The notes under the pieces are model-generated. The model saw only the letters and a list, made by a program, of their open reading frames with translations. It was not told the DNA's origin and searched no databases. A stretch of DNA of 49,367 nucleotides from Candidatus Parcubacteria bacterium. GTDB lineage: Bacteria > Patescibacteriota > Microgenomatia > Levybacterales > GWA1-39-11. Location of the stretch: positions 1 through 49,367 of the forward strand of contig QZIP01000049.1 in assembly GCA_003599595.1 (NCBI GenBank), in the 5' to 3' direction. Shown piece after piece: positions 1-49,367 of this stretch. Within the stretch, counting starts at the first letter, position 1. The number at the start of each line of letters is the position of its first letter. Both the position numbers and the translations under genes were made by a program.

Positions 1-174
1 TATAATGGTGGACATTTTCCAGTATTATTATTAGAAAATTGGGCGTACGGAGAAACTTCAGGTCGAATAAAAGTTTATGAAATTAATAGTTCTGTGTTAG
101 AAGAGCTAAGCAAGAAATTTATGCAAGCATCTATAAGACTCAAACAAATTGAATCTAAACTGGAGAATAAATAA
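1..174 (+). CDS. 3' end of a hypothetical protein (partial, runs off the window start)
   Basis: Frame 1 is open from base 1 (YNGGHFPVLLLENWAYG...KLENK) to TAA 172-174, which overlaps the next ATG (TAATG). Confidence 0.6.
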   Translation, partial: YNGGHFPVLLLENWAYGETSGRIKVYEINSSVLEELSKKFMQASIRLKQIESKLENK

Positions 175-1316
175 TGAATGAAGAATCGACAATGGTTGTT
201 GAGAAATCAACTCACAAAGTAGAAGTTATCAGAATTAATGAACTTCTCAAACACGATAATGCAGATTCTTTATCTTTGGTTAAGATTTATGATTACACTT
301 GTGTAGTTCGTACATCTGATTGGAAAGCTGGAGTTTTAGCAGCTTGGATTCCACCAGATTCTATAGTTGACACCAAACGTCCAGAATTTGCTTTTATGGC
401 TTCTAAGGCTAAAACAGATGGTAAGATACGTATTCGTACTCAGAAACTTCGTGGTGTGGTTTCTTATGGTCTTTTGGTTCCAGCACCAGATGGTTTAAAC
501 GAAGGGGATGACGCAGCTACAGTTTTGGGTGTTGAACATTATGATCCAGAAGTGGAAAATGTTTTGAGAGAGAAAATAGGTAATAAAAACTATTCCATGA
601 CTGGTGGAGAAGTAGCTAAACCTCCAAGAGGAACGTATCCTAAGTATGATGTTGACGCCTTTATGAAATATGCTAGAGTTGTATTTACGGAAGGTGAACT
701 GGTTGTTGTAACTGAGAAGATTCATGGGAGCAATGCACGTTATGTGCACATTGATGATGAGTTTCACAGAGGTTCTCGCGATCAGTGGAAAAAAGAATAC
801 GCTTCTCGTCCAGATCTGACTTATGAATCTTTGCTGGAAAAAATTGGCGATGAAGAAAAAGCCAAGCAAGTATTTGAAAAGATTAACAATTGGACTCCCA
901 AGAGGAATATGTGGTGGCAGTCAGCAGATACTGCTCCAGGTATGATGGATTTTTGTAAGGCTAATCCTGGGTATACTGTATACGGCGAAACTTATGGAAA
1001 TAATTCTGGATACCTATACGATACTACTCCAGAACAACATGTGAAATTTAGAGCATTTGATATTCTATGTCTAGATGGATCATGGATGGATTTTCCCTAT
1101 TTCTTGGCTACTTGTAAAGCTTTTGGTATTCCACATGTACCAGTAATTCACGAAGCCATTCCATTTAATTTTGATGAAGTAGTTAAAATGGCTGAGGGAA
1201 TGAGTCTTTTGAATCCAAAACACATCAGAGAAGGTGTTGTTGTACATCCAGTAAAAGAGCGTTGGCATCCTAAGTTGGGTAGGGTAAAATTGAAGGTCAT
1301 TAACCCAGAGTATTAG
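174..1316 (+). CDS. RNA ligase, Rnl2/DRB0094-like, with N-terminal OB-fold (tRNA-binding-like) domain
   Basis: N-terminal H-x-NAD-x-L ... GVVSYGLL OB domain; nucleotidyltransferase motifs EKIHGSN (I), VYGE (III), FRAFDI (IIIa), EGVV (IV), KVIN (V). GGAG SD. Confidence 0.88.
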   Translation: MNEESTMVVEKSTHKVEVIRINELLKHDNADSLSLVKIYDYTCVVRTSDWKAGVLAAWIPPDSIVDTKRPEFAFMASKAKTDGKIRIRTQKLRGVVSYGLLVPAPDGLNEGDDAATVLGVEHYDPEVENVLREKIGNKNYSMTGGEVAKPPRGTYPKYDVDAFMKYARVVFTEGELVVVTEKIHGSNARYVHIDDEFHRGSRDQWKKEYASRPDLTYESLLEKIGDEEKAKQVFEKINNWTPKRNMWWQSADTAPGMMDFCKANPGYTVYGETYGNNSGYLYDTTPEQHVKFRAFDILCLDGSWMDFPYFLATCKAFGIPHVPVIHEAIPFNFDEVVKMAEGMSLLNPKHIREGVVVHPVKERWHPKLGRVKLKVINPEY

Positions 1317-1317
1317 A

Positions 1318-1545
1318 ATGCAAATCAGTCTGCTACATAGATTTATTCAGTTTGGATTCAATTTTTTAATAGTTGGAGGTATATTTCTTTTTGCAGGGAA
1401 AGAAGCTGGTTTATTTTTAACTTTGGTTCTGATTTTAACAGAATTTGATGTGATCAGATTTAAGGTTGATGCAGTATATGAACAAAACCAAACAACAAAA
1501 ACGGGAAAGAGTTCGATTACAGAAAATAACAGAGAGGAGGAATAA
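1318..1545 (+). CDS. small membrane protein
   Basis: 75 aa with two hydrophobic stretches; follows the ligase stop directly. Confidence 0.6.
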   Translation: MQISLLHRFIQFGFNFLIVGGIFLFAGKEAGLFLTLVLILTEFDVIRFKVDAVYEQNQTTKTGKSSITENNREEE

Positions 1546-1624
1546 ATTACGCGATAATAGAATAGAAATTCCTGAAACAATGAGAGAATCAGCTGGTGGT
1601 GGTTATAGAATCATAAAGAAGTGA
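1478..1624 (+). CDS. small basic protein (48 aa, not in ORF track)
   Basis: MNKTKQQKRERVRLQK...SAGGGYRIIKK fills the gap before 1632; its ends resemble those of 3318..3626. Confidence 0.5.
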   Translation: MNKTKQQKRERVRLQKITERRNKLRDNRIEIPETMRESAGGGYRIIKK

Positions 1625-1631
1625 GTTCTAT

Positions 1632-2219
1632 ATGAGTGAACCAAATTCTGCTGCTGAGAGACAAAGAATCAAAAAACTTAGAGATAAAGCTAGAAGAAAA
1701 ATTAAAAAACTTCTAGAACACCAGCATTATAAATGCTATTGGTGTGGAAAAGAACTAGCGCGAATATACAAAGATAGAAGAGATTCTTGTTTTGTATATT
1801 TTCATGGTCGTACTTATTCTTATGTGAGAAAAACTAACGACTTTGTTGAGTTTCTCAATGTAGATGGTATCTCATATAAGGAGCCTTGGGCAACAGTAGA
1901 TCATATCCTTGCTATAAAAGAAGGAGGAGACAGCACAATAGAAAACTTGTGCGCTGCTTGTCCCAAGTGTAATCAAGAAAGAACAAAAGAAATTACTGTT
2001 AAGGATTCTCATTGTGAATGTGGAGCCAAAAAGGAGCATAGAAAAAACAACTATTGTGGTAAGTGTAACAATAATTACCAAAACGGTTGGTTGTGTTCTT
2101 TTGGATGGGTGAAAAGTGCAATTCCTGACATGTGGGTGGATCCAGTTTGGGGTTCTATTGTTAAAATTGGAACTGCTCGCAGTTTACAAAGTAGAAGAAT
2201 TCGTGAATCAACTGAATGA
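1632..2219 (+). CDS. HNH endonuclease-family protein with extra Zn-binding motifs
   Basis: CYWC ... ATVDHILAIKEGGDSTIENLCAACPKCN (McrA-type HNH), plus CECG...CGKC. Confidence 0.8.
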   Translation: MSEPNSAAERQRIKKLRDKARRKIKKLLEHQHYKCYWCGKELARIYKDRRDSCFVYFHGRTYSYVRKTNDFVEFLNVDGISYKEPWATVDHILAIKEGGDSTIENLCAACPKCNQERTKEITVKDSHCECGAKKEHRKNNYCGKCNNNYQNGWLCSFGWVKSAIPDMWVDPVWGSIVKIGTARSLQSRRIRESTE

Positions 2220-2635
2220 GCAAACATCATAAAAAACGCAATAAAAAAAGCCAGCATGGAAGGAAAGGATATTTGTGGAAATTATTGTTTAATGGGGAAA
2301 AGATGGGTAAGTGTTGTTTTTGTGAAAAACCATTAACTTTTGACGAAGCAACTGTAGAACATCTTACTCCATTAAGTGAAGGAGGTTCTGATAGAATAGG
2401 CAGTGGAAATCTTAATGTTTCATGTTTGAAATGTAACAATGGTAGAGCTAGGAATGCTCAGTTATTAAAACGAGCAGATGAAATGGCTGTCAAATTGTTT
2501 GAAATGTGCCAAGGAAAAAGAGAAATTACTCCTAGATGGAAAACGTTAGTTGAATTTCTCAAAAAATCTGGAAATCTCTCAATTGATTTGTGTAAAGATG
2601 CTTATTTGTTAAAAAAAGGATTGAACGAAACTTGA
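2216..2635 (+). CDS. HNH endonuclease-family protein
   Basis: CCFC ... ATVEHLTPLSEGGSD...NLNVSCLKCN; ATGA overlap with the previous gene. Confidence 0.8.
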   Translation: MSKHHKKRNKKSQHGRKGYLWKLLFNGEKMGKCCFCEKPLTFDEATVEHLTPLSEGGSDRIGSGNLNVSCLKCNNGRARNAQLLKRADEMAVKLFEMCQGKREITPRWKTLVEFLKKSGNLSIDLCKDAYLLKKGLNET

Positions 2636-2700
2636 GTCAATAAATAATAAGTTTGAATGTCTTCAATGAAGAAGTTTTATTCAAGAAATAGGAATTATTA

Positions 2701-3204
2701 ATGAACAGTGTAGAACAACTGGTTCAAGACAATTTGGCATTGGCTTATCATGCTAAACTTCAATTATTACCAAAATATAAGGGAATAGATGAAGACATTA
2801 TTGAATCAGATGTTCTATATGGTTTGTTTAAAGCTGCAAAGGCTTTAAATACTTCTCGTGCTAAGCTGACTACGTTAGCGCATTATTGTATAAGAAATCA
2901 AGTTAAAAATTCAGTCAGATATTGGTTGACCCCAACTCGAAATGTTTACAAAACAAGAACAGGTCAGGAAATTGCATTACTTAGACTTTCTGTTAAAAAT
3001 AACCCAGAAGTGTATGATATTTATGAAGACATCAAAAAGTTCTTGACTTGGGAAGAAAGAGTTATATTAAGAACAGTATTTTGGGAAGGGATTTCTCCAG
3101 TTGAGTTTAGTAAGATGCTAGGAAATTATAAAAGTTGGGCTAACCAAAAAATTAGATGCATATCTAAAAAAATTAGAGATTTGAAACAATATGCAACCAA
3201 TTAA
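2701..3204 (+). CDS. sigma70-family (group 3/4-like) phage sigma factor
   Basis: Region-2-like LVQDNLALAYH...GLFKAAK...LTTLAHYCIRNQV and region-4-like LTWEERVILRTVFWEGISPVEFSKMLG HTH. Confidence 0.72.
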   Translation: MNSVEQLVQDNLALAYHAKLQLLPKYKGIDEDIIESDVLYGLFKAAKALNTSRAKLTTLAHYCIRNQVKNSVRYWLTPTRNVYKTRTGQEIALLRLSVKNNPEVYDIYEDIKKFLTWEERVILRTVFWEGISPVEFSKMLGNYKSWANQKIRCISKKIRDLKQYATN

Positions 3205-3346
3205 AATCATCAAAAATGATAATTTAGAAGATGAAGATGATATCTTCTATGTTTATGATGAAGAAATAGACAAAGAAGTTGTTAAATGGCTTGATTCAAT
3301 TACAAATGAGGAGAACAATGTCAATGGCGACACTTACCAAAGCTAA
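3191..3346 (+). CDS. small acidic hypothetical protein (51 aa, not in ORF track)
   Basis: MQPIKIIKNDNLEDEDDIFYVYDEEID... fills the gap between flanking genes with short overlaps. Confidence 0.5.
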   Translation: MQPIKIIKNDNLEDEDDIFYVYDEEIDKEVVKWLDSITNEENNVNGDTYQS

Positions 3347-3626
3347 ACAACAGAGATTGGAAAGGTTGAAAAAGGGATTATGTGCTAGATGTGGTAAACT
3401 TCCTAAAAGACTTGGTGGAAGTTACTGTGTTGGCTGTACAGAAAAACGTCGCAAAGACAATGCTAAATACAAAGCTAAGAAAAAGATAAAATCATTTTCA
3501 AGTAATTCGTTTGTAAATCAGATACTAGCTGACCCACCATCAAGTAAAAGAGAACCTAAAGTGTTTTCTACCAGGGCTGGTTTTCAAATATGTGGTGGTG
3601 GCTTTAGAGTTATAAGGGGTGGGTAA
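3318..3626 (+). CDS. basic Zn-finger-like hypothetical protein
   Basis: CARC...CVGC motif, Lys/Arg-rich; start moved to the ATG after a GAGGAG SD. Confidence 0.6.
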   Translation: MSMATLTKAKQQRLERLKKGLCARCGKLPKRLGGSYCVGCTEKRRKDNAKYKAKKKIKSFSSNSFVNQILADPPSSKREPKVFSTRAGFQICGGGFRVIRGG

Positions 3627-3902
3627 ATGTATCAGTGTTATTTTTGCAAGAAAAGGGTGTGTGTATGCAAAGTTGTTCCATCACAAATGACTCAAGAACA
3701 AATTGAAGAAGCTGTCAAGAAACATGAAAAAGATATCCGACAATGGGAAAAACTTTGCGAGGAAAAGATTAAGTTTCATCAACATGAAATAAAAATACTA
3801 CAAAAGTTCCACTGCACTCACGAACAAGAAACTTATTACCCTGATCCTTCTGGAAATTCTGATTCCTTTTATAAATGTGTTATTTGTGGAAATGAAAGAT
3901 GA
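3627..3902 (+). CDS. Cys-rich hypothetical protein
   Basis: CYFC, CVC and C-x-H...CVIC motifs; abuts the previous stop. Confidence 0.6.
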   Translation: MYQCYFCKKRVCVCKVVPSQMTQEQIEEAVKKHEKDIRQWEKLCEEKIKFHQHEIKILQKFHCTHEQETYYPDPSGNSDSFYKCVICGNER

Positions 3903-4141
3903 AAGATTTAATTTATGTAACAGTAATGATTGTATTAGTTACTGGTTCTAGTTTTGTATGGTACTACACAGGAAAAAACGAAGGACACTCAAACGGTTAC
4001 TCAATTGGGTGTAAAGATGGGAGAAGGGCTATACAAAGAGAAGCAATAGCCAGGGGATTTGGAAATTATAAATCTTACAGTGAGGATAATTTTGGAAATC
4101 CAACTCAATATTTTGAGTGGAAAGAAGTTAAGAAAGACTAA
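3899..4141 (+). CDS. small single-TM protein
   Basis: N-terminal hydrophobic helix followed by G-x-x-x-G repeats; ATGA overlap. Confidence 0.6.
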   Translation: MKDLIYVTVMIVLVTGSSFVWYYTGKNEGHSNGYSIGCKDGRRAIQREAIARGFGNYKSYSEDNFGNPTQYFEWKEVKKD

Positions 4142-4146
4142 TCGGT

Positions 4147-4257
4147 ATGGAAACCCTAGCAATAATTGCTGTTTTCATAATAGTCTTGACGCCTATTATT
4201 GTTAAAATACTACCTGAAAAAAAACATAAAGAAGAAGAGTCTGATTGGGGAATATGA
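4147..4257 (+). CDS. tiny TM protein (36 aa, not in ORF track)
   Basis: METLAIIAVFIIVLTPIIVK...; its stop overlaps the next ATG (ATGA). Confidence 0.5.
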   Translation: METLAIIAVFIIVLTPIIVKILPEKKHKEEESDWGI

Positions 4258-4445
4258 TGGTATTGTTAGATTGTATTGTGTTTTTTATCAGCGTACTATT
4301 ATTTCCGATAAATTTGAAAGGGGTAATGTCTGACAACAAATATAGCCCGTCGTGGTGCGTATCAGTAATGGGTTTAATAGTAAATATGGTTGTTATTTTA
4401 ATAGTGGTTTTAAAATATTCAGGAGTTTCAAATGCAGTCAATTAA
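4254..4445 (+). CDS. small two-TM protein
   Basis: Two hydrophobic helices; start inferred from the ATGA overlap. Confidence 0.55.
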   Translation: MMVLLDCIVFFISVLLFPINLKGVMSDNKYSPSWCVSVMGLIVNMVVILIVVLKYSGVSNAVN

Positions 4446-4953
4446 GCAGAAGAATGATCAGTTTAAAGGTATGACTAAGAAAGAAAAAGCTGTTGCTGTG
4501 GCCAAAGATGTGTTAAAACATCTAAGAAGTTTGAAATTTACTGGTTGCGCTTCTTATTGTGAAGGAGATGGATTAAACATTTCTAAAGATGAAAATGTTC
4601 AACCACATATCAGTAAACTGGTTAAAAATTGTGAAGTGTGTGCATTAGGTGGGATGTTTTTAAGCTATATAAGACTGTTTGACAATGTTAAGTATGAAAA
4701 AATTATAGAACCCAAGTATTATGAAGAAAATGAATATCAAATTCATGTAGATAGGGACTACATTATTGATAAGTTCAAGGGTATTTTTGATAGGGATGTA
4801 TTAGATTGTATTGAAGACGCATATGAAGGTGGCTGGGATGAGTTTTATCCTGATCCCAGAGATCGTATTAAAGCTATCATGAAGAATATTGTTAAAAATA
4901 ATGGAAGATTTATTGATGATTTAGATAATGTTGAAGAAGATGAGGTTTGGTAA
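4432..4953 (+). CDS. hypothetical phage protein
   Basis: 173 aa ORF with AGGAG SD and a CEVCALGG motif. Confidence 0.7.
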   Translation: MQSIKQKNDQFKGMTKKEKAVAVAKDVLKHLRSLKFTGCASYCEGDGLNISKDENVQPHISKLVKNCEVCALGGMFLSYIRLFDNVKYEKIIEPKYYEENEYQIHVDRDYIIDKFKGIFDRDVLDCIEDAYEGGWDEFYPDPRDRIKAIMKNIVKNNGRFIDDLDNVEEDEVW

Positions 4954-4972
4954 TAATCAAAGGAGATTTAAT

Positions 4973-5140
4973 ATGTCAGCATACAACAAAGAACGTAGAA
5001 AACTTCGTAGAGTTAAAAGAAGAATGAACGGAAGACCAGATGCTTATTTGAAACATACCCCACATGTTAGAAATGATCATTCTAAAGACATTACATACCC
5101 GAAGGAGAAGCTGAGTGATTTGCCAGTATTGTCAACGTGA
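4973..5140 (+). CDS. small basic hypothetical protein
   Basis: AAGGAG SD before ATG 4973; Arg/Lys-rich. Confidence 0.55.
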   Translation: MSAYNKERRKLRRVKRRMNGRPDAYLKHTPHVRNDHSKDITYPKEKLSDLPVLST

Positions 5141-5360
5141 GACAAAGCCGTTATATCCCTACCATGAGGGACCAGGCAGTTGTGGAACAGCGCTAGTTGA
5201 AGATCTGGAATCTATCAGAGCAAACGATATTTTGAATTTAGGCTTGGTAGAACCTGAAGTAATTAAAATATTGGGAAATCTAACAAACCAAATTGTTGAA
5301 TTACGACAAGAAAACATTGGTTTGAAAATGTTAATCAAGACCAAGAAGGATAAAGAATGA
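5115..5360 (+). CDS. hypothetical protein (CxxC plus coiled coil)
   Basis: GTG start after AAGGAG; CQYC motif. Confidence 0.55.
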   Translation: MICQYCQRETKPLYPYHEGPGSCGTALVEDLESIRANDILNLGLVEPEVIKILGNLTNQIVELRQENIGLKMLIKTKKDKE

Positions 5361-5926
5361 GATTACAGTCATTCTTAACAACATCATTTGCTTGTTGTTG
5401 TTTTTTCATCATAGGATATTGCACAAGGTGGTTAGAAGATAGTCCTAATCCTCCTGAAATTATTCCACAAGCCCAAAAAACTGATGACATTTGTGTTCAT
5501 TTTTCACCTAATGGTGGATGTACGAATGAAATTATGAGGAATTTGGGACTAGCAAAAAAACAAGTTCGGGTGTTTGCTTATTCTTTTACATCTGAACCAA
5601 TTGCTCAAACTCTCATATTATTGGCAATGGGTGGAATAGATGTTCAAGTGATTATAGATTCAGGTTCTGCAAAACGATCTGAGGCTGATAATCTGGCTAG
5701 TAATGGAGTGAAAGTATATTTAGATTCTAAACATGCTATTATGCATTCCAAAGTTATTATTATAGATGATGACACTGTAATTAGCGGGTCGTTCAATTTC
5801 AGTAAAAATGCAGAAGAGAGAAATCATGAAAATCTAATAATCATCAAATCTCCCAAATTGGTTAAATTGTATTTGAACGAATGGGAAAAACACAAACAAC
5901 ACTCTCAACTGAAAGCAGCATGGTAA
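5357..5926 (+). CDS. phospholipase D-family (Nuc/MitoPLD-like) endonuclease with N-terminal hydrophobic anchor
   Basis: Single HKD motif HSKVIIID-x5-SGSFN; FSPNGGC, AYSFT and NHEN motifs typical of Nuc-like PLDs. Confidence 0.88.
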   Translation: MRLQSFLTTSFACCCFFIIGYCTRWLEDSPNPPEIIPQAQKTDDICVHFSPNGGCTNEIMRNLGLAKKQVRVFAYSFTSEPIAQTLILLAMGGIDVQVIIDSGSAKRSEADNLASNGVKVYLDSKHAIMHSKVIIIDDDTVISGSFNFSKNAEERNHENLIIIKSPKLVKLYLNEWEKHKQHSQLKAAW

Positions 5927-6198
5927 TGGAACTTAAATGGATTGATAAATTTCCAGATGAAGTTGGCAAATATTGGTTTTATGGTTGGCAATGGAGTGAT
6001 GAAATCAAAAGTAAAAATCCACAACTTCATTTAGTAGAAGTGTCTTCCCACACAGATAGTAATGGACACACAACATTTTCAGGATCTTCCAAAACTGAAT
6101 TTTTTACAGCTCATGCAGCCGTTGTTCCAATAGGATATTGGACTAAATTCATTCCTCCATCACTTCCAGATTTAAGTAGGTTTAAAAATGGAAAATAG
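5926..6198 (+). CDS. hypothetical protein
   Basis: W-x-DKFPDEVGKYWFYG ... W-x-x-x-x-PP pattern (DUF551-like flavour); TAATG overlap. Confidence 0.55.
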   Translation: MELKWIDKFPDEVGKYWFYGWQWSDEIKSKNPQLHLVEVSSHTDSNGHTTFSGSSKTEFFTAHAAVVPIGYWTKFIPPSLPDLSRFKNGK

Positions 6199-6352
6199 CT
6201 GGGGTAAAGTATTTTGGGAATTATTCAGACAATTGACATGGAAATATAGATTTTATGTATTAGGTGCAGTTTCTGTTTTCTTTTTGTTTGAATTATTAGT
6301 TGTTGTATTGACTGTACTCGTGACATTATCTATTTCAGGATATGGAAAATGA
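6188..6352 (+). CDS. tiny TM protein (54 aa, not in ORF track)
   Basis: MENSWGKVFWELFRQLTWKYRFYVLGAVSVFFLFELLVVVLTVLVTLSISGYGK; ATGA overlap with the next ORF. Confidence 0.55.
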   Translation: MENSWGKVFWELFRQLTWKYRFYVLGAVSVFFLFELLVVVLTVLVTLSISGYGK

Positions 6353-6483
6353 TTCCTAATCAATGTGTTATATTCACTATGATTGGGATGTTAGTATTGT
6401 TTGGCTTGATGTTAGATTGGACCATAAAGTTCTTACAAAAACAGGATGAAATTAAAAGGCAAAATAAAATTAACAAGGAGTAA
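6349..6483 (+). CDS. tiny TM protein (44 aa, not in ORF track)
   Basis: MIPNQCVIFTMIGMLVLFGLMLDWTIK...; translationally coupled to the previous ORF. Confidence 0.5.
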   Translation: MIPNQCVIFTMIGMLVLFGLMLDWTIKFLQKQDEIKRQNKINKE

Positions 6484-6507
6484 TAATTTTGGTAATGTGT
6501 ATGGTGT

Positions 6508-6936
6508 ATGAACAAAATGATTTCGAGAGAAAGACTCAAACGACTTATTTACTCAAAGTACCTCCGTCTTTTGATAATAGTATCTTTAGTAAGCACTCTT
6601 ATGAGTGTGGTACTAGAAAGACAGTACCAACACGCTTTACTTTTCTCTCTGGCCATTACGAACGTTCTATCGCTGAGTTATATGATGACTGTTAGATTTG
6701 CTTGGGATAAAACGGCGATATTCTATGGGTGTTTGATAGGTGGTATTCCTGCTAGAATGGCTGTGGGACTTTGTATGTCTTATTTTGCCATGTTATTGAC
6801 CGATATCCACCAAGGTATGTTTGTATTTAGTATGATGTTTTGGTGGATTGGGTTTACAGCGTTAGAGTTTGGAATGGCGTTAGAATACTGGCATAAAGTT
6901 AAGTGGAAAAATGTAAATGTCAATAAATATGTCTAA
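6508..6936 (+). CDS. multi-pass membrane protein
   Basis: 142 aa with about four hydrophobic segments. Confidence 0.65.
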   Translation: MNKMISRERLKRLIYSKYLRLLIIVSLVSTLMSVVLERQYQHALLFSLAITNVLSLSYMMTVRFAWDKTAIFYGCLIGGIPARMAVGLCMSYFAMLLTDIHQGMFVFSMMFWWIGFTALEFGMALEYWHKVKWKNVNVNKYV

Positions 6937-7489
6937 TCTTGAATGGTTAATAGATAAAGCCAAAGAATATGGTGTAGAAAAAGAATCTGAATTTGTTTTA
7001 GACGGCAGATTTGCTACTTGGTCAGGTTCTTCTAAGCCAACAGCCCATCATTATGGTACAGGTGGATTACTTGAACATGTTACTGAAGTAGTTAAACTAT
7101 GTTTACAATCCAATGAATATTTCAAGACAATTGACAAGGGTGTTGATGACAGATTATTGTTCTTAGCTGCTTTGTTTCATGATGTTGGTAAGATTTGGGA
7201 TTATGAATCTTACACCGATTATAATACTGGAGAAATAATTTGGAAATCCAATGATCACAAGAATAAAATTCACCATATCAGTAGATCAGTAATAGTTTGG
7301 AATGAAGCTAGTGTAAATATGAAACAAGAAGAACGAGATGAAGTGACACATGCTATTTTAGCCCATCATGGACAAAGAGCTTGGGGCAGTCCAGTTGAAC
7401 CACAAACCAGACTAGCTTGGTTGCTTCATACTTGTGATCACATGAGTGCCAGAATGGACGATTGCGATAGAAAAAATGGGAGAGCATAA
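6917..7489 (+). CDS. HD-domain phosphohydrolase, YhaM/Cbf1-like
   Basis: AHH-x-x-x-GGLLEH, LFHDVGK, HAILAHHG, WGSPVEP, HTCDHMSAR match the YhaM HD-domain pattern; no N-terminal OB fold. Confidence 0.82.
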   Translation: MSINMSNLEWLIDKAKEYGVEKESEFVLDGRFATWSGSSKPTAHHYGTGGLLEHVTEVVKLCLQSNEYFKTIDKGVDDRLLFLAALFHDVGKIWDYESYTDYNTGEIIWKSNDHKNKIHHISRSVIVWNEASVNMKQEERDEVTHAILAHHGQRAWGSPVEPQTRLAWLLHTCDHMSARMDDCDRKNGRA

Positions 7490-7671
7490 TGGAAAATACA
7501 ATAGAAAGTATTCGTGAAGATTTAGAATATGCGATTAATAGGACATATTTAAGTTGTCCTAATGACTGTGTGCCAAAATCAATTATTAGACAAGTTATTG
7601 ATGCGGAAGCTCCTGAAATCGACCCCAAAAGCTCAATGGAGAGCATATGGAACCTGCCTACAATTTGGTAA
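7489..7671 (+). CDS. hypothetical protein
   Basis: GGAG SD and TAATG overlap; 60 aa. Confidence 0.45.
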   Translation: MENTIESIREDLEYAINRTYLSCPNDCVPKSIIRQVIDAEAPEIDPKSSMESIWNLPTIW

Positions 7672-7919
7672 AATGGGCTGAAGAGTTTGCTTTAGACATT
7701 AAACATTCTATGGATCGTCCATGGAAAATGGGAATAATTGTTCCCAATCCAGATTATCCTCCAGAAGTACCAGCTTCTTGTTGTTCATTTTCACCTTCTC
7801 TTAAAATGAAGAGATATACTTGTAACAATAATAAAGATTATTTATATCTTGGACAATGTGAGAAGTGTGAAGCAATCAGTTTTGCATATGCTGAGGCTGC
7901 TGTTTCTCTCACCAAATGA
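7647..7919 (+). CDS. Cys-containing hypothetical protein, paralog of 7927..8223
   Basis: Shares Y-x-LV-x-WAE, DR-x-W, RYT and YLGQC-x-x-C with the next ORF. Confidence 0.65.
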   Translation: MEPAYNLVKWAEEFALDIKHSMDRPWKMGIIVPNPDYPPEVPASCCSFSPSLKMKRYTCNNNKDYLYLGQCEKCEAISFAYAEAAVSLTK

Positions 7920-7926
7920 GGATTAT

Positions 7927-8223
7927 ATGGAAAATGTTACAATTAAAATTCAACCAAATTATGATCTGGTTGAATGGGCAGAAAAATCTGCTGTTGCTAT
8001 TGCCTATCCTAAAGATAGGGCATGGTATTTTGTGGATTGTCATCCTCCAAATGGACAACCAATAAATTGGGATTGTACTTGTTATTGTTCAAGCCATTCA
8101 AATGTTCGTTTAAGACGTTATACAACTCAAAACGAACAGAATTACTGTTACTTAGGTCAATGTAGAAGTTGTCAGAAGATATTTTGGAATTACACTAAAA
8201 CGGAGGAACAGATTAATGGATAG
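7927..8223 (+). CDS. Cys-containing hypothetical protein, paralog of 7647..7919
   Basis: GAGGA SD before ATG 7927; motifs shared with the previous ORF. Confidence 0.65.
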   Translation: MENVTIKIQPNYDLVEWAEKSAVAIAYPKDRAWYFVDCHPPNGQPINWDCTCYCSSHSNVRLRRYTTQNEQNYCYLGQCRSCQKIFWNYTKTEEQING

Positions 8224-8479
8224 TTATTGTGAAATTTGTTGTGAAGATGTCAATATTTTAAGTCATTACCACTGTTATAACTGTGGTGAAGAATGTTCCG
8301 TTATGGGACATTTGGGAAATGAGGGTTACTATTGTAAAAGAAAGGAATCTTATTTAGCTGTAGGCACTAGGAAGATATTTGACATAGAGGAAGAAGAATT
8401 GTTTGGACACCCAGAATGTGATTGTGATGAAGAAGAAAATGAAAATGAATATGATTGGGAATCTGATTCAGATGAGTGA
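8216..8479 (+). CDS. Cys/His-rich protein with acidic tail
   Basis: CEIC, HYHCYNCG, CSVMGH; GGAGG SD. Confidence 0.6.
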   Translation: MDSYCEICCEDVNILSHYHCYNCGEECSVMGHLGNEGYYCKRKESYLAVGTRKIFDIEEEELFGHPECDCDEEENENEYDWESDSDE

Positions 8480-8657
8480 AGATAGAATATTTTTAGTTTT
8501 GATTTTATTAGCTGCGTTAAATATGGTATTAAACTGGGGATATACATTTCATTGTATTATGGAATGGTTTTTAGGATGGTTGGACAAGGAGTCTGTAAAT
8601 AAAAAACATGAACAATTGAGAGAGCAATGGCTACAGCAAGAGAGATTGAACAATTGA
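8472..8657 (+). CDS. small TM protein
   Basis: MSEDRIFLVLILLAALNMVL hydrophobic helix; start inferred. Confidence 0.5.
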   Translation: MSEDRIFLVLILLAALNMVLNWGYTFHCIMEWFLGWLDKESVNKKHEQLREQWLQQERLNN

Positions 8658-8869
8658 TTGAAATTGCTATTGAAAACAAAAGATATGAAGACGATAATCC
8701 AGAGGTAGGAGCAGATTTCTTTCAGGAGGATAGATTGGTTGAAAATGCCAGACTAGAACTTCATGTAATGATTACAAAAGAACAAAGAGAATATGCTAAA
8801 CAACAATTACAAAATGCTCCTAAAAGATTAATGAGTCCACCAGCTGGTTTTGATAGATATAGAGGGTAA
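8627..8869 (+). CDS. hypothetical protein
   Basis: 80 aa ORF in the tightly packed + strand run. Confidence 0.55.
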   Translation: MATAREIEQLIEIAIENKRYEDDNPEVGADFFQEDRLVENARLELHVMITKEQREYAKQQLQNAPKRLMSPPAGFDRYRG

Positions 8870-8870
8870 A

Positions 8871-9185
8871 ATGAATAGAATTCCACTTCCACCAGAAGGT
8901 CGTATGACTAGAGATTCGGTTGATTTCACCAAACAAAATCCATTATATAGGTGGTATCACCGCAGGTATGAATTTAAGCCAATTCCAAGTGAATATGAAA
9001 TCAATTTTGAAGAGTATAAAAAAAGAGTGTGTGAAAGAAAATATGAACCATATAATCCAATGTATAGAGGTTTGCAAGTCTTAGAACAAGATCATACAAT
9101 TAAAAGATCAAAAACTAGTGTAGAATATTGGGTTTATGGGAATACAGCGGAGAATCCATTATACAGGAAAGTTCAAACATGGTAG
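8871..9185 (+). CDS. hypothetical protein
   Basis: ATG right after the previous stop, GAGGG SD. Confidence 0.55.
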   Translation: MNRIPLPPEGRMTRDSVDFTKQNPLYRWYHRRYEFKPIPSEYEINFEEYKKRVCERKYEPYNPMYRGLQVLEQDHTIKRSKTSVEYWVYGNTAENPLYRKVQTW

Positions 9186-9550
9186 AAGAAGAGAAACTTG
9201 AATGGCAGTTTCCGACATATTTGTTGTTCATAGTAACAACGGCTTGGGCACATCAAAATTTAGATTTAATAAAAGAACATTGGAATCAAGTTAGAGAATA
9301 TTGTAAAACAGAAGAGAAAGTGGAACAACCAAAAGAAAATCCCACAGTAGCGGTTGAAAACACAAAACAAAAACCACCTGTAATAAACCATTCATATTAC
9401 ATACCACCTGTTCATATCGTTCAAACACCTCAACAAGTTTACTATACTTCTAGTTTTAGAGTCCAGCCGTTTCCAGTAGTGAGAAGAAACGCAATAATTG
9501 TAAATTCTTCTTTTAGAAATAGAAATAATAGAGGTATTTTTAGGAGATAA
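9179..9550 (+). CDS. hypothetical protein with TM segment and Pro/Arg-rich tail
   Basis: Hydrophobic stretch FPTYLLFIVTTAW; start inferred at MVEEEK. Confidence 0.55.
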   Translation: MVEEEKLEWQFPTYLLFIVTTAWAHQNLDLIKEHWNQVREYCKTEEKVEQPKENPTVAVENTKQKPPVINHSYYIPPVHIVQTPQQVYYTSSFRVQPFPVVRRNAIIVNSSFRNRNNRGIFRR

Positions 9551-9551
9551 T

Positions 9552-9902
9552 ATGGAAAGAACTGAGTGTAATCTTGAAACATATATGCGTTTCCTAATGG
9601 AAACCATAAATCCAAACAATGAATTTACACCGAGTGTTTATTGGAATAAAAATGGAGATCAAATTGAAGTTTGGTGGAAACGTGATAGTTACTATGCAGA
9701 GAACTTTTATGGAAAAGAATATCCATTAGGAGCTAAGTACATTTCTCAAGAAACTGGTGAAGTGATTGGTGTTTGTATATATGGAATAGAAAATTTATTA
9801 TTCAAAGATAATATGTTAAGTAGGGAACCAGAAAGACAGATGATGGATGCTAAGTTTGCCGAATGGGCAGCAAAACAGGAGAATGTTAATGAGACATCCT
9901 AA
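9552..9902 (+). CDS. hypothetical protein (weak DUF2283-like pattern)
   Basis: AGGAG SD; YWNKNGDQIEV ... ETGEVIGVCIYG. Confidence 0.6.
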   Translation: MERTECNLETYMRFLMETINPNNEFTPSVYWNKNGDQIEVWWKRDSYYAENFYGKEYPLGAKYISQETGEVIGVCIYGIENLLFKDNMLSREPERQMMDAKFAEWAAKQENVNETS

Positions 9903-10194
9903 TTGTACATGTCCTTATAGTGGGCCTGTCCGTACTGGGGACCACTATGCATGTCCATTTCATAAAACTTATGATGCTATAATTAATGGTCAACATGTAA
10001 AAGTACTGCCATATGCTCAGACGGTTGAATCTGAAATGACTAGGATGAAACAGTTATTGGCTAAATGTCTATGGGAGTTACGTCAGCATAATGCTGAATA
10101 TGCTCACATCACCAAGGAGGATTTCCTACGTGAATTAGAGCAATATTGCACCGATGCTGACAAAGATAAAAGCCAAGAACTTCCAAAGCCTTGA
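9889..10194 (+). CDS. hypothetical protein
   Basis: AGGAG SD; CTC...CPFH Zn-like motif. Confidence 0.55.
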   Translation: MRHPNCTCPYSGPVRTGDHYACPFHKTYDAIINGQHVKVLPYAQTVESEMTRMKQLLAKCLWELRQHNAEYAHITKEDFLRELEQYCTDADKDKSQELPKP

Positions 10195-11068
10195 AGAAAT
10201 AGAAGTTGATCTAAATCATCCAGTTACAGTATTTTGTGGAAAAACAGGTTCAGGTAAAAGTAGCTTGTTACGAGCTCTTAGATGGATTGTTTTAAATCTG
10301 CAACCACAAAAAGTAAACTTTGTTAAACGTGGTAAAAAAACATTTGCTGTTGAGTTAGAAGTTGATGGAAATCTAATCAATAGAACCAAACCAGATAATG
10401 TGTATAGATTAAATGGATCTGAATACAAAGCGTTTGGTACTAAAATTCCAGAAGATATTGATAAGATACTAAATGTTGACAAACTCAACTTTTCTCATCA
10501 ATTAGATGGTCCTTTTTGGTTTGATTTGAGTCCTGGTCAAGTAAGCAAAGAACTTAATTCAATCATAAATTTGGAAGTGATAGATTCCTCGTTATCTAAA
10601 GCTAAATCGTCTATCACTTCTTCTAAAAAAGAATCTGAGGTATGTCAAAATAGATTGAAGGAAGCCAAGGCTAAAAAAAAGAGTCTGTTATGGGTGAAAG
10701 AACTCAATATTGATTTGAAAAAGTTAGAGGAGATGAAAAGTGAAATTATGGAACTTAGTGTACAAGCCTCTAGGATATCTGAATTAATAAAAGCCGGGGC
10801 TAACGCCGCTATTAAAGTTCAGACGCTTTCGCAAGCCTTCCTAGACTGCGAGGAAGCCCTCTCAAAATACCCCTTAGACCTAATTAATAAGGTTAAGAAG
10901 CTTCAATCATTATTACAAGAGTCTGAAGCAGCTAAAAAGAGGTTAGATGAGGCTGAAAAATCTGAAAAGGAAGCCCAATCTAAACTAGATGAAATTAAAG
11001 GTGTATCATGTCCAACTTGTGGAAAAGAGATGAATTCTGATGAATACGACAATCACGAAGAAGAATAA
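10154..11068 (+). CDS. Rad50/SbcC (gp46-like) ATPase, N-terminal half
   Basis: IKAKNFQS strand, Walker A GKTGSGKS, Q-loop NFSHQLD, coiled coil, terminal zinc hook CPTCG; no Walker B. Confidence 0.85.
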   Translation: MLTKIKAKNFQSLEEIEVDLNHPVTVFCGKTGSGKSSLLRALRWIVLNLQPQKVNFVKRGKKTFAVELEVDGNLINRTKPDNVYRLNGSEYKAFGTKIPEDIDKILNVDKLNFSHQLDGPFWFDLSPGQVSKELNSIINLEVIDSSLSKAKSSITSSKKESEVCQNRLKEAKAKKKSLLWVKELNIDLKKLEEMKSEIMELSVQASRISELIKAGANAAIKVQTLSQAFLDCEEALSKYPLDLINKVKKLQSLLQESEAAKKRLDEAEKSEKEAQSKLDEIKGVSCPTCGKEMNSDEYDNHEEE

Positions 11069-11348
11069 GCAAATGGTGTATGCAGATTTCAATAATTTAG
11101 ATGAAAAGCCAAATTGGATTCGTCTCAATTGTCTTGGAACAATTCGAGATATGAAAAGTTGGAGAATCATTCCAGAAGAAGGTAGACCAATTACGTTTTA
11201 TACAGATGATATGGATGATGACAAAAACACAGATAATATTTTAATTGAAGGAAAATTCCATTACAATTCTAAATCTAAACAATGGGTAGCCATTTTAGAT
11301 TGGGACACCTTGAGGCATGAAAGCGATGAACAACGAAAATCAAAATAA
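11040..11348 (+). CDS. conserved hypothetical protein
   Basis: YADFNN...IRLNCLGTIRD motif; 102 aa. Confidence 0.65.
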   Translation: MNTTITKKNKQMVYADFNNLDEKPNWIRLNCLGTIRDMKSWRIIPEEGRPITFYTDDMDDDKNTDNILIEGKFHYNSKSKQWVAILDWDTLRHESDEQRKSK

Positions 11349-11460
11349 TGATCTTTTTACGGCCATAGCTTATTTATTAGCTGTTGCTATTTTCTTATTT
11401 GTAATGTTTTTCATAGTAGTTCCGTCATTGACTACTGGTCTTATGCCACTTGTTAGATAA
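11326..11460 (+). CDS. tiny TM protein (44 aa, not in ORF track)
   Basis: AIAYLLAVAIFLFVMFFIVVP helix; its stop overlaps the next ATG (TAATG). Confidence 0.55.
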   Translation: MNNENQNNDLFTAIAYLLAVAIFLFVMFFIVVPSLTTGLMPLVR

Positions 11461-12752
11461 TGTCAAAACTTAAAATTTTTGTATTTGGTAGTAATCGGGA
11501 AGGAAGGCACGGTAAAGGTGCAGCACTTACAGCACGAAACCATCATGGAGCTATTTATGGTCAAGCAGAAGGAATCCAGGGAAATTCTTATGCAATTATT
11601 ACAAAAGAACTTAGAAAAGAATTTCCTCCAATTACATTGGAAGAAGTTAAACGTGGAGTGGATTCCTTCCTGGATTTCGCCAGGATACGACAAGACTGCG
11701 ATTTTGAAGTCTCTCCAATAGGATGCGGGTTAGCTGGTTTTATTCCAGAGCAGATAGCTCCTTTATTTGTCAAAAAAACTCCAAACGTACATCTTCCTCC
11801 AGAGTTTACTAAAATCATAAATGATGATCCAATTATTGCTATTACCACAAATGATTGGCATTTATGGCCTACTCCTCCTAGATTCAGAAGTTCAGAAAAA
11901 GACTGGCTTAATGTAATGGCCGGTTATCTTGAACAAATTACAAATCTACTTCCTTCAGCACCTTCTGGAGTTCCAGTTGTAATGGCTGGGGATATGTTTG
12001 ATAGATTTGATCCACCTGCTTCTTTTATTTCATGGTGTATGGATCACATACCAGAATGTTATGTTGTGGCTGGACAGCATGATCTTCCATATCATAGATT
12101 AGAAGACATTGATAAATCTGCGTTAGGAGTTATGATTAAGTTGGGGAGATGTAAGTTACTTAGTTCAAGATCACCTCAACCAGTTTACCATAATAACTTG
12201 GTTCTACATGGTTTTTCATGGAATCAAGAAGTTAGACCATTAAAAAGAGAAGATAATGATAAGAGAATTCATTTGGCTGTTATACATGCATATATTTGGA
12301 CAAAAAATACCTGTTATCCAGGAGCGTCGGAAGAGAGTCGGCTGGCAGCGTGGCAGAAGAAGTTAAAAGGTTATGATGCAGCTGTGTTTGGTGATAATCA
12401 CAAATCGTTTTTCATAACCAAAAAGGGACCATGTCCCATTTTAAATACTGGAAGTTTTATGGTCCGTAAATCAGACGAACGCGGACATAAACCATCAGTA
12501 GGTATTCTTCATGAAAGCGGTAAGTTGACACGTCATTATTTAGATATCTCAAAAGACAATTATTTTGATCCTTTAGAAGGAATGGAAAGTACACTTAGAG
12601 GTGAATCAGATGAATATGCTAGAGAAGCAATTGCTGAATTAGAAGCTTTAGGTGATCTAGGTCTTGACTTCAAATCATCTGTAAACCAATGGGCAGAAGT
12701 TCATAAAGTAAGAGATTCTGTTAGAAAGTTGTTGTTGGAGATGATGGAATGA
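11460..12752 (+). CDS. Mre11/SbcD (gp47-like) metallophosphoesterase nuclease fused to an N-terminal macro-like (A1S_2505-type) domain
   Basis: Residues 1-120: IFVFGSNREGRHGKGAA...IGCGLAG. Rest: DWH, AGDMFD, GQHD, IHAY, GDNH, NTGS phosphoesterase motifs. Confidence 0.85.
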   Translation: MSKLKIFVFGSNREGRHGKGAALTARNHHGAIYGQAEGIQGNSYAIITKELRKEFPPITLEEVKRGVDSFLDFARIRQDCDFEVSPIGCGLAGFIPEQIAPLFVKKTPNVHLPPEFTKIINDDPIIAITTNDWHLWPTPPRFRSSEKDWLNVMAGYLEQITNLLPSAPSGVPVVMAGDMFDRFDPPASFISWCMDHIPECYVVAGQHDLPYHRLEDIDKSALGVMIKLGRCKLLSSRSPQPVYHNNLVLHGFSWNQEVRPLKREDNDKRIHLAVIHAYIWTKNTCYPGASEESRLAAWQKKLKGYDAAVFGDNHKSFFITKKGPCPILNTGSFMVRKSDERGHKPSVGILHESGKLTRHYLDISKDNYFDPLEGMESTLRGESDEYAREAIAELEALGDLGLDFKSSVNQWAEVHKVRDSVRKLLLEMME

Positions 12753-13000
12753 TCACGTTAGATAAATACCAAGAATTGGTAAGATTGAGAGATAATTTAA
12801 GAAGAAAGAAAGATCAGGCTCAAGGTGCATACGACCAAATTATCTCTAGATTCAAATCTGAGTGCGATGCTGAAACAGCAGAAGAAGCTCAAGCAAAAGT
12901 AGATAAAATCAATAAGAAAATAGAAGTTAAAATGCCTGTATTTGAAACAGCTGAAAAGGCTTTTTGGGATAAATGGGGCGAAACATTGGAGAAAATGTAA
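12749..13000 (+). CDS. small coiled-coil protein, possibly an accessory subunit of the split nuclease
   Basis: ATGA-coupled to Mre11; heptad-like helical sequence. Confidence 0.6.
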   Translation: MITLDKYQELVRLRDNLRRKKDQAQGAYDQIISRFKSECDAETAEEAQAKVDKINKKIEVKMPVFETAEKAFWDKWGETLEKM

Positions 13001-13203
13001 TGGATAAGTTATATGAAATATGGTATGTAGGGTATACATCTTACCCTATGTTGAAAACAATTACAGTTACTAATTATCAAAGAAATCAACTGATTTCTAC
13101 AAACAGAGATAAATTACAAGATGAATGTGATTATCTAAATCACATATGTGATGCAGATGAATATTATGAAATAAGAGAAGTGAACACAAATGAAAGAGTT
13201 TAA
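13000..13203 (+). CDS. hypothetical protein
   Basis: TAATG overlap; GGAG SD. Confidence 0.55.
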   Translation: MDKLYEIWYVGYTSYPMLKTITVTNYQRNQLISTNRDKLQDECDYLNHICDADEYYEIREVNTNERV

Positions 13204-13303
13204 AGCTGCTGTTATTTTCATACTTGTTGTATGCATTATTATCAATTTGATAATTGGTTTTTGTGTTGGTACGTTCCAGCTTTGGAAATGGATTTTAGGA
13301 TAA
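13190..13303 (+). CDS. tiny TM protein (37 aa, not in ORF track)
   Basis: MKEFKAAVIFILVVCIIINLIIGFCVGTFQLWKWILG. Confidence 0.5.
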   Translation: MKEFKAAVIFILVVCIIINLIIGFCVGTFQLWKWILG

Positions 13304-13313
13304 AGGAGAAAAG

Positions 13314-13631
13314 ATGAAGGATTTGATTATTGTTTCAGTGCTAACATTTATTTCAATAACAATAAATATCATATTGAATTCTAAAATTGCATCCTTAAAG
13401 AAACAACTAGCCAAGGCCAAAGAACCAGTTCAAAAAGTAGCACATAGACTTCCTACTCCTGATATTGATTTAATTAGAGAGAACCGCAGATTAGCTTGTT
13501 TGGTTCCACGAATGGAAAAGGAACTTAAATTTTGGAAACAAGAAGCACAAAGATGGATGCCACGTCAATATAGTAATTCATATATAGAATCTGAAATTAC
13601 CCTTGCTGAAGCTATTTCTTGGATTAGATAA
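13314..13631 (+). CDS. membrane-anchored coiled-coil hypothetical protein
   Basis: AAGGAG SD; N-terminal TM helix. Confidence 0.6.
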   Translation: MKDLIIVSVLTFISITINIILNSKIASLKKQLAKAKEPVQKVAHRLPTPDIDLIRENRRLACLVPRMEKELKFWKQEAQRWMPRQYSNSYIESEITLAEAISWIR

Positions 13632-13633
13632 TA

Positions 13634-14236
13634 ATGTTGGATCTTTCCCAAATACGTCAGAAAACGAACAAATTACTTCATGAACGTGAATTTGCAGCCA
13701 AGCAAGTAGAACTAGAAAAAGCAGCTTTAGAAAAGATTGAAAACAAACTGAAGGATCTCACAGAAGTTCAAGAGATTCTTCAACTTCACGCAGAAGCTGT
13801 TCAGAATAGAGCACAAAAACAAATCTCTTCAATTGCTACTCAAAGTCTTAAACATGTATATGGACCAAATGTAGAATTTAGAATTGAATTCAAGCGTTCT
13901 AAAGGTAAAACAGAAGCAGAATTGAAATTCATAAAAGATGGTCAAGAGTTTGATCCCAAAGAAGAAACAGGTGGTGGAGAATTAGATGTAGCTTCTTTGG
14001 CTCTTAGAATGTCTTGTTTGATGTTATCCAGACCAAGACTTCGTAGATTAATAGTTGCTGATGAGCCGTTTAGAAATATCAATGGTGAAGAATATCAACA
14101 AAGAGCTGGAAATTTAATTCAGCTCCTTGCTGAAGAAATGAAAGTACAATTTGTTGTTGTTTCGGACGACGAATGGCTTAAAGTGGGTAATGTAATTGAT
14201 ATGTCAACATTGAAGAATAAGAAATTACATCAGTAG
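13634..14236 (+). CDS. Rad50/SbcC ATPase, C-terminal half
   Basis: Coiled coil, signature variant TGGGELDVASLALR, Walker B LIVADEPF, final strand VVVSDD. Confidence 0.82.
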   Translation: MLDLSQIRQKTNKLLHEREFAAKQVELEKAALEKIENKLKDLTEVQEILQLHAEAVQNRAQKQISSIATQSLKHVYGPNVEFRIEFKRSKGKTEAELKFIKDGQEFDPKEETGGGELDVASLALRMSCLMLSRPRLRRLIVADEPFRNINGEEYQQRAGNLIQLLAEEMKVQFVVVSDDEWLKVGNVIDMSTLKNKKLHQ

Positions 14237-15006
14237 ATCAAATTGACCTTTTTCAATAATTTTATCCACATTATTAACTTTCTTCCCTGTTCTATGATCT
14301 ACACATCTTGATTCCATATAATTATACGTCCTGATTTTATCACCTCTCCCACCATCTCCTAACTGCTGTTTTCTTATATCTTTATATGATGAAAACTTCT
14401 GATTGTTAGTCAATTCAGTTATTTTAGCAGATAATACCCTTCTAGCTTCTTTTCTATTCTTTCCTTGATCCCTTCCATTAATAAACACGGATAAACCAGT
14501 TGGTTTGTGTTTCAATCGAACTGCACTAGCTACCTTATTAACATTTTGTCCACCTGCGCCTTGTTTTCCAGTTTGAAATGATTCTTCTAAATCTTTTTCT
14601 TGTAAATTAATTTTAGAATTCTGTGGTGGAAGTGGAAGTACAGCAACAGAAATCATAGAAGTTTGTTTTCTTCCATTATGTTCTGTAGGTGGTATTCTTT
14701 GTACACAGTGTTTACCAGATTCCATACGGAATAATTTACCAGCATTACTACCAGTAAACTTGGCTACTATGTGTCCAGGATCATTATCTAATAATTCAGA
14801 TTTTAAACCATTACGAATAGCATATTTGACATATGCATCATAAAGGTTTTCTACAAACAGCTTACTATCGGTTCCACCAACACCGAATTGAATTTCAACA
14901 ACTATTTCTGAGGAAAGGTCAAAGCCAGTCCTTACCTCCAGAGCTATTATTAGCTAGTTGTTGAGAGGAGCTAAAGACACCCCCATGGTTGATTTGAATT
15001 ATTCAT
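14225..15006 (-). CDS. class-1 peptide chain release factor (RF1-like PxT, GGQ; lacks domain 1), predicted to need two +1 programmed frameshifts, about 259 aa
   Basis: Motifs VEIQFGVGGTDSKLF, ESGKHCVQRIPPTE, GRKQTS, GAGGQNVNK, HKPTG, GDKIRTYNY, DHR. Homology runs 65 codons upstream of ATG 14725 with no ATG/GTG/TTG in that frame. SD-led ATG at 15006 joins via CTT-TAG-C and CTT-TGA-C. Confidence 0.88.
14918..14939 (-). promoter_or_regulatory. RF2-style +1 frameshift cassette 2 (UGA-containing)
   Basis: GGAGGT AAGGAC TGG CTT TGA C; the +1 frame (GAC) is the release-factor frame. Confidence 0.8.
14970..14985 (-). promoter_or_regulatory. RF2-style +1 frameshift cassette 1 (UAG-containing)
   Basis: TGGGGG TGT CTT TAG C versus E. 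coli prfB AGGGGG TAT CTT TGA C: same internal SD, 3-nt spacer and slippery CUU-U. Confidence 0.8.
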
Positions 15007-15056
15007 TGTGGAACCTTTCTAAACAAATTGAAAATAATTAACCGGCCCTAAACCCT

Positions 15057-15083
15057 ATTATAACGTTCAAACGTGTCTTACAA
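15057..15083 (-). promoter_or_regulatory. putative sigma70-type promoter of the release factor gene, with palindrome ACGTT-TG-AACGT in the spacer
   Basis: TTGTAA-15 nt-TATAAT about 50 nt upstream of ATG 15006; spacer is short. Confidence 0.45.
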
Positions 15084-15132
15084 CTGTATAAACTTGGCAA
15101 ACAAATAATAAAAATGAACCTTAACCGCGTTA

Positions 15133-15951
15133 TTAAGCGTAATAATCTTCTGGAATCATTTCATTTGGTCTGGTGTCTAATTCCATACTTTCAGTAATTT
15201 TTGCCATAAATGGTTCAATTAGTTCTTGATTTTGCTTTTCGATTTTTTCTATTACTGAAACTATTTTTCTATCAGACCATCCATTACGAACCCCAATTTC
15301 CAATACTCCTTCAGGTGTTAGTAAGTATTGATAGCCTTGATTTGTATTAGGATGATTACCTTTTTTGGGTTTTATAGGAATACGTTCAATCAAGTTATTT
15401 TTGATAAGTCTCTGCAATATACCACTAACTGATGAGGGTTTTAGATTTGAATCATTTTTATTGTATTCCCTACTTATAGAAGAATAATTATTGTTCCCAT
15501 TTAGTATTGCATTCAATACATCCTTTCCAGAAATTCCAATTTTAGCACGATTATTTGAATTTGAATTTGTTACTACTTTTGATTTGAGTTTAGCTTTTTC
15601 CTTACTGTTTCTTAATACAGGAGCCATCTTTTGTTTTTTAGGAACTACAATTTCTTCTTTTTTATGTGATGGATATATTTGATATTCCCCGGTTCTTTTG
15701 GCTGGACTGACATTATAATCCAATTTTTCAAATGCGTGAGAAGCACTACCAGATCTTATTACATATGGATCATGACTACTGTAATATGAATTAGGATCAT
15801 GTTGTTCTGCAGTGCTAGTTTTAGATTCAATTTCGTTTTTAGGTTCTTTTTTTATTTCATCTTTAACTTGTTTTAATTGTGTATTTGGATTCTTCTGTTT
15901 TGGTACAGATGTATTTTCAGAACCAGTATTTTGATTATTTGTTTCTGTCAT
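15133..15951 (-). CDS. basic protein with winged-helix-like domain; paralog of 16376..17224
   Basis: VSGILQRLIKNNLIER...YQYLLTPEG wHTH pattern; C-terminus DTRPNEMIPEDYYA. Confidence 0.7.
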   Translation of the reverse strand: MTETNNQNTGSENTSVPKQKNPNTQLKQVKDEIKKEPKNEIESKTSTAEQHDPNSYYSSHDPYVIRSGSASHAFEKLDYNVSPAKRTGEYQIYPSHKKEEIVVPKKQKMAPVLRNSKEKAKLKSKVVTNSNSNNRAKIGISGKDVLNAILNGNNNYSSISREYNKNDSNLKPSSVSGILQRLIKNNLIERIPIKPKKGNHPNTNQGYQYLLTPEGVLEIGVRNGWSDRKIVSVIEKIEKQNQELIEPFMAKITESMELDTRPNEMIPEDYYA

Positions 15952-16376
15952 TATTGCCATTTGGTAGAATAACTACTTGCAACTCTGCGAAATCCTCTTG
16001 AACGATATACAGCCCAAAAATACTTTCCTTTAGAAACAGCTTTTCTAAAAGCATCCACTTCACCTCTGCTACTGGAATACAAATATGGTAATCCAGAAGA
16101 TTTCTTAAATTGAACTAACACTTCTTCTGTTTCTGGAAAGAACTTGAACCAAAAGATATGAGAAGAAGCAGGATATAAAGCTGTTTCACCACGCCAAAAG
16201 GAATCATCTTCAACTTCTTCTTCCTCTTCTTCTCCAAATAAAGCTTCTAATAATAGTTCTTCAGCTGTTAAGTCAGTTTCTTCCTCTTCATCAATAGTAT
16301 TTGGAAACTTTTTAGATGGAAGAGGAGGTCTTTTCTGAATTTTACCAAAATTGGATTTATTGAATTGTTTAGCCAT
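15951..16376 (-). CDS. KTSC-domain protein with acidic linker
   Basis: SSHIFWFKFFPETEEVLVQFK...YLY...AVSKGKYF matches the KTSC pattern. Confidence 0.7.
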   Translation of the reverse strand: MAKQFNKSNFGKIQKRPPLPSKKFPNTIDEEEETDLTAEELLLEALFGEEEEEEVEDDSFWRGETALYPASSHIFWFKFFPETEEVLVQFKKSSGLPYLYSSSRGEVDAFRKAVSKGKYFWAVYRSRGFRRVASSYSTKWQ

Positions 16377-17224
16377 TATGCGTAATAATCTTCTGGTATC
16401 ATTTCATTAGGACGGGAATCTATATTCATATATTCTGAAACTTTTGAAGCGGCTGTATTTTCCATTTTTTCTAAAGCTTGTTTTTTAAGTTTTGCAGTTT
16501 TTCTTTTTAATTGTTTATTTTTAGATTCTATTTTTCTGATTTCTCTAGCAATTTTTTCGTTTGACCAACCATTATTTATGCCTATTTCTAAAATTCCGTA
16601 TGGAGTTAAACTGTATGTATATTTTTGTCTAGCTCCCTCACTTAATACATTAGGTTTCATTGCATATCTACTAACTAATCCACGAACAACCATTCTTGCT
16701 AACATGGTAGATAATGCTATATTTTGGATTTTATTATCATCTTGAGAAAGATTTAAATTAATCAAACTACCAAAATTGTCAGCTCCATTAAATATAGAAT
16801 CTAATATTCTACGAGAAGTAATAGCATTTTTTTGTAATTTTCCATATGAAGAACCACCGCGCTTGGCTTGACTGCCCCTTAATCCTATTTCATCTACAAT
16901 TTCTGGTTTTTGAGTCTCAAATGGAGATTGTTTTATTAATTTTGTTTTAAGTTCGCGTCTTTCTTTTGGTGTTCTTTCTAATATGGGTGGATCAGACTGG
17001 TTTGGATCAGAAACTACTTGCTCTGGTTTACCTGGTCTACCTACTGTATATTTTGTATATACATTGTCAGGTCTTGGTTTTGTCCAGGGGGTATAATTAA
17101 TATCAAAAAAGTTTGTATTGCTTCTTGATTCAATTTCCTTTTTTGGTTCCTTTTTAACTTCATCCTTAACTGGTTGTGGTTTCTGTATTTCAGTTTTAGG
17201 TTGTTTTGGTGTATTTTCATTCAT
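16376..17224 (-). CDS. basic protein with winged-helix-like domain; paralog of 15133..15951
   Basis: LSTMLARMVVRGLVSR...YTYSLTPYG; C-terminus DSRPNEMIPEDYYA. Confidence 0.7.
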   Translation of the reverse strand: MNENTPKQPKTEIQKPQPVKDEVKKEPKKEIESRSNTNFFDINYTPWTKPRPDNVYTKYTVGRPGKPEQVVSDPNQSDPPILERTPKERRELKTKLIKQSPFETQKPEIVDEIGLRGSQAKRGGSSYGKLQKNAITSRRILDSIFNGADNFGSLINLNLSQDDNKIQNIALSTMLARMVVRGLVSRYAMKPNVLSEGARQKYTYSLTPYGILEIGINNGWSNEKIAREIRKIESKNKQLKRKTAKLKKQALEKMENTAASKVSEYMNIDSRPNEMIPEDYYA

Positions 17225-17242
17225 AACACAAACCTATTTAAG

Positions 17243-17315
17243 TGGACCCGAAGGGAATTGAACCCTTCACAGGTTGCTTGCAAGGCATCCTCGCCCCCTT
17301 GGATCATGACAGCCC
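17243..17315 (-). tRNA. tRNA-Ala(UGC), atypical structure, CCA not encoded
   Basis: 73 nt; G3:U70 and A73 Ala identity; anticodon loop CUUGCAA; T arm AAGGG-TTCAATT-CCCTT; weak D arm and imperfect acceptor stem. Confidence 0.75.
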
Positions 17316-17347
17316 ATTCTAATATTGTAGTTTATCCATAATAATTA

Positions 17348-17689
17348 TTAATATGAAATCAACAAATACCCTAAAGAAAGTTCAGTAGTAACACCGGAAC
17401 CCAATCTCTGTATATTATAAAAATATGCCCCAGGCTGAAAACCACTCATGCTACCCCCTGATACTGTAAAACTAAAAATGCCATTACCCGAGTTAACAAT
17501 AGTGCCGCCGCTTACATTGTTAATGTATCCAGAATTGGTACTCAAAGTGATTAGACCACTAATTCCTCCTGCTCGGTTTGTAACTTGAAATTGAATATTC
17601 CAAGCTCCGATGGCAGTAATCGGATTAACTTGTGTTTGTACTGTAAAATCAGAAAGTGGTGTAACTGATATATTTGTATATACAGGCAT
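17348..17689 (-). CDS. small beta-rich virion protein (BppU-N/Ig-like)
   Basis: GIFSFTVS...PGAYFYNIQ pattern; last gene of the fibre cluster. Confidence 0.55.
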   Translation of the reverse strand: MPVYTNISVTPLSDFTVQTQVNPITAIGAWNIQFQVTNRAGGISGLITLSTNSGYINNVSGGTIVNSGNGIFSFTVSGGSMSGFQPGAYFYNIQRLGSGVTTELSLGYLLISY

Positions 17690-17760
17690 ATTTTACCTTC
17701 TATTCGTCTGCTGTACTGAAAGAAATATTGTTGATTTTGTTATGGTGTCTAGGTTAATCA

Positions 17761-18177
17761 TTAGCTATCAACTTCCCCAGCATCTATTTTACTACGAATA
17801 ACGGTTTTCAAATCGGAAGCAGATACTTCTGGTCTATCAGGTAGTCCTGCAACTCTGGTTTTCAGATCAGCTAAGTTGGTGGCAGCAGCAACTTCTGTTT
17901 TGAATGACATCAACCATTCTCTAGTTCTATTTGTTTCTTCTAATATTGTAAGAGCTAATGCTCGAATTACTTTTGCTAAGTAGTCCGTATCCCCATTAAT
18001 TTCTGCTACTACATTTTTAGCTCTATTTCTTAGATTGGCTAAAATTGCTGCTTGTTCAGCTAACCACGTAGCTCCAGTTCCGGGTGCATTATTTACCCAT
18101 TCGGCTTCTATTGTAGCTGCTTCCTCTGGAGTAAGTGGAACTTGGATACCATTAACTACTTTATGTGTTGCTGGCAT
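17761..18177 (-). CDS. tail fibre assembly/accessory-like protein
   Basis: HKVVNGIQVPLTPEE N-terminus typical of small ORFs following fibre genes; GGAG SD. Confidence 0.55.
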   Translation of the reverse strand: MPATHKVVNGIQVPLTPEEAATIEAEWVNNAPGTGATWLAEQAAILANLRNRAKNVVAEINGDTDYLAKVIRALALTILEETNRTREWLMSFKTEVAAATNLADLKTRVAGLPDRPEVSASDLKTVIRSKIDAGEVDS

Positions 18178-18186
18178 TTGTTTCTC

Positions 18187-18792
18187 CTAAACGGCATTTT
18201 TAAGACCATAGAGACGGAATTCACCGGACATTGTTCCTGATGATGGTAATATTCTAACTGCGTCAACATCTGCAGCAGTGATTCTTTGTCCGCTACCCGC
18301 AAATCTGCCTAGAGTACCCCCAGTATTCCTCATAAGAATATCGTAAGTAGCCATGAAGAATTTTGCAGCAGATGGTTCATAAAAATCAATTACACCACCC
18401 ATTTCTTCATTAGCAGCATTACCTTGAGCGTTATTTATCACGATAGCAGAGTTAGCAGTTGAGCCTAAACCACCATTAGTTGGGGTAGCTAAAACATACA
18501 AAAATGCCCATTGATAATCTGATGCTCCACTATCATAAGTTGAACCACCATCAGTACTGGTTCTTATCCAAACAGCAGCTCCGTCCACAGACACTATTAC
18601 ATGAGCAAATACTATTCTATAAGCAAAAAAATCACTGTTAGTCCAACTTGTCAAAACAAAGTCAACAGAAGAAGCACCGGAAGCTGTTGCAGTAGCTAAT
18701 GGAATCCAAGCTTGGGCTGCTAAATAATCTGCTGGTGGTATTTGACTTAATCCACCATTTACTCCAAACACTAATGGTTTTCGCCAAGCCAT
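18187..18792 (-). CDS. virion structural protein, fibre-tip type beta domain
   Basis: WIPLATATASGASSVDF...YRIVF...SGEFRLYGLKN pattern. Confidence 0.6.
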   Translation of the reverse strand: MAWRKPLVFGVNGGLSQIPPADYLAAQAWIPLATATASGASSVDFVLTSWTNSDFFAYRIVFAHVIVSVDGAAVWIRTSTDGGSTYDSGASDYQWAFLYVLATPTNGGLGSTANSAIVINNAQGNAANEEMGGVIDFYEPSAAKFFMATYDILMRNTGGTLGRFAGSGQRITAADVDAVRILPSSGTMSGEFRLYGLKNAV

Positions 18793-18795
18793 TTT

Positions 18796-19749
18796 TTAGA
18801 ACCCACTGCTAGTAAGAGTTGAGGTTGTAGGATCAATTCGAGCAAGAACAGCACCACTGTTGGCAACTACTCCAATTTGTTGCATAATATCTCCAGAGAG
18901 TAAACCACCAGACCCCCAAGACCCGGAAATCACTATTATATGACCAGACCGACCGACAATCAAAGGTACTCCACCATACCCGGAGTAATTTGCCAATCCA
19001 GATGATAGTTGGAATACCCCGTCCGTGTACATATTGACTTGAATACCGGAAGCTACGTTATCAACAACTACCCCAACTGCTGGCATTCTACCGCTCAAAG
19101 AAGCCATTGCAATTTGTAGGGTACCACTTCTACTTACACTAACAGCTCTAACTCCAGAAATTGGTTCCGCTGTTATGAATGGGGTTGAAGAACCACTCCA
19201 AATTGGACTTAGAGTTGCTGCTTGTGTTACTAATGACCCACTTGCAAAATGATATGTTGATAATTGACCACTTGCTATACTACCCGAAACAACAGCGCCA
19301 TTACCAATCATCCCAGATATAATAGCTCCACTACTTACACTACCAATAGATGCTGTAGTTTTCCTAGCCAGTGATGCATCTACTACATACCACCCACCAC
19401 CATCAGTAGCCGAACCATCATAATATAATGCTTCCCCAGTTTGCAGTGGTGCACGAGCTAATGGAAATACTCCACCAGAAGTATTGATTTGAACTGTAGC
19501 TCTTGCTAATCCAGTATCTGCATTGAATACTGAAATAGATTCAATTTCATCAACTTGGTTTGACCCAACACCACTAACCATTGAAATAGCTGTGGCACCA
19601 CTAATCAATCCTGTTGTTGATTGTGGAGAACAAGTTAGGGATGTAGAACCAACTCTACGATATGATACATGCCATTGTAGAGCATTAGCGGCAACAGTAC
19701 CACTAAGGATTATTTCAAGGGATTTGGTTGTAGTATCTAAATTAATCAT
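18796..19749 (-). CDS. Ser-Gly-rich modular fibre/decoration protein
   Basis: N-domain shared with 21312..24815; C-domain EPISGVRAV...IAMASLSGRMPAVG shared with 24867..27779 and 31775..32845. Confidence 0.7.
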   Translation of the reverse strand: MINLDTTTKSLEIILSGTVAANALQWHVSYRRVGSTSLTCSPQSTTGLISGATAISMVSGVGSNQVDEIESISVFNADTGLARATVQINTSGGVFPLARAPLQTGEALYYDGSATDGGGWYVVDASLARKTTASIGSVSSGAIISGMIGNGAVVSGSIASGQLSTYHFASGSLVTQAATLSPIWSGSSTPFITAEPISGVRAVSVSRSGTLQIAMASLSGRMPAVGVVVDNVASGIQVNMYTDGVFQLSSGLANYSGYGGVPLIVGRSGHIIVISGSWGSGGLLSGDIMQQIGVVANSGAVLARIDPTTSTLTSSGF

Positions 19750-20219
19750 TACGGAACCAATTCATCGCCAGGAATATTAATGCTAGGATCAAAAGAAGGA
19801 TTTACAAGGTAATTTGGATTATCTCTAGTGTAAAAAGTTGCAGCAGTCAACTTCATATCTGCTGTAAATGCAGTTGTGGTATTGACTGCTGTTCTCCAAA
19901 TTAGGAAAATACCATCTGCTGCTGGACCAATATTAGTACTCAATTTAACTGGATTACCAGAAGTTAGATCATTCCAAATAGCTGTTTTTTGAGCACCTGA
20001 TAGAGCATTGAGATCATTATAGATAGCTAATAATGTTCTAGCTCTTCTTTCAGTAGGAGCAATAGGAGTAGCTAATGCTTCTACCAATTCTGGATACTCT
20101 TTGATAGCGGCTTGGTAGTCGCTGTTGGCCGGTGCGTTGGGGACGCACGCCCCGTCGCTCCGCAGCAGCCCGGTTGGGATGCCGCGATTGGTGTACTGCA
20201 CGGTGTAAGTGTATGCCAT
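19749..20219 (-). CDS. hypothetical protein, probable fibre chaperone
   Basis: RSDGACVPNAPANSDYQ motif typical of ORFs downstream of fibres; 5' part is GC-rich. Confidence 0.6.
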   Translation of the reverse strand: MAYTYTVQYTNRGIPTGLLRSDGACVPNAPANSDYQAAIKEYPELVEALATPIAPTERRARTLLAIYNDLNALSGAQKTAIWNDLTSGNPVKLSTNIGPAADGIFLIWRTAVNTTTAFTADMKLTAATFYTRDNPNYLVNPSFDPSINIPGDELVP

Positions 20220-20221
20220 AA

Positions 20222-21235
20222 TTAAAGCTCCGCTGAGGCTGTATATTGAAATCGCATGCCGGTCTTGCTCGTAGCGGCGTCACTTGTCATCAAGAAGCCG
20301 GTGTTGCCCTGACTGCTGACGGTGCCGGTGCGATTGTTGCCAACGGCGTAGTAGAAAACCTTGCTGGCGTTACCGCTCATATCCCAATAACTGATTGTCG
20401 GCGTCGTGCGCATGGCCGACTGCCAATTAACATGCACCACGGTCGCCGCAGTGCTTGCACCAGAAATAGCCACGCCCGCTGAGCCGACGACGGTTGCAGT
20501 CGCAGGTACAGTCTCAGTCTCGTAACTCTTCCGGTAGTACCTCTGGCACATCGCCAGTTCTGTCTCAAAGTCCCGTATCTCGAAATCCGTCGCCGTGTCG
20601 CCGACTTCAAGCTGAACTTGGCTGAGGTAGAAGTCGTTGCTGGTGGAGTCCATGCCGTTGACTTGGTTAGCAGTTGCTTCATAATTACCCGTTTGCCAAG
20701 CGTCTGCGGTGGTATGATAATTAGAGCCGGCTGCTATAACAAATAGCAGTTGGACACCGACACCATTGGTATAATCCCATGTCCCGGCTGACGGCGAAGC
20801 TGGAAATGTTACAGTTTTCCTTTCCCATGTATCAGATGTGGAAATGGTGTATTCAATAACACAAGACCTGTCTGCACCGCCGTTACGAAGTGCAACACAA
20901 AACGTGCCGGTCTTAGTTGACCTTACCCAAAACGAAACCGTAACAGATTTTTGAGCAAAGTTTTTCCAGTTATACCCCTCAACTATTTGATATATATGGT
21001 AAACATCACTAGCTCCAATACTCGCATCTATTGTGGTGCAATCCACCTTGAAAGAGTAGTTTGACAGCTTTCCTGACTGAGCCACCGTTGGAATTGTGGT
21101 GCTTCTACTAACAGTTGCCACGCCTACACCAACAGACCCATATACCCATCTATCGGCCATGTAGCCGCCAGCCGCTGCAAAGCTCGTCCCCCGCTGCCAA
21201 ATGTCAAAGTCGCCGTTGATGATGGTGTTCTTCAT
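20222..21235 (-). CDS. tail fibre / carbohydrate-binding-like receptor domain (may be the frameshifted C-terminus of 21312..24815)
   Basis: KNTIINGDFDIWQRGTSF, ADRW, VQLEVGDTATDFE, ELAMCQRYY motifs; frame open up to 21337; GGTGGG SD-like before ATG 21235. Confidence 0.75.
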   Translation of the reverse strand: MKNTIINGDFDIWQRGTSFAAAGGYMADRWVYGSVGVGVATVSRSTTIPTVAQSGKLSNYSFKVDCTTIDASIGASDVYHIYQIVEGYNWKNFAQKSVTVSFWVRSTKTGTFCVALRNGGADRSCVIEYTISTSDTWERKTVTFPASPSAGTWDYTNGVGVQLLFVIAAGSNYHTTADAWQTGNYEATANQVNGMDSTSNDFYLSQVQLEVGDTATDFEIRDFETELAMCQRYYRKSYETETVPATATVVGSAGVAISGASTAATVVHVNWQSAMRTTPTISYWDMSGNASKVFYYAVGNNRTGTVSSQGNTGFLMTSDAATSKTGMRFQYTASAEL

Positions 21236-21311
21236 CCCACCAGCATAAATGGAAAGAAGACCTTCAGGGTACCTATTTCTTTCTTGAGCCAATGTTTCAG
21301 GTCGCCAAGTT

Positions 21312-24300
21312 CTAATCATTGTAAAGTCCAATCTCACTCATATGCACTACAGCTCCACTAGCTATTGGACCATTAGCCCAAATCGCGGGGACCAAACAAA
21401 CTCCACCACTTAATGATTGTAAAACTACACTAAACACATTCCAAGTACCACCTAATTGACAAGTGACAGCAGGACCAAGTAAAGCAACTCCGGAACCCCA
21501 AGTTGGATCAGTACCACTAGTACCAACTGCAAATCCACTAACAAAAGAATTAGGAACAAAATCAAAATTAGCAACCGAAACACCACTAACAGGAGCACCA
21601 ACTCCACTGGTCGTTTGTAAGATACCCATTCTCATAATCAAACCAGATAAAGCAGCAGTTGTCTTCAATTGAGCCTGGAACGTTAACATTGCTCGATTCA
21701 ATGCTTGGGTATCAGTACAACTCAAGTTCTGATAAACTGCAAACTTGTGACCGCTCTGCGTTATTTGAAATTGACCATAGTATCTATTAGACAAACCACT
21801 AGTGAAACCAGATTGCATTTGATCCCACTGTTGATACATCACCATACTAAATCCAGAAGCAGGAGCTCCCGAAGACCAAGCAACATAAAAACTATCTGGT
21901 CCTACAACATCCGTTCCAGTTCCATGCACTCCAGAAAAACTCAAAACATTGTTGACCAATGGACCATACATACTTTGGGTCCACAAACCACCATTAGTCA
22001 ACCAATTATACTCGCTTCCTGAGTTTATAACTCCAGAAGCCAAGTGCATCTGACCAATTTGACCACTTGCTACACTGCCTGAGACTACAACTCCACTGGC
22101 AAGACTTGGATTAGGATAAGTCCCAGTTAAAGCCCCACCAGCAGTTCCAGCTAATTGAGTATTAGTTGCTCCTTCAGCAGATAGCGTATACCAACCATCA
22201 TCATAATACATTCCTTGACTTGGAGTTAACAACGACTTGGCTTCAGTTCGTAAACTACCTCCAGCATTAGTTTGAACTGTAACCCCAGCAGTTGCAGTAT
22301 CAATATTGAAAACTGATATATGACTTACGTCAACTGCATATCCTGAAGCTGGAGCAGAAATCATAGTAACAGCGGCAGTACCACTAACTAAACCGTTATT
22401 TGCTCCTGGTTGACTGGTTAGATCGGTATTGTTGACGGTGGTATAACCAACATTCCAAGTCAATCCACTAGTAGTAATAGCCCCACTGAGTACAACCTCT
22501 AGTGCTATACCACTGGTTAGAATAATGCCGCGTTTGCGTTGACGAGCAGCTATTCCACCCCAAGCAGTTCCTAGATGTTCCCCAGCAACTTGACCGGAAG
22601 CTATGGAACCAGATACAACCGCTCCATTACCAATCAATCCGGAGGTGATGATACCGCTGGTTAATGCGAAGGAACCTGAGGTGTTTGTAACCGTATAGGT
22701 GTTCGTAGTTGTGACTGCAACAGATATACCAGCTCCAGCAGCGACAACAAAAGCCCCAGATGCAAGATGACCGCTGTTGACTGCGCCACTAGCTAGATGC
22801 ATCCGACCAATGGCACCGGAAGCTACATATCCACTTACTATACTCCCAGAAGGAAGGAGAATGGTGCCAGATATAGCTGTTAAGGAATTGGATGTTCCAA
22901 TGAAGATTCTTCCATATACAGTGCCGACATATACATCACCATTGCCGGCACCGCTTGCTCCAACACCCCCATCAAGGTAAAGATTACCACCAGAACCACC
23001 GACATTTCCTGCATTAGCAAGACCTCCTGGTCCACCATAGATGTAAGTATTGCCACCTGTTGCACCTCTGTTCTGACCGGAACTAGCTGAAGTTCCTCCT
23101 TGTCCGGCTTGTACTGTCAACGTACCACCGTCGCCTGCCAACATTCCAGTACCAGAAGTAGCGGTACCTCCAGTGCCAGCAGTTATTTGAATTAAGCCAC
23201 CAAGTCCAGCGGAACCACTTAGGGATGCAGATCCACCTAACGAGGCTCCAATAACAAGACTAGGAGCAGTAGTATTGACTGCTACTCCAGCTTGCGCCCC
23301 ACCTATTCTGATTGTAGTCGGCGTAACTAAGCCAATGTTCAACGCACCGAACATCCCAGCATCAACATACAATGTACCGGAATTGACATCGGTTGAGATA
23401 TTGATGTTAGTACCATCATCCGATATCAAACTAGTACCAAGAAGTCTTGAAGCTATCCACTTTGTTAGATAACCACTAGTTCCAGTACCAGATAAAAGAA
23501 TAACACCAGAAGCTAGATGCATTCCTCCTATAGAACCACTACTAATATTTCCACTGTTTACAGCATTATTACCAATTAGTCCTGATACTATAATACCTGA
23601 AGTTAATGAACTGCCAGCACCAGACAAGTTAGTAAGTAATATACCACTAAGACCAGGTGTAACAGATATCCCTGGACCAGGTAGTAATGTGCCTGATTGA
23701 ATATGGACAGCAGCAATTTGACCGCTACCAATATTACCGGATAGAACAGCATTATTAGCAATTTCGCCAGATTGAATTAACCCAGAAGCAATTCTCCAAA
23801 AATAAACTGTATCAACACCGGAACGACCAACAAATACTGAATTATCAACACCAGCATCTATAGCTCCAGCACCAATAATTGTTCTATAGGTACCACCACC
23901 ACTGTTAAGAAAGGTAGTGTCCGCACCAATTAAAGTATTTGAATCCCCGTAAGTAACTCCTGCACCACCGACATCATCTCCTGCACCATATCCAATAAAC
24001 GTATTTTTACTACCGCTACTTAATATTGCTCCAGTGTTTGCTCCAAGTGCTGTATTTCCACTAGCCGTATTTACAACATTGACTAAAGATTGAACGCCTA
24101 CAGCTACATTTTCGCTACCATTAGTCAAATTTTTAAGTGCAAAATATCCTACTGCGGTATTATCATTTCCACGAGTATTAAGTTGTAACGCATCATAACC
24201 AACAGCAGTATTATCTATACCAGATATATTATCTGTTAATGCTGCGTCGCCAACAGCAGTGTTGTAATCAGCTAAATTATCAGCTAGGGCGTAAGCTCCT

Positions 24301-24815
24301 ACTGCTGTGTTGTAGCTTCCCGAAATTACGTTCTTAAGAGCATGAAATCCAAACGCAGTGTTTTCTGTAAAGGAAGTAGAAAATCCAGAACTTAAAGCAT
24401 TCACACCTGCTCTGGTATTTTCTTCAAATGGAATAGATACTAATTGAAAACCGGATGCTATGTGGTTTGGGGAAACTGCCCCTGAACTAATGTTTCCAGA
24501 ATTTACAGCATTATTGCCAATTAACCCAGAAACTATGATTCCAGAGGTAAGAGCAGTAGCAGCTCCTGATGTATTTGTAATGGTTAATATGTTTGGCGCA
24601 GTTGCTGCAATATTAACACCAGGACCAGCTGCAACTTGGAACGCACCTGAAGCCATTACTCCAGATACAATAATACCAGAAGCTAGATGGAATCTACCTA
24701 TTTGACCAGATGCTATGTAACCACTGGTCAATCCACCTGATTGAATTCTAAACACAACTCCTGTTGGAGTTGGAAGCCCATCAATTCCAGATGATCCAAT
24801 TACAATCGTATTCAA
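21312..24815 (-). CDS. long Ser-Gly-rich tail fibre with beta-helix repeats and a Gly-rich segment
   Basis: TTG start after AGGT; NTAVG-x-x-AL repeats, GGxGG runs, xxSG pentapeptides, terminal CBM-like domain that appears truncated. Confidence 0.75.
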   Translation of the reverse strand: MNTIVIGSSGIDGLPTPTGVVFRIQSGGLTSGYIASGQIGRFHLASGIIVSGVMASGAFQVAAGPGVNIAATAPNILTITNTSGAATALTSGIIVSGLIGNNAVNSGNISSGAVSPNHIASGFQLVSIPFEENTRAGVNALSSGFSTSFTENTAFGFHALKNVISGSYNTAVGAYALADNLADYNTAVGDAALTDNISGIDNTAVGYDALQLNTRGNDNTAVGYFALKNLTNGSENVAVGVQSLVNVVNTASGNTALGANTGAILSSGSKNTFIGYGAGDDVGGAGVTYGDSNTLIGADTTFLNSGGGTYRTIIGAGAIDAGVDNSVFVGRSGVDTVYFWRIASGLIQSGEIANNAVLSGNIGSGQIAAVHIQSGTLLPGPGISVTPGLSGILLTNLSGAGSSLTSGIIVSGLIGNNAVNSGNISSGSIGGMHLASGVILLSGTGTSGYLTKWIASRLLGTSLISDDGTNINISTDVNSGTLYVDAGMFGALNIGLVTPTTIRIGGAQAGVAVNTTAPSLVIGASLGGSASLSGSAGLGGLIQITAGTGGTATSGTGMLAGDGGTLTVQAGQGGTSASSGQNRGATGGNTYIYGGPGGLANAGNVGGSGGNLYLDGGVGASGAGNGDVYVGTVYGRIFIGTSNSLTAISGTILLPSGSIVSGYVASGAIGRMHLASGAVNSGHLASGAFVVAAGAGISVAVTTTNTYTVTNTSGSFALTSGIITSGLIGNGAVVSGSIASGQVAGEHLGTAWGGIAARQRKRGIILTSGIALEVVLSGAITTSGLTWNVGYTTVNNTDLTSQPGANNGLVSGTAAVTMISAPASGYAVDVSHISVFNIDTATAGVTVQTNAGGSLRTEAKSLLTPSQGMYYDDGWYTLSAEGATNTQLAGTAGGALTGTYPNPSLASGVVVSGSVASGQIGQMHLASGVINSGSEYNWLTNGGLWTQSMYGPLVNNVLSFSGVHGTGTDVVGPDSFYVAWSSGAPASGFSMVMYQQWDQMQSGFTSGLSNRYYGQFQITQSGHKFAVYQNLSCTDTQALNRAMLTFQAQLKTTAALSGLIMRMGILQTTSGVGAPVSGVSVANFDFVPNSFVSGFAVGTSGTDPTWGSGVALLGPAVTCQLGGTWNVFSVVLQSLSGGVCLVPAIWANGPIASGAVVHMSEIGLYND

Positions 24816-24866
24816 TTACTTACCTAAAAATACAGTATAAACATTAATTATACATAAAAATCACTG

Positions 24867-27779
24867 CTACACCAAAATCAAACCACCACTGTTATAGGGG
24901 TATCCAATTGTTTGAAGTGTATCACCAAGAATAAATCCACCTGAATTCCAAGAACCTGAAGTTGGAACTAAATGCCCACTTCTGCCTACATATATAGTTT
25001 GTCCTAGTGCTCCTGTGAAATCAGTGAGACCAGAAGCAAATTGGAATTTACCAAATGAATAGAAATTACCTGTCGCTCCACTAGCCACATTATCAATTAA
25101 AATACCTACTGCTGGCATTCTTCCACTTACAGAAGCCATGGCTATTCTTAAATAACCAGATTGAGATATTTGAACAGCTCTAACTCCTGAAATATCTTCT
25201 TCAGTCACTAATGGAATTGCAATTGAACCACTAGTATTAGAAATCAGTATTCCAGATAATCCAGGAGTAATACTTATACCTGGACCTGGTAATAAAGTAC
25301 CTGATTGAATGTGAACAGCAGCTATCTGTCCAGAACCAATGTTACCAGATAAAACACCACCATTGGCGATATGCATCTGGCCAATTTGACCTGATGATAT
25401 GTTTCCACTATTTACAGCATTGTTACCAATTAGTCCTGATACTATAATACCGCTAGTTAATGCAAACGAACCAGAAGCATTTGTTATTGTAAATGCGTTA
25501 GGAGTCGTAGCAGCTACTGTGATTCCTGTACCTGCTAAAATAGTAAATGCGCCAGAAGACATCACACCTGAAACAACTATTCCAGATGATAAATGAAATC
25601 TACCAATAGCTCCTGATGCGATATTTCCTGAATTAACAGCATTATTACCAATTAATCCACTTACGATAATTCCAGATGTTAGCGCAAACGAGCCAGACAG
25701 GTTAGCAACAGTCAAAACATTAGGAGCAGTAGCTGTTACTGAAATACCTACTCCTGCTGCTACCTGAAAAGCGCCTGAGGATAATACTCCAGATACAACT
25801 ATTCCACTAGATAAGTGGAATCTTCCAACAACTCCACTAGCTATGTTTCCAGATTGTACTTGATTGAATAAAAGCGGGTCTTCGACGTTAAGATTAATTT
25901 GGCCACTATTTATACCTACTGAACCAAGAGGCTGTACAGCATCTCCTGCAACCAAACCACCTGAGTTAAACCCACCGCTGTCTGTTACAACATGTCCTGA
26001 ACGTCCCAGAACTAACTGACGACCTAGATAACCCGAAAAGTCAACAATCCCTGAAGCTGCTGCCAGAGGAATTTGAACGGTTCCAATACCATAAACAGGA
26101 GCTCTCAAGCCAGAAGCAACGTTATCAATTACTATTCCCAGTGCTGGCCAACGCCCACTCACAGAAGCCATTGCAATTCTTAAATATCCAGACTGTGATA
26201 TTTGAACTGCTCTAATACCGGATATTGGTTCTTCAGTAACAGCAGTGTACATCTCACCACTATTACTATAGAACAACAACCCCATACTTTGTGGGGCTGT
26301 TGAACCTGAACTATGATGATATGTTTGTATCTGACCAGAGGCTATGTGAGGGGAACCAACAGTGCCAGATGCAATACTGCCAGAAACAACAGCTCCATTA
26401 CCCACATGCCCAGAAGTAACACTTCCTGAAGCGTGATGGAATTGTCCAATTGCCCCACTAGAAACATTTCCACTATTTACAGCATTATTGCCAATCAGAC
26501 CAGATACTATAATGCCAGAAGTTAAAGCGAACGAGCCAGATGCGTTAGTTATTGTAAAAGCATTAGGCGTGGTAGCAGCAACTGTTATGCCAGCACCAGC
26601 AATTAATGTATAAGCACCAGATGCTAGAACACCGGATACAATTATTCCAGAAGAGAAATGAAATCTACCAATTTGTCCTGATGCAATACCACCAGAAACA
26701 ACTGCGCTATCACCAATCAATCCAGATGTTATAATTCCACTGGTTAAAGCAAATGAACCAGAAAGATTAGTGATTAGTATTCCACTGAGTCCAGGTGTAA
26801 CAGAAATACCTGGTCCTGGCAATAATGTGCCAGATTGAATGTGAACTGCTGCAACTTGTCCTGAACCTAAGTTACCACTTAGCACTGAACTGTTGGCTAG
26901 GTGTTGAGATGCAATCTGACCACTAGCAATACTACCACTTACTACTGAGTTGTTACCAAGATATCCAGATGTGACTTGACCAGAGGTTAGTACTGCACTT
27001 CCACCACTAGCGGAAATTGTAATTCCAGATAATCCAAAAGCTACTGATACCCCTGTGCCTGGAAGAATAATTCCAGACTGAAGATGAACTGCTGCTATTT
27101 GACCAGAACCAATATTACCACTCAGAACAGCATTATCACCTATATACCCACTTGTGATGATACCAGACGTTAGAGCAAATGCTGCTCCTTGGCCAATAAT
27201 AACAGCTTTATATCCACTGCCATCTGAGTAGATAATACTAGCTTGATCAGTTGATAGTGTTAGTGGGTTTGTTCCATTTATGGTTGATCCACTTGTAGCT
27301 GTGATTGATAAACCACTTGCACCATAATTAGCAACTACAGTCCACCAATGTGGACTAAATAATGAAGTATCCCCTAGTGTTGCTCCTGGTAACACACCAG
27401 AAACAGCACCACTTCCATAAAAGGAAACTAAAGCTGCTCTATCAACTTGATTAAATGTATATGAATTATTACCTGACTGGTCATTGACACCGCCAGTAAG
27501 GTTAAAAGAAGCTTGAGGAGTTAAATTTGGATTTACTTCAGCCCAATCATTATGGGCCATTTGTTCAGTATTTTCAGCTCCTCTTTCCAGTATATTAAAT
27601 ACTGGACCAGAACCGCCCTGCAATAAAAATAACTCTTGATCACAAAATGCTCTAAATTGGCCTGATAAATTTGTTGGCCAATTTAGATAACCGGAACGAA
27701 GGCATAAAACGGAAGCTCCAGATGTGATAGATCCACTTAGTGAACCATAACTAGCAAGATTTGCGATTTCCGCTGTCAT
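24867..27779 (-). CDS. long Ser-Gly-rich repetitive fibre protein
   Basis: Repeated FALTSGII(V/T)SGLIG(N/D)NAVNSGN units and two copies of the ISG-x-RAVQISQSG domain. Confidence 0.75.
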   Translation of the reverse strand: MTAEIANLASYGSLSGSITSGASVLCLRSGYLNWPTNLSGQFRAFCDQELFLLQGGSGPVFNILERGAENTEQMAHNDWAEVNPNLTPQASFNLTGGVNDQSGNNSYTFNQVDRAALVSFYGSGAVSGVLPGATLGDTSLFSPHWWTVVANYGASGLSITATSGSTINGTNPLTLSTDQASIIYSDGSGYKAVIIGQGAAFALTSGIITSGYIGDNAVLSGNIGSGQIAAVHLQSGIILPGTGVSVAFGLSGITISASGGSAVLTSGQVTSGYLGNNSVVSGSIASGQIASQHLANSSVLSGNLGSGQVAAVHIQSGTLLPGPGISVTPGLSGILITNLSGSFALTSGIITSGLIGDSAVVSGGIASGQIGRFHFSSGIIVSGVLASGAYTLIAGAGITVAATTPNAFTITNASGSFALTSGIIVSGLIGNNAVNSGNVSSGAIGQFHHASGSVTSGHVGNGAVVSGSIASGTVGSPHIASGQIQTYHHSSGSTAPQSMGLLFYSNSGEMYTAVTEEPISGIRAVQISQSGYLRIAMASVSGRWPALGIVIDNVASGLRAPVYGIGTVQIPLAAASGIVDFSGYLGRQLVLGRSGHVVTDSGGFNSGGLVAGDAVQPLGSVGINSGQINLNVEDPLLFNQVQSGNIASGVVGRFHLSSGIVVSGVLSSGAFQVAAGVGISVTATAPNVLTVANLSGSFALTSGIIVSGLIGNNAVNSGNIASGAIGRFHLSSGIVVSGVMSSGAFTILAGTGITVAATTPNAFTITNASGSFALTSGIIVSGLIGNNAVNSGNISSGQIGQMHIANGGVLSGNIGSGQIAAVHIQSGTLLPGPGISITPGLSGILISNTSGSIAIPLVTEEDISGVRAVQISQSGYLRIAMASVSGRMPAVGILIDNVASGATGNFYSFGKFQFASGLTDFTGALGQTIYVGRSGHLVPTSGSWNSGGFILGDTLQTIGYPYNSGGLILV

Positions 27780-27790
27780 TTATTAGTCAA

Positions 27791-28606
27791 CTAACAACAA
27801 GCTGAATCTAACCCAATTTGGATTTGACCAGGAGTAAACACAAGTGGTGGAGAAGTATCATTTACAACAATTGCCGATTGTAATTTACCAAAAAAGTATA
27901 AGTTTCCTCCTTCTGCTGCATCCCACAATCCCCATGCAGCCAATGAAGACAGCCAGTCTCCTGAAGGAGAACCTGTTGCTGGCATTCTTATAGTTTCAAC
28001 ATTATATCCAAAACCAACAGTAATAGGATTAGACCAAGCAGCTGCATTAGTGATTACTGCTCTATCATACCCATCAGAACCTATTGTTGGTTCTGTCCAA
28101 CCAGTTCCGTCATTAGATGGCATTACTTGTGACAAACCAAGATAAAATGTTAAAGGCGCAGCAGGGTTACTTGATTTCATCCATCCGTCTAATACACCAT
28201 TCAATACTATTGTTCCAGCACATCCACTAACCGTAAGCCTGATTGAACCAGCAGGAAATGATAATTTAGGTGAAGATGCACTGACACTTCTAGTACTTCT
28301 TAATGGACCATAAAATAATAAGTTGTTATCAGTAGTTGTAATTGCAATACCGACAATAGTTCCCCAATCAGCAGTTGCTTGTGGAAATGTTAAAGTGTTA
28401 ACATTATAACAAAACCCATTATCTGGAGTAGACCAATCTGCTGTTGATGTGATCACTTTAGCATATCCGCCACCAGATGGTTCTGTAATTGGTCCATCTG
28501 GTTCAGGTAGGGTAGTAAGTAAAGCAATTTGTGTTATTACGTTAGGAAATGCTGCTGCATTAAGAACTGTATTTAGATATCCATTACGAGCATAATCAAA
28601 CATCAT
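27791..28606 (-). CDS. tail structural protein with two tandem domains; paralog of 28619..29449
   Basis: EP-x-GGGY...TFPQATADWGTIVG and EPTIGSDGY...WGLWDA-x-x-GGNLYF repeats. Confidence 0.7.
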   Translation of the reverse strand: MMFDYARNGYLNTVLNAAAFPNVITQIALLTTLPEPDGPITEPSGGGYAKVITSTADWSTPDNGFCYNVNTLTFPQATADWGTIVGIAITTTDNNLLFYGPLRSTRSVSASSPKLSFPAGSIRLTVSGCAGTIVLNGVLDGWMKSSNPAAPLTFYLGLSQVMPSNDGTGWTEPTIGSDGYDRAVITNAAAWSNPITVGFGYNVETIRMPATGSPSGDWLSSLAAWGLWDAAEGGNLYFFGKLQSAIVVNDTSPPLVFTPGQIQIGLDSACC

Positions 28607-28618
28607 AGAATTAATCTC

Positions 28619-29449
28619 TTAACAACAAGCCAAATCCACACCAATTTCAATTTCTCCAGGAGAAAATGATAATACTGGGGACCCTGTTTTAACAACAATT
28701 GGATTACGCAATCTTCCGAAAAAGTACAAATCATTTGTTCCATCAGTTGTTGTGGAAGAACTCCATAATCCCCAAGCTACCATTGGTAAAGCACTCCAAG
28801 TACCAGATGGAGCACCACTAGATGGTAAATTTATAGTAAGTATATTATACCCTTGACCAGCAGATATGGCACTCCAGGAAATGGTGTTATCAATTTGAGT
28901 CCTAGAATACCCATTAGAACCTATTGTTGGTTCTGTCCAACCAGTTCCATCATTTTCAGGCAGTACAGAAGATAATCCTAAATAATATGTTGATGGGGTA
29001 GATGGAGTTACTTGCCTTAAAAATGATGTGAGTATTGCATTTTGAATAGCTTGACCCAAACAACCTTTAACACTAACAGCAATAGCTCCAATTGGTAATG
29101 CTAAAGCTGGAGTTGCAGCAGTTATTGTTATTGGAGATTTTAGTGGTCCATAAAAAATTGGACCACTAGCAGCTAGGATAGCTAATCCTACAATAGTGCC
29201 CCAATTACCTGTAGCTTTAGGAAAGAAGATTGGTAAACTGTTATAGGAATAACCATTAACAGGAACTGTCCAATTTGTTCCAGTAGTAACTCTTGAATAA
29301 CCATTACCAACAGGTTCCACCAAATCTGCTAAATCATCAGATTGTTCTGGCATTTCTGTAAGTAATGCAACTTGTGATATTAATGTTATTCCTGGCACTC
29401 CATTGAGATAAAAATCTAAAAAAGCATTTCTAGAATAATCGAACATCAT
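28619..29449 (-). CDS. tail structural protein with two tandem domains; paralog of 27791..28606
   Basis: Start reassigned to MMFDYSRN (ATGA overlap with the methyltransferase stop); both paralogs end in ACC. Confidence 0.7.
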   Translation of the reverse strand: MMFDYSRNAFLDFYLNGVPGITLISQVALLTEMPEQSDDLADLVEPVGNGYSRVTTGTNWTVPVNGYSYNSLPIFFPKATGNWGTIVGLAILAASGPIFYGPLKSPITITAATPALALPIGAIAVSVKGCLGQAIQNAILTSFLRQVTPSTPSTYYLGLSSVLPENDGTGWTEPTIGSNGYSRTQIDNTISWSAISAGQGYNILTINLPSSGAPSGTWSALPMVAWGLWSSSTTTDGTNDLYFFGRLRNPIVVKTGSPVLSFSPGEIEIGVDLACC

Positions 29450-29946
29450 GGTATTTTTCTCCCTAAACAACAAAGCACAGGAGAATTCATACAATCTTTA
29501 ACCTCACCAATTTCTAAAATCTCAAATCCTTTGAAAATAAACTCTCTGTAAGCATCTTCACCAAATCTCCAATAATCTTTAGGAAATCTATGTAATGGAA
29601 ATCCAAAAGTAGGTGTAGATACAAATAGATAACCATTAGGTTTAAGCATTTGATGCATAATACCCACAGTTAACCAAAACTGTGGATCGTGTTCTAACAT
29701 TTCACAACATAAAATAGTATCAAACGAATTAGATCCAAAACAATCTAACAACTCATGGGCGTTTATTACTAAATCTACACATGGTCCGGCTGATTGATCA
29801 ACTCCTATGTATTCATTCGATTTATGTTGAAACGAATCACGTATTGTTCCATTGACATTGTAAGATCCAATTTCTAATGTTCTCCCAACATTGAATTGAT
29901 GTTTAAACAATGACTCTTTTGCAAATTCTATGATTGTTCCAATCAT
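29446..29946 (-). CDS. class I SAM-dependent methyltransferase
   Basis: LEIGS motif I, YIGVD, FDTILCCEMLEH, LKPNG, HRFPKDYWRF; Methyltransf_11-like type found with glycan loci. Confidence 0.85.
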   Translation of the reverse strand: MIGTIIEFAKESLFKHQFNVGRTLEIGSYNVNGTIRDSFQHKSNEYIGVDQSAGPCVDLVINAHELLDCFGSNSFDTILCCEMLEHDPQFWLTVGIMHQMLKPNGYLFVSTPTFGFPLHRFPKDYWRFGEDAYREFIFKGFEILEIGEVKDCMNSPVLCCLGRKIP

Positions 29947-31760
29947 ACTTTAAACTCCTGTTCAGAATATGAAAGACCATATGTGTTAGCGAAAGAAGCA
30001 TATTCAGAAGGTAATGCTGTATCATGCCAAAGATGAGAATCAGCTTTGATCCATTTACCTAAACTTGGAAACTCCCAAATAGCCATACCTGCATGCCCAG
30101 CCATTCCCCAAGGAATTATTTTTACAGCCCATTTTTGGACTTCTGATTCCACCCAAATCCAACCATGATCTTTTGCATGTTGTTCAATTTCATCAGCAAA
30201 TGACAGCCATTTAGGAACACTAAATCCAACACATTCAGTTCTAACACCCCCCCAAGTTGGATCTGGTAACCCAGAGTAAGTAGCATGTACTGTTTTAGAA
30301 ATTATATCTCTTAGGCTTGGTCTCCAATCCGTTTTGGGAATGAACCTTCTTGACATTTTGACTAAAACATCAAGTTTGTTTTTATCAGCCCAACGTAAAC
30401 CGTTTGCTATAGCGCATAAATCTCCTCTTGTATGATTCATTCTAGAATCTGAACTATAAAAATCTGCGCTATAATCTTGTGCAATTTTCTTCAATTTATC
30501 CTTTTCTTCACTACAATCATCTATCACAATACAAGGAACTTCTGGATAATGCTTTTTACGAACTTCTAATGCTAAATGTATATATGGTATTGAAGCATAA
30601 GTTGAAATCAACAATCCAAATTTAGGATCTTCAATCCAAGGTTCATATTTAATAACTTTAGGAATAGGAGCTTCATTGGCAATGTGAAAATTCATCCTTT
30701 CTACAATTTCAACATTTTCTTTCAATCTTCCATCCCATGGAGCTGATTCATATGCTTTACGAGCACAATGTAAACTTTCAGCTTTTAATCCTATGTAATA
30801 AGATGCTACTGATGTTAAATCATATGGCCCTTCATTTTGTGCATATGGATTTGAGATATAACTAGAATTACCACTTGGAATTTGCATAGCTCTTTTAGCT
30901 AATGCATAGCCCATTGGAAATCTATTTTTCCCATTATAAAACTTTGCTGCATCTACAATTGGTTCGCGTAAATGTAATCCTTCAGCACATGCTCTTAAAT
31001 GCCATCTTTCGGCTTCAAGTTCATTTCCAATATTTTCATAACATTTTGCAATATAGCTCATACTAGCAGCTTTTTCATCAGCCCAAGTAGCAGTAGGTAA
31101 TTTGGTATGTTTTTCCAATTGAGTTATTGCTTCTTGCCATCTGCTGTGAAAAAACAATTCTCTGCCATAATAGTGAGCTATTCTATCATTTGATGGTTCT
31201 TCTTCAGAAGCAAGTTTCAACAAATTTAAATAATTACCTCTTGATTTATTTCCATCAGGATAATGATGGACAGTTATATCAACATCGACCCATTTATCTT
31301 CTCCCCATCTCCCTTTTTTTCTTCTTAAAATTTCATGTACAGGTAAATACCATTCATAATCTTTTGTATGTATTTTTTCATATGTAAAACTCACTCCGTT
31401 AGTACCGTCTTCCCTATGACTCCACACATACTTATAACGTGCTCGATTATTGTATTTCCACACATCTGAAATTCTTTTTTTCCAATCTTTTTCTGCAATA
31501 GTTTCATCCAAATCTATACAGAACATAATATCACAATGAGGAGCAAGCTCAATAGAAAGATTCCTTGCTTTATCAAATCTCCATGGTTTGATTTCTTTTC
31601 TAACTACAATTGCTCCTCTGTCTCTTAGTTTTTGAACAGTATTATCGGTACTTCCTGTATCTAACACAAATACTTTATCTGCTTGTTGGACACTATCCAT
31701 AAAACGATCAACAAATTGCTCCTCATTTTTACAAATTGCATAAACACAAACTGACGGCAT
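29943..31760 (-). CDS. GT2 glycosyltransferase with TPR repeats and a second GT-A-like domain
   Basis: ICKNEE, DTGSTD, DLDE (DxD), VHE; TPR-like HYYGREL; C-terminal LLISTY...VIDDCS. Confidence 0.85.
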   Translation of the reverse strand: MPSVCVYAICKNEEQFVDRFMDSVQQADKVFVLDTGSTDNTVQKLRDRGAIVVRKEIKPWRFDKARNLSIELAPHCDIMFCIDLDETIAEKDWKKRISDVWKYNNRARYKYVWSHREDGTNGVSFTYEKIHTKDYEWYLPVHEILRRKKGRWGEDKWVDVDITVHHYPDGNKSRGNYLNLLKLASEEEPSNDRIAHYYGRELFFHSRWQEAITQLEKHTKLPTATWADEKAASMSYIAKCYENIGNELEAERWHLRACAEGLHLREPIVDAAKFYNGKNRFPMGYALAKRAMQIPSGNSSYISNPYAQNEGPYDLTSVASYYIGLKAESLHCARKAYESAPWDGRLKENVEIVERMNFHIANEAPIPKVIKYEPWIEDPKFGLLISTYASIPYIHLALEVRKKHYPEVPCIVIDDCSEEKDKLKKIAQDYSADFYSSDSRMNHTRGDLCAIANGLRWADKNKLDVLVKMSRRFIPKTDWRPSLRDIISKTVHATYSGLPDPTWGGVRTECVGFSVPKWLSFADEIEQHAKDHGWIWVESEVQKWAVKIIPWGMAGHAGMAIWEFPSLGKWIKADSHLWHDTALPSEYASFANTYGLSYSEQEFKV

Positions 31761-31774
31761 GTTATCCTCCTAAT

Positions 31775-32845
<1,071 letters not shown>

Positions 32846-32846
32846 T

Positions 32847-33089
32847 TTATGGTTCTCCTACTTTACGCAAACTTAATGATACTTCATTAATAGTAACATC
32901 GTTTAATGTGTCTCCATTATTAAATAATAAACCCATTACAGCACCAACTGGCAACTCTAACTCTTGAACAATGAGCAAATATTCTGTTGGAACACCAATT
33001 ACATCACCAACTCCAGCTGCGCCTTCAATCACATTTACAAATTTAGGCTGAAATATATTTTCTTCAGATACAGACTTTGATTCGTTCAT
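32847..33089 (-). CDS. small virion protein
   Basis: 80 aa; beta-rich, could complete the C1q/TNF-like end of the upstream protein. Confidence 0.5.
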
Positions 33090-33091
33090 AA

Positions 33092-36000
33092 TTATGTTCT
33101 TTGTAAAACAAAACCAATATGAAAACCTGAAGATTGAATTACGCCACTAGTCCAAGTAGCCCTAGTGCTGGCTATTGCTATATATTTACCACCAGATAAC
33201 ACCGTTAATTTATTTGCTGTTCCTGTAGATATAGCATTAGTATCTTTATTCCAAACAATAGTTCCTAATGTTACAGCTACCCCAGATACACCAGCTGTTA
33301 CAGTTTGTGATGAGTTATATAGTTTTGCACCAACATCTATTATACCTGCTCCAGTCGGTCCTGTAGGGCCGGTTGGCCCGGTAGGACCAGTCGGTCCTGT
33401 TGGTCCAGTCGGTCCTGTGGGTCCAGTAGGGCCAGTCGGTCCTGTGGGTCCAGTTGGACCAGTAGCCCCAGTTGGTCCGGTCGGACCAGTCGGTCCAGTA
33501 GGACCACCTGGTCCCATACTAGGAGTACTACCAGCTGGTGTATACGCGCTATCCGATGTTTTTCCAACTTCTTTCCATTTATCTCCATCGTACTTGAGTA
33601 TGATAGTTTCTTTAGGTTGAATATTTCTAGGTTTATCACCAGGACTTTGAAATTGATTAGTAGAAACACTATCTGAATTTCTGGAAAGTAAAGTGGCAGT
33701 ATTAGGTGCTGCGCCTGGTTGTGGCCCTTCAGCATTATTCATCAACTTGAAAGTGCGTCCCTTTGTGTTAAATCCTACTGATTCCAAAAATCCTGTAATA
33801 ATTACTGGACCTGTCAGATTAAACGCCTGAAGATCTGCACCAGTTATTGGATAATCATTTAATTGTTGTGGTGATGGGGATTGTGTTTTTACGGTCTCAA
33901 CACCTGTACAACAAGTGTAATCCAAGTTACAACAAAATTCTGAATTCAAATCTGCAAATATAGACGATCCATCACCATTACTACCACCAGTATTTGTTGT
34001 AATATCACAACAAACATCAGTGTCAAGCTCTGCAAATATAGTGCTTTTAGTAAAAGTGTTGCCATTATCATAAGAATTTACAGCATATACTGAAGCAATA
34101 TATCCAGAAACAGAACCTAATGAAACTAATTGACCATCGTATCTAATCCCAGAACTTATTAAATTATCATTACGTTCTACTAACCAAACATATTCAATAA
34201 TTGGAAATTTATTTTCTGCGCCAGCTGCTCTTGGATCATAAAGAGTAACGCCACCAGACCAAAGAGTTCTTCCACCAATTTCTAAACCACTATTTGCTAA
34301 ACAGATAACAGTTTGAGTTTGTGGTACTACAACAACGCCTTGTACACCACCAGATTGCCATACTTCTGGTTGTACAAATTGTCCTTTGTCAAACCGTACT
34401 CTATTCACTCCATATGTATGATCTGGAGTTACGTGTTCTATAAAACTTCCACTAACATGAGAATTTATGTTTGTTCCATCAATTCCACGATAAACAACTG
34501 TCCAAACGTTAGTTCCACTAGTGCCGTTTACATATACAAATTCTTGATCTTGTTGCCCACTACTGATAACTCCGCGCCATCTATATCCAACTGGAAAATA
34601 ATCAGCATTATCAACAATTAATTGGTGCTCACCACTATTGAATGGTTGAGCTAATCGAGCATAAGGAGTTCCATATAAAGGCGAACCACTGTATGTATCC
34701 GACCAAGATTGAGCTACTGACGGACCTCCAACACCTTTAGGAACAATACAGCCACTTAATCCAGGTCCAGCATGTTGATACTCTGTAATTCGTGGATTCC
34801 ATTCGGTACATATAACACGAGTACGAGCAAACCTAGACCTTTCAGAATAAGTCCAAATAATATCATGAAGACCTTCTGGAGTCCAGTTATATATACCTGG
34901 ATAAACTTCATCTAATGCATAAGATGTTTGTAGATTATATCTATCTTGTGCAATTCGTAATGCTAGAGCTTCCAATCCTGAAGTGTTTACAGGAACCATT
35001 CCACTGGCAGCTGTTCCATCAGAAGTGTAAAGAGCTTTAGCTGTTGTTTGTAAATATAATTCTGATATACCAACCAAGCCAGAAGATACTGAACCACCAA
35101 ATATATATCCACTGGCTGTTTTTGTAGTAACAGCTCCATTTTCTACAGCACTATATGAACTACCAGATAATATTTGTCCAGAAGTGATTGTTCCAGACTG
35201 AATACTAATTCTGATAGACCAAACATCTCCATAGCTTTCTTCATACCAAGCTGATGGTCTTTGATTCTGATATCTTGGATTTACAAAGTGTGGAACAGGG
35301 TCGTTTTCATATACATATTTAGGGAAAGTAACAACAATATCTTTAGGAACTACAGCATTAGCAGCAGGATTTAAATTACCAACTGGAAGTTGAGCATCTC
35401 CAGGATAAAATATATCACCACCAGCCACTCTATTAAGTGGGACAATATTCTCTCGATTTCCTATTGCTGTATCTGTAGATTCAGCAGGTGATTCTAACTT
35501 ATATGTTCCATCCATATTTCTTACAACTATTACACCTAAGTTGTAAGCAATTGCATCTAATAGTAATGGAGCAGACTCTACGTTAGTCCAGAGTTGAGAA
35601 TCAGGTTGAGGTTGACCATAAACGGCATCTATCGTAGGTATTGTGAGAGAGATCCCTAGAGCGTCTGCAAGGTCGTTTAAAAGATCTTCCCAAGTTGTAT
35701 CTTGATGAACGTGAAGAGTTGTAGTTTTGCCTTGCCAGTAATATCTTTCATCAACTAATGTTACAAGGTATAACCCATCAAACTTTCCAGCAAGTTCCCC
35801 AATAGGTCTTGCTGGTAACATATGCATATTAGTAGTAACTGTGTATTCATCATTTTTGGTCCCTCCAATAGGGACTTGTTTCATAATGAATTCACCAACC
35901 ATTGATGGTTGAACAGCTTCTAACATGGCTTTCACCATGCTTGAAGTTGCTAACATTCTAAAAACCGACCAACGATTAGCGTTAAATGGATAGTACCAAT

Positions 36001-36268
36001 CCCCAATACCGCATTTAGAGCTGGGCTGAGGATCTGGATTTACAAAACTGGCTAATGCGCCAGTATTTCTACCAGGGTATCCTGGCATGGTGAAATCTTG
36101 AAGATACTCCATTGGGAGTAATCTATTGATTTCATCTATTAAATCTGCGAGGGGTTGTTGGTCGCGAGGGGGGAGAAAGTTTTGGTCTTTATATTTTTCA
36201 TTTGTGGCTGGAGCCATACGGACAAGTGTTCCCTTGTCCGTAACAAACGGAATTCCAGCATATGTCAA
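33092..36268 (-). CDS. large tail tip/baseplate protein with C-terminal collagen-like fibre (start uncertain)
   Basis: 1058 aa; (GPT)n tract near the C-terminus; frame stays open about 18 codons upstream of the TTG. Confidence 0.72.
33348..33513 (-). repeat. collagen-like (GPT)n 9-bp coding repeat
   Basis: About 17 consecutive GPT/GAT triplets with varied codons. Confidence 0.85.
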
Positions 36269-36351
36269 TAAAAAGTCTAAAGGAGTTGCGATGTCTATAC
36301 ACCCACTATTAATACATTCATTTTAGCTTATTAGTGGAGTATAATAAACTC

Positions 36352-37770
36352 CTAACCAATCAAACTATCAGAAATTGATGGGGATGGAGAGTACGGAAAA
36401 ATAAATTCGTTAGAATAGACTTCTGATATCAGACGATTTAGTAACGTCTGGAAGGTGTTTAAGGTGCCACCAGCACCTCTACTATTAGAAGCCGTTACAT
36501 TTCCATAATCACCTTGAGTAAAATTAATAGAACCAGAATGAACACTGAAAAATGGTTCGTTTACAGCTAATTGAGTCATTTCTCCAAATCCAATTTTATC
36601 TATATAAAAACTTCTACCATTTGCATATGCAGTAGTCAAACGTATTCTTAACCATTGTTGAGATGGTAAAGCAAGAGGAGTTCTAAATGATCCAGTAAAT
36701 GGTTGATAAACTGTATTCAAATCGGCTAAATCAATAGTGAACGAATTGGGATTGCCACCAGCATCGTTTATAACATTATTTCCGCCATCAATTAAATCAA
36801 CAACCATTATTCCTGTGCCAGCTACTCCATCTCTACGCATGAACAAACAAACAGAATATTGAGTTAGAGGATCCAACTCGCCTGGAGTTCCAGTACTACT
36901 ATTATCAAACTGTTGTTTAATTTGAACTAATGTACTACCGTCTCCTAATATTCTTAAAGCATTTCCTGTTCCATAAACAATAGTTGTCTCTTTAAATATA
37001 TCTGTACCTGCTGCGCCAACAACAATAGTCCATTTATCAGGAGCGTTTGCATTACTTCCTGTAAATGATGTAAATCCACTATTAGTTAATAAATTATTAC
37101 TACTATTATTAGAATCACCATCTATGGCAGAAATAGTGTTTGATGCATTACTTCCTTGTGGCCAATTGAAATTAAACACCCCAACATTACCTGTTCCAGT
37201 AATAGTTATTGTCTCATTACCAGCAGTAGCGCCACCAATATAAGAGTCTGAAGAACATACTAATTGAATATTCTCAGCAAATATATTTTGTAGAATCAAA
37301 CCATCACCTGGTCTGGTTACAGATGTAACTATTACACCATTACCAATACCTGTAAAATTGGGACCAGGATTACTAACGACTATTGGTGTTGCAGATACTG
37401 TTTGTTGTAATATTGTTGCTCCTTCAATTTTCATTTGACGAATAACTTCATTAATACAAATAATTGTGTTAGTATAACTTAGATTAAGAGCAAATTGTGG
37501 ATTATCCCTGTAAACCATTCTGTTGATAGTTTGGACGGCTACTTGAGACATCAAACTGCCAATTGTGTCTGAATTTAATTGAGAAATATATTGCTGACCA
37601 ACTATAGCTTGAATATCAGATTCAGAATCAAACTGTGCAACAACACCAGTAGTGGTATTAGTAAGATTTTGTAATTGTGCTGCTTGATTGATTGCCATTT
37701 GTGAAATTGGCACACCACATTTACCTAATCTATTGAATAGATTTCCAGGAGCATTATCGAAAGATAGCAT
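36352..37770 (-). CDS. virion structural protein with carbohydrate-binding-like domain
   Basis: NLLTNSGF...PDKW CBM-like start; AGGTG SD; lies in the tail module. Confidence 0.65.
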   Translation of the reverse strand: MLSFDNAPGNLFNRLGKCGVPISQMAINQAAQLQNLTNTTTGVVAQFDSESDIQAIVGQQYISQLNSDTIGSLMSQVAVQTINRMVYRDNPQFALNLSYTNTIICINEVIRQMKIEGATILQQTVSATPIVVSNPGPNFTGIGNGVIVTSVTRPGDGLILQNIFAENIQLVCSSDSYIGGATAGNETITITGTGNVGVFNFNWPQGSNASNTISAIDGDSNNSSNNLLTNSGFTSFTGSNANAPDKWTIVVGAAGTDIFKETTIVYGTGNALRILGDGSTLVQIKQQFDNSSTGTPGELDPLTQYSVCLFMRRDGVAGTGIMVVDLIDGGNNVINDAGGNPNSFTIDLADLNTVYQPFTGSFRTPLALPSQQWLRIRLTTAYANGRSFYIDKIGFGEMTQLAVNEPFFSVHSGSINFTQGDYGNVTASNSRGAGGTLNTFQTLLNRLISEVYSNEFIFPYSPSPSISDSLIG

Positions 37771-37778
37771 GTATCACC

Positions 37779-38426
37779 TTATTGTATTGGTGTACCTGGC
37801 ATAGCGGTTTGGACATTAGAAGAATCAATAACATTACTGACTTGTTGACATTCTTGGCCAACATTTCTTCCAATTTCAGTTGTTATCCAAGGAGGACGGC
37901 CAAAATTCATTAAATTAAGAATGTTTAACTGTTTTGATGGATTTCGGTGGCCAAACACATATAATCCACTTATTCTATAGAGTGGTGTAGTTGCGTCTTT
38001 AAGAGTAACTATACTCGCTGTTTCATACTGCTCATCCATTGTTACCCAATCTTCATCTTCAAATGAAATTGGTGTTGGTATATCTGGAGCTATACTTAAT
38101 CTGCAGCAAGTCCATCTTGACATCCAAAGCATTGTTGGAGCTGCTAATTGAAAAAAAGCAGCTGTTGCTCCATCAAAAGGGTCAGGTGAAGTCATACCAG
38201 CCATATATCTATGTAAATCATATTCGTAATAATTCATCACAGTAAAATCCGTCCACATCGCAAACGGATCTTCTTCATCTTCTGGTAATATAGTGTTTAC
38301 TGCCCCATCAGCATTTAAGTCTGGAGTTCCAACTATAACAGTAGCTATATTTCCGGCTGTGGAATCATTTTTGTTGTTTGCAGAAATACCAAAAAAACTA
38401 TTAATCAGACCAGGTAGTGCTGACAT
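37779..38426 (-). CDS. tail-associated hypothetical protein
   Basis: AGGAG SD; TAATG overlap; tail module position. Confidence 0.6.
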   Translation of the reverse strand: MSALPGLINSFFGISANNKNDSTAGNIATVIVGTPDLNADGAVNTILPEDEEDPFAMWTDFTVMNYYEYDLHRYMAGMTSPDPFDGATAAFFQLAAPTMLWMSRWTCCRLSIAPDIPTPISFEDEDWVTMDEQYETASIVTLKDATTPLYRISGLYVFGHRNPSKQLNILNLMNFGRPPWITTEIGRNVGQECQQVSNVIDSSNVQTAMPGTPIQ

Positions 38427-39802
38427 TAATGATTTACTCCTGCATTAATTTCGGCTTGGGTATAAGCTTCTGATTTTTGACCAGCCTCACCAACCTTGAG
38501 ACCATTGCCAAATTGGTCGTCGTTATTTAAGAAAGCTTTATTTAGACTAGGGTCATAGTATGCAGCTGCTTTTAGTATGTACTTAGCAGTGCCCCATCCT
38601 TCTATTGGTTGCTTAGGTTGTGTACCACCAGTATTATTGATATTATCACTACCTGGAGTAAATGTCCATCCATTAAGTCTTGGACCAACTTGCCCAGCTT
38701 TTTTATCTTTCAAAGATCCTTTAGTTCTTGGCCGATACAAAGCAGACATCATAACACTAACTGTGTTATTGTACATGTCAACTGTCAATTGTATTTTTTG
38801 AGTAGCTGCTATACTTTTTGAAACAGAAGACCCTCCAACCAAATTTGATTCAGCGCCACCAGCAGCTAACAGTTTAGCATTACCGATAGATAAAGCAGCA
38901 GCAATTAATGCTGCCTGGCTAGTAGTTTTAGCTCCCCAAAGCTGTAGCGACACAGCACCTACTCTGTACCAACCAAATTGAGAGTTTGGCCCAGGGGAGG
39001 TTGTCTCAGTATAAGTTCCTTGAGCTCTGTAAGCTGTTGGCGTCCCTGGATCTACACCATTGAGCTTGGTCAAATCAGGAGGCATCTTATAGACTTCACG
39101 ATCTATAATTTCGTAAGATATAGAAAGCCCATCTGGAGAAATGGTATATTTTGATTTTTGTCTAATAAATCCCTTTGCAACACCAGTTACAGCAACAAAT
39201 TTCCTATAATAATCTGCAACTTCTCCTTGGGAGTTATCAGATCTAATAGTGTATTTCCCACGACGAACTTTGGTAGTCAATAACAAATCATCTATTTCAA
39301 CTGATTCAAACCATCTGTTAGATAATACTGGACTACCAGGATTGTTAGTTATTGTATTGCCATCAACGGTATTGTTTTCCCAATAATGGGCAATTATTCT
39401 GTAATTAATTAAAAATGTTTCATTGGTAAGTTGGGTTATGTCGCAAGATTGTGGTTGAGGTCCGTTTTTTGCATCCACTGTTCCAACATTCCCTTGAGCA
39501 ATTTGAGTTATTAATGGAACATTATTAACCATTACTTGCAATTCTCTTCTCGGCTGTAACAATGCCGCTCTTATTTTAACCATAATAGATGTTGGGTTAG
39601 TTTGATCTGCTCCTTCAAGACCCATAGCATCCAAGTAATTTACATTAATGATAGCAGCAACTGTGATATCAAATTTAGTATACATTTTGTCGGTAGGACC
39701 CATAGATCCTTCCCCACTTACATCATCGTATACACATTCTTGACTAAAATTTGTATGATAGGGGTATGGCAATGTTATACCATTATATGTTATTACACTC
39801 AT
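38426..39802 (-). CDS. distal tail/hub-like protein
   Basis: Immediately follows the tape-measure candidate (ATGA overlap); ITYNGITL beta-strand start. Confidence 0.6.
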   Translation of the reverse strand: MSVITYNGITLPYPYHTNFSQECVYDDVSGEGSMGPTDKMYTKFDITVAAIINVNYLDAMGLEGADQTNPTSIMVKIRAALLQPRRELQVMVNNVPLITQIAQGNVGTVDAKNGPQPQSCDITQLTNETFLINYRIIAHYWENNTVDGNTITNNPGSPVLSNRWFESVEIDDLLLTTKVRRGKYTIRSDNSQGEVADYYRKFVAVTGVAKGFIRQKSKYTISPDGLSISYEIIDREVYKMPPDLTKLNGVDPGTPTAYRAQGTYTETTSPGPNSQFGWYRVGAVSLQLWGAKTTSQAALIAAALSIGNAKLLAAGGAESNLVGGSSVSKSIAATQKIQLTVDMYNNTVSVMMSALYRPRTKGSLKDKKAGQVGPRLNGWTFTPGSDNINNTGGTQPKQPIEGWGTAKYILKAAAYYDPSLNKAFLNNDDQFGNGLKVGEAGQKSEAYTQAEINAGVNH

Positions 39803-40689
39803 TCTCTCATATCTCCAGGACGAGCATAAGCTGAAATCCAGTTGCCGTCACAAGCCCACTCAACAAGGTCTACAGATTCTTCATTAGCTGCTTTATTTAT
39901 TCTATCTGCTTCATCTTTAACAGTTTTATCCATTCCTTCTGTAACAGATCCTGTTTGGAAAACATTCCCTATAAATGATCCATATCTAGCTCCTGCCCCA
40001 ATAAAATCTTGTCCAATACCAGCTGCTTTTTTCTTAACTTTATCCCAAGCCTCTTCGTATGGCTGTGTTGCTACATTTCTGTTATATATAGAATCGGCCA
40101 ATTCTTGTTGAGCTGGTGCTAATTGATTAGCAAGATGACTTTCTAACCCAGCATCTCTTCTGCTTTGATTCTGAGCCATCCAATTCATATTAGCACTAGT
40201 ATTATTAAATCTTTCATATGTTCCCTGAAGATTTGCTTTACCCCATTCATCAAGTTTACCAGCAATTTGTAAGATTGCTCCAGTAATTTTCATTATCTCA
40301 CCAGGAGTTCCTCCTACTCTCTCCCCTGCTGCTTTTATTCCTTCACCAGCAGTATTAGTAACACCAGAAAAAGTAGTAGCACCTGCAGATAATGGACCTG
40401 TGGAACCACGCGCTGCTACTCCTGCTGATTTTGTAGCATCCCAAAAAGATTGATTTTTAGCTATTCTACTTTGTTCATCCTGCATCGTCATTCCAAGTTT
40501 GGCATCACCACCTCTTTTATTAATTCTATTTTCTACATTCGCCAAGTCGTTTTGTAGCTGTTGCTGCCTTTGACGAGCTGCTTTTGTTAAACCGCCAAAT
40601 ATGCCATCACCGCCGCTAGATTTAATTAAATCTTGAAGCTGTTGACGTCTGGCTAATAAATCAGCAGTGCTAGTTCTTTTTTTAGCCAT
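39799..40689 (-). CDS. probable (short) tape measure protein
   Basis: Ala/Gly/Gln-rich helical sequence directly after the frameshifting chaperone; 296 aa. Confidence 0.55.
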   Translation of the reverse strand: MAKKRTSTADLLARRQQLQDLIKSSGGDGIFGGLTKAARQRQQQLQNDLANVENRINKRGGDAKLGMTMQDEQSRIAKNQSFWDATKSAGVAARGSTGPLSAGATTFSGVTNTAGEGIKAAGERVGGTPGEIMKITGAILQIAGKLDEWGKANLQGTYERFNNTSANMNWMAQNQSRRDAGLESHLANQLAPAQQELADSIYNRNVATQPYEEAWDKVKKKAAGIGQDFIGAGARYGSFIGNVFQTGSVTEGMDKTVKDEADRINKAANEESVDLVEWACDGNWISAYARPGDMRE

Positions 40690-41295
40690 TTGGACCTCTT
40701 CTTGAAGCTTCTATTGCACCTTTCATAATAGCAGCTTCACCATCACCATCTGCATTAGAATTATAGAATATTTTACCAGGTAAAAATAAACCGCTTGCGA
40801 CTCCAAAACCAATTAACAATGGAGCTGCTTCTCTTTGTTGGGCTCTCGCTCTATTAAGCCAAAGGGCAAACATTTCTTTATAGGTTGGTTTTCTTCCTAA
40901 AAAGATTTGATACTTTCCAAGATCGCATTTAGTGAGGTCAGATATCGGCTCTAGTTTTTTTTTAATTTGTTACACCAATCCATAAAGTTATCTAATAATT
41001 CACCACATTCTACTTCAGTTAAACCACCATCCTCATACTTTTTAAGAGAGAAAATCCCTTGAATTTTCTCTACCATTGCAATTTGAGCTTTTATTCTGTC
41101 TTTACTTGGTGAGGAAGCTACTTGCATATCTAACGAAAGTTCTGTGCCAACTTCCATTAATTTACGATGTAAAACCATAGGATCAGCTTTTATTGTTTTT
41201 TCACCATTAAAATAAGAAAACAATAATCTATCTTTTGGTTTATACCCATCAATTTCTTCTTTCTCACCAAACAAATTCCAAAACCATTGAAACAT
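40682..41295 (-). CDS. tail assembly chaperone G/GT pair with -1 frameshift (G = 40951..41295; GT about 204 aa)
   Basis: TTA AAA AAA AAC TAG slippery run; the -1 frame (LEPISDLTKCD...KEMFALW) is open to 40682; lies between tube and tape measure. Confidence 0.82.
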
Positions 41296-41309
41296 AAATT
41301 CTCCTAAAA

Positions 41310-41810
41310 CTAATTGTCATATACTACAATACCCTGAGCGCCAGCCCCGTTATTCCATGGATCAGAAATATAACCAACGGCAGTCCAAATTATTTCCAAC
41401 AAACTTCTTTCTGCGCCAATAGGCAAAGTATAATGATCTTTAATATAAACACTATTAAACGTCCATGGAGCATTCTGAACTGGAGAAGCTAAAGTTAAAA
41501 CACCATAGCCTCCGTTTGCTCCTAGTAGTTTTCCACCATATGGAAATGTGCCTTCTATTGAACCTTGAGTAGAATTAGCCACGGCCTGAGTAAAGACAGC
41601 TGAATCAAAATGAACCAGTGTCATACTAATATCTACTGCGTATAAAGTTACTTGCCTTTCTGGAGGATTTTGGAAAAATCCATCCACTTCTATAGGTAAA
41701 TAACTAAATTGTGGAACAATTGTTACCTTACCCTGGTTGTCTGTAAGGCCCAATTCGCTTCCGTTGTATTTTACCAAACACTGGCCGTTAACATAATAAT
41801 TTCTAGCCAA
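41310..41810 (-). CDS. tail tube protein (paralog 1)
   Basis: TTG start with GAGGTG SD; ELGLT, MTLVHFD, PIGAERS shared with 41876..42466; precedes the chaperone. Confidence 0.65.
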   Translation of the reverse strand: MARNYYVNGQCLVKYNGSELGLTDNQGKVTIVPQFSYLPIEVDGFFQNPPERQVTLYAVDISMTLVHFDSAVFTQAVANSTQGSIEGTFPYGGKLLGANGGYGVLTLASPVQNAPWTFNSVYIKDHYTLPIGAERSLLEIIWTAVGYISDPWNNGAGAQGIVVYDN

Positions 41811-41875
41811 ACTTCACCTCTATTTCATTCCTCCCCAACCTCATTCTATTTTAATTTATATAATGAATTAACACA

Positions 41876-42466
41876 CTATTCAGTACTGTGATCCCAAATT
41901 ACAACACCAGAAGATTTTAATTCTTCACCTGTTGAAAGTGGAACATAAGGAATGGCTCTCCAAATACAATCAACAATAGATCTTTCAGCACTAATAGGCC
42001 ATATTATTGGTCTTTGAGCTAAATAACAAGCATTAAATCTCCAAGGTTCAGCATCAGTATCGCTCTCATCTGATGCTGACAAAAACAACGTCATAAAATG
42101 GTTGCCATTAGCATACATAGCTTTACCTGCACCTAATGGCTTCCCAGCAGCTTCCATTAAACCATCTACTCCCCCACCAGCACTTTCTGCAATGCAGGCT
42201 TTCAATATAACAGGATCAAAATGTACTAAACTCATTGTGATAGTGACATCTGTTAACATCCACATAACTTCTGGAGGAATTTCACTTCCAAAATCATCAT
42301 ATCTATAATCTTTATGTCTATAATTCGGAATTATTTTTACTACACCCTGAGTGTTAGTTAATCCCAATTCTTGGAGTTCTCCATCTTCTCCTATCGCTAA
42401 AGCTGTGCCTTCCATTCCCCGCACTCTAACCATACATGATCCATTTATGTAATAATTTCTAGCCAT
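41876..42466 (-). CDS. tail tube-like protein (paralog 2)
   Basis: MARNYYING, ELGLT, MSLVHFD, PISAERS. Confidence 0.62.
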   Translation of the reverse strand: MARNYYINGSCMVRVRGMEGTALAIGEDGELQELGLTNTQGVVKIIPNYRHKDYRYDDFGSEIPPEVMWMLTDVTITMSLVHFDPVILKACIAESAGGGVDGLMEAAGKPLGAGKAMYANGNHFMTLFLSASDESDTDAEPWRFNACYLAQRPIIWPISAERSIVDCIWRAIPYVPLSTGEELKSSGVVIWDHSTE

Positions 42467-42469
42467 GAT

Positions 42470-42874
42470 TTATAGTGGATCACCTGAAATTAAGAGAACC
42501 TCTACACATAAATGGTTTTCAAACAATTTTCCAGTCATTGTATTTGTCGCTTCCACCTGCCACATTCTTAATACTTGTCCTTCATCAGATAATTCTTCAA
42601 TTTGATCTAATGCATTTATATACTTAACACCAATTGCATCCATACTTGTTCTTGGAATATGGAAAGTAGTTCTATAACTAGCACTCATATCATGTGAAAT
42701 AGGTTCATCAGTTTTGTATATGTAATTTCTTCTTACTTGAACTAATGTGTAAGAAGTAACTACACCTGACTGTTGATCATCATTTCTTTTCAACAGTCTA
42801 ACTGTTTTTAACATTCCAACACCAGAATACAATCCTATATGGAAATATCTGGTATTGTAACGATCAATTGGCAC
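42470..42874 (-). CDS. head-closure/stopper-like neck protein
   Basis: 134 aa beta-rich protein after the adaptor; positional call. Confidence 0.5.
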   Translation of the reverse strand: MPIDRYNTRYFHIGLYSGVGMLKTVRLLKRNDDQQSGVVTSYTLVQVRRNYIYKTDEPISHDMSASYRTTFHIPRTSMDAIGVKYINALDQIEELSDEGQVLRMWQVEATNTMTGKLFENHLCVEVLLISGDPL

Positions 42875-42876
42875 AA

Positions 42877-43068
42877 TTAATTACTCGTAATAATCAAAAA
42901 TCTATATAGCAATTCTAATGTTTCTGTCTGAGTTAATCCACCATCTTCAAATTTTTTAACAGCAAACACTTCTCTTATTTTGTCAATTAAATCTTTTTTG
43001 AGAGCATCCGAATCAGGAGCTCTTCTCATTTCACTACCATCAAAGTAAGAAAAAGATTTTGGATTCAA
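42877..43068 (-). CDS. short paralog of the tail chaperone G
   Basis: FSYFDG and KIREVFAVKKFEDGGLTQTE align with FSYFNG and KIQGIFSLKKYEDGGLTEVE of 40951..41295. Confidence 0.6.
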   Translation of the reverse strand: MNPKSFSYFDGSEMRRAPDSDALKKDLIDKIREVFAVKKFEDGGLTQTETLELLYRFLIITSN

Positions 43069-43069
43069 T

Positions 43070-43762
43070 TTACCACTTCCAGTTTCTATAAGGTCCGAGA
43101 ATTGCGGTTAGGATGTCCCAGAAATCTCTCATCCAATAACTGACTGACCTTTCTTCATAACTTTCACCAGTAAGCCAACGTCCTAATGGGAACATATCTC
43201 TAAGTTGGGCAATAATAAGGTTGTTAGCCATCCTAAAAGCTGCTGGGAGCGTGTCTACACTCCAACCTGCGGTATATATCACTTTTATTGAACCAACATC
43301 CTGACCAACGAAGGGAGACAATAAACCAACTTGTCTCATAATTGGTTTAGGCCAGTAGTTACCCAATCTAATCAAAATTCCACATCTTGAAGTTCCATCA
43401 TCCTGATCTATTTGTAATGTATAATCTGTTCCATATACTTTAGGATCACCAGAAAATGCATCATCACTTGTTCCAAAATTACCACCTTCATGTACCCAAA
43501 CTTGCAAATCTTCATAATCTCCTGTAGGAGATGGATTAACAGGTCTATTTCTTAATAATAATCTTTGAGTTCCCGTTCCATCATAATACTGAGTCCGAGT
43601 AAGATAATTAATTCCGTTAAATGGACGTCCCAAATATGTATTGATTATGTCACTGGCCCATTCAGCATACAGTAGTAATTTTGCATCTTGAGTTGAATCG
43701 GTTTGTGGAATATCCAATACAGTTTTAATTTCTCTCAAATCTGATAGTATGAGGTTAGCCAT
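43070..43762 (-). CDS. head-tail connector/adaptor (gp6/gp15-like)
   Basis: LREIKTVLDI...QDAKL...ASDIINTYLGR and IKVIYTAGW...LPA motifs. Confidence 0.72.
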   Translation of the reverse strand: MANLILSDLREIKTVLDIPQTDSTQDAKLLLYAEWASDIINTYLGRPFNGINYLTRTQYYDGTGTQRLLLRNRPVNPSPTGDYEDLQVWVHEGGNFGTSDDAFSGDPKVYGTDYTLQIDQDDGTSRCGILIRLGNYWPKPIMRQVGLLSPFVGQDVGSIKVIYTAGWSVDTLPAAFRMANNLIIAQLRDMFPLGRWLTGESYEERSVSYWMRDFWDILTAILGPYRNWKW

Positions 43763-43767
43763 TATGT

Positions 43768-44874
43768 TTAACTCGATGTTCTAGATCGAATTTCTCTTCC
43801 TCTGCCGCTAGATCGAATTTCTGGTTTTGGTGTAGAAGGAGCATTTTGTTTGTTTACTAATCTTCGTTCAGCTTGAGACATACCAGGAACTATGGTTCTC
43901 TTATGAGGGTGTTCTTCATAATCACTACGAATATAAGTATTCATCTCACCTAATTCTTTGTTTAACTTCTCTAAATCATCTAATTCCTTGGCTACTGATT
44001 TCAATTTTTCAACAAGTAGTTTTTTAATTTTGGGATCAGATGTTTCACTCAACATCTTATCATAAAAAACTAAGGATTTAGTACCTTCACTAAATAGGTG
44101 TTTGACTAATTGTTTAGCTGTATATTTTCCTGAATCATCTTGACTTACTTGTTGTTCCCCACCGCCAGTAAACATAGAAACTCTACTACGTGCAGGAGCT
44201 CCTTGTTTATTGCGAGTATCTTGTTGCTGGTAATACTGAGCAGCCGCATTAGGTTTAGGAGCAGCTGCAGCTTGACGGTTATTAATTGTTCCAGGAATTG
44301 GTTGTGCTTTTGTTCCATCAGCTAAAGACTTATCATATTGTACTTCTTCATGCGCGTTAGGTCTAGGAGCAGCAGGTTTAGTATGAGCTGAATATGGTCG
44401 AGCTATTTGGGTTTTCTTTTGTGGTTTTACTGGTGCAGCCATTGCTTTCCCTTTGTTTGGATCTGGTTTGTCACCAGTTTTAGCTGGTCTTTGGTCGTAT
44501 TTTGATTCTGGTTTTTCTTTATACGTAGGAGATTTAGGATCACGAGTAGAAGCCCCTTGTTTCGGTCCTTGAGGTAAAGATTTTTTACTATCTTTTGGTA
44601 TTGATAATGGTTTACTATTTTTTCTAGTGTCTAATTTAGTTTTACTACCATGACTGGCATGACCATACATATACCTATTTGGTTTATGTTGGTTGGCTCT
44701 AGGTTTTGCGTTTTCTGGAGGGAAGTCATCTAATCCTTTATTTTCATCTTTTATCTTCTTTCCTGTCATATAATTTTCCCCAGTGCTTGCTTGACATACT
44801 GCATATGGATTAACATCCCCTCCCTGTTTCTTAACCTTTTCAACACACCTTGAAACTTTTGTATTTTTGGGCAT
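43768..44874 (-). CDS. basic, low-complexity head-associated protein
   Basis: RCVEKVK...NPYAVC N-terminal module, then Lys/Pro-rich segments; lies between head genes. Confidence 0.65.
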   Translation of the reverse strand: MPKNTKVSRCVEKVKKQGGDVNPYAVCQASTGENYMTGKKIKDENKGLDDFPPENAKPRANQHKPNRYMYGHASHGSKTKLDTRKNSKPLSIPKDSKKSLPQGPKQGASTRDPKSPTYKEKPESKYDQRPAKTGDKPDPNKGKAMAAPVKPQKKTQIARPYSAHTKPAAPRPNAHEEVQYDKSLADGTKAQPIPGTINNRQAAAAPKPNAAAQYYQQQDTRNKQGAPARSRVSMFTGGGEQQVSQDDSGKYTAKQLVKHLFSEGTKSLVFYDKMLSETSDPKIKKLLVEKLKSVAKELDDLEKLNKELGEMNTYIRSDYEEHPHKRTIVPGMSQAERRLVNKQNAPSTPKPEIRSSGRGREIRSRTSS

Positions 44875-44900
44875 GTTACATCCATATCAAAATATATATT

Positions 44901-44950
44901 AAACGCAACTGGGATAAGGGACTGGAAAACAATCCCTTATCCCAGTTGCG
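44901..44950 (-). terminator. long hairpin, probable intrinsic terminator or processing site after the head genes
   Basis: Perfect 18-bp arms 44904-44921 and 44933-44950, followed on the - strand by TTTAATATATATTTT. Confidence 0.7.
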
Positions 44951-44964
44951 ATTAGCTAGGAAGA

Positions 44965-44984
44965 AGGGTAGTCGCGACTACCCT
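44965..44984. repeat. perfect 20-bp palindrome AGGGTAGTCGCGACTACCCT
   Basis: Self-complementary; 8 nt past the stop of 44993..45514. Confidence 0.8.
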
Positions 44985-44992
44985 AATTATCA

Positions 44993-45514
44993 TTAAACGT
45001 TTACAGAACCAGCAGCAAGTGGCTGCCATGAGAAACCACCACCAGAACCTGTGGTTCTCTTGTTGCTTACGAATCCAGCAACAAACCAGTTGGGGAATGG
45101 ACCAGATACAGAAATTAATCTAGCATACTGGTGTGGTCTCTGGAACGCACCAAAGGCAATACCACCAGAACAGAACTGAGGAGCGTCAGCTACAGGAGCA
45201 GTAACAGAATAGTTACCACTTACCCATAAACCACTATTCACCCAGAAAGTTCCACCACTTTCAACATTTACTGGCATTTGTGGCAATCCACTAGTTGGAT
45301 CAGTAAAGCTGCCAGAAGTGGTAGTATCAGAAGTCTGAATGCGCAATTGAATCACACCAGATCCTGCACCACCAGCACACCACACGTTGCAATACGTGTT
45401 AGCATGCATTAGATCTACAATTTCACCAACAGTCAAGTTAATACCAGAACCCATACTTATGGAAGCTCTGTAATCACAAGTGTTGGCAATATCAACAACT
45501 AAATTAGCACTCAT
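44993..45514 (-). CDS. capsid decoration/cement-like protein
   Basis: Directly after the capsid gene, AGGAG SD; VDL...LRIQTSD...F...QYARL jelly-roll-like pattern. Confidence 0.6.
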   Translation of the reverse strand: MSANLVVDIANTCDYRASISMGSGINLTVGEIVDLMHANTYCNVWCAGGAGSGVIQLRIQTSDTTTSGSFTDPTSGLPQMPVNVESGGTFWVNSGLWVSGNYSVTAPVADAPQFCSGGIAFGAFQRPHQYARLISVSGPFPNWFVAGFVSNKRTTGSGGGFSWQPLAAGSVNV

Positions 45515-45572
45515 TTATCAAAATCTCCTGTTAGGAAGTTCGTTTTTCTATGTTTATATTTGTTCATTCAAC

Positions 45573-45605
45573 CCCAACCTACTCTTGTTTAGAGAGTAGG
45601 TTGGG
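45573..45605 (-). promoter_or_regulatory. 13-bp hairpin after the capsid stop, without a U tract
   Basis: CCCAACCTACTCT / AGAGTAGGTTGGG arms with a 7-nt loop. Confidence 0.6.
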
Positions 45606-45616
45606 ATCGATCATAT

Positions 45617-47065
45617 TTAGATTGTTGGGTCCAAATTGTCCATCCAAACGAAGGCACTTTCGTGACGAGCCTGGATGTCAGCGGAAAGAATACCACGAAC
45701 CCAAGTTTGATCATTAGCGAAACTGGTATCGCCCTGAGTTGTTGCAGCAAACTCAATTGCTCCGAACATACCGATCAAAAGATCGCTCCACATACCACCT
45801 ACAATGTAGGTAAGGTTAGAGGAAGAACCCTTGGTACGAGCTTGAGAAACCTGAGTTGACTTGACAACTGGGTAACCTGCCAAAGTAGCAGGAGTATCTG
45901 CACCAGCTTCACGAATCAAATTGAATACAAATGGTCCCTGGTTATCACCCTGAGCAACAGCATCTGCACGTAACTGATACCACTTATACAGAGACTTTGG
46001 TCTCATGATAAAGCATTCAAACTCAGCATTAGCTTCTTCAACTGCGCTTACAAAACGATAAATATCTCTTGCGGAGAATGCATCACCGTTTGGACGTGGA
46101 TCAGAGCTAGTGAGCTTGATGATATCCTTGAAGTTAATAACACCACGAGGTTGGGTATCAGTACCGGTTCCCTGAAGACCAGCCAAGTCCAAACCAAGAG
46201 CCAAACTCTTAGTCATATCATCACGAAGCAATGCTTCGGCAGCTGGAGAAGCAAAACGAATTAATTCGTTAGGAGCCTTGATCAGAACAGCTAATTTCTT
46301 AGCCTGGAGAGTTACCTCACCAGTTCCAACCAAGGATTCTGTAATAGGAGCATTTTCACCAACCCAGTAGGTGGTGCTGGCAGATGTCTGACGTGGGAAC
46401 TTCATACGACCCTGTGGGGGAAGTGGAACTACCCGAGCGCCAGCATTTACCAATGCTTCTTTGTTACGCAAAAGTTCAATCAACTCACCCATCTCTGGAG
46501 GAGCTACGATAGCGCCACCAGTGAGTTCGTTCAACCAAGACAGAGCCTTGGAATCATAACCCAGAGACTTTAGATGCTGGGTACGCATCCACTTCATTTC
46601 GCCGTGATCAGCCTTATCTACACCAGCGCAGACCAAGCTTTTCATTTCCCGACGAAAATCTACTGGTACAAAAGCATCCATTAAATAGGAGGTACCAAGT
46701 GGGGAAAGGAAACGATTTCCTAACCCTGCATAATCATAAGCCTGATTGCCAGCATCGCGGCTTAGAGTATTATGAAGACGTTCAGCTACCTGAAGTTCAA
46801 CCTTGGCCTGTTCAGGTTTGATTTGATTGCTAACCACACCCAACATCTTGAGGAAGCTATATCCTCTAGAAGTTAGTGGATCCTCACCAATACGAGCATT
46901 GGGGAGACCAAACACCTGGGACGCATTAGGAGAACCAGGGGCTGGGGTTTTCTTTAACTGCTCAATCAAGCCACTAAAAGACTTGGTCAAACCGTTAATC
47001 TGATCATCAGTTTTGCGAGCCATATCTTGTAGACTCTTTACTTCGGATTCTAACGTAGCACTCAT
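45617..47065 (-). CDS. major capsid protein, HK97 fold, with N-terminal delta-like domain
   Basis: GGAIVAPPEM...IELLR, FPRQT...YWVGE, VTLQAKKLA, GTGTDTQPRGV, LAGYPV, GMWSD, SFANDQTWVR, RHESAF; AGGAG SD. Confidence 0.92.
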   Translation of the reverse strand: MSATLESEVKSLQDMARKTDDQINGLTKSFSGLIEQLKKTPAPGSPNASQVFGLPNARIGEDPLTSRGYSFLKMLGVVSNQIKPEQAKVELQVAERLHNTLSRDAGNQAYDYAGLGNRFLSPLGTSYLMDAFVPVDFRREMKSLVCAGVDKADHGEMKWMRTQHLKSLGYDSKALSWLNELTGGAIVAPPEMGELIELLRNKEALVNAGARVVPLPPQGRMKFPRQTSASTTYWVGENAPITESLVGTGEVTLQAKKLAVLIKAPNELIRFASPAAEALLRDDMTKSLALGLDLAGLQGTGTDTQPRGVINFKDIIKLTSSDPRPNGDAFSARDIYRFVSAVEEANAEFECFIMRPKSLYKWYQLRADAVAQGDNQGPFVFNLIREAGADTPATLAGYPVVKSTQVSQARTKGSSSNLTYIVGGMWSDLLIGMFGAIEFAATTQGDTSFANDQTWVRGILSADIQARHESAFVWMDNLDPTI

Positions 47066-47115
47066 TAGTTAAAAACTCCTATGAGATTATTTAGGATCAA
47101 TTCAAAAAAATATTG

Positions 47116-49323
47116 TTAAACGTTACCATTGTTTCCTGCCAATTCGTTGGCAAGTTGGTTTAACTGTTGTTCAAGTTCGGACAATTGTTCACTCTGACGA
47201 AGGAGTGTTTGGCGTGTTACATGAATTTCCAAGGATTTACCCTTTATTCCCTTGTCGTCGCCACCAGCCATCGCACCACCAATAGCTTGAGCAGCCATTG
47301 GAACAGCCATTCTGGCTGCACCAGCAGCCACAGCTGGTAATACCTTCTTACTCTTTTCTTCCTTCTTACCAAACTTCTGAGCAGGATCAGTTGGTCCCAT
47401 CTTAGATGGAGATTTTGGTTTGGTTACTTCAACTTCCTTAGCAGCATCTTTCATTTCCTTGAATTTCTTCTTGGGTTTGGTTACTAAACTGACTCCCTTT
47501 TCACCAACATCTCCAACTTCATCTGGGGTTATTTCACCCAAATTACCTTCATCTGGAGAATTTTCTGGAGATACTTGTTCATTGCTATCTGGCATATTTA
47601 CATCTACATCATCGATAGCATCAAGCATTGGGTCTAACGCACTGTGTGCATCAGACAAAGCTATGTGGTGAACCAAACATTCCTGGCGATGTGGATGACC
47701 AAAATCCATAGTATCAGCAAGTTTCCCTAAGAAACCACGTGCAGAATCAATTGCTCTGCGATGGTGGCTAAAAGAACGATCGTCCCTACCGTCTTCCAAA
47801 CCTTTTTTCTTTACTAGGCTAGGGCCGCCAAACTGTTGCATTGGCTCATTGCCTAATTTTGGGTTATATCCATTTGGACTTGTCACGTCAACTTCAGTAT
47901 CTGCCTTCTCCATTTCAGAGAAGTTCTTTTTCTTAATTAAACTTGAGCCACAAAACTGCTGCATCGGTTCATTGCCTAAATCTAGTCTATATCCAGATGG
48001 ATCATGTACATTGACAAGATTAATCTGTTCATCCATTTCTTTGAAACTCTTCAGATACTTATCTTTAATAGACTTTGATTCTGCGGAATCCATTCCAAGT
48101 AAATTCTTGAAATATTTCATATTGTAATCTTCACTACCATCGGAGCCAATTTCTTCTAATGCTCTCTTATAGTGGTAAGCTTCCATACGATCTTTATTGG
48201 AAAAATCAGTGTTATTTGACATTTTCTTCAAGAAATCAGAAGCTTCCCCAACAGTCTTATGTTTATCTTTGGGGAGAGGCATAAAAGATCTATCAAACTG
48301 TTCACCTACTGGATTCATTTGATCAGTATCTGGTTTTTCATGTTCAGTGGTGGATTCAGGAACATCAATACCCTTCTTGGCAATTTGTTCTTCTAAATCA
48401 CCTTTGTGAAATGCTTTTTTGCCTTTAGAAACACCAGCAACTCCGTCAGCAATTTTTTCACGTTCACTGATGTCCATCACTGCATTTTTATCTTTGTATT
48501 CTTGATGGGCTGCTTCAGTGCCAGGAATATGTCCGTCTTCAATATCCATATCGCGGATACCTTCTTTGGACTTTCCGTATTGGTTTCTCAAAGCCTTAAC
48601 CAATCTCCGACGAAGTTCTTTAGTTTGCATACCTTCAGCAACTTCTTCAGGTGCTGGAAGTTCTTCATCATCACTATCAGCAGGTTCAGCTGGCAGCTCT
48701 TCTTCTGGCATTGTTTCTTCTAATTCATCAATTTCTTCATCTTCTTCTTCTGGGCCTAGTTCACCATCTTCTTCCATCATTTCTTCTTCACCAAGATCTT
48801 CTTCTGGAAGTTCTTCTTCCATCATTTCTTCTTCACCAAGATCTTCTTCTGGAAGTTCTTCTTCCATCATTTCTTCATCTAGAACAGGCTCATCCAAAGA
48901 ATCTGCATCACCTAATTCATCATCCATACCAATTCCATCAAGAGGAGCAGCATTTGGATGATATTTTTCAAATAGTAATTCAATTTCATCTAGCTCAGCA
49001 GCTAAATTCTGAAGTTTGTTTTGAAGATGTCCACCAATGTCTTCATGTTCTAGTAATTCGGAAATTTCATCATACTGTTCTAACAACAGTGTATTGTCAC
49101 GATGTAAACGACGAAGTACCTGAGCAGAATACTTTTCAACTTCTTGTTCATCAATGACACCGTCTGAATTGAGGTCCATTTCTTCAGGACTGCCTAAATC
49201 AATATCAGGATCGGTGCCTATATCTAAATCAGCATCCGTATCAGTAGCCATATCTGGCATTACTTCCGGAGCAGCTTTCTTGATATACCCAAGCGGATCT
49301 AGGACTCTAGAACATGCCGGCAT
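47116..49323 (-). CDS. large acidic scaffold-like head protein (5' end uncertain)
   Basis: Immediately upstream of the capsid gene; very Asp/Glu-rich, internal repeats, C-terminal coiled coil. Confidence 0.65.
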   Translation of the reverse strand: MPACSRVLDPLGYIKKAAPEVMPDMATDTDADLDIGTDPDIDLGSPEEMDLNSDGVIDEQEVEKYSAQVLRRLHRDNTLLLEQYDEISELLEHEDIGGHLQNKLQNLAAELDEIELLFEKYHPNAAPLDGIGMDDELGDADSLDEPVLDEEMMEEELPEEDLGEEEMMEEELPEEDLGEEEMMEEDGELGPEEEDEEIDELEETMPEEELPAEPADSDDEELPAPEEVAEGMQTKELRRRLVKALRNQYGKSKEGIRDMDIEDGHIPGTEAAHQEYKDKNAVMDISEREKIADGVAGVSKGKKAFHKGDLEEQIAKKGIDVPESTTEHEKPDTDQMNPVGEQFDRSFMPLPKDKHKTVGEASDFLKKMSNNTDFSNKDRMEAYHYKRALEEIGSDGSEDYNMKYFKNLLGMDSAESKSIKDKYLKSFKEMDEQINLVNVHDPSGYRLDLGNEPMQQFCGSSLIKKKNFSEMEKADTEVDVTSPNGYNPKLGNEPMQQFGGPSLVKKKGLEDGRDDRSFSHHRRAIDSARGFLGKLADTMDFGHPHRQECLVHHIALSDAHSALDPMLDAIDDVDVNMPDSNEQVSPENSPDEGNLGEITPDEVGDVGEKGVSLVTKPKKKFKEMKDAAKEVEVTKPKSPSKMGPTDPAQKFGKKEEKSKKVLPAVAAGAARMAVPMAAQAIGGAMAGGDDKGIKGKSLEIHVTRQTLLRQSEQLSELEQQLNQLANELAGNNGNV
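48767..48876 (-). repeat. 45-bp tandem coding repeat (about 2.4 copies), EEMMEEELPEEDLGE
   Basis: Unit tcttcttccatcatttcttcttcaccaagatcttcttctggaagt repeated exactly. Confidence 0.85.
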
Positions 49324-49367
49324 ACATCAAGCCGAGGAACAGGGCGAGCTGAGCGAGGCTATGCAGG

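What the first reader, a model, noticed from the sequence alone, without database searches (positions are those of the whole stretch)
14225..15020. Phage release factor behind two tandem +1 frameshift cassettes (CUU-UAG-C, then CUU-UGA-C): a candidate RF1-and-RF2 sensing AND gate
Seen on the - strand: SD AGAAAGGT, then ATG 15006 AAT AAT TCA AAT CAA CCA TGG GGG TGT CTT TAG C. A +1 shift gives AGC TCC TCT CAA CAA CTA GCT AAT AAT AGC TCT GGA GGT AAG GAC TGG CTT TGA C. A second +1 shift gives GAC CTT TCC TCA GAA ATA GTT GTT GAA ATT CAA TTC GGT..., the release-factor frame. The product would be MNNSNQPWGCL / SSSQQLANNSSGGKDWL / DLSSEIVVEIQFGVGGTD... (11+17+231 aa). The RF frame has no ATG/GTG/TTG upstream of its conserved VEIQFGVGGT strand, so the ORF-track call (14725) misses 65 conserved codons. 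Established: bacterial prfB autoregulates through AGGGGG-NNN-CUU-UGA-C, where low RF2 allows +1 slippage; RF1 reads UAG and RF2 reads UGA. Cassette 1 is almost that motif with UAG; cassette 2 carries the canonical CUU-UGA-C after SD-like GGAGGT/AAGGA. Inference: full-length factor is made efficiently only when termination is slow at both UAG and UGA, for example when late translation or a host defence depletes release factors, and the product can feed back on at least the UAG site. I know of no described double cassette, but cannot check the literature.
Basis: partly seen in the sequence, partly recalled or inferred. Interest (0 to 1): 0.97.

Follow-up and report, generated by a model that had tools for sequence, protein, structure and literature searches.

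The report
Twice-frameshifted phage release factor gene
A phage gene for a shortened RF1-type translation termination factor can apparently be read only if the ribosome slips forward one base at two successive stop codons, and related genes in large phages and some bacteria carry one or two of the same slip sites, so the known self-regulating trick of bacterial RF2 seems to extend to a release-factor family thought to lack it.

Summary
On the minus strand, ATG 15006 opens an 11-codon ORF ending GGGGG-TGT-CTT-TAG-C. The +1 frame then runs 17 codons to CTT-TGA-C. The next +1 frame encodes a 231-residue RF1-type release factor lacking domain 1.

Comparison settles the main question. Of 49 distinct homologous loci (phage contigs and MAGs), 45 reach the factor frame through in-phase CTT-stop sites: 34 have one and 11 have two. 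CTT-stop hexamers number 60 against about 8 expected. In 77 ordinary RF1 genes, 4 chance sites occur, none with a start. A related contig spans both sites without gaps.

The rival reading, ATG 14986 plus readthrough of TAG 14956, fails in the relatives.

The RF1-and-RF2 AND gate is only partly supported. Stop identity is labile: TAG+TGA occurs in 2 of 11 doubles, and 6 of 11 use the same stop twice.

The family is not phage-only; Obscuribacterales carry it chromosomally as a third paralogue.

My searches found no report of frameshifting in an RF1-type or phage factor. The closest precedent is Mimivirus. Nothing has been tested experimentally.

The parts
15014..15020 (-). Shine-Dalgarno-like AGAAAGG, 7 bases upstream of the initiator ATG 15006
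   Evidence: Read. Homologues have AAGGAGG- or GGAGG-type sites at the same distance before the frame-0 ATG.
14974..15006 (-). Frame-0 leader ORF of 11 sense codons (MNNSNQPWGCL), ending in the slippery CTT
   Evidence: This is the only ATG/GTG/TTG in that frame upstream of the site. Leaders of the relatives begin similarly, M-(S/K)-K-x-K-N-Q.
14970..14984 (-). Cassette 1 (distal): GGGGG TGT CTT TAG C, that is an SD-like element, a 3-base spacer, CUU, UAG and C
   Evidence: SD pairing is -9.0 kcal/mol. Distal sites in the one required frame occur in 11 relatives.
14922..14972 (-). +1 frame segment of 17 codons (SSSQQLANNSSGGKDWL) linking the two cassettes
   Evidence: The frame is open between the sites and has no ATG/GTG/TTG of its own.
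14918..14939 (-). Cassette 2 (proximal): GGAGGT AAGGAC TGG CTT TGA C
   Evidence: SD pairing is -10.6 kcal/mol. A site at this position relative to the core occurs in 45 of 49 loci. An independent contig shows no difference here.
14225..14920 (-). Release-factor frame: 231 codons (domains 2-4 of an RF1-type factor) plus TAA
   Evidence: Pfam PCRF 100-194/194 and RF-1 3-116/116. NCBIfam prfA 208 bits covering 104-332/347. PDB RF1 about 140 bits, RF2 about 101, PrfH about 43.
14684..14692 (-). P-P-T tripeptide at the position of the RF1 P-x-T codon-recognition motif
   Evidence: Aligned to P-V-T of Thermus thermophilus RF1. It is PPT in most clade members; the variants are PHT, PHL, PKN, PSN and PDN.
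14546..14554 (-). GGQ peptidyl-tRNA hydrolysis motif
   Evidence: Invariant in 23 of 23 aligned clade members.
14954..14986 (-). Factor-frame ATG 14986 / GTG 14980 followed by in-frame TAG 14956-14954 (basis of the rejected readthrough rival)
   Evidence: In relatives the factor-frame stop here varies (TAG, TGA, TAA), and 38 of 45 cassette-bearing loci have no start in that frame.

Best explanation
The window encodes, on a phage contig, a class I peptide release factor of RF1 type that lacks the N-terminal domain 1. Its synthesis requires two successive programmed +1 ribosomal frameshifts of the kind known from bacterial prfB.

Ribosomes start at ATG 15006 and reach CUU in the P site with UAG in the A site. 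An SD-like GGGGG sits 3 bases upstream, and C follows the stop, which is a poor termination context. Some ribosomes are released, giving an 11-residue peptide. On the others, the peptidyl-tRNA slips from CUU to UUU and translation continues in the +1 frame. Seventeen codons later the same choice recurs at CUU-UGA-C. Only ribosomes that slip twice make the 259-residue factor.

Because a release factor competes with slippage at each site, output falls as termination capacity rises, and two sites in series multiply that dependence. The product has RF1-type recognition residues, so it should feed back on the UAG site, while the UGA site should answer to host RF2.

Shown here: the sequence anatomy; the conservation of one or two in-phase cassettes across the family; the absence of an ordinary start for the factor frame in most loci; and the absence of assembly indels. 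Inferred: that frameshifting actually occurs, its efficiency, which factors compete at each site, and the factor's stop-codon specificity.
For: - Anatomy.
- Family: of 26 distinct loci from phage contigs, the metagenome scan and the window itself at 45% identity or more, 23 have CTT-stop sites that lead into the factor frame, 8 of them double. Of 23 MAG loci, 22 have them, 3 double. Unified, this is 45 of 49 loci: 34 single and 11 double.
- Unbiased census: 33 hexamers against 3.9 expected and 27 against 4.1 expected. Of 15 hexamers additional to the proximal site, 12 lie in the one frame of three that a distal site needs.
- Controls: in 77 full-length RF1 loci, a frame-joining CTT-stop occurs in 4, all 220-307 nt upstream and none with a start codon in the outer frame.
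- Missing starts: the factor frame lacks ATG/GTG/TTG before the core in 38 of 45 cassette-bearing loci.
- Database gene calls: of 120, 72 begin inside or after the first conserved strand, 43 run upstream in the factor frame and show the F-D/E/S footprint of C-TTT-GA/AG, and 5 have plain starts.
- SD-like element: 19 of 31 cassettes in the set reach -6 kcal/mol or lower, against 6.7% of 4122 control positions (p = 1.6e-10). C follows the stop in 20 of 31, against 3 of 52 at real gene ends in the window.
- Independent origin: L018's two cassettes are a 22-base tandem duplication with period 34, which is 1 modulo 3.
- Frame-preserving change: L181 and L182 differ by a 3-base indel between their sites.
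- Assembly: an independent soil-metagenome contig about 94% identical spans 14862-14996 with 0 gaps.
- Factor type.
- Domain 1: truncated RF1 is reported to function in vitro and in vivo (PMC1586002, passages read).
Against: - There is no experimental evidence, and no RNA run holds the stretch.
- Seven of the 45 cassette-bearing loci also have a possible GTG/TTG start in the factor frame (L010, L019, L183, L184, L187, L188, L190).
- In five of the ten other double loci the middle frame has its own ATG or TTG, so the distal site might be bypassed there (L005, L007, L018, L186; L009 has a far-upstream TTG). L109, L110, L181 and L182 also list starts in that frame, 79-349 nt upstream of the core, which I did not inspect. 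The window and L001 have none.
- The SD-like stimulator is absent from most MAG single cassettes: only the 3 distal of 25 accepted sites reach -6 kcal/mol. It is also absent from several proximal sites on phage contigs.
- The commonest stop on the phage contigs is UGA (19 of 31), which an RF1-type factor should not read. Simple autoregulation therefore does not explain those sites.
- In one search, two of the eight substitutions of the independent contig are not listed and may lie near its ends, so cassette 1 in that relative is not verified letter for letter.
- Four clade members do without a cassette.
Confidence: 0.8

Rival explanations
1. No frameshift. Translation starts in the factor frame at ATG 14986 (or GTG 14980), and the single in-frame TAG 14956-14954 is read through or suppressed, as in TAG-recoded phages.
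For: One search shows the ATG, nine more codons, the TAG and then the core in one frame. L001 and L005 also have a TAG in that frame shortly before the core. Phages that recode TAG are known (10.1101/2021.08.26.457843, passages read).
Against: - The window uses TAG as a terminator in 13 of 52 gene proxies, is about 90% coding under the standard code, and holds no tRNA.
- In relatives the factor-frame stop before the core is TAG, TGA or TAA at varying positions, and 38 of 45 loci have no start codon in that frame.
- ATG 14986 has no SD-like element, whereas ATG 15006 does.
- The apparent V-S-L-A conservation is what G-TGT-CTT-TAG-C reads as in the other frame.
- This reading gives no reason for two phased CTT-stop-C motifs with SD-like elements.
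Confidence: 0.05
2. Only the proximal CUU-UGA-C site is used. Translation of the +1 frame begins at a non-canonical codon (ATA 15002, ATT 14999 or ATC 14993), and the ATG 15006 ORF is an unrelated or regulatory upstream ORF.
For: Single-cassette genes are the majority, 34 of 45. In five of the ten other double loci the middle frame has its own ATG or TTG that could bypass the distal site.
Against: - The window's middle frame has no ATG/GTG/TTG, and the SD-like AGAAAGG is placed for ATG 15006.
- Distal CTT-stop sites recur in 11 loci placed at about 8 separate positions on the tree, in the required frame in 12 of 15 extra hexamers.
- Nine of the 11 distal sites carry SD-like elements of -7 kcal/mol or lower with a 3-base spacer.
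Confidence: 0.07
3. The factor is initiated directly in its own frame at a near-cognate codon after TAG 14956 (ATA 14950/14947 or CTG 14941), with no recoding at all.
For: GGAGGT at 14939-14934 could in principle serve as a ribosome binding site. Five of 120 database relatives and two clade loci (L114, L197) have ordinary direct starts.
Against: - No ATG/GTG/TTG follows GGAGGT at a usable distance in the factor frame.
- CTG and ATA lie upstream of, not downstream from, that element.
- No such start is conserved in relatives, whereas the CTT-stop is.
Confidence: 0.03
4. The gene is a decaying pseudogene, or the frame changes are assembly errors.
For: Two frame disruptions in 90 bases is what a broken gene or a homopolymer error could look like. 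Automatic annotation calls only a 166-residue fragment.
Against: - The 231-codon core is intact, with GGQ and all family-invariant residues.
- The same architecture is seen in dozens of independent assemblies.
- An independent contig spans both sites with no gaps.
- The disruptions are not random indels; they fall exactly at CTT-stop-C motifs.
Confidence: 0.02

Closest known systems
Bacterial prfB (RF2) autoregulatory +1 programmed frameshift, consensus SD-like-NNN-CUU-UGA-C
   Same: The slippery codon is the same (CUU in the 0 frame, followed directly by a stop). An SD-like element with a 3-base spacer is present in cassette 1 and in many relatives. C follows the stop. The site lies early in a class I release-factor gene and needs no downstream RNA structure. 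The logic of competition between termination and slippage is the same.
   Different: - The gene is RF1-type, not RF2, and lacks domain 1.
- The site lies before domain 2, after a 10-28 residue leader, rather than about 25 codons into domain 1.
- The stop may be UAG, UAA or UGA. In bacterial prfB, TGA is used in 98.6% of 8,164 genomes and TAG in none, and no frameshift was found for prfA (PMC12421855, passages read).
- Two cassettes occur in tandem in 11 of 45 loci.
- At UGA sites the encoded factor probably cannot compete, so they would not be self-regulating.
Mimivirus/Megavirus class I release factor gene (R726/mg280), translated through a frameshift and a readthrough
   Same: It is a virus-encoded release factor whose mRNA carries two internal stops that must both be recoded. 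The authors interpret this as a stronger buffer against overproduction (PMC3521657, abstract and Discussion read).
   Different: It is a eukaryotic/archaeal eRF1-type protein in a virus of amoebae and is not homologous. It uses one frameshift plus one readthrough, not two identical +1 sites. It has been verified experimentally; this one has not.
PrfH (RF-H), the domain-1-less release-factor homologue paired with RtcB2
   Same: It is a short class I factor that keeps GGQ and lacks domain 1 (PMC1586002, passages read).
   Different: Sequence similarity is weak (NCBIfam prfH 50.7 bits against a cut-off of 166.65; PDB PrfH about 43 bits against about 140 for RF1). The RF1 P-x-T region is retained. 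No RtcB or other conserved neighbour was found within the 1.5-3 kb flanks. No frameshift is described for prfH.
Release factors of huge and recoded phages (RF1 in TGA-recoded Jade phages, RF2 in TAG-recoded Lak and Agate phages)
   Same: These are phage-borne class I release factors. The closest relatives of the window's gene lie on phage contigs of about 9-570 kb.
   Different: Those factors are discussed as parts of a code-change module. The word frameshift does not occur in either paper (PMC7162821; 10.1101/2021.08.26.457843; passages read, supplementary tables not seen). This window uses the standard code.

Membership tests
prfB-type +1 programmed frameshift site | CUU in the 0 frame followed immediately by an in-frame stop, with the +1 frame open and encoding the rest of the release factor | tested here: met
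   Both window sites meet this. The same holds in 45 of 49 clade loci.
prfB-type +1 programmed frameshift site | SD-like element about 3 bases upstream of CUU | tested here: met
   The window has GGGGG-TGT-CTT (-9.0 kcal/mol) and GGAGGT/AAGGA before TGG-CTT (-10.6). Across the family the picture is mixed: 19 of 31 cassettes in the set but only 3 of 25 MAG cassettes reach -6.
prfB-type +1 programmed frameshift site | Weak termination context, with C after the stop | tested here: met
   C follows both window stops. This is seen in 20 of 31 cassettes in the set and 24 of 27 MAG hexamers, against 3 of 52 gene ends in the window.
prfB-type +1 programmed frameshift site | The internal stop is one that the encoded factor itself reads (autoregulation) | tested here: inconclusive
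   UAG at cassette 1 fits an RF1-type product. UGA at cassette 2 does not. Specificity is inferred only from P-P-T aligned to P-V-T.
prfB-type +1 programmed frameshift site | Frameshifting demonstrated and responsive to release-factor level | not testable with these tools
   This needs reporters, a reconstituted translation system or mass spectrometry.
Peptide chain release factor 1 (prfA; NCBIfam NF001859 / TIGR00019) | GGQ hydrolysis motif | tested here: met
   G123-G124-Q125, invariant in 23 of 23 aligned members.
Peptide chain release factor 1 (prfA; NCBIfam NF001859 / TIGR00019) | P-x-T tripeptide at the codon-recognition loop | tested here: met
   P-P-T aligns with P-V-T of T. thermophilus RF1. 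The Gln of VQR and the Thr of xTS are kept, and the His before that Thr is Gln. The roles of these residues are recalled, not tested.
Peptide chain release factor 1 (prfA; NCBIfam NF001859 / TIGR00019) | Full length including N-terminal domain 1, with a score above the curated cut-off | tested here: not met
   208.1 bits against a cut-off of 400. The match covers model positions 104-332 of 347, and Pfam PCRF is matched only from 100 of 194.
Peptide chain release factor 2 (prfB; TIGR00020) | S-P-F tripeptide and best score to the RF2 model | tested here: not met
   The tripeptide is P-P-T, not S-P-F. The RF2 model scores 153.4 bits against 208.1 for RF1. PDB RF2 scores about 101 bits against about 140 for RF1.
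PrfH (TIGR03072) | Score above the cut-off and an adjacent rtcB-type gene | tested here: not met
   50.7 bits against a cut-off of 166.65. No conserved neighbour was found in 49 loci within 1.5-3 kb; only an HNH endonuclease recurs, in 5.

The most novel reading that the evidence does not exclude
The tandem heterotypic cassette (UAG then UGA) is a true two-input translational gate. The phage makes its own domain-1-less, RF3-independent RF1-type factor only when both host termination activities are limiting. The UAG site then closes the loop on the phage factor itself. More broadly, serial frameshift sites would be a general, easily evolved way (by a duplication of 1 modulo 3 bases) to sharpen the response of a sensor of termination capacity. 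A bolder variant is that these short factors read all three stops, so that every cassette is self-regulating.
Probability: 0.3. Interest if true: 0.9.

Novelty: new variant of a known kind. Interest (0 to 1): 0.8.

Why it matters
Programmed +1 frameshifting at CUU-stop is a textbook case of translational autoregulation. It has been treated as a peculiarity of RF2. A 2025 survey of more than 12,000 genomes found no frameshift for prfA and never a TAG in the motif (PMC12421855), and all CUU-stop sites in RECODE are prfB (PMC10885494).

This work finds a large, unnamed family of short RF1-type factors, with more than 120 protein clusters in public data that are at most labelled release factor 1. 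The family uses the same device with UAG, UAA or UGA, often twice in a row, in large phages and as a third paralogue in Obscuribacterales and Pirellulaceae.

Four things follow:
- These genes are systematically mis-annotated as truncated fragments.
- The frameshift sensor is modular and evolves quickly, by stop swaps and by duplications.
- The family offers natural single and double, homotypic and heterotypic variants for testing how serial recoding shapes a response curve.
- It raises the question of what a domain-1-less RF1 does for a phage that uses the standard code.

Tried and rejected
- **Genome-wide stop recoding of the window:** rejected. All three stops end genes, the window is about 90% coding under code 11, and it holds no tRNA.
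- **TAG readthrough from ATG 14986:** rejected on comparative grounds.
- **A single -1 shift from frame 0 into the factor frame:** rejected, because the factor frame has TAG 14956 downstream of the end of the frame-0 ORF.
- **Bypassing from CUU to CUU (as in T4 gene 60):** adds nothing, because the landing codon is again followed by UGA. I considered this without a separate test.
- **Termination-reinitiation:** there is no start codon in the factor frame near either stop.
- **Transcriptional slippage:** the T run is only 3 long.
- **RNA structure as a stimulator:** the leader folds no better than shuffles (z = -0.73), and Rfam gives no match.
- **Promoter scan:** no sigma-70-like site in 15021-15132 on the minus strand. 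There is one weak terminator-like hairpin at 14134-14118.
- **Conserved partner gene:** none found.
- **First viral scan with the single protein:** found nothing. The metagenome scan was swamped by ordinary RF1 and gave one clade member, L019. I used the rest as controls.
- **Sequencing runs:** no RNA holder is listed, and only two DNA runs hold small shares. Laid contigs cover 14632-14782, 14763-14919 and 14862-14996.
- **Comparing substitutions by codon position between close pairs** (by eye and 42 output): did not discriminate between frames.
- **Trees:** backbones are weakly supported, so the number of independent gains of the second cassette is only approximate. In one search four outgroup rows were cut short by internal TGA codons.
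- **Structure prediction:** not available, so the domain composition rests on profile matches only.
- **Supplementary tables:** those of PMC7162821 and of the Borges preprint, which list phage release factors, could not be seen and might mention frame disruptions.
Full report
**1. What is in the window**

On the minus strand, an SD-like AGAAAGG lies 7 bases before ATG 15006. The ORF runs for 11 sense codons and ends TGG GGG TGT CTT, followed by TAG (14973-14971) and C. One base further on, the +1 frame is open for 17 codons (AGC 14972 to CTT 14924-14922), followed by TGA (14921-14919) and C. One base further again, GAC 14920 opens a 231-codon frame that ends at TAA 14227-14225. My frame trace recovers exactly these two sites and finds no ATG, GTG or TTG in the middle frame, or in the factor frame between its upstream stop and the conserved core. 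ORF finding under the standard code gives only a 166-residue fragment from ATG 14725.

The 231-residue product matches Pfam PCRF (model positions 100-194 of 194) and RF-1 (3-116 of 116). It also matches the NCBIfam RF1 model at 208 bits, over positions 104-332 of 347. That is below the cut-off of 400 because the first 100-odd positions, domain 1, are missing. RF2 scores 153 bits and PrfH 51. Against solved structures, RF1 scores about 140 bits, RF2 about 101 and PrfH about 43. The window's P-P-T aligns with the P-V-T of Thermus RF1, and GGQ is present.

The contig is phage. It has a major head protein, tail fibre and tail spike families, and an RNA ligase. It is about 90% coding under code 11, holds no tRNA, and uses TAA, TAG and TGA as terminators in 31, 13 and 8 gene proxies. 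It is one whole contig of a 1.4 Mb bin that also holds full-length RF1-like and RF2-like genes.

**2.

The factor frame itself contains ATG 14986 and GTG 14980, then nine or seven codons, then TAG 14956-14954, then the core. One readthrough would be simpler than two frameshifts. The first homologue I looked at, a 595 kb uncultured phage at 56% identity, kept both readings alive. It has AAGGAGG-N8-ATG, 11 codons, TGT CTT TAA C, 15 codons, CGT CTT TGA C and then the core. But it also has a GTG and a TAG in the factor frame.

**3. Comparative test**

Scans of viral contigs with alignments of the core, one metagenome scan and one scan of species-representative genomes gave 201 loci. I anchored each on the core with tblastn and traced the frames upstream with one algorithm.

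The clade at roughly 40% identity or more to the window core contains 49 distinct loci. All lack domain 1, and most share the signature FINGRDQ. Their leaders break down as follows:

| Class | Loci | Stop codons |
|---|---|---|
| Single cassette | 34 | 18 TAG, 15 TGA, 1 TAA |
| Double cassette | 11 | window and L005 TAG/TGA; L001 and L110 TAA/TGA; L007 TAA/TAG; L009 and L109 TGA/TGA; L018, L181, L182 and L186 TAG/TAG |
| No cassette | 4 | L011 and L016 have a start codon and an in-frame TGA in the factor frame; L114 and L197 start directly |

So 45 of 49 loci reach the factor frame through a CTT-stop site in the phase that a +1 shift requires. The factor frame has no start codon before the core in 38 of the 45.

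The stop that closes the factor frame upstream varies between TAG, TGA and TAA and moves in position. That removes the readthrough rival.

An unbiased census of every CTT-stop hexamer within 175 nt of the core start found 33 against 3.9 expected (26 loci of the clade set) and 27 against 4.1 expected (23 MAG loci). Of the 15 hexamers beyond the proximal site, 12 lie in the one frame of three needed for a distal site.

As a control I used 77 ordinary full-length RF1 loci from the metagenome scan. All have a start about 100 codons upstream in the factor frame. Only 4 have a frame-joining CTT-stop, all at -220 to -307 nt and none with a start codon in the outer frame.

**4. Features of the sites**

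In the 31 cassettes of the set, the 14 bases before the spacer pair with a generic anti-SD at -6 kcal/mol or lower in 19 cases. Only 6.7% of 4122 control positions do (p = 1.6e-10). The usual form is GGGGG or GGAGG followed by exactly three bases. The codon before CTT is TGT in 15 and TGG in 5. C follows the stop in 20, whereas only 3 of 52 real gene ends in the window have C there. Both window cassettes are strong (-9.0 and -10.6 kcal/mol).

The picture is not uniform. Most single cassettes in MAGs, including all the Obscuribacterales ones, have no SD-like element, and neither do several proximal sites on phage contigs. The distal sites of double loci, by contrast, nearly always have one (9 of 11 at -7 or lower). 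No RNA structure or Rfam family is associated with the window's leader.

**5. Evolutionary behaviour**

Double loci fall at about eight separate places on a tree of the cores, often next to single-cassette sisters. Backbone support is weak, so I do not put a number on gains and losses. Three observations bear on how these sites change:

- L018's two cassettes are a tandem duplication of a 22-base unit with period 34, which is 1 modulo 3. This shows one easy route to a second site, and at least one origin independent of the window's.
- L181 and L182 differ by a 3-base indel between their sites, which preserves the phase.
- L012 and L013 encode nearly identical cores but use TAA and TAG and have different leaders. 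Within one Pirellulaceae clade, TAG and TGA alternate.

What is conserved is the cassette, not the leader peptide or the identity of the stop.

**6. Assembly error excluded**

A 151-base contig from an independent soil metagenome, about 94% identical, covers 14862-14996 with no gaps. The six listed substitutions all lie between the cassettes. Cassette 2 shows no difference. Two further substitutions are not listed and may lie near the contig ends, so cassette 1 is not verified letter for letter there.

**7. The family in public data**

The 120 best protein clusters are all 204-293 residues long. The only functional name any source gives is peptide chain release factor 1. Their called N-termini are erratic:

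- 72 start inside or after the first conserved strand.
- 43 run upstream in the factor frame and show F-D, F-E or F-S just before the core, which is how C-TTT-GA or C-TTT-AG reads in that frame.
- 5 look like ordinary starts.

This is protein-level and indirect, but it fits a family without a normal start.

**8. Not only phages**

In a Candidatus Obscuribacter scaffold of 759 kb, the gene sits among an ECF sigma/anti-sigma pair, MsrAB, an aminotransferase and a TPR protein. The three MAG genomes I searched each also hold full-length RF1 and RF2. So in some bacteria the short factor is a third paralogue, there with a single CTT-TAG-C. No neighbour is conserved across the clade; an HNH endonuclease recurs in five loci.

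**9. Mechanism and the AND gate**

By analogy with prfB, each site sets up a competition between release and a CUU-to-UUU slip. This analogy rests on established knowledge, with passages read in PMC12421855, PMC3711429 and PMC10885494. Two sites in series multiply the two pass probabilities.

For this window, the RF1-type product should compete at UAG but not at UGA. The family does not conserve that logic, however. Only 2 of 11 doubles pair TAG with TGA, 6 use the same stop twice, and on phage contigs the commonest stop is UGA (19 of 31), which an RF1-type factor should not read.

I see three possibilities, and nothing here decides between them:

- UGA sites report host RF2 activity.
- These short factors read more than RF1 does. 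The His before the conserved Thr is Gln in the window and many relatives, and some members have P-x-N instead of P-x-T.
- The sites simply hold expression low.

**10. Literature**

Five searches and passages in nine papers found no report of programmed frameshifting in an RF1-type or phage release-factor gene.

- Prince et al. 2025 report none for prfA and no TAG in 8,164 prfB motifs.
- Baranov et al. 2006 carry a reviewer's statement that the RF1 family lacks the mechanism. The paper also notes that RF1 without domain 1 works.
- Al-Shayeb et al. 2020 and Borges et al. 2021 mention phage RF1 and RF2 without the word frameshift. I could not see their supplements.
- The closest precedent is the Mimivirus factor, which needs a frameshift and a readthrough.
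- Genes with several frameshifts are known elsewhere (PMC5009743, one passage).

The searched library lacks most subscription journals, so absence there is not proof.

**11. Verdict**

The AND-gate interpretation is plausible for this locus but is neither conserved nor tested.

Noticed in passing
L131, L132, L135, L136, L140, L145, L153, L158 (viral contigs), core residue 53/54 equivalent: A second group of short, directly started phage RF1-like genes (35-41% identity to the window core) all carry an in-frame TGA at the same place in the core. L158 has it at residue 49, and L145 has a second one at 46. These are either TGA-recoded phages or a conserved UGA readthrough point inside a release-factor gene.
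   Followed up: partly
L167/L168, about 295 nt upstream of the core-equivalent position: A full-length RF2-like gene on 236-266 kb phage contigs has a prfB-position site GAGGAG-TCG-CTT-TAG-C and the tripeptide S-R-F instead of S-P-F. A TAG in this motif was found in 0 of 8,164 bacterial genomes by Prince et al. L170 and L173 have the ordinary CTT-TGA with S-P-F.
   Followed up: partly
L011 and L016 (viral contigs), leader of the factor gene: Two members of the same clade have no CTT-stop. Instead they have a start codon in the factor frame followed by an in-frame TGA, after 10 and 4 codons. This may be a readthrough version of the same sensor, or TGA-recoded phages. The L016 gene sits inside a tRNA cluster (Thr, Asp, Phe, Gln, Ser).
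   Followed up: partly
window 15133-15960 and 16376-17224, minus strand: Two tandem paralogous ORFs (275 and 282 aa) lie just upstream of the factor gene. They share a lysine-rich N-terminal stretch and an almost identical C-terminal end (…RPNEMIPEDYYA). The first has no Pfam or PHROG match; the second was not searched.
   Followed up: partly
L203 (G001:C2:228000-247000), factor gene at about 9248-9916: In Candidatus Obscuribacter the chromosomal short RF1-type gene, with a single CTT-TAG-C, lies next to an ECF sigma factor, a zf-HC2 anti-sigma factor and an MsrB-MsrA fusion. This may hint at a stress-linked role.
   Followed up: no
L205 (G002:C90:512000-531500), 7375-9619: In a Bacteriovoracaceae MAG the double-cassette gene lies beside a TnpB/IS605 OrfB gene and an RlaP (RNA repair pathway nucleotidyltransferase) gene, within a polysaccharide-synthesis region.
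   Followed up: no
G000:C45:2619-3290 (L004) and G000:C5:15443-16090 (L003): The bin that holds the window also has an RF2-like gene (S-P-F) whose frame is open 92 codons upstream, with a start and no CTT-stop site. It also has an RF1-like gene (P-E-T) with only about 68 codons before the core. I did not examine whether these contigs are host or phage.
   Followed up: no
window 20222-21337, minus strand: This is the only gene proxy in the window that ends in CTT followed by a stop (…GAG CTT TAA). It overlaps the start of the 1167-residue tail-spike-like ORF (21312-24815). I did not examine it for frameshifting.
   Followed up: no

Follow-up and report, generated by a model that had tools for sequence, protein, structure and literature searches.

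A short RF1-derived phage release factor encoded behind a predicted serial amber-plus-opal frameshift gate

The locus and its two-cassette leader

The window analysed here is an entire contig (C4, 49,367 nucleotides) of a 1.4-Mb bin and consists of phage DNA, with genes for a major capsid protein, a head-tail adaptor, tail fibres, SbcCD and an RNA ligase of the Rnl2 type (174-1316). Its coding density under code 11 is 0.885, its long ORFs end in TAA (35), TAG (13) or TGA (10), and no suppressor tRNA was called in the bin. Eight contigs (C1, C4, C12, C14, C28, C29, C30 and C47; 287 kb) are similar in tetranucleotide use and are probably pieces of one large phage that was binned with a small-genome bacterium; a terminase is found on C14, RtcB on C12 and a tRNA cluster on C1. 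The bin carries its own RF1 (on C5, with a shortened domain 1) and RF2 (on C45), and all 30 of its 30 relatives have only two release factors. Neither RF3 nor PrmC was found above cut-off in the bin.

On the plus strand, SbcC/Rad50 is apparently encoded in two pieces, an N-terminal ORF at 10154-11068 and a C-terminal one at 13634-14236, and the SbcD-like nuclease between the two halves has an extra N-terminal domain (phrog_2072). The C-terminal ORF overlaps the stop codon of the release-factor gene by 12 nt, tail-to-tail. Upstream of the release-factor gene lie two minus-strand ORFs (15133-15960 and 16376-17224) which look paralogous, with a near-identical C-terminus of 12 residues, and for which no Pfam or PHROG match was found. 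A tRNA-like 76-mer with a TGC (Ala) anticodon (17241-17316, minus strand) was called by neither ARAGORN nor Rfam; a 97% identical copy is located on C1 (56914-56989).

The body of the release factor (231 aa, ending in TAA) occupies 14225..14920 of the minus strand. Upstream of its Asp codon at 14920 the frame is open for 11 codons only, with no ATG among them. An ATG is found at 15006, preceded by a Shine-Dalgarno-like site with an AAGG core (15013..15020, minus strand), which in relatives is mostly of the AAGGAG type and lies in the same place. This ATG opens a first leader segment of 11 codons that runs into UAG (14971..15006, minus strand). The segment ends in cassette 1 (14970..14985, minus strand), where a +1 slip is predicted at the amber codon: a G-rich SD-like hexamer (14985-14980) is followed by a 3-nt spacer and CTT-TAG-C (14976-14970). 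The slip would lead into a second segment of 17 low-complexity codons in the +1 frame, which ends in UGA (14919..14972, minus strand) within cassette 2 (14918..14934, minus strand). There the SD-like TAAGGA (14934-14929) and CTT-TGA-C (14924-14918) predict a second +1 slip, into the release-factor frame. Both cassettes match the anatomy of the E. coli prfB site, and the RF2-type arrangement SD-N3-CTT-stop-C is present twice. The path from the ATG to the release-factor frame needs exactly two CTT-stop +1 slips in series, and the predicted product with both slips taken has 259 aa. A first-pass annotation, made from the sequence of this DNA, had described a 28-aa leader in place of domain 1. Domain 1 is indeed absent, but the leader is not encoded in one frame; it is the sum of 11 and 17 codons linked by two +1 frameshifts.

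A loose form of the SD-N3-CTT-stop-C pattern, set up after the family described below had been inspected, has 19 matches across the 1.4-Mb assembly; two of these are on C4, both of them in the leader. No stimulatory RNA structure was detected at the leader (z -0.73), there was no Rfam match at the locus, and the standard scan gave no promoter above chance. A perfect TATAAT with a -35 hexamer matching at four of six positions (15-nt spacing; 15057-15083, minus strand) lies 50 nt above the start. Among 68 family loci, 12 have a sigma70-like site upstream (5.9 expected), and the start regions of L021, L026 and L244 look leaderless.

Gene callers report only a 166-aa ORF starting at 14725, and since they truncate such genes, the family is mis-annotated as fragments. 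The short call, together with an in-frame ATG path that needs a single TAG readthrough, could be taken to mean that the gene is a decayed RF1 or an assembly error, or that it is translated either from an SD-less ATG at ~14987 with one amber readthrough or from the ATG at 14725. However, both breaks are complete prfB-like cassettes with chained frames, in a layout common to relatives. The ATG at ~14987 lacks an SD site and is not common to relatives, and the 166-aa form would be without the invariant alpha5 tip. The purifying selection reported in the next section also speaks against this explanation, which we regard as extremely improbable.

The release-factor body and its origin

The body is an RF1-derived class I factor with domains 2-4; its residues are numbered here along the minus strand from the Asp at 14920 (residue 1). 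Pfam detects PCRF, aligned from profile position 100 onward only, and RF-1. In NCBIfam the two RF1 models score 208.1 (cut-off 400) and 198.7 (cut-off 423.25), compared to 153 bits for RF2, 50.8 for PrfH (TIGR03072, cut-off 166.65) and 36.6 for ArfB (cut-off 100). The body is below every cut-off, yet the RF1 models outrank those of RF2, PrfH and ArfB. An AlphaFold2 model built on a 67-row alignment (pLDDT 91) has ribosome-bound RF1 structures as its top PDB matches (TM 0.84-0.86), with RF2 close behind; PrfH is not among the structural matches listed.

Three motifs named in the first-pass annotation were borne out. The PxT motif HCVQRIPPTE is located at residues 71-80, with Q74, P77 and T79 corresponding to Q185, P188 and T190 of E. 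coli RF1, so that the glutamine is of the RF1 type; RIHTS (RF1 195-199) is changed to RKQTS at residues 84-88; and the catalytic GGQ (14546..14554, minus strand) is intact at residues 123-125. In the recognition loop (14657..14710, minus strand) the equivalents of R186 and T198 are retained as well, and Lys replaces Ile196 (Arg213 in RF2) and Gln replaces His197. The tip of helix alpha5 (residues 10-18; 14861..14884, minus strand) keeps its GG and has two family-specific changes, Asp at RF1 Glu123 and Lys at Ala125. This tip had been described as RF2-like, which is true of the query sequence but does not hold as a conserved trait of the closest clade, where Gln is found at 116 in 16/33 members and Thr at 122 in 7/33.

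Of the RF2 traits, neither the SPF motif nor V202 nor D143/W144 was found in the body, which has the RF1-type L/F at the latter positions. It combines RF1 traits (PxT with Q185 and T198; GGQ and the fold of domains 2-4) with departures from RF1: domain 1, a length of ~360 aa, a score above the cut-off, E123 and I/V196-H197 are all missing. An HMM of domain 1 built from 141 cellular RF1s was run on the 1.5 kb upstream and found nothing in 70/70 phage members, while 4/4 controls gave matches. Domain 1 is described as serving RF3 recycling and as dispensable for release (PMC1586002). Its loss would by analogy make the factor independent of RF3, and here the first-pass annotation is followed.

Its second suggestion was a rescue role. 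A PrfH- or ArfB-like factor for damaged or non-stop ribosomes would resemble the present one in some respects: PrfH (RFH, with RtcB2) is likewise a class I factor with GGQ and without domain 1 (PMC1586002, PMC9304027), RtcB is encoded on C12 of the same bin in DNA of similar base composition, and the Rnl2-type ligase is on C4 itself. However, domain-1 loss alone is no pointer to rescue, since 5 of 160 cellular loci also have their start very close to domain 2. The body has PPT and GG where PrfH has SXY and GP (PMC1586002), its PrfH and ArfB scores are far below the cut-offs, and no RtcB, whose gene lies directly upstream in the case of PrfH, was found in the 126 phage sequences around family members, the bin's copy being on a separate contig. 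PrfH is characterised by an activity restricted to ribosomes cleaved at the decoding centre, for which PMC9304027 gives the assay. ArfB (YaeJ; PMC8012679), a GGQ domain with a basic C-terminal tail, differs as well, as the body retains domains 2 and 4 and the full stop-reading loop. The proposed likeness to PrfH was not upheld, and rescue is in our view a very improbable function.

For the phylogeny, a FastTree of 244 rows grouped the short phage factors with a support of 86; PrfH formed a long branch in this tree that is uninformative for placement. With PrfH omitted, an IQ-TREE mixture model on 77 rows recovered a single phage clade containing all 39 of the 39 sampled rows (support 100, stem 0.81). 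This clade falls with RF1 and not with RF2 at the split between the two (support 100). Judged by their sequences, the phage factors are derived from RF1, and no single position within RF1 was recovered. Five cellular RF1s that group with Patescibacteria (L081, L095, L161, L176 and L194) begin almost at domain 2. The dN/dS ratio is 0.05-0.15 in 7/11 pairs, dS being saturated in the other four, and the phage-only clade is under purifying selection. A decayed RF1 fragment, which the first-pass annotation had named as a refuting case, is excluded.

A family of gated phage factors

A scan of viral contigs with the single protein found no relative, whereas an alignment-based scan did. Of 517 confirmed viral matches, the best 80 supplied family DNA, as did 14 + 25 pattern matches and five huge-phage GenBank records with clade members (LR756511, LR745206, LR756501, LR756502 and LR756504). 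Duplicates, three full-length RF1s, the Lak RF2, one contig repeat and the truncated L036, which has a gate but whose frame stops after ~150 release-factor residues, were removed. The final sample consists of 75 sequences, 70 of them at <90% identity. The best 119 database homologues from 8,000 scored candidates are without exception 204-293 aa long. The matches listed in metagenome and genome scans contained ordinary cellular factors at ≤43% identity; as these scans cover the listed matches only, they are no evidence that the clade is absent from cells.

Using a path-choice rule set by the analyst, on which the gate calls depend, and a slip-site rule that requires the stop in the A site, 62 of the 70 members are gated, 30 by frameshift (21 with one slip, nine with two) and 32 by in-frame stops (30 with one, two with two). 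Seven members have no gate and one has no path under the rule. The 39 slip sites use TGA (25), TAG (11) and TAA (3), the in-frame gates TGA (32) and TAG (2), which gives 57 TGA, 13 TAG and 3 TAA among all 73 gate codons. The double slips combine TAG+TGA, TAA+TGA, TAG+TAG and TGA+TGA twice each and TAA+TAG once; the order TAG+TGA occurs in the query gene and in one other member, L253 (same contigs as L001/L002). Because the members are kin, none of these counts represents independent events.

The slip sites have a common context, with G at position -7 in 30/39 and C after the stop in 25/39. In 32 members of the closest clade (one row without an anchor was excluded), CTT-stop occurs in the -1 frame 24 times and in the other frames once and not at all, with 0.66 expected per frame. 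A first frame test based on the nearest upstream stop gave 11/33 versus 1/33; it carries less weight, as further stops follow in the frame that is left. Among the homologues in which at least nine upstream residues were called, 50/63 show the trace of a slip site in the release-factor frame, Phe followed by D, E, S or N. The tree shows at least 18 switches of gate type, and the gate codon differs between strongly supported sisters (L253/L280, L264/L278, L247/L251). The gate has thus been selected repeatedly while its codon remained flexible. In L048, L073 and L077/L277 the slip cassette is found within domain 2 (codons 28-36) and not in the leader, which suggests repeated origin or relocation of cassettes. 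L269 has an apparent GTT-TGA instead of CTT-TGA at the slip position, upstream of its release-factor match.

Genome-wide stop recoding was considered as an explanation of the in-frame stops and was ruled out by coding density, by the free use of TGG in the long genes next to in-frame-stop members and by the frequent use of TGA as terminator in the same genes; 4/36 examined release-factor loci themselves end in TGA. Since the phages use the standard code, the gate stops are specific to this gene. No conserved partner gene was found near family members beyond HNH nucleases and tRNA clusters. An amber-anticodon tRNA (L003, 10594-10671) lies 4 kb from a member gated by TAA+TAG, and a tmRNA (L032, 1211-1572) is close to an ungated member.

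The family is therefore a stop-gated clade of short phage release factors, with an RF1-derived body of ~230 aa and a premature-stop gate close to the 5' end. From these sequence features, we are confident that the query gene very likely encodes a functional gated release factor.

Stop codon reading, mechanism and known systems

The GGQ motif is retained in 70/70 phage members, and their decoding head departs from RF1 at conserved positions. Position 123 is D in 69/70 members and E in 159/159 cellular RF1s, position 119 is E in 64/70 and position 125 is K in 66/70. At position 196 the closest clade has R or K in 28/33, as compared to I or V in 157/159 cellular RF1s and R in 8/8 RF2s. Q at 197 is not unique (4/159 RF1s, 4/8 RF2s). 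The RF1 determinants Q185 (33/33) and T190 (27/33) are retained in the closest clade, as are P188, L126, F127 and R303. Among the more distant members, UGA gates and a plain RF1-like loop both prevail, with V at 196 in 26/37.

These residues can be read in more than one way. T190 has been described as selecting against G at the second position, i.e. UGA (PMC5776981, PMC3974865). E123 is described as contacting U1 via the backbone (PMC3974865), so the change to D may be neutral. R213 of RF2 discriminates against G at the third position (PMC7530605), and R or K at 196 could accordingly weaken the reading of UAG rather than broaden it. On the other hand, the gate codon of prfB is always one that the product reads (PMC12421855). 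The gates on all three stops, the excess of UGA (57/73) and the altered head together make broad reading plausible.

UGA is the leakiest stop, which could explain its excess among the in-frame gates. We put the prospect that the product reads UGA in addition to UAA and UAG slightly below even. A relaxed specificity had also been proposed in the first-pass annotation; it is plausible, backed by the gate codons and the changes at E123, T119, A125 and I196 and not by the alpha5 motif that had been cited for it, and the earlier interpretation as a whole is partly supported.

In prfB, the slip competes with termination (PMC12421855). By analogy, a +1 slip would compete with release-factor binding at each of the two stops, and two cassettes in series would multiply into an AND gate (slow at amber and slow at opal) with a low basal leak. 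Full translation would likely occur only if the host terminated slowly at UAG as well as at UGA. The product would hydrolyse peptidyl-tRNA via GGQ, leave the ribosome without RF3 and so supplement the host factors as an RF3-independent backup. If it reads all three stops, it would shut off its own synthesis at both cassettes. We give this reading as a whole, a double-gated backup factor with broad decoding and self-shut-off feedback, an even chance of being correct. That it is a natural omnipotent RF1-derived factor with which large phages replace depleted or disabled host release factors during infection is possible, with a chance somewhat below even.

The same double gate could also precede a factor of ordinary RF1 specificity (UAA/UAG). 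In that case, the UAG cassette would provide self-feedback and the UGA cassette would be a feed-forward sensor of host RF2 or of termination stress. The RF1-type residues (PxT, Q185, T198, L126, F127, R303) are in line with this alternative, as are the HMMs and structures that place RF1 over RF2 (208 and 199 versus 153 bits). An RF1-type factor would also serve most genes, because most stops on the phage-like contigs are UAA (172/293). Still, UGA makes up most of the gate codons, the many members gated by UGA only would have no feedback from an RF1-type product, and the decoding head contains conserved non-RF1 residues. We consider ordinary RF1 specificity rather unlikely.

The cassettes might instead be dampers or timers that keep a potentially toxic or promiscuous factor at a low, fixed level, or the factor might disturb host translation instead of supporting it. 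Double gates with the same stop (TAG+TAG and TGA+TGA) would fit here, adding stringency without a new input, and RF2 overexpression is reported to be toxic, with relaxed RF2 variants releasing on UGG (PMC12421855, PMC7530605). However, all 39 called slip sites have a stop in the A site, which the calling rule demands; slipping that depends on a stop responds by its nature to the release-factor level; and both the catalytic core and the decoding core are intact. A damper or disturbing factor seems improbable to us.

What is new here is a phage factor of RF1 descent whose gene has a predicted amber frameshift gate and an opal one in series; the feature is real and conserved. Bacterial surveys found recoding of the prfB type neither in an RF1 lineage nor with UAG nor with two serial cassettes, and the phage gene extends it in all three directions. 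If the double-gated backup factor is the correct reading, it would imply that termination capacity is contested during infection by large phages. Laboratory-evolved RF2 is reported to have achieved three-stop reading only with collateral toxicity (PMC7530605); the family offers natural candidates for a single bacterial-type factor that may read three stops without cutting at UGG.

No paper on the short gated family or on a tandem amber-plus-opal gate was found in a search that covered subscription papers and supplements little, and huge-phage tables may list the genes. RF1 and RF2 genes are known from huge and recoded phages (PMC7162821; bioRxiv 10.1101/2021.08.26.457843), and the available text of these two sources does not mention truncation or gating. 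The Lak phage factor is a full-length RF2 of the SPY type, and the present phage is not recoded.

Compared to bacterial RF1 (NF001859, TIGR00019), the phage factor shares domains 2-4, PxT, Q185, T198, GGQ, the best HMM and fold matches and the side of the tree. It differs from RF1 in the missing domain 1, the scores below cut-off, D for E123, K for A125, K for I196 and Q for H197, a shortened loop at RF1 155-161, the predicted recoded expression and the lack of a prmC neighbour. The likeness to bacterial prfB (SD-N3-CUU-UGA-C) concerns the gate: the cassette anatomy is the same, as is its location close to the 5' end of the gene for a release factor, and cassette 2 is canonical. In contrast to prfB, there are two serial cassettes, the first with UAG, and the gene is RF1-derived and phage-borne. 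According to PMC12421855, prfB sites in 8,164 genomes use TGA (98.6%) or TAA (1.4%) and never TAG (0), and no programmed shift was found in prfA.

The nearest conceptual match is the class I factor of Mimivirus and Megavirus, a viral release factor whose two internal stops are decoded by recoding and for which autoregulation has been proposed (PMC3521657). That factor is eRF1-like, belongs to a eukaryotic virus and is described as using one readthrough and one frameshift, whereas the phage factor is of the bacterial RF1 lineage and is predicted to use two SD-assisted +1 slips.
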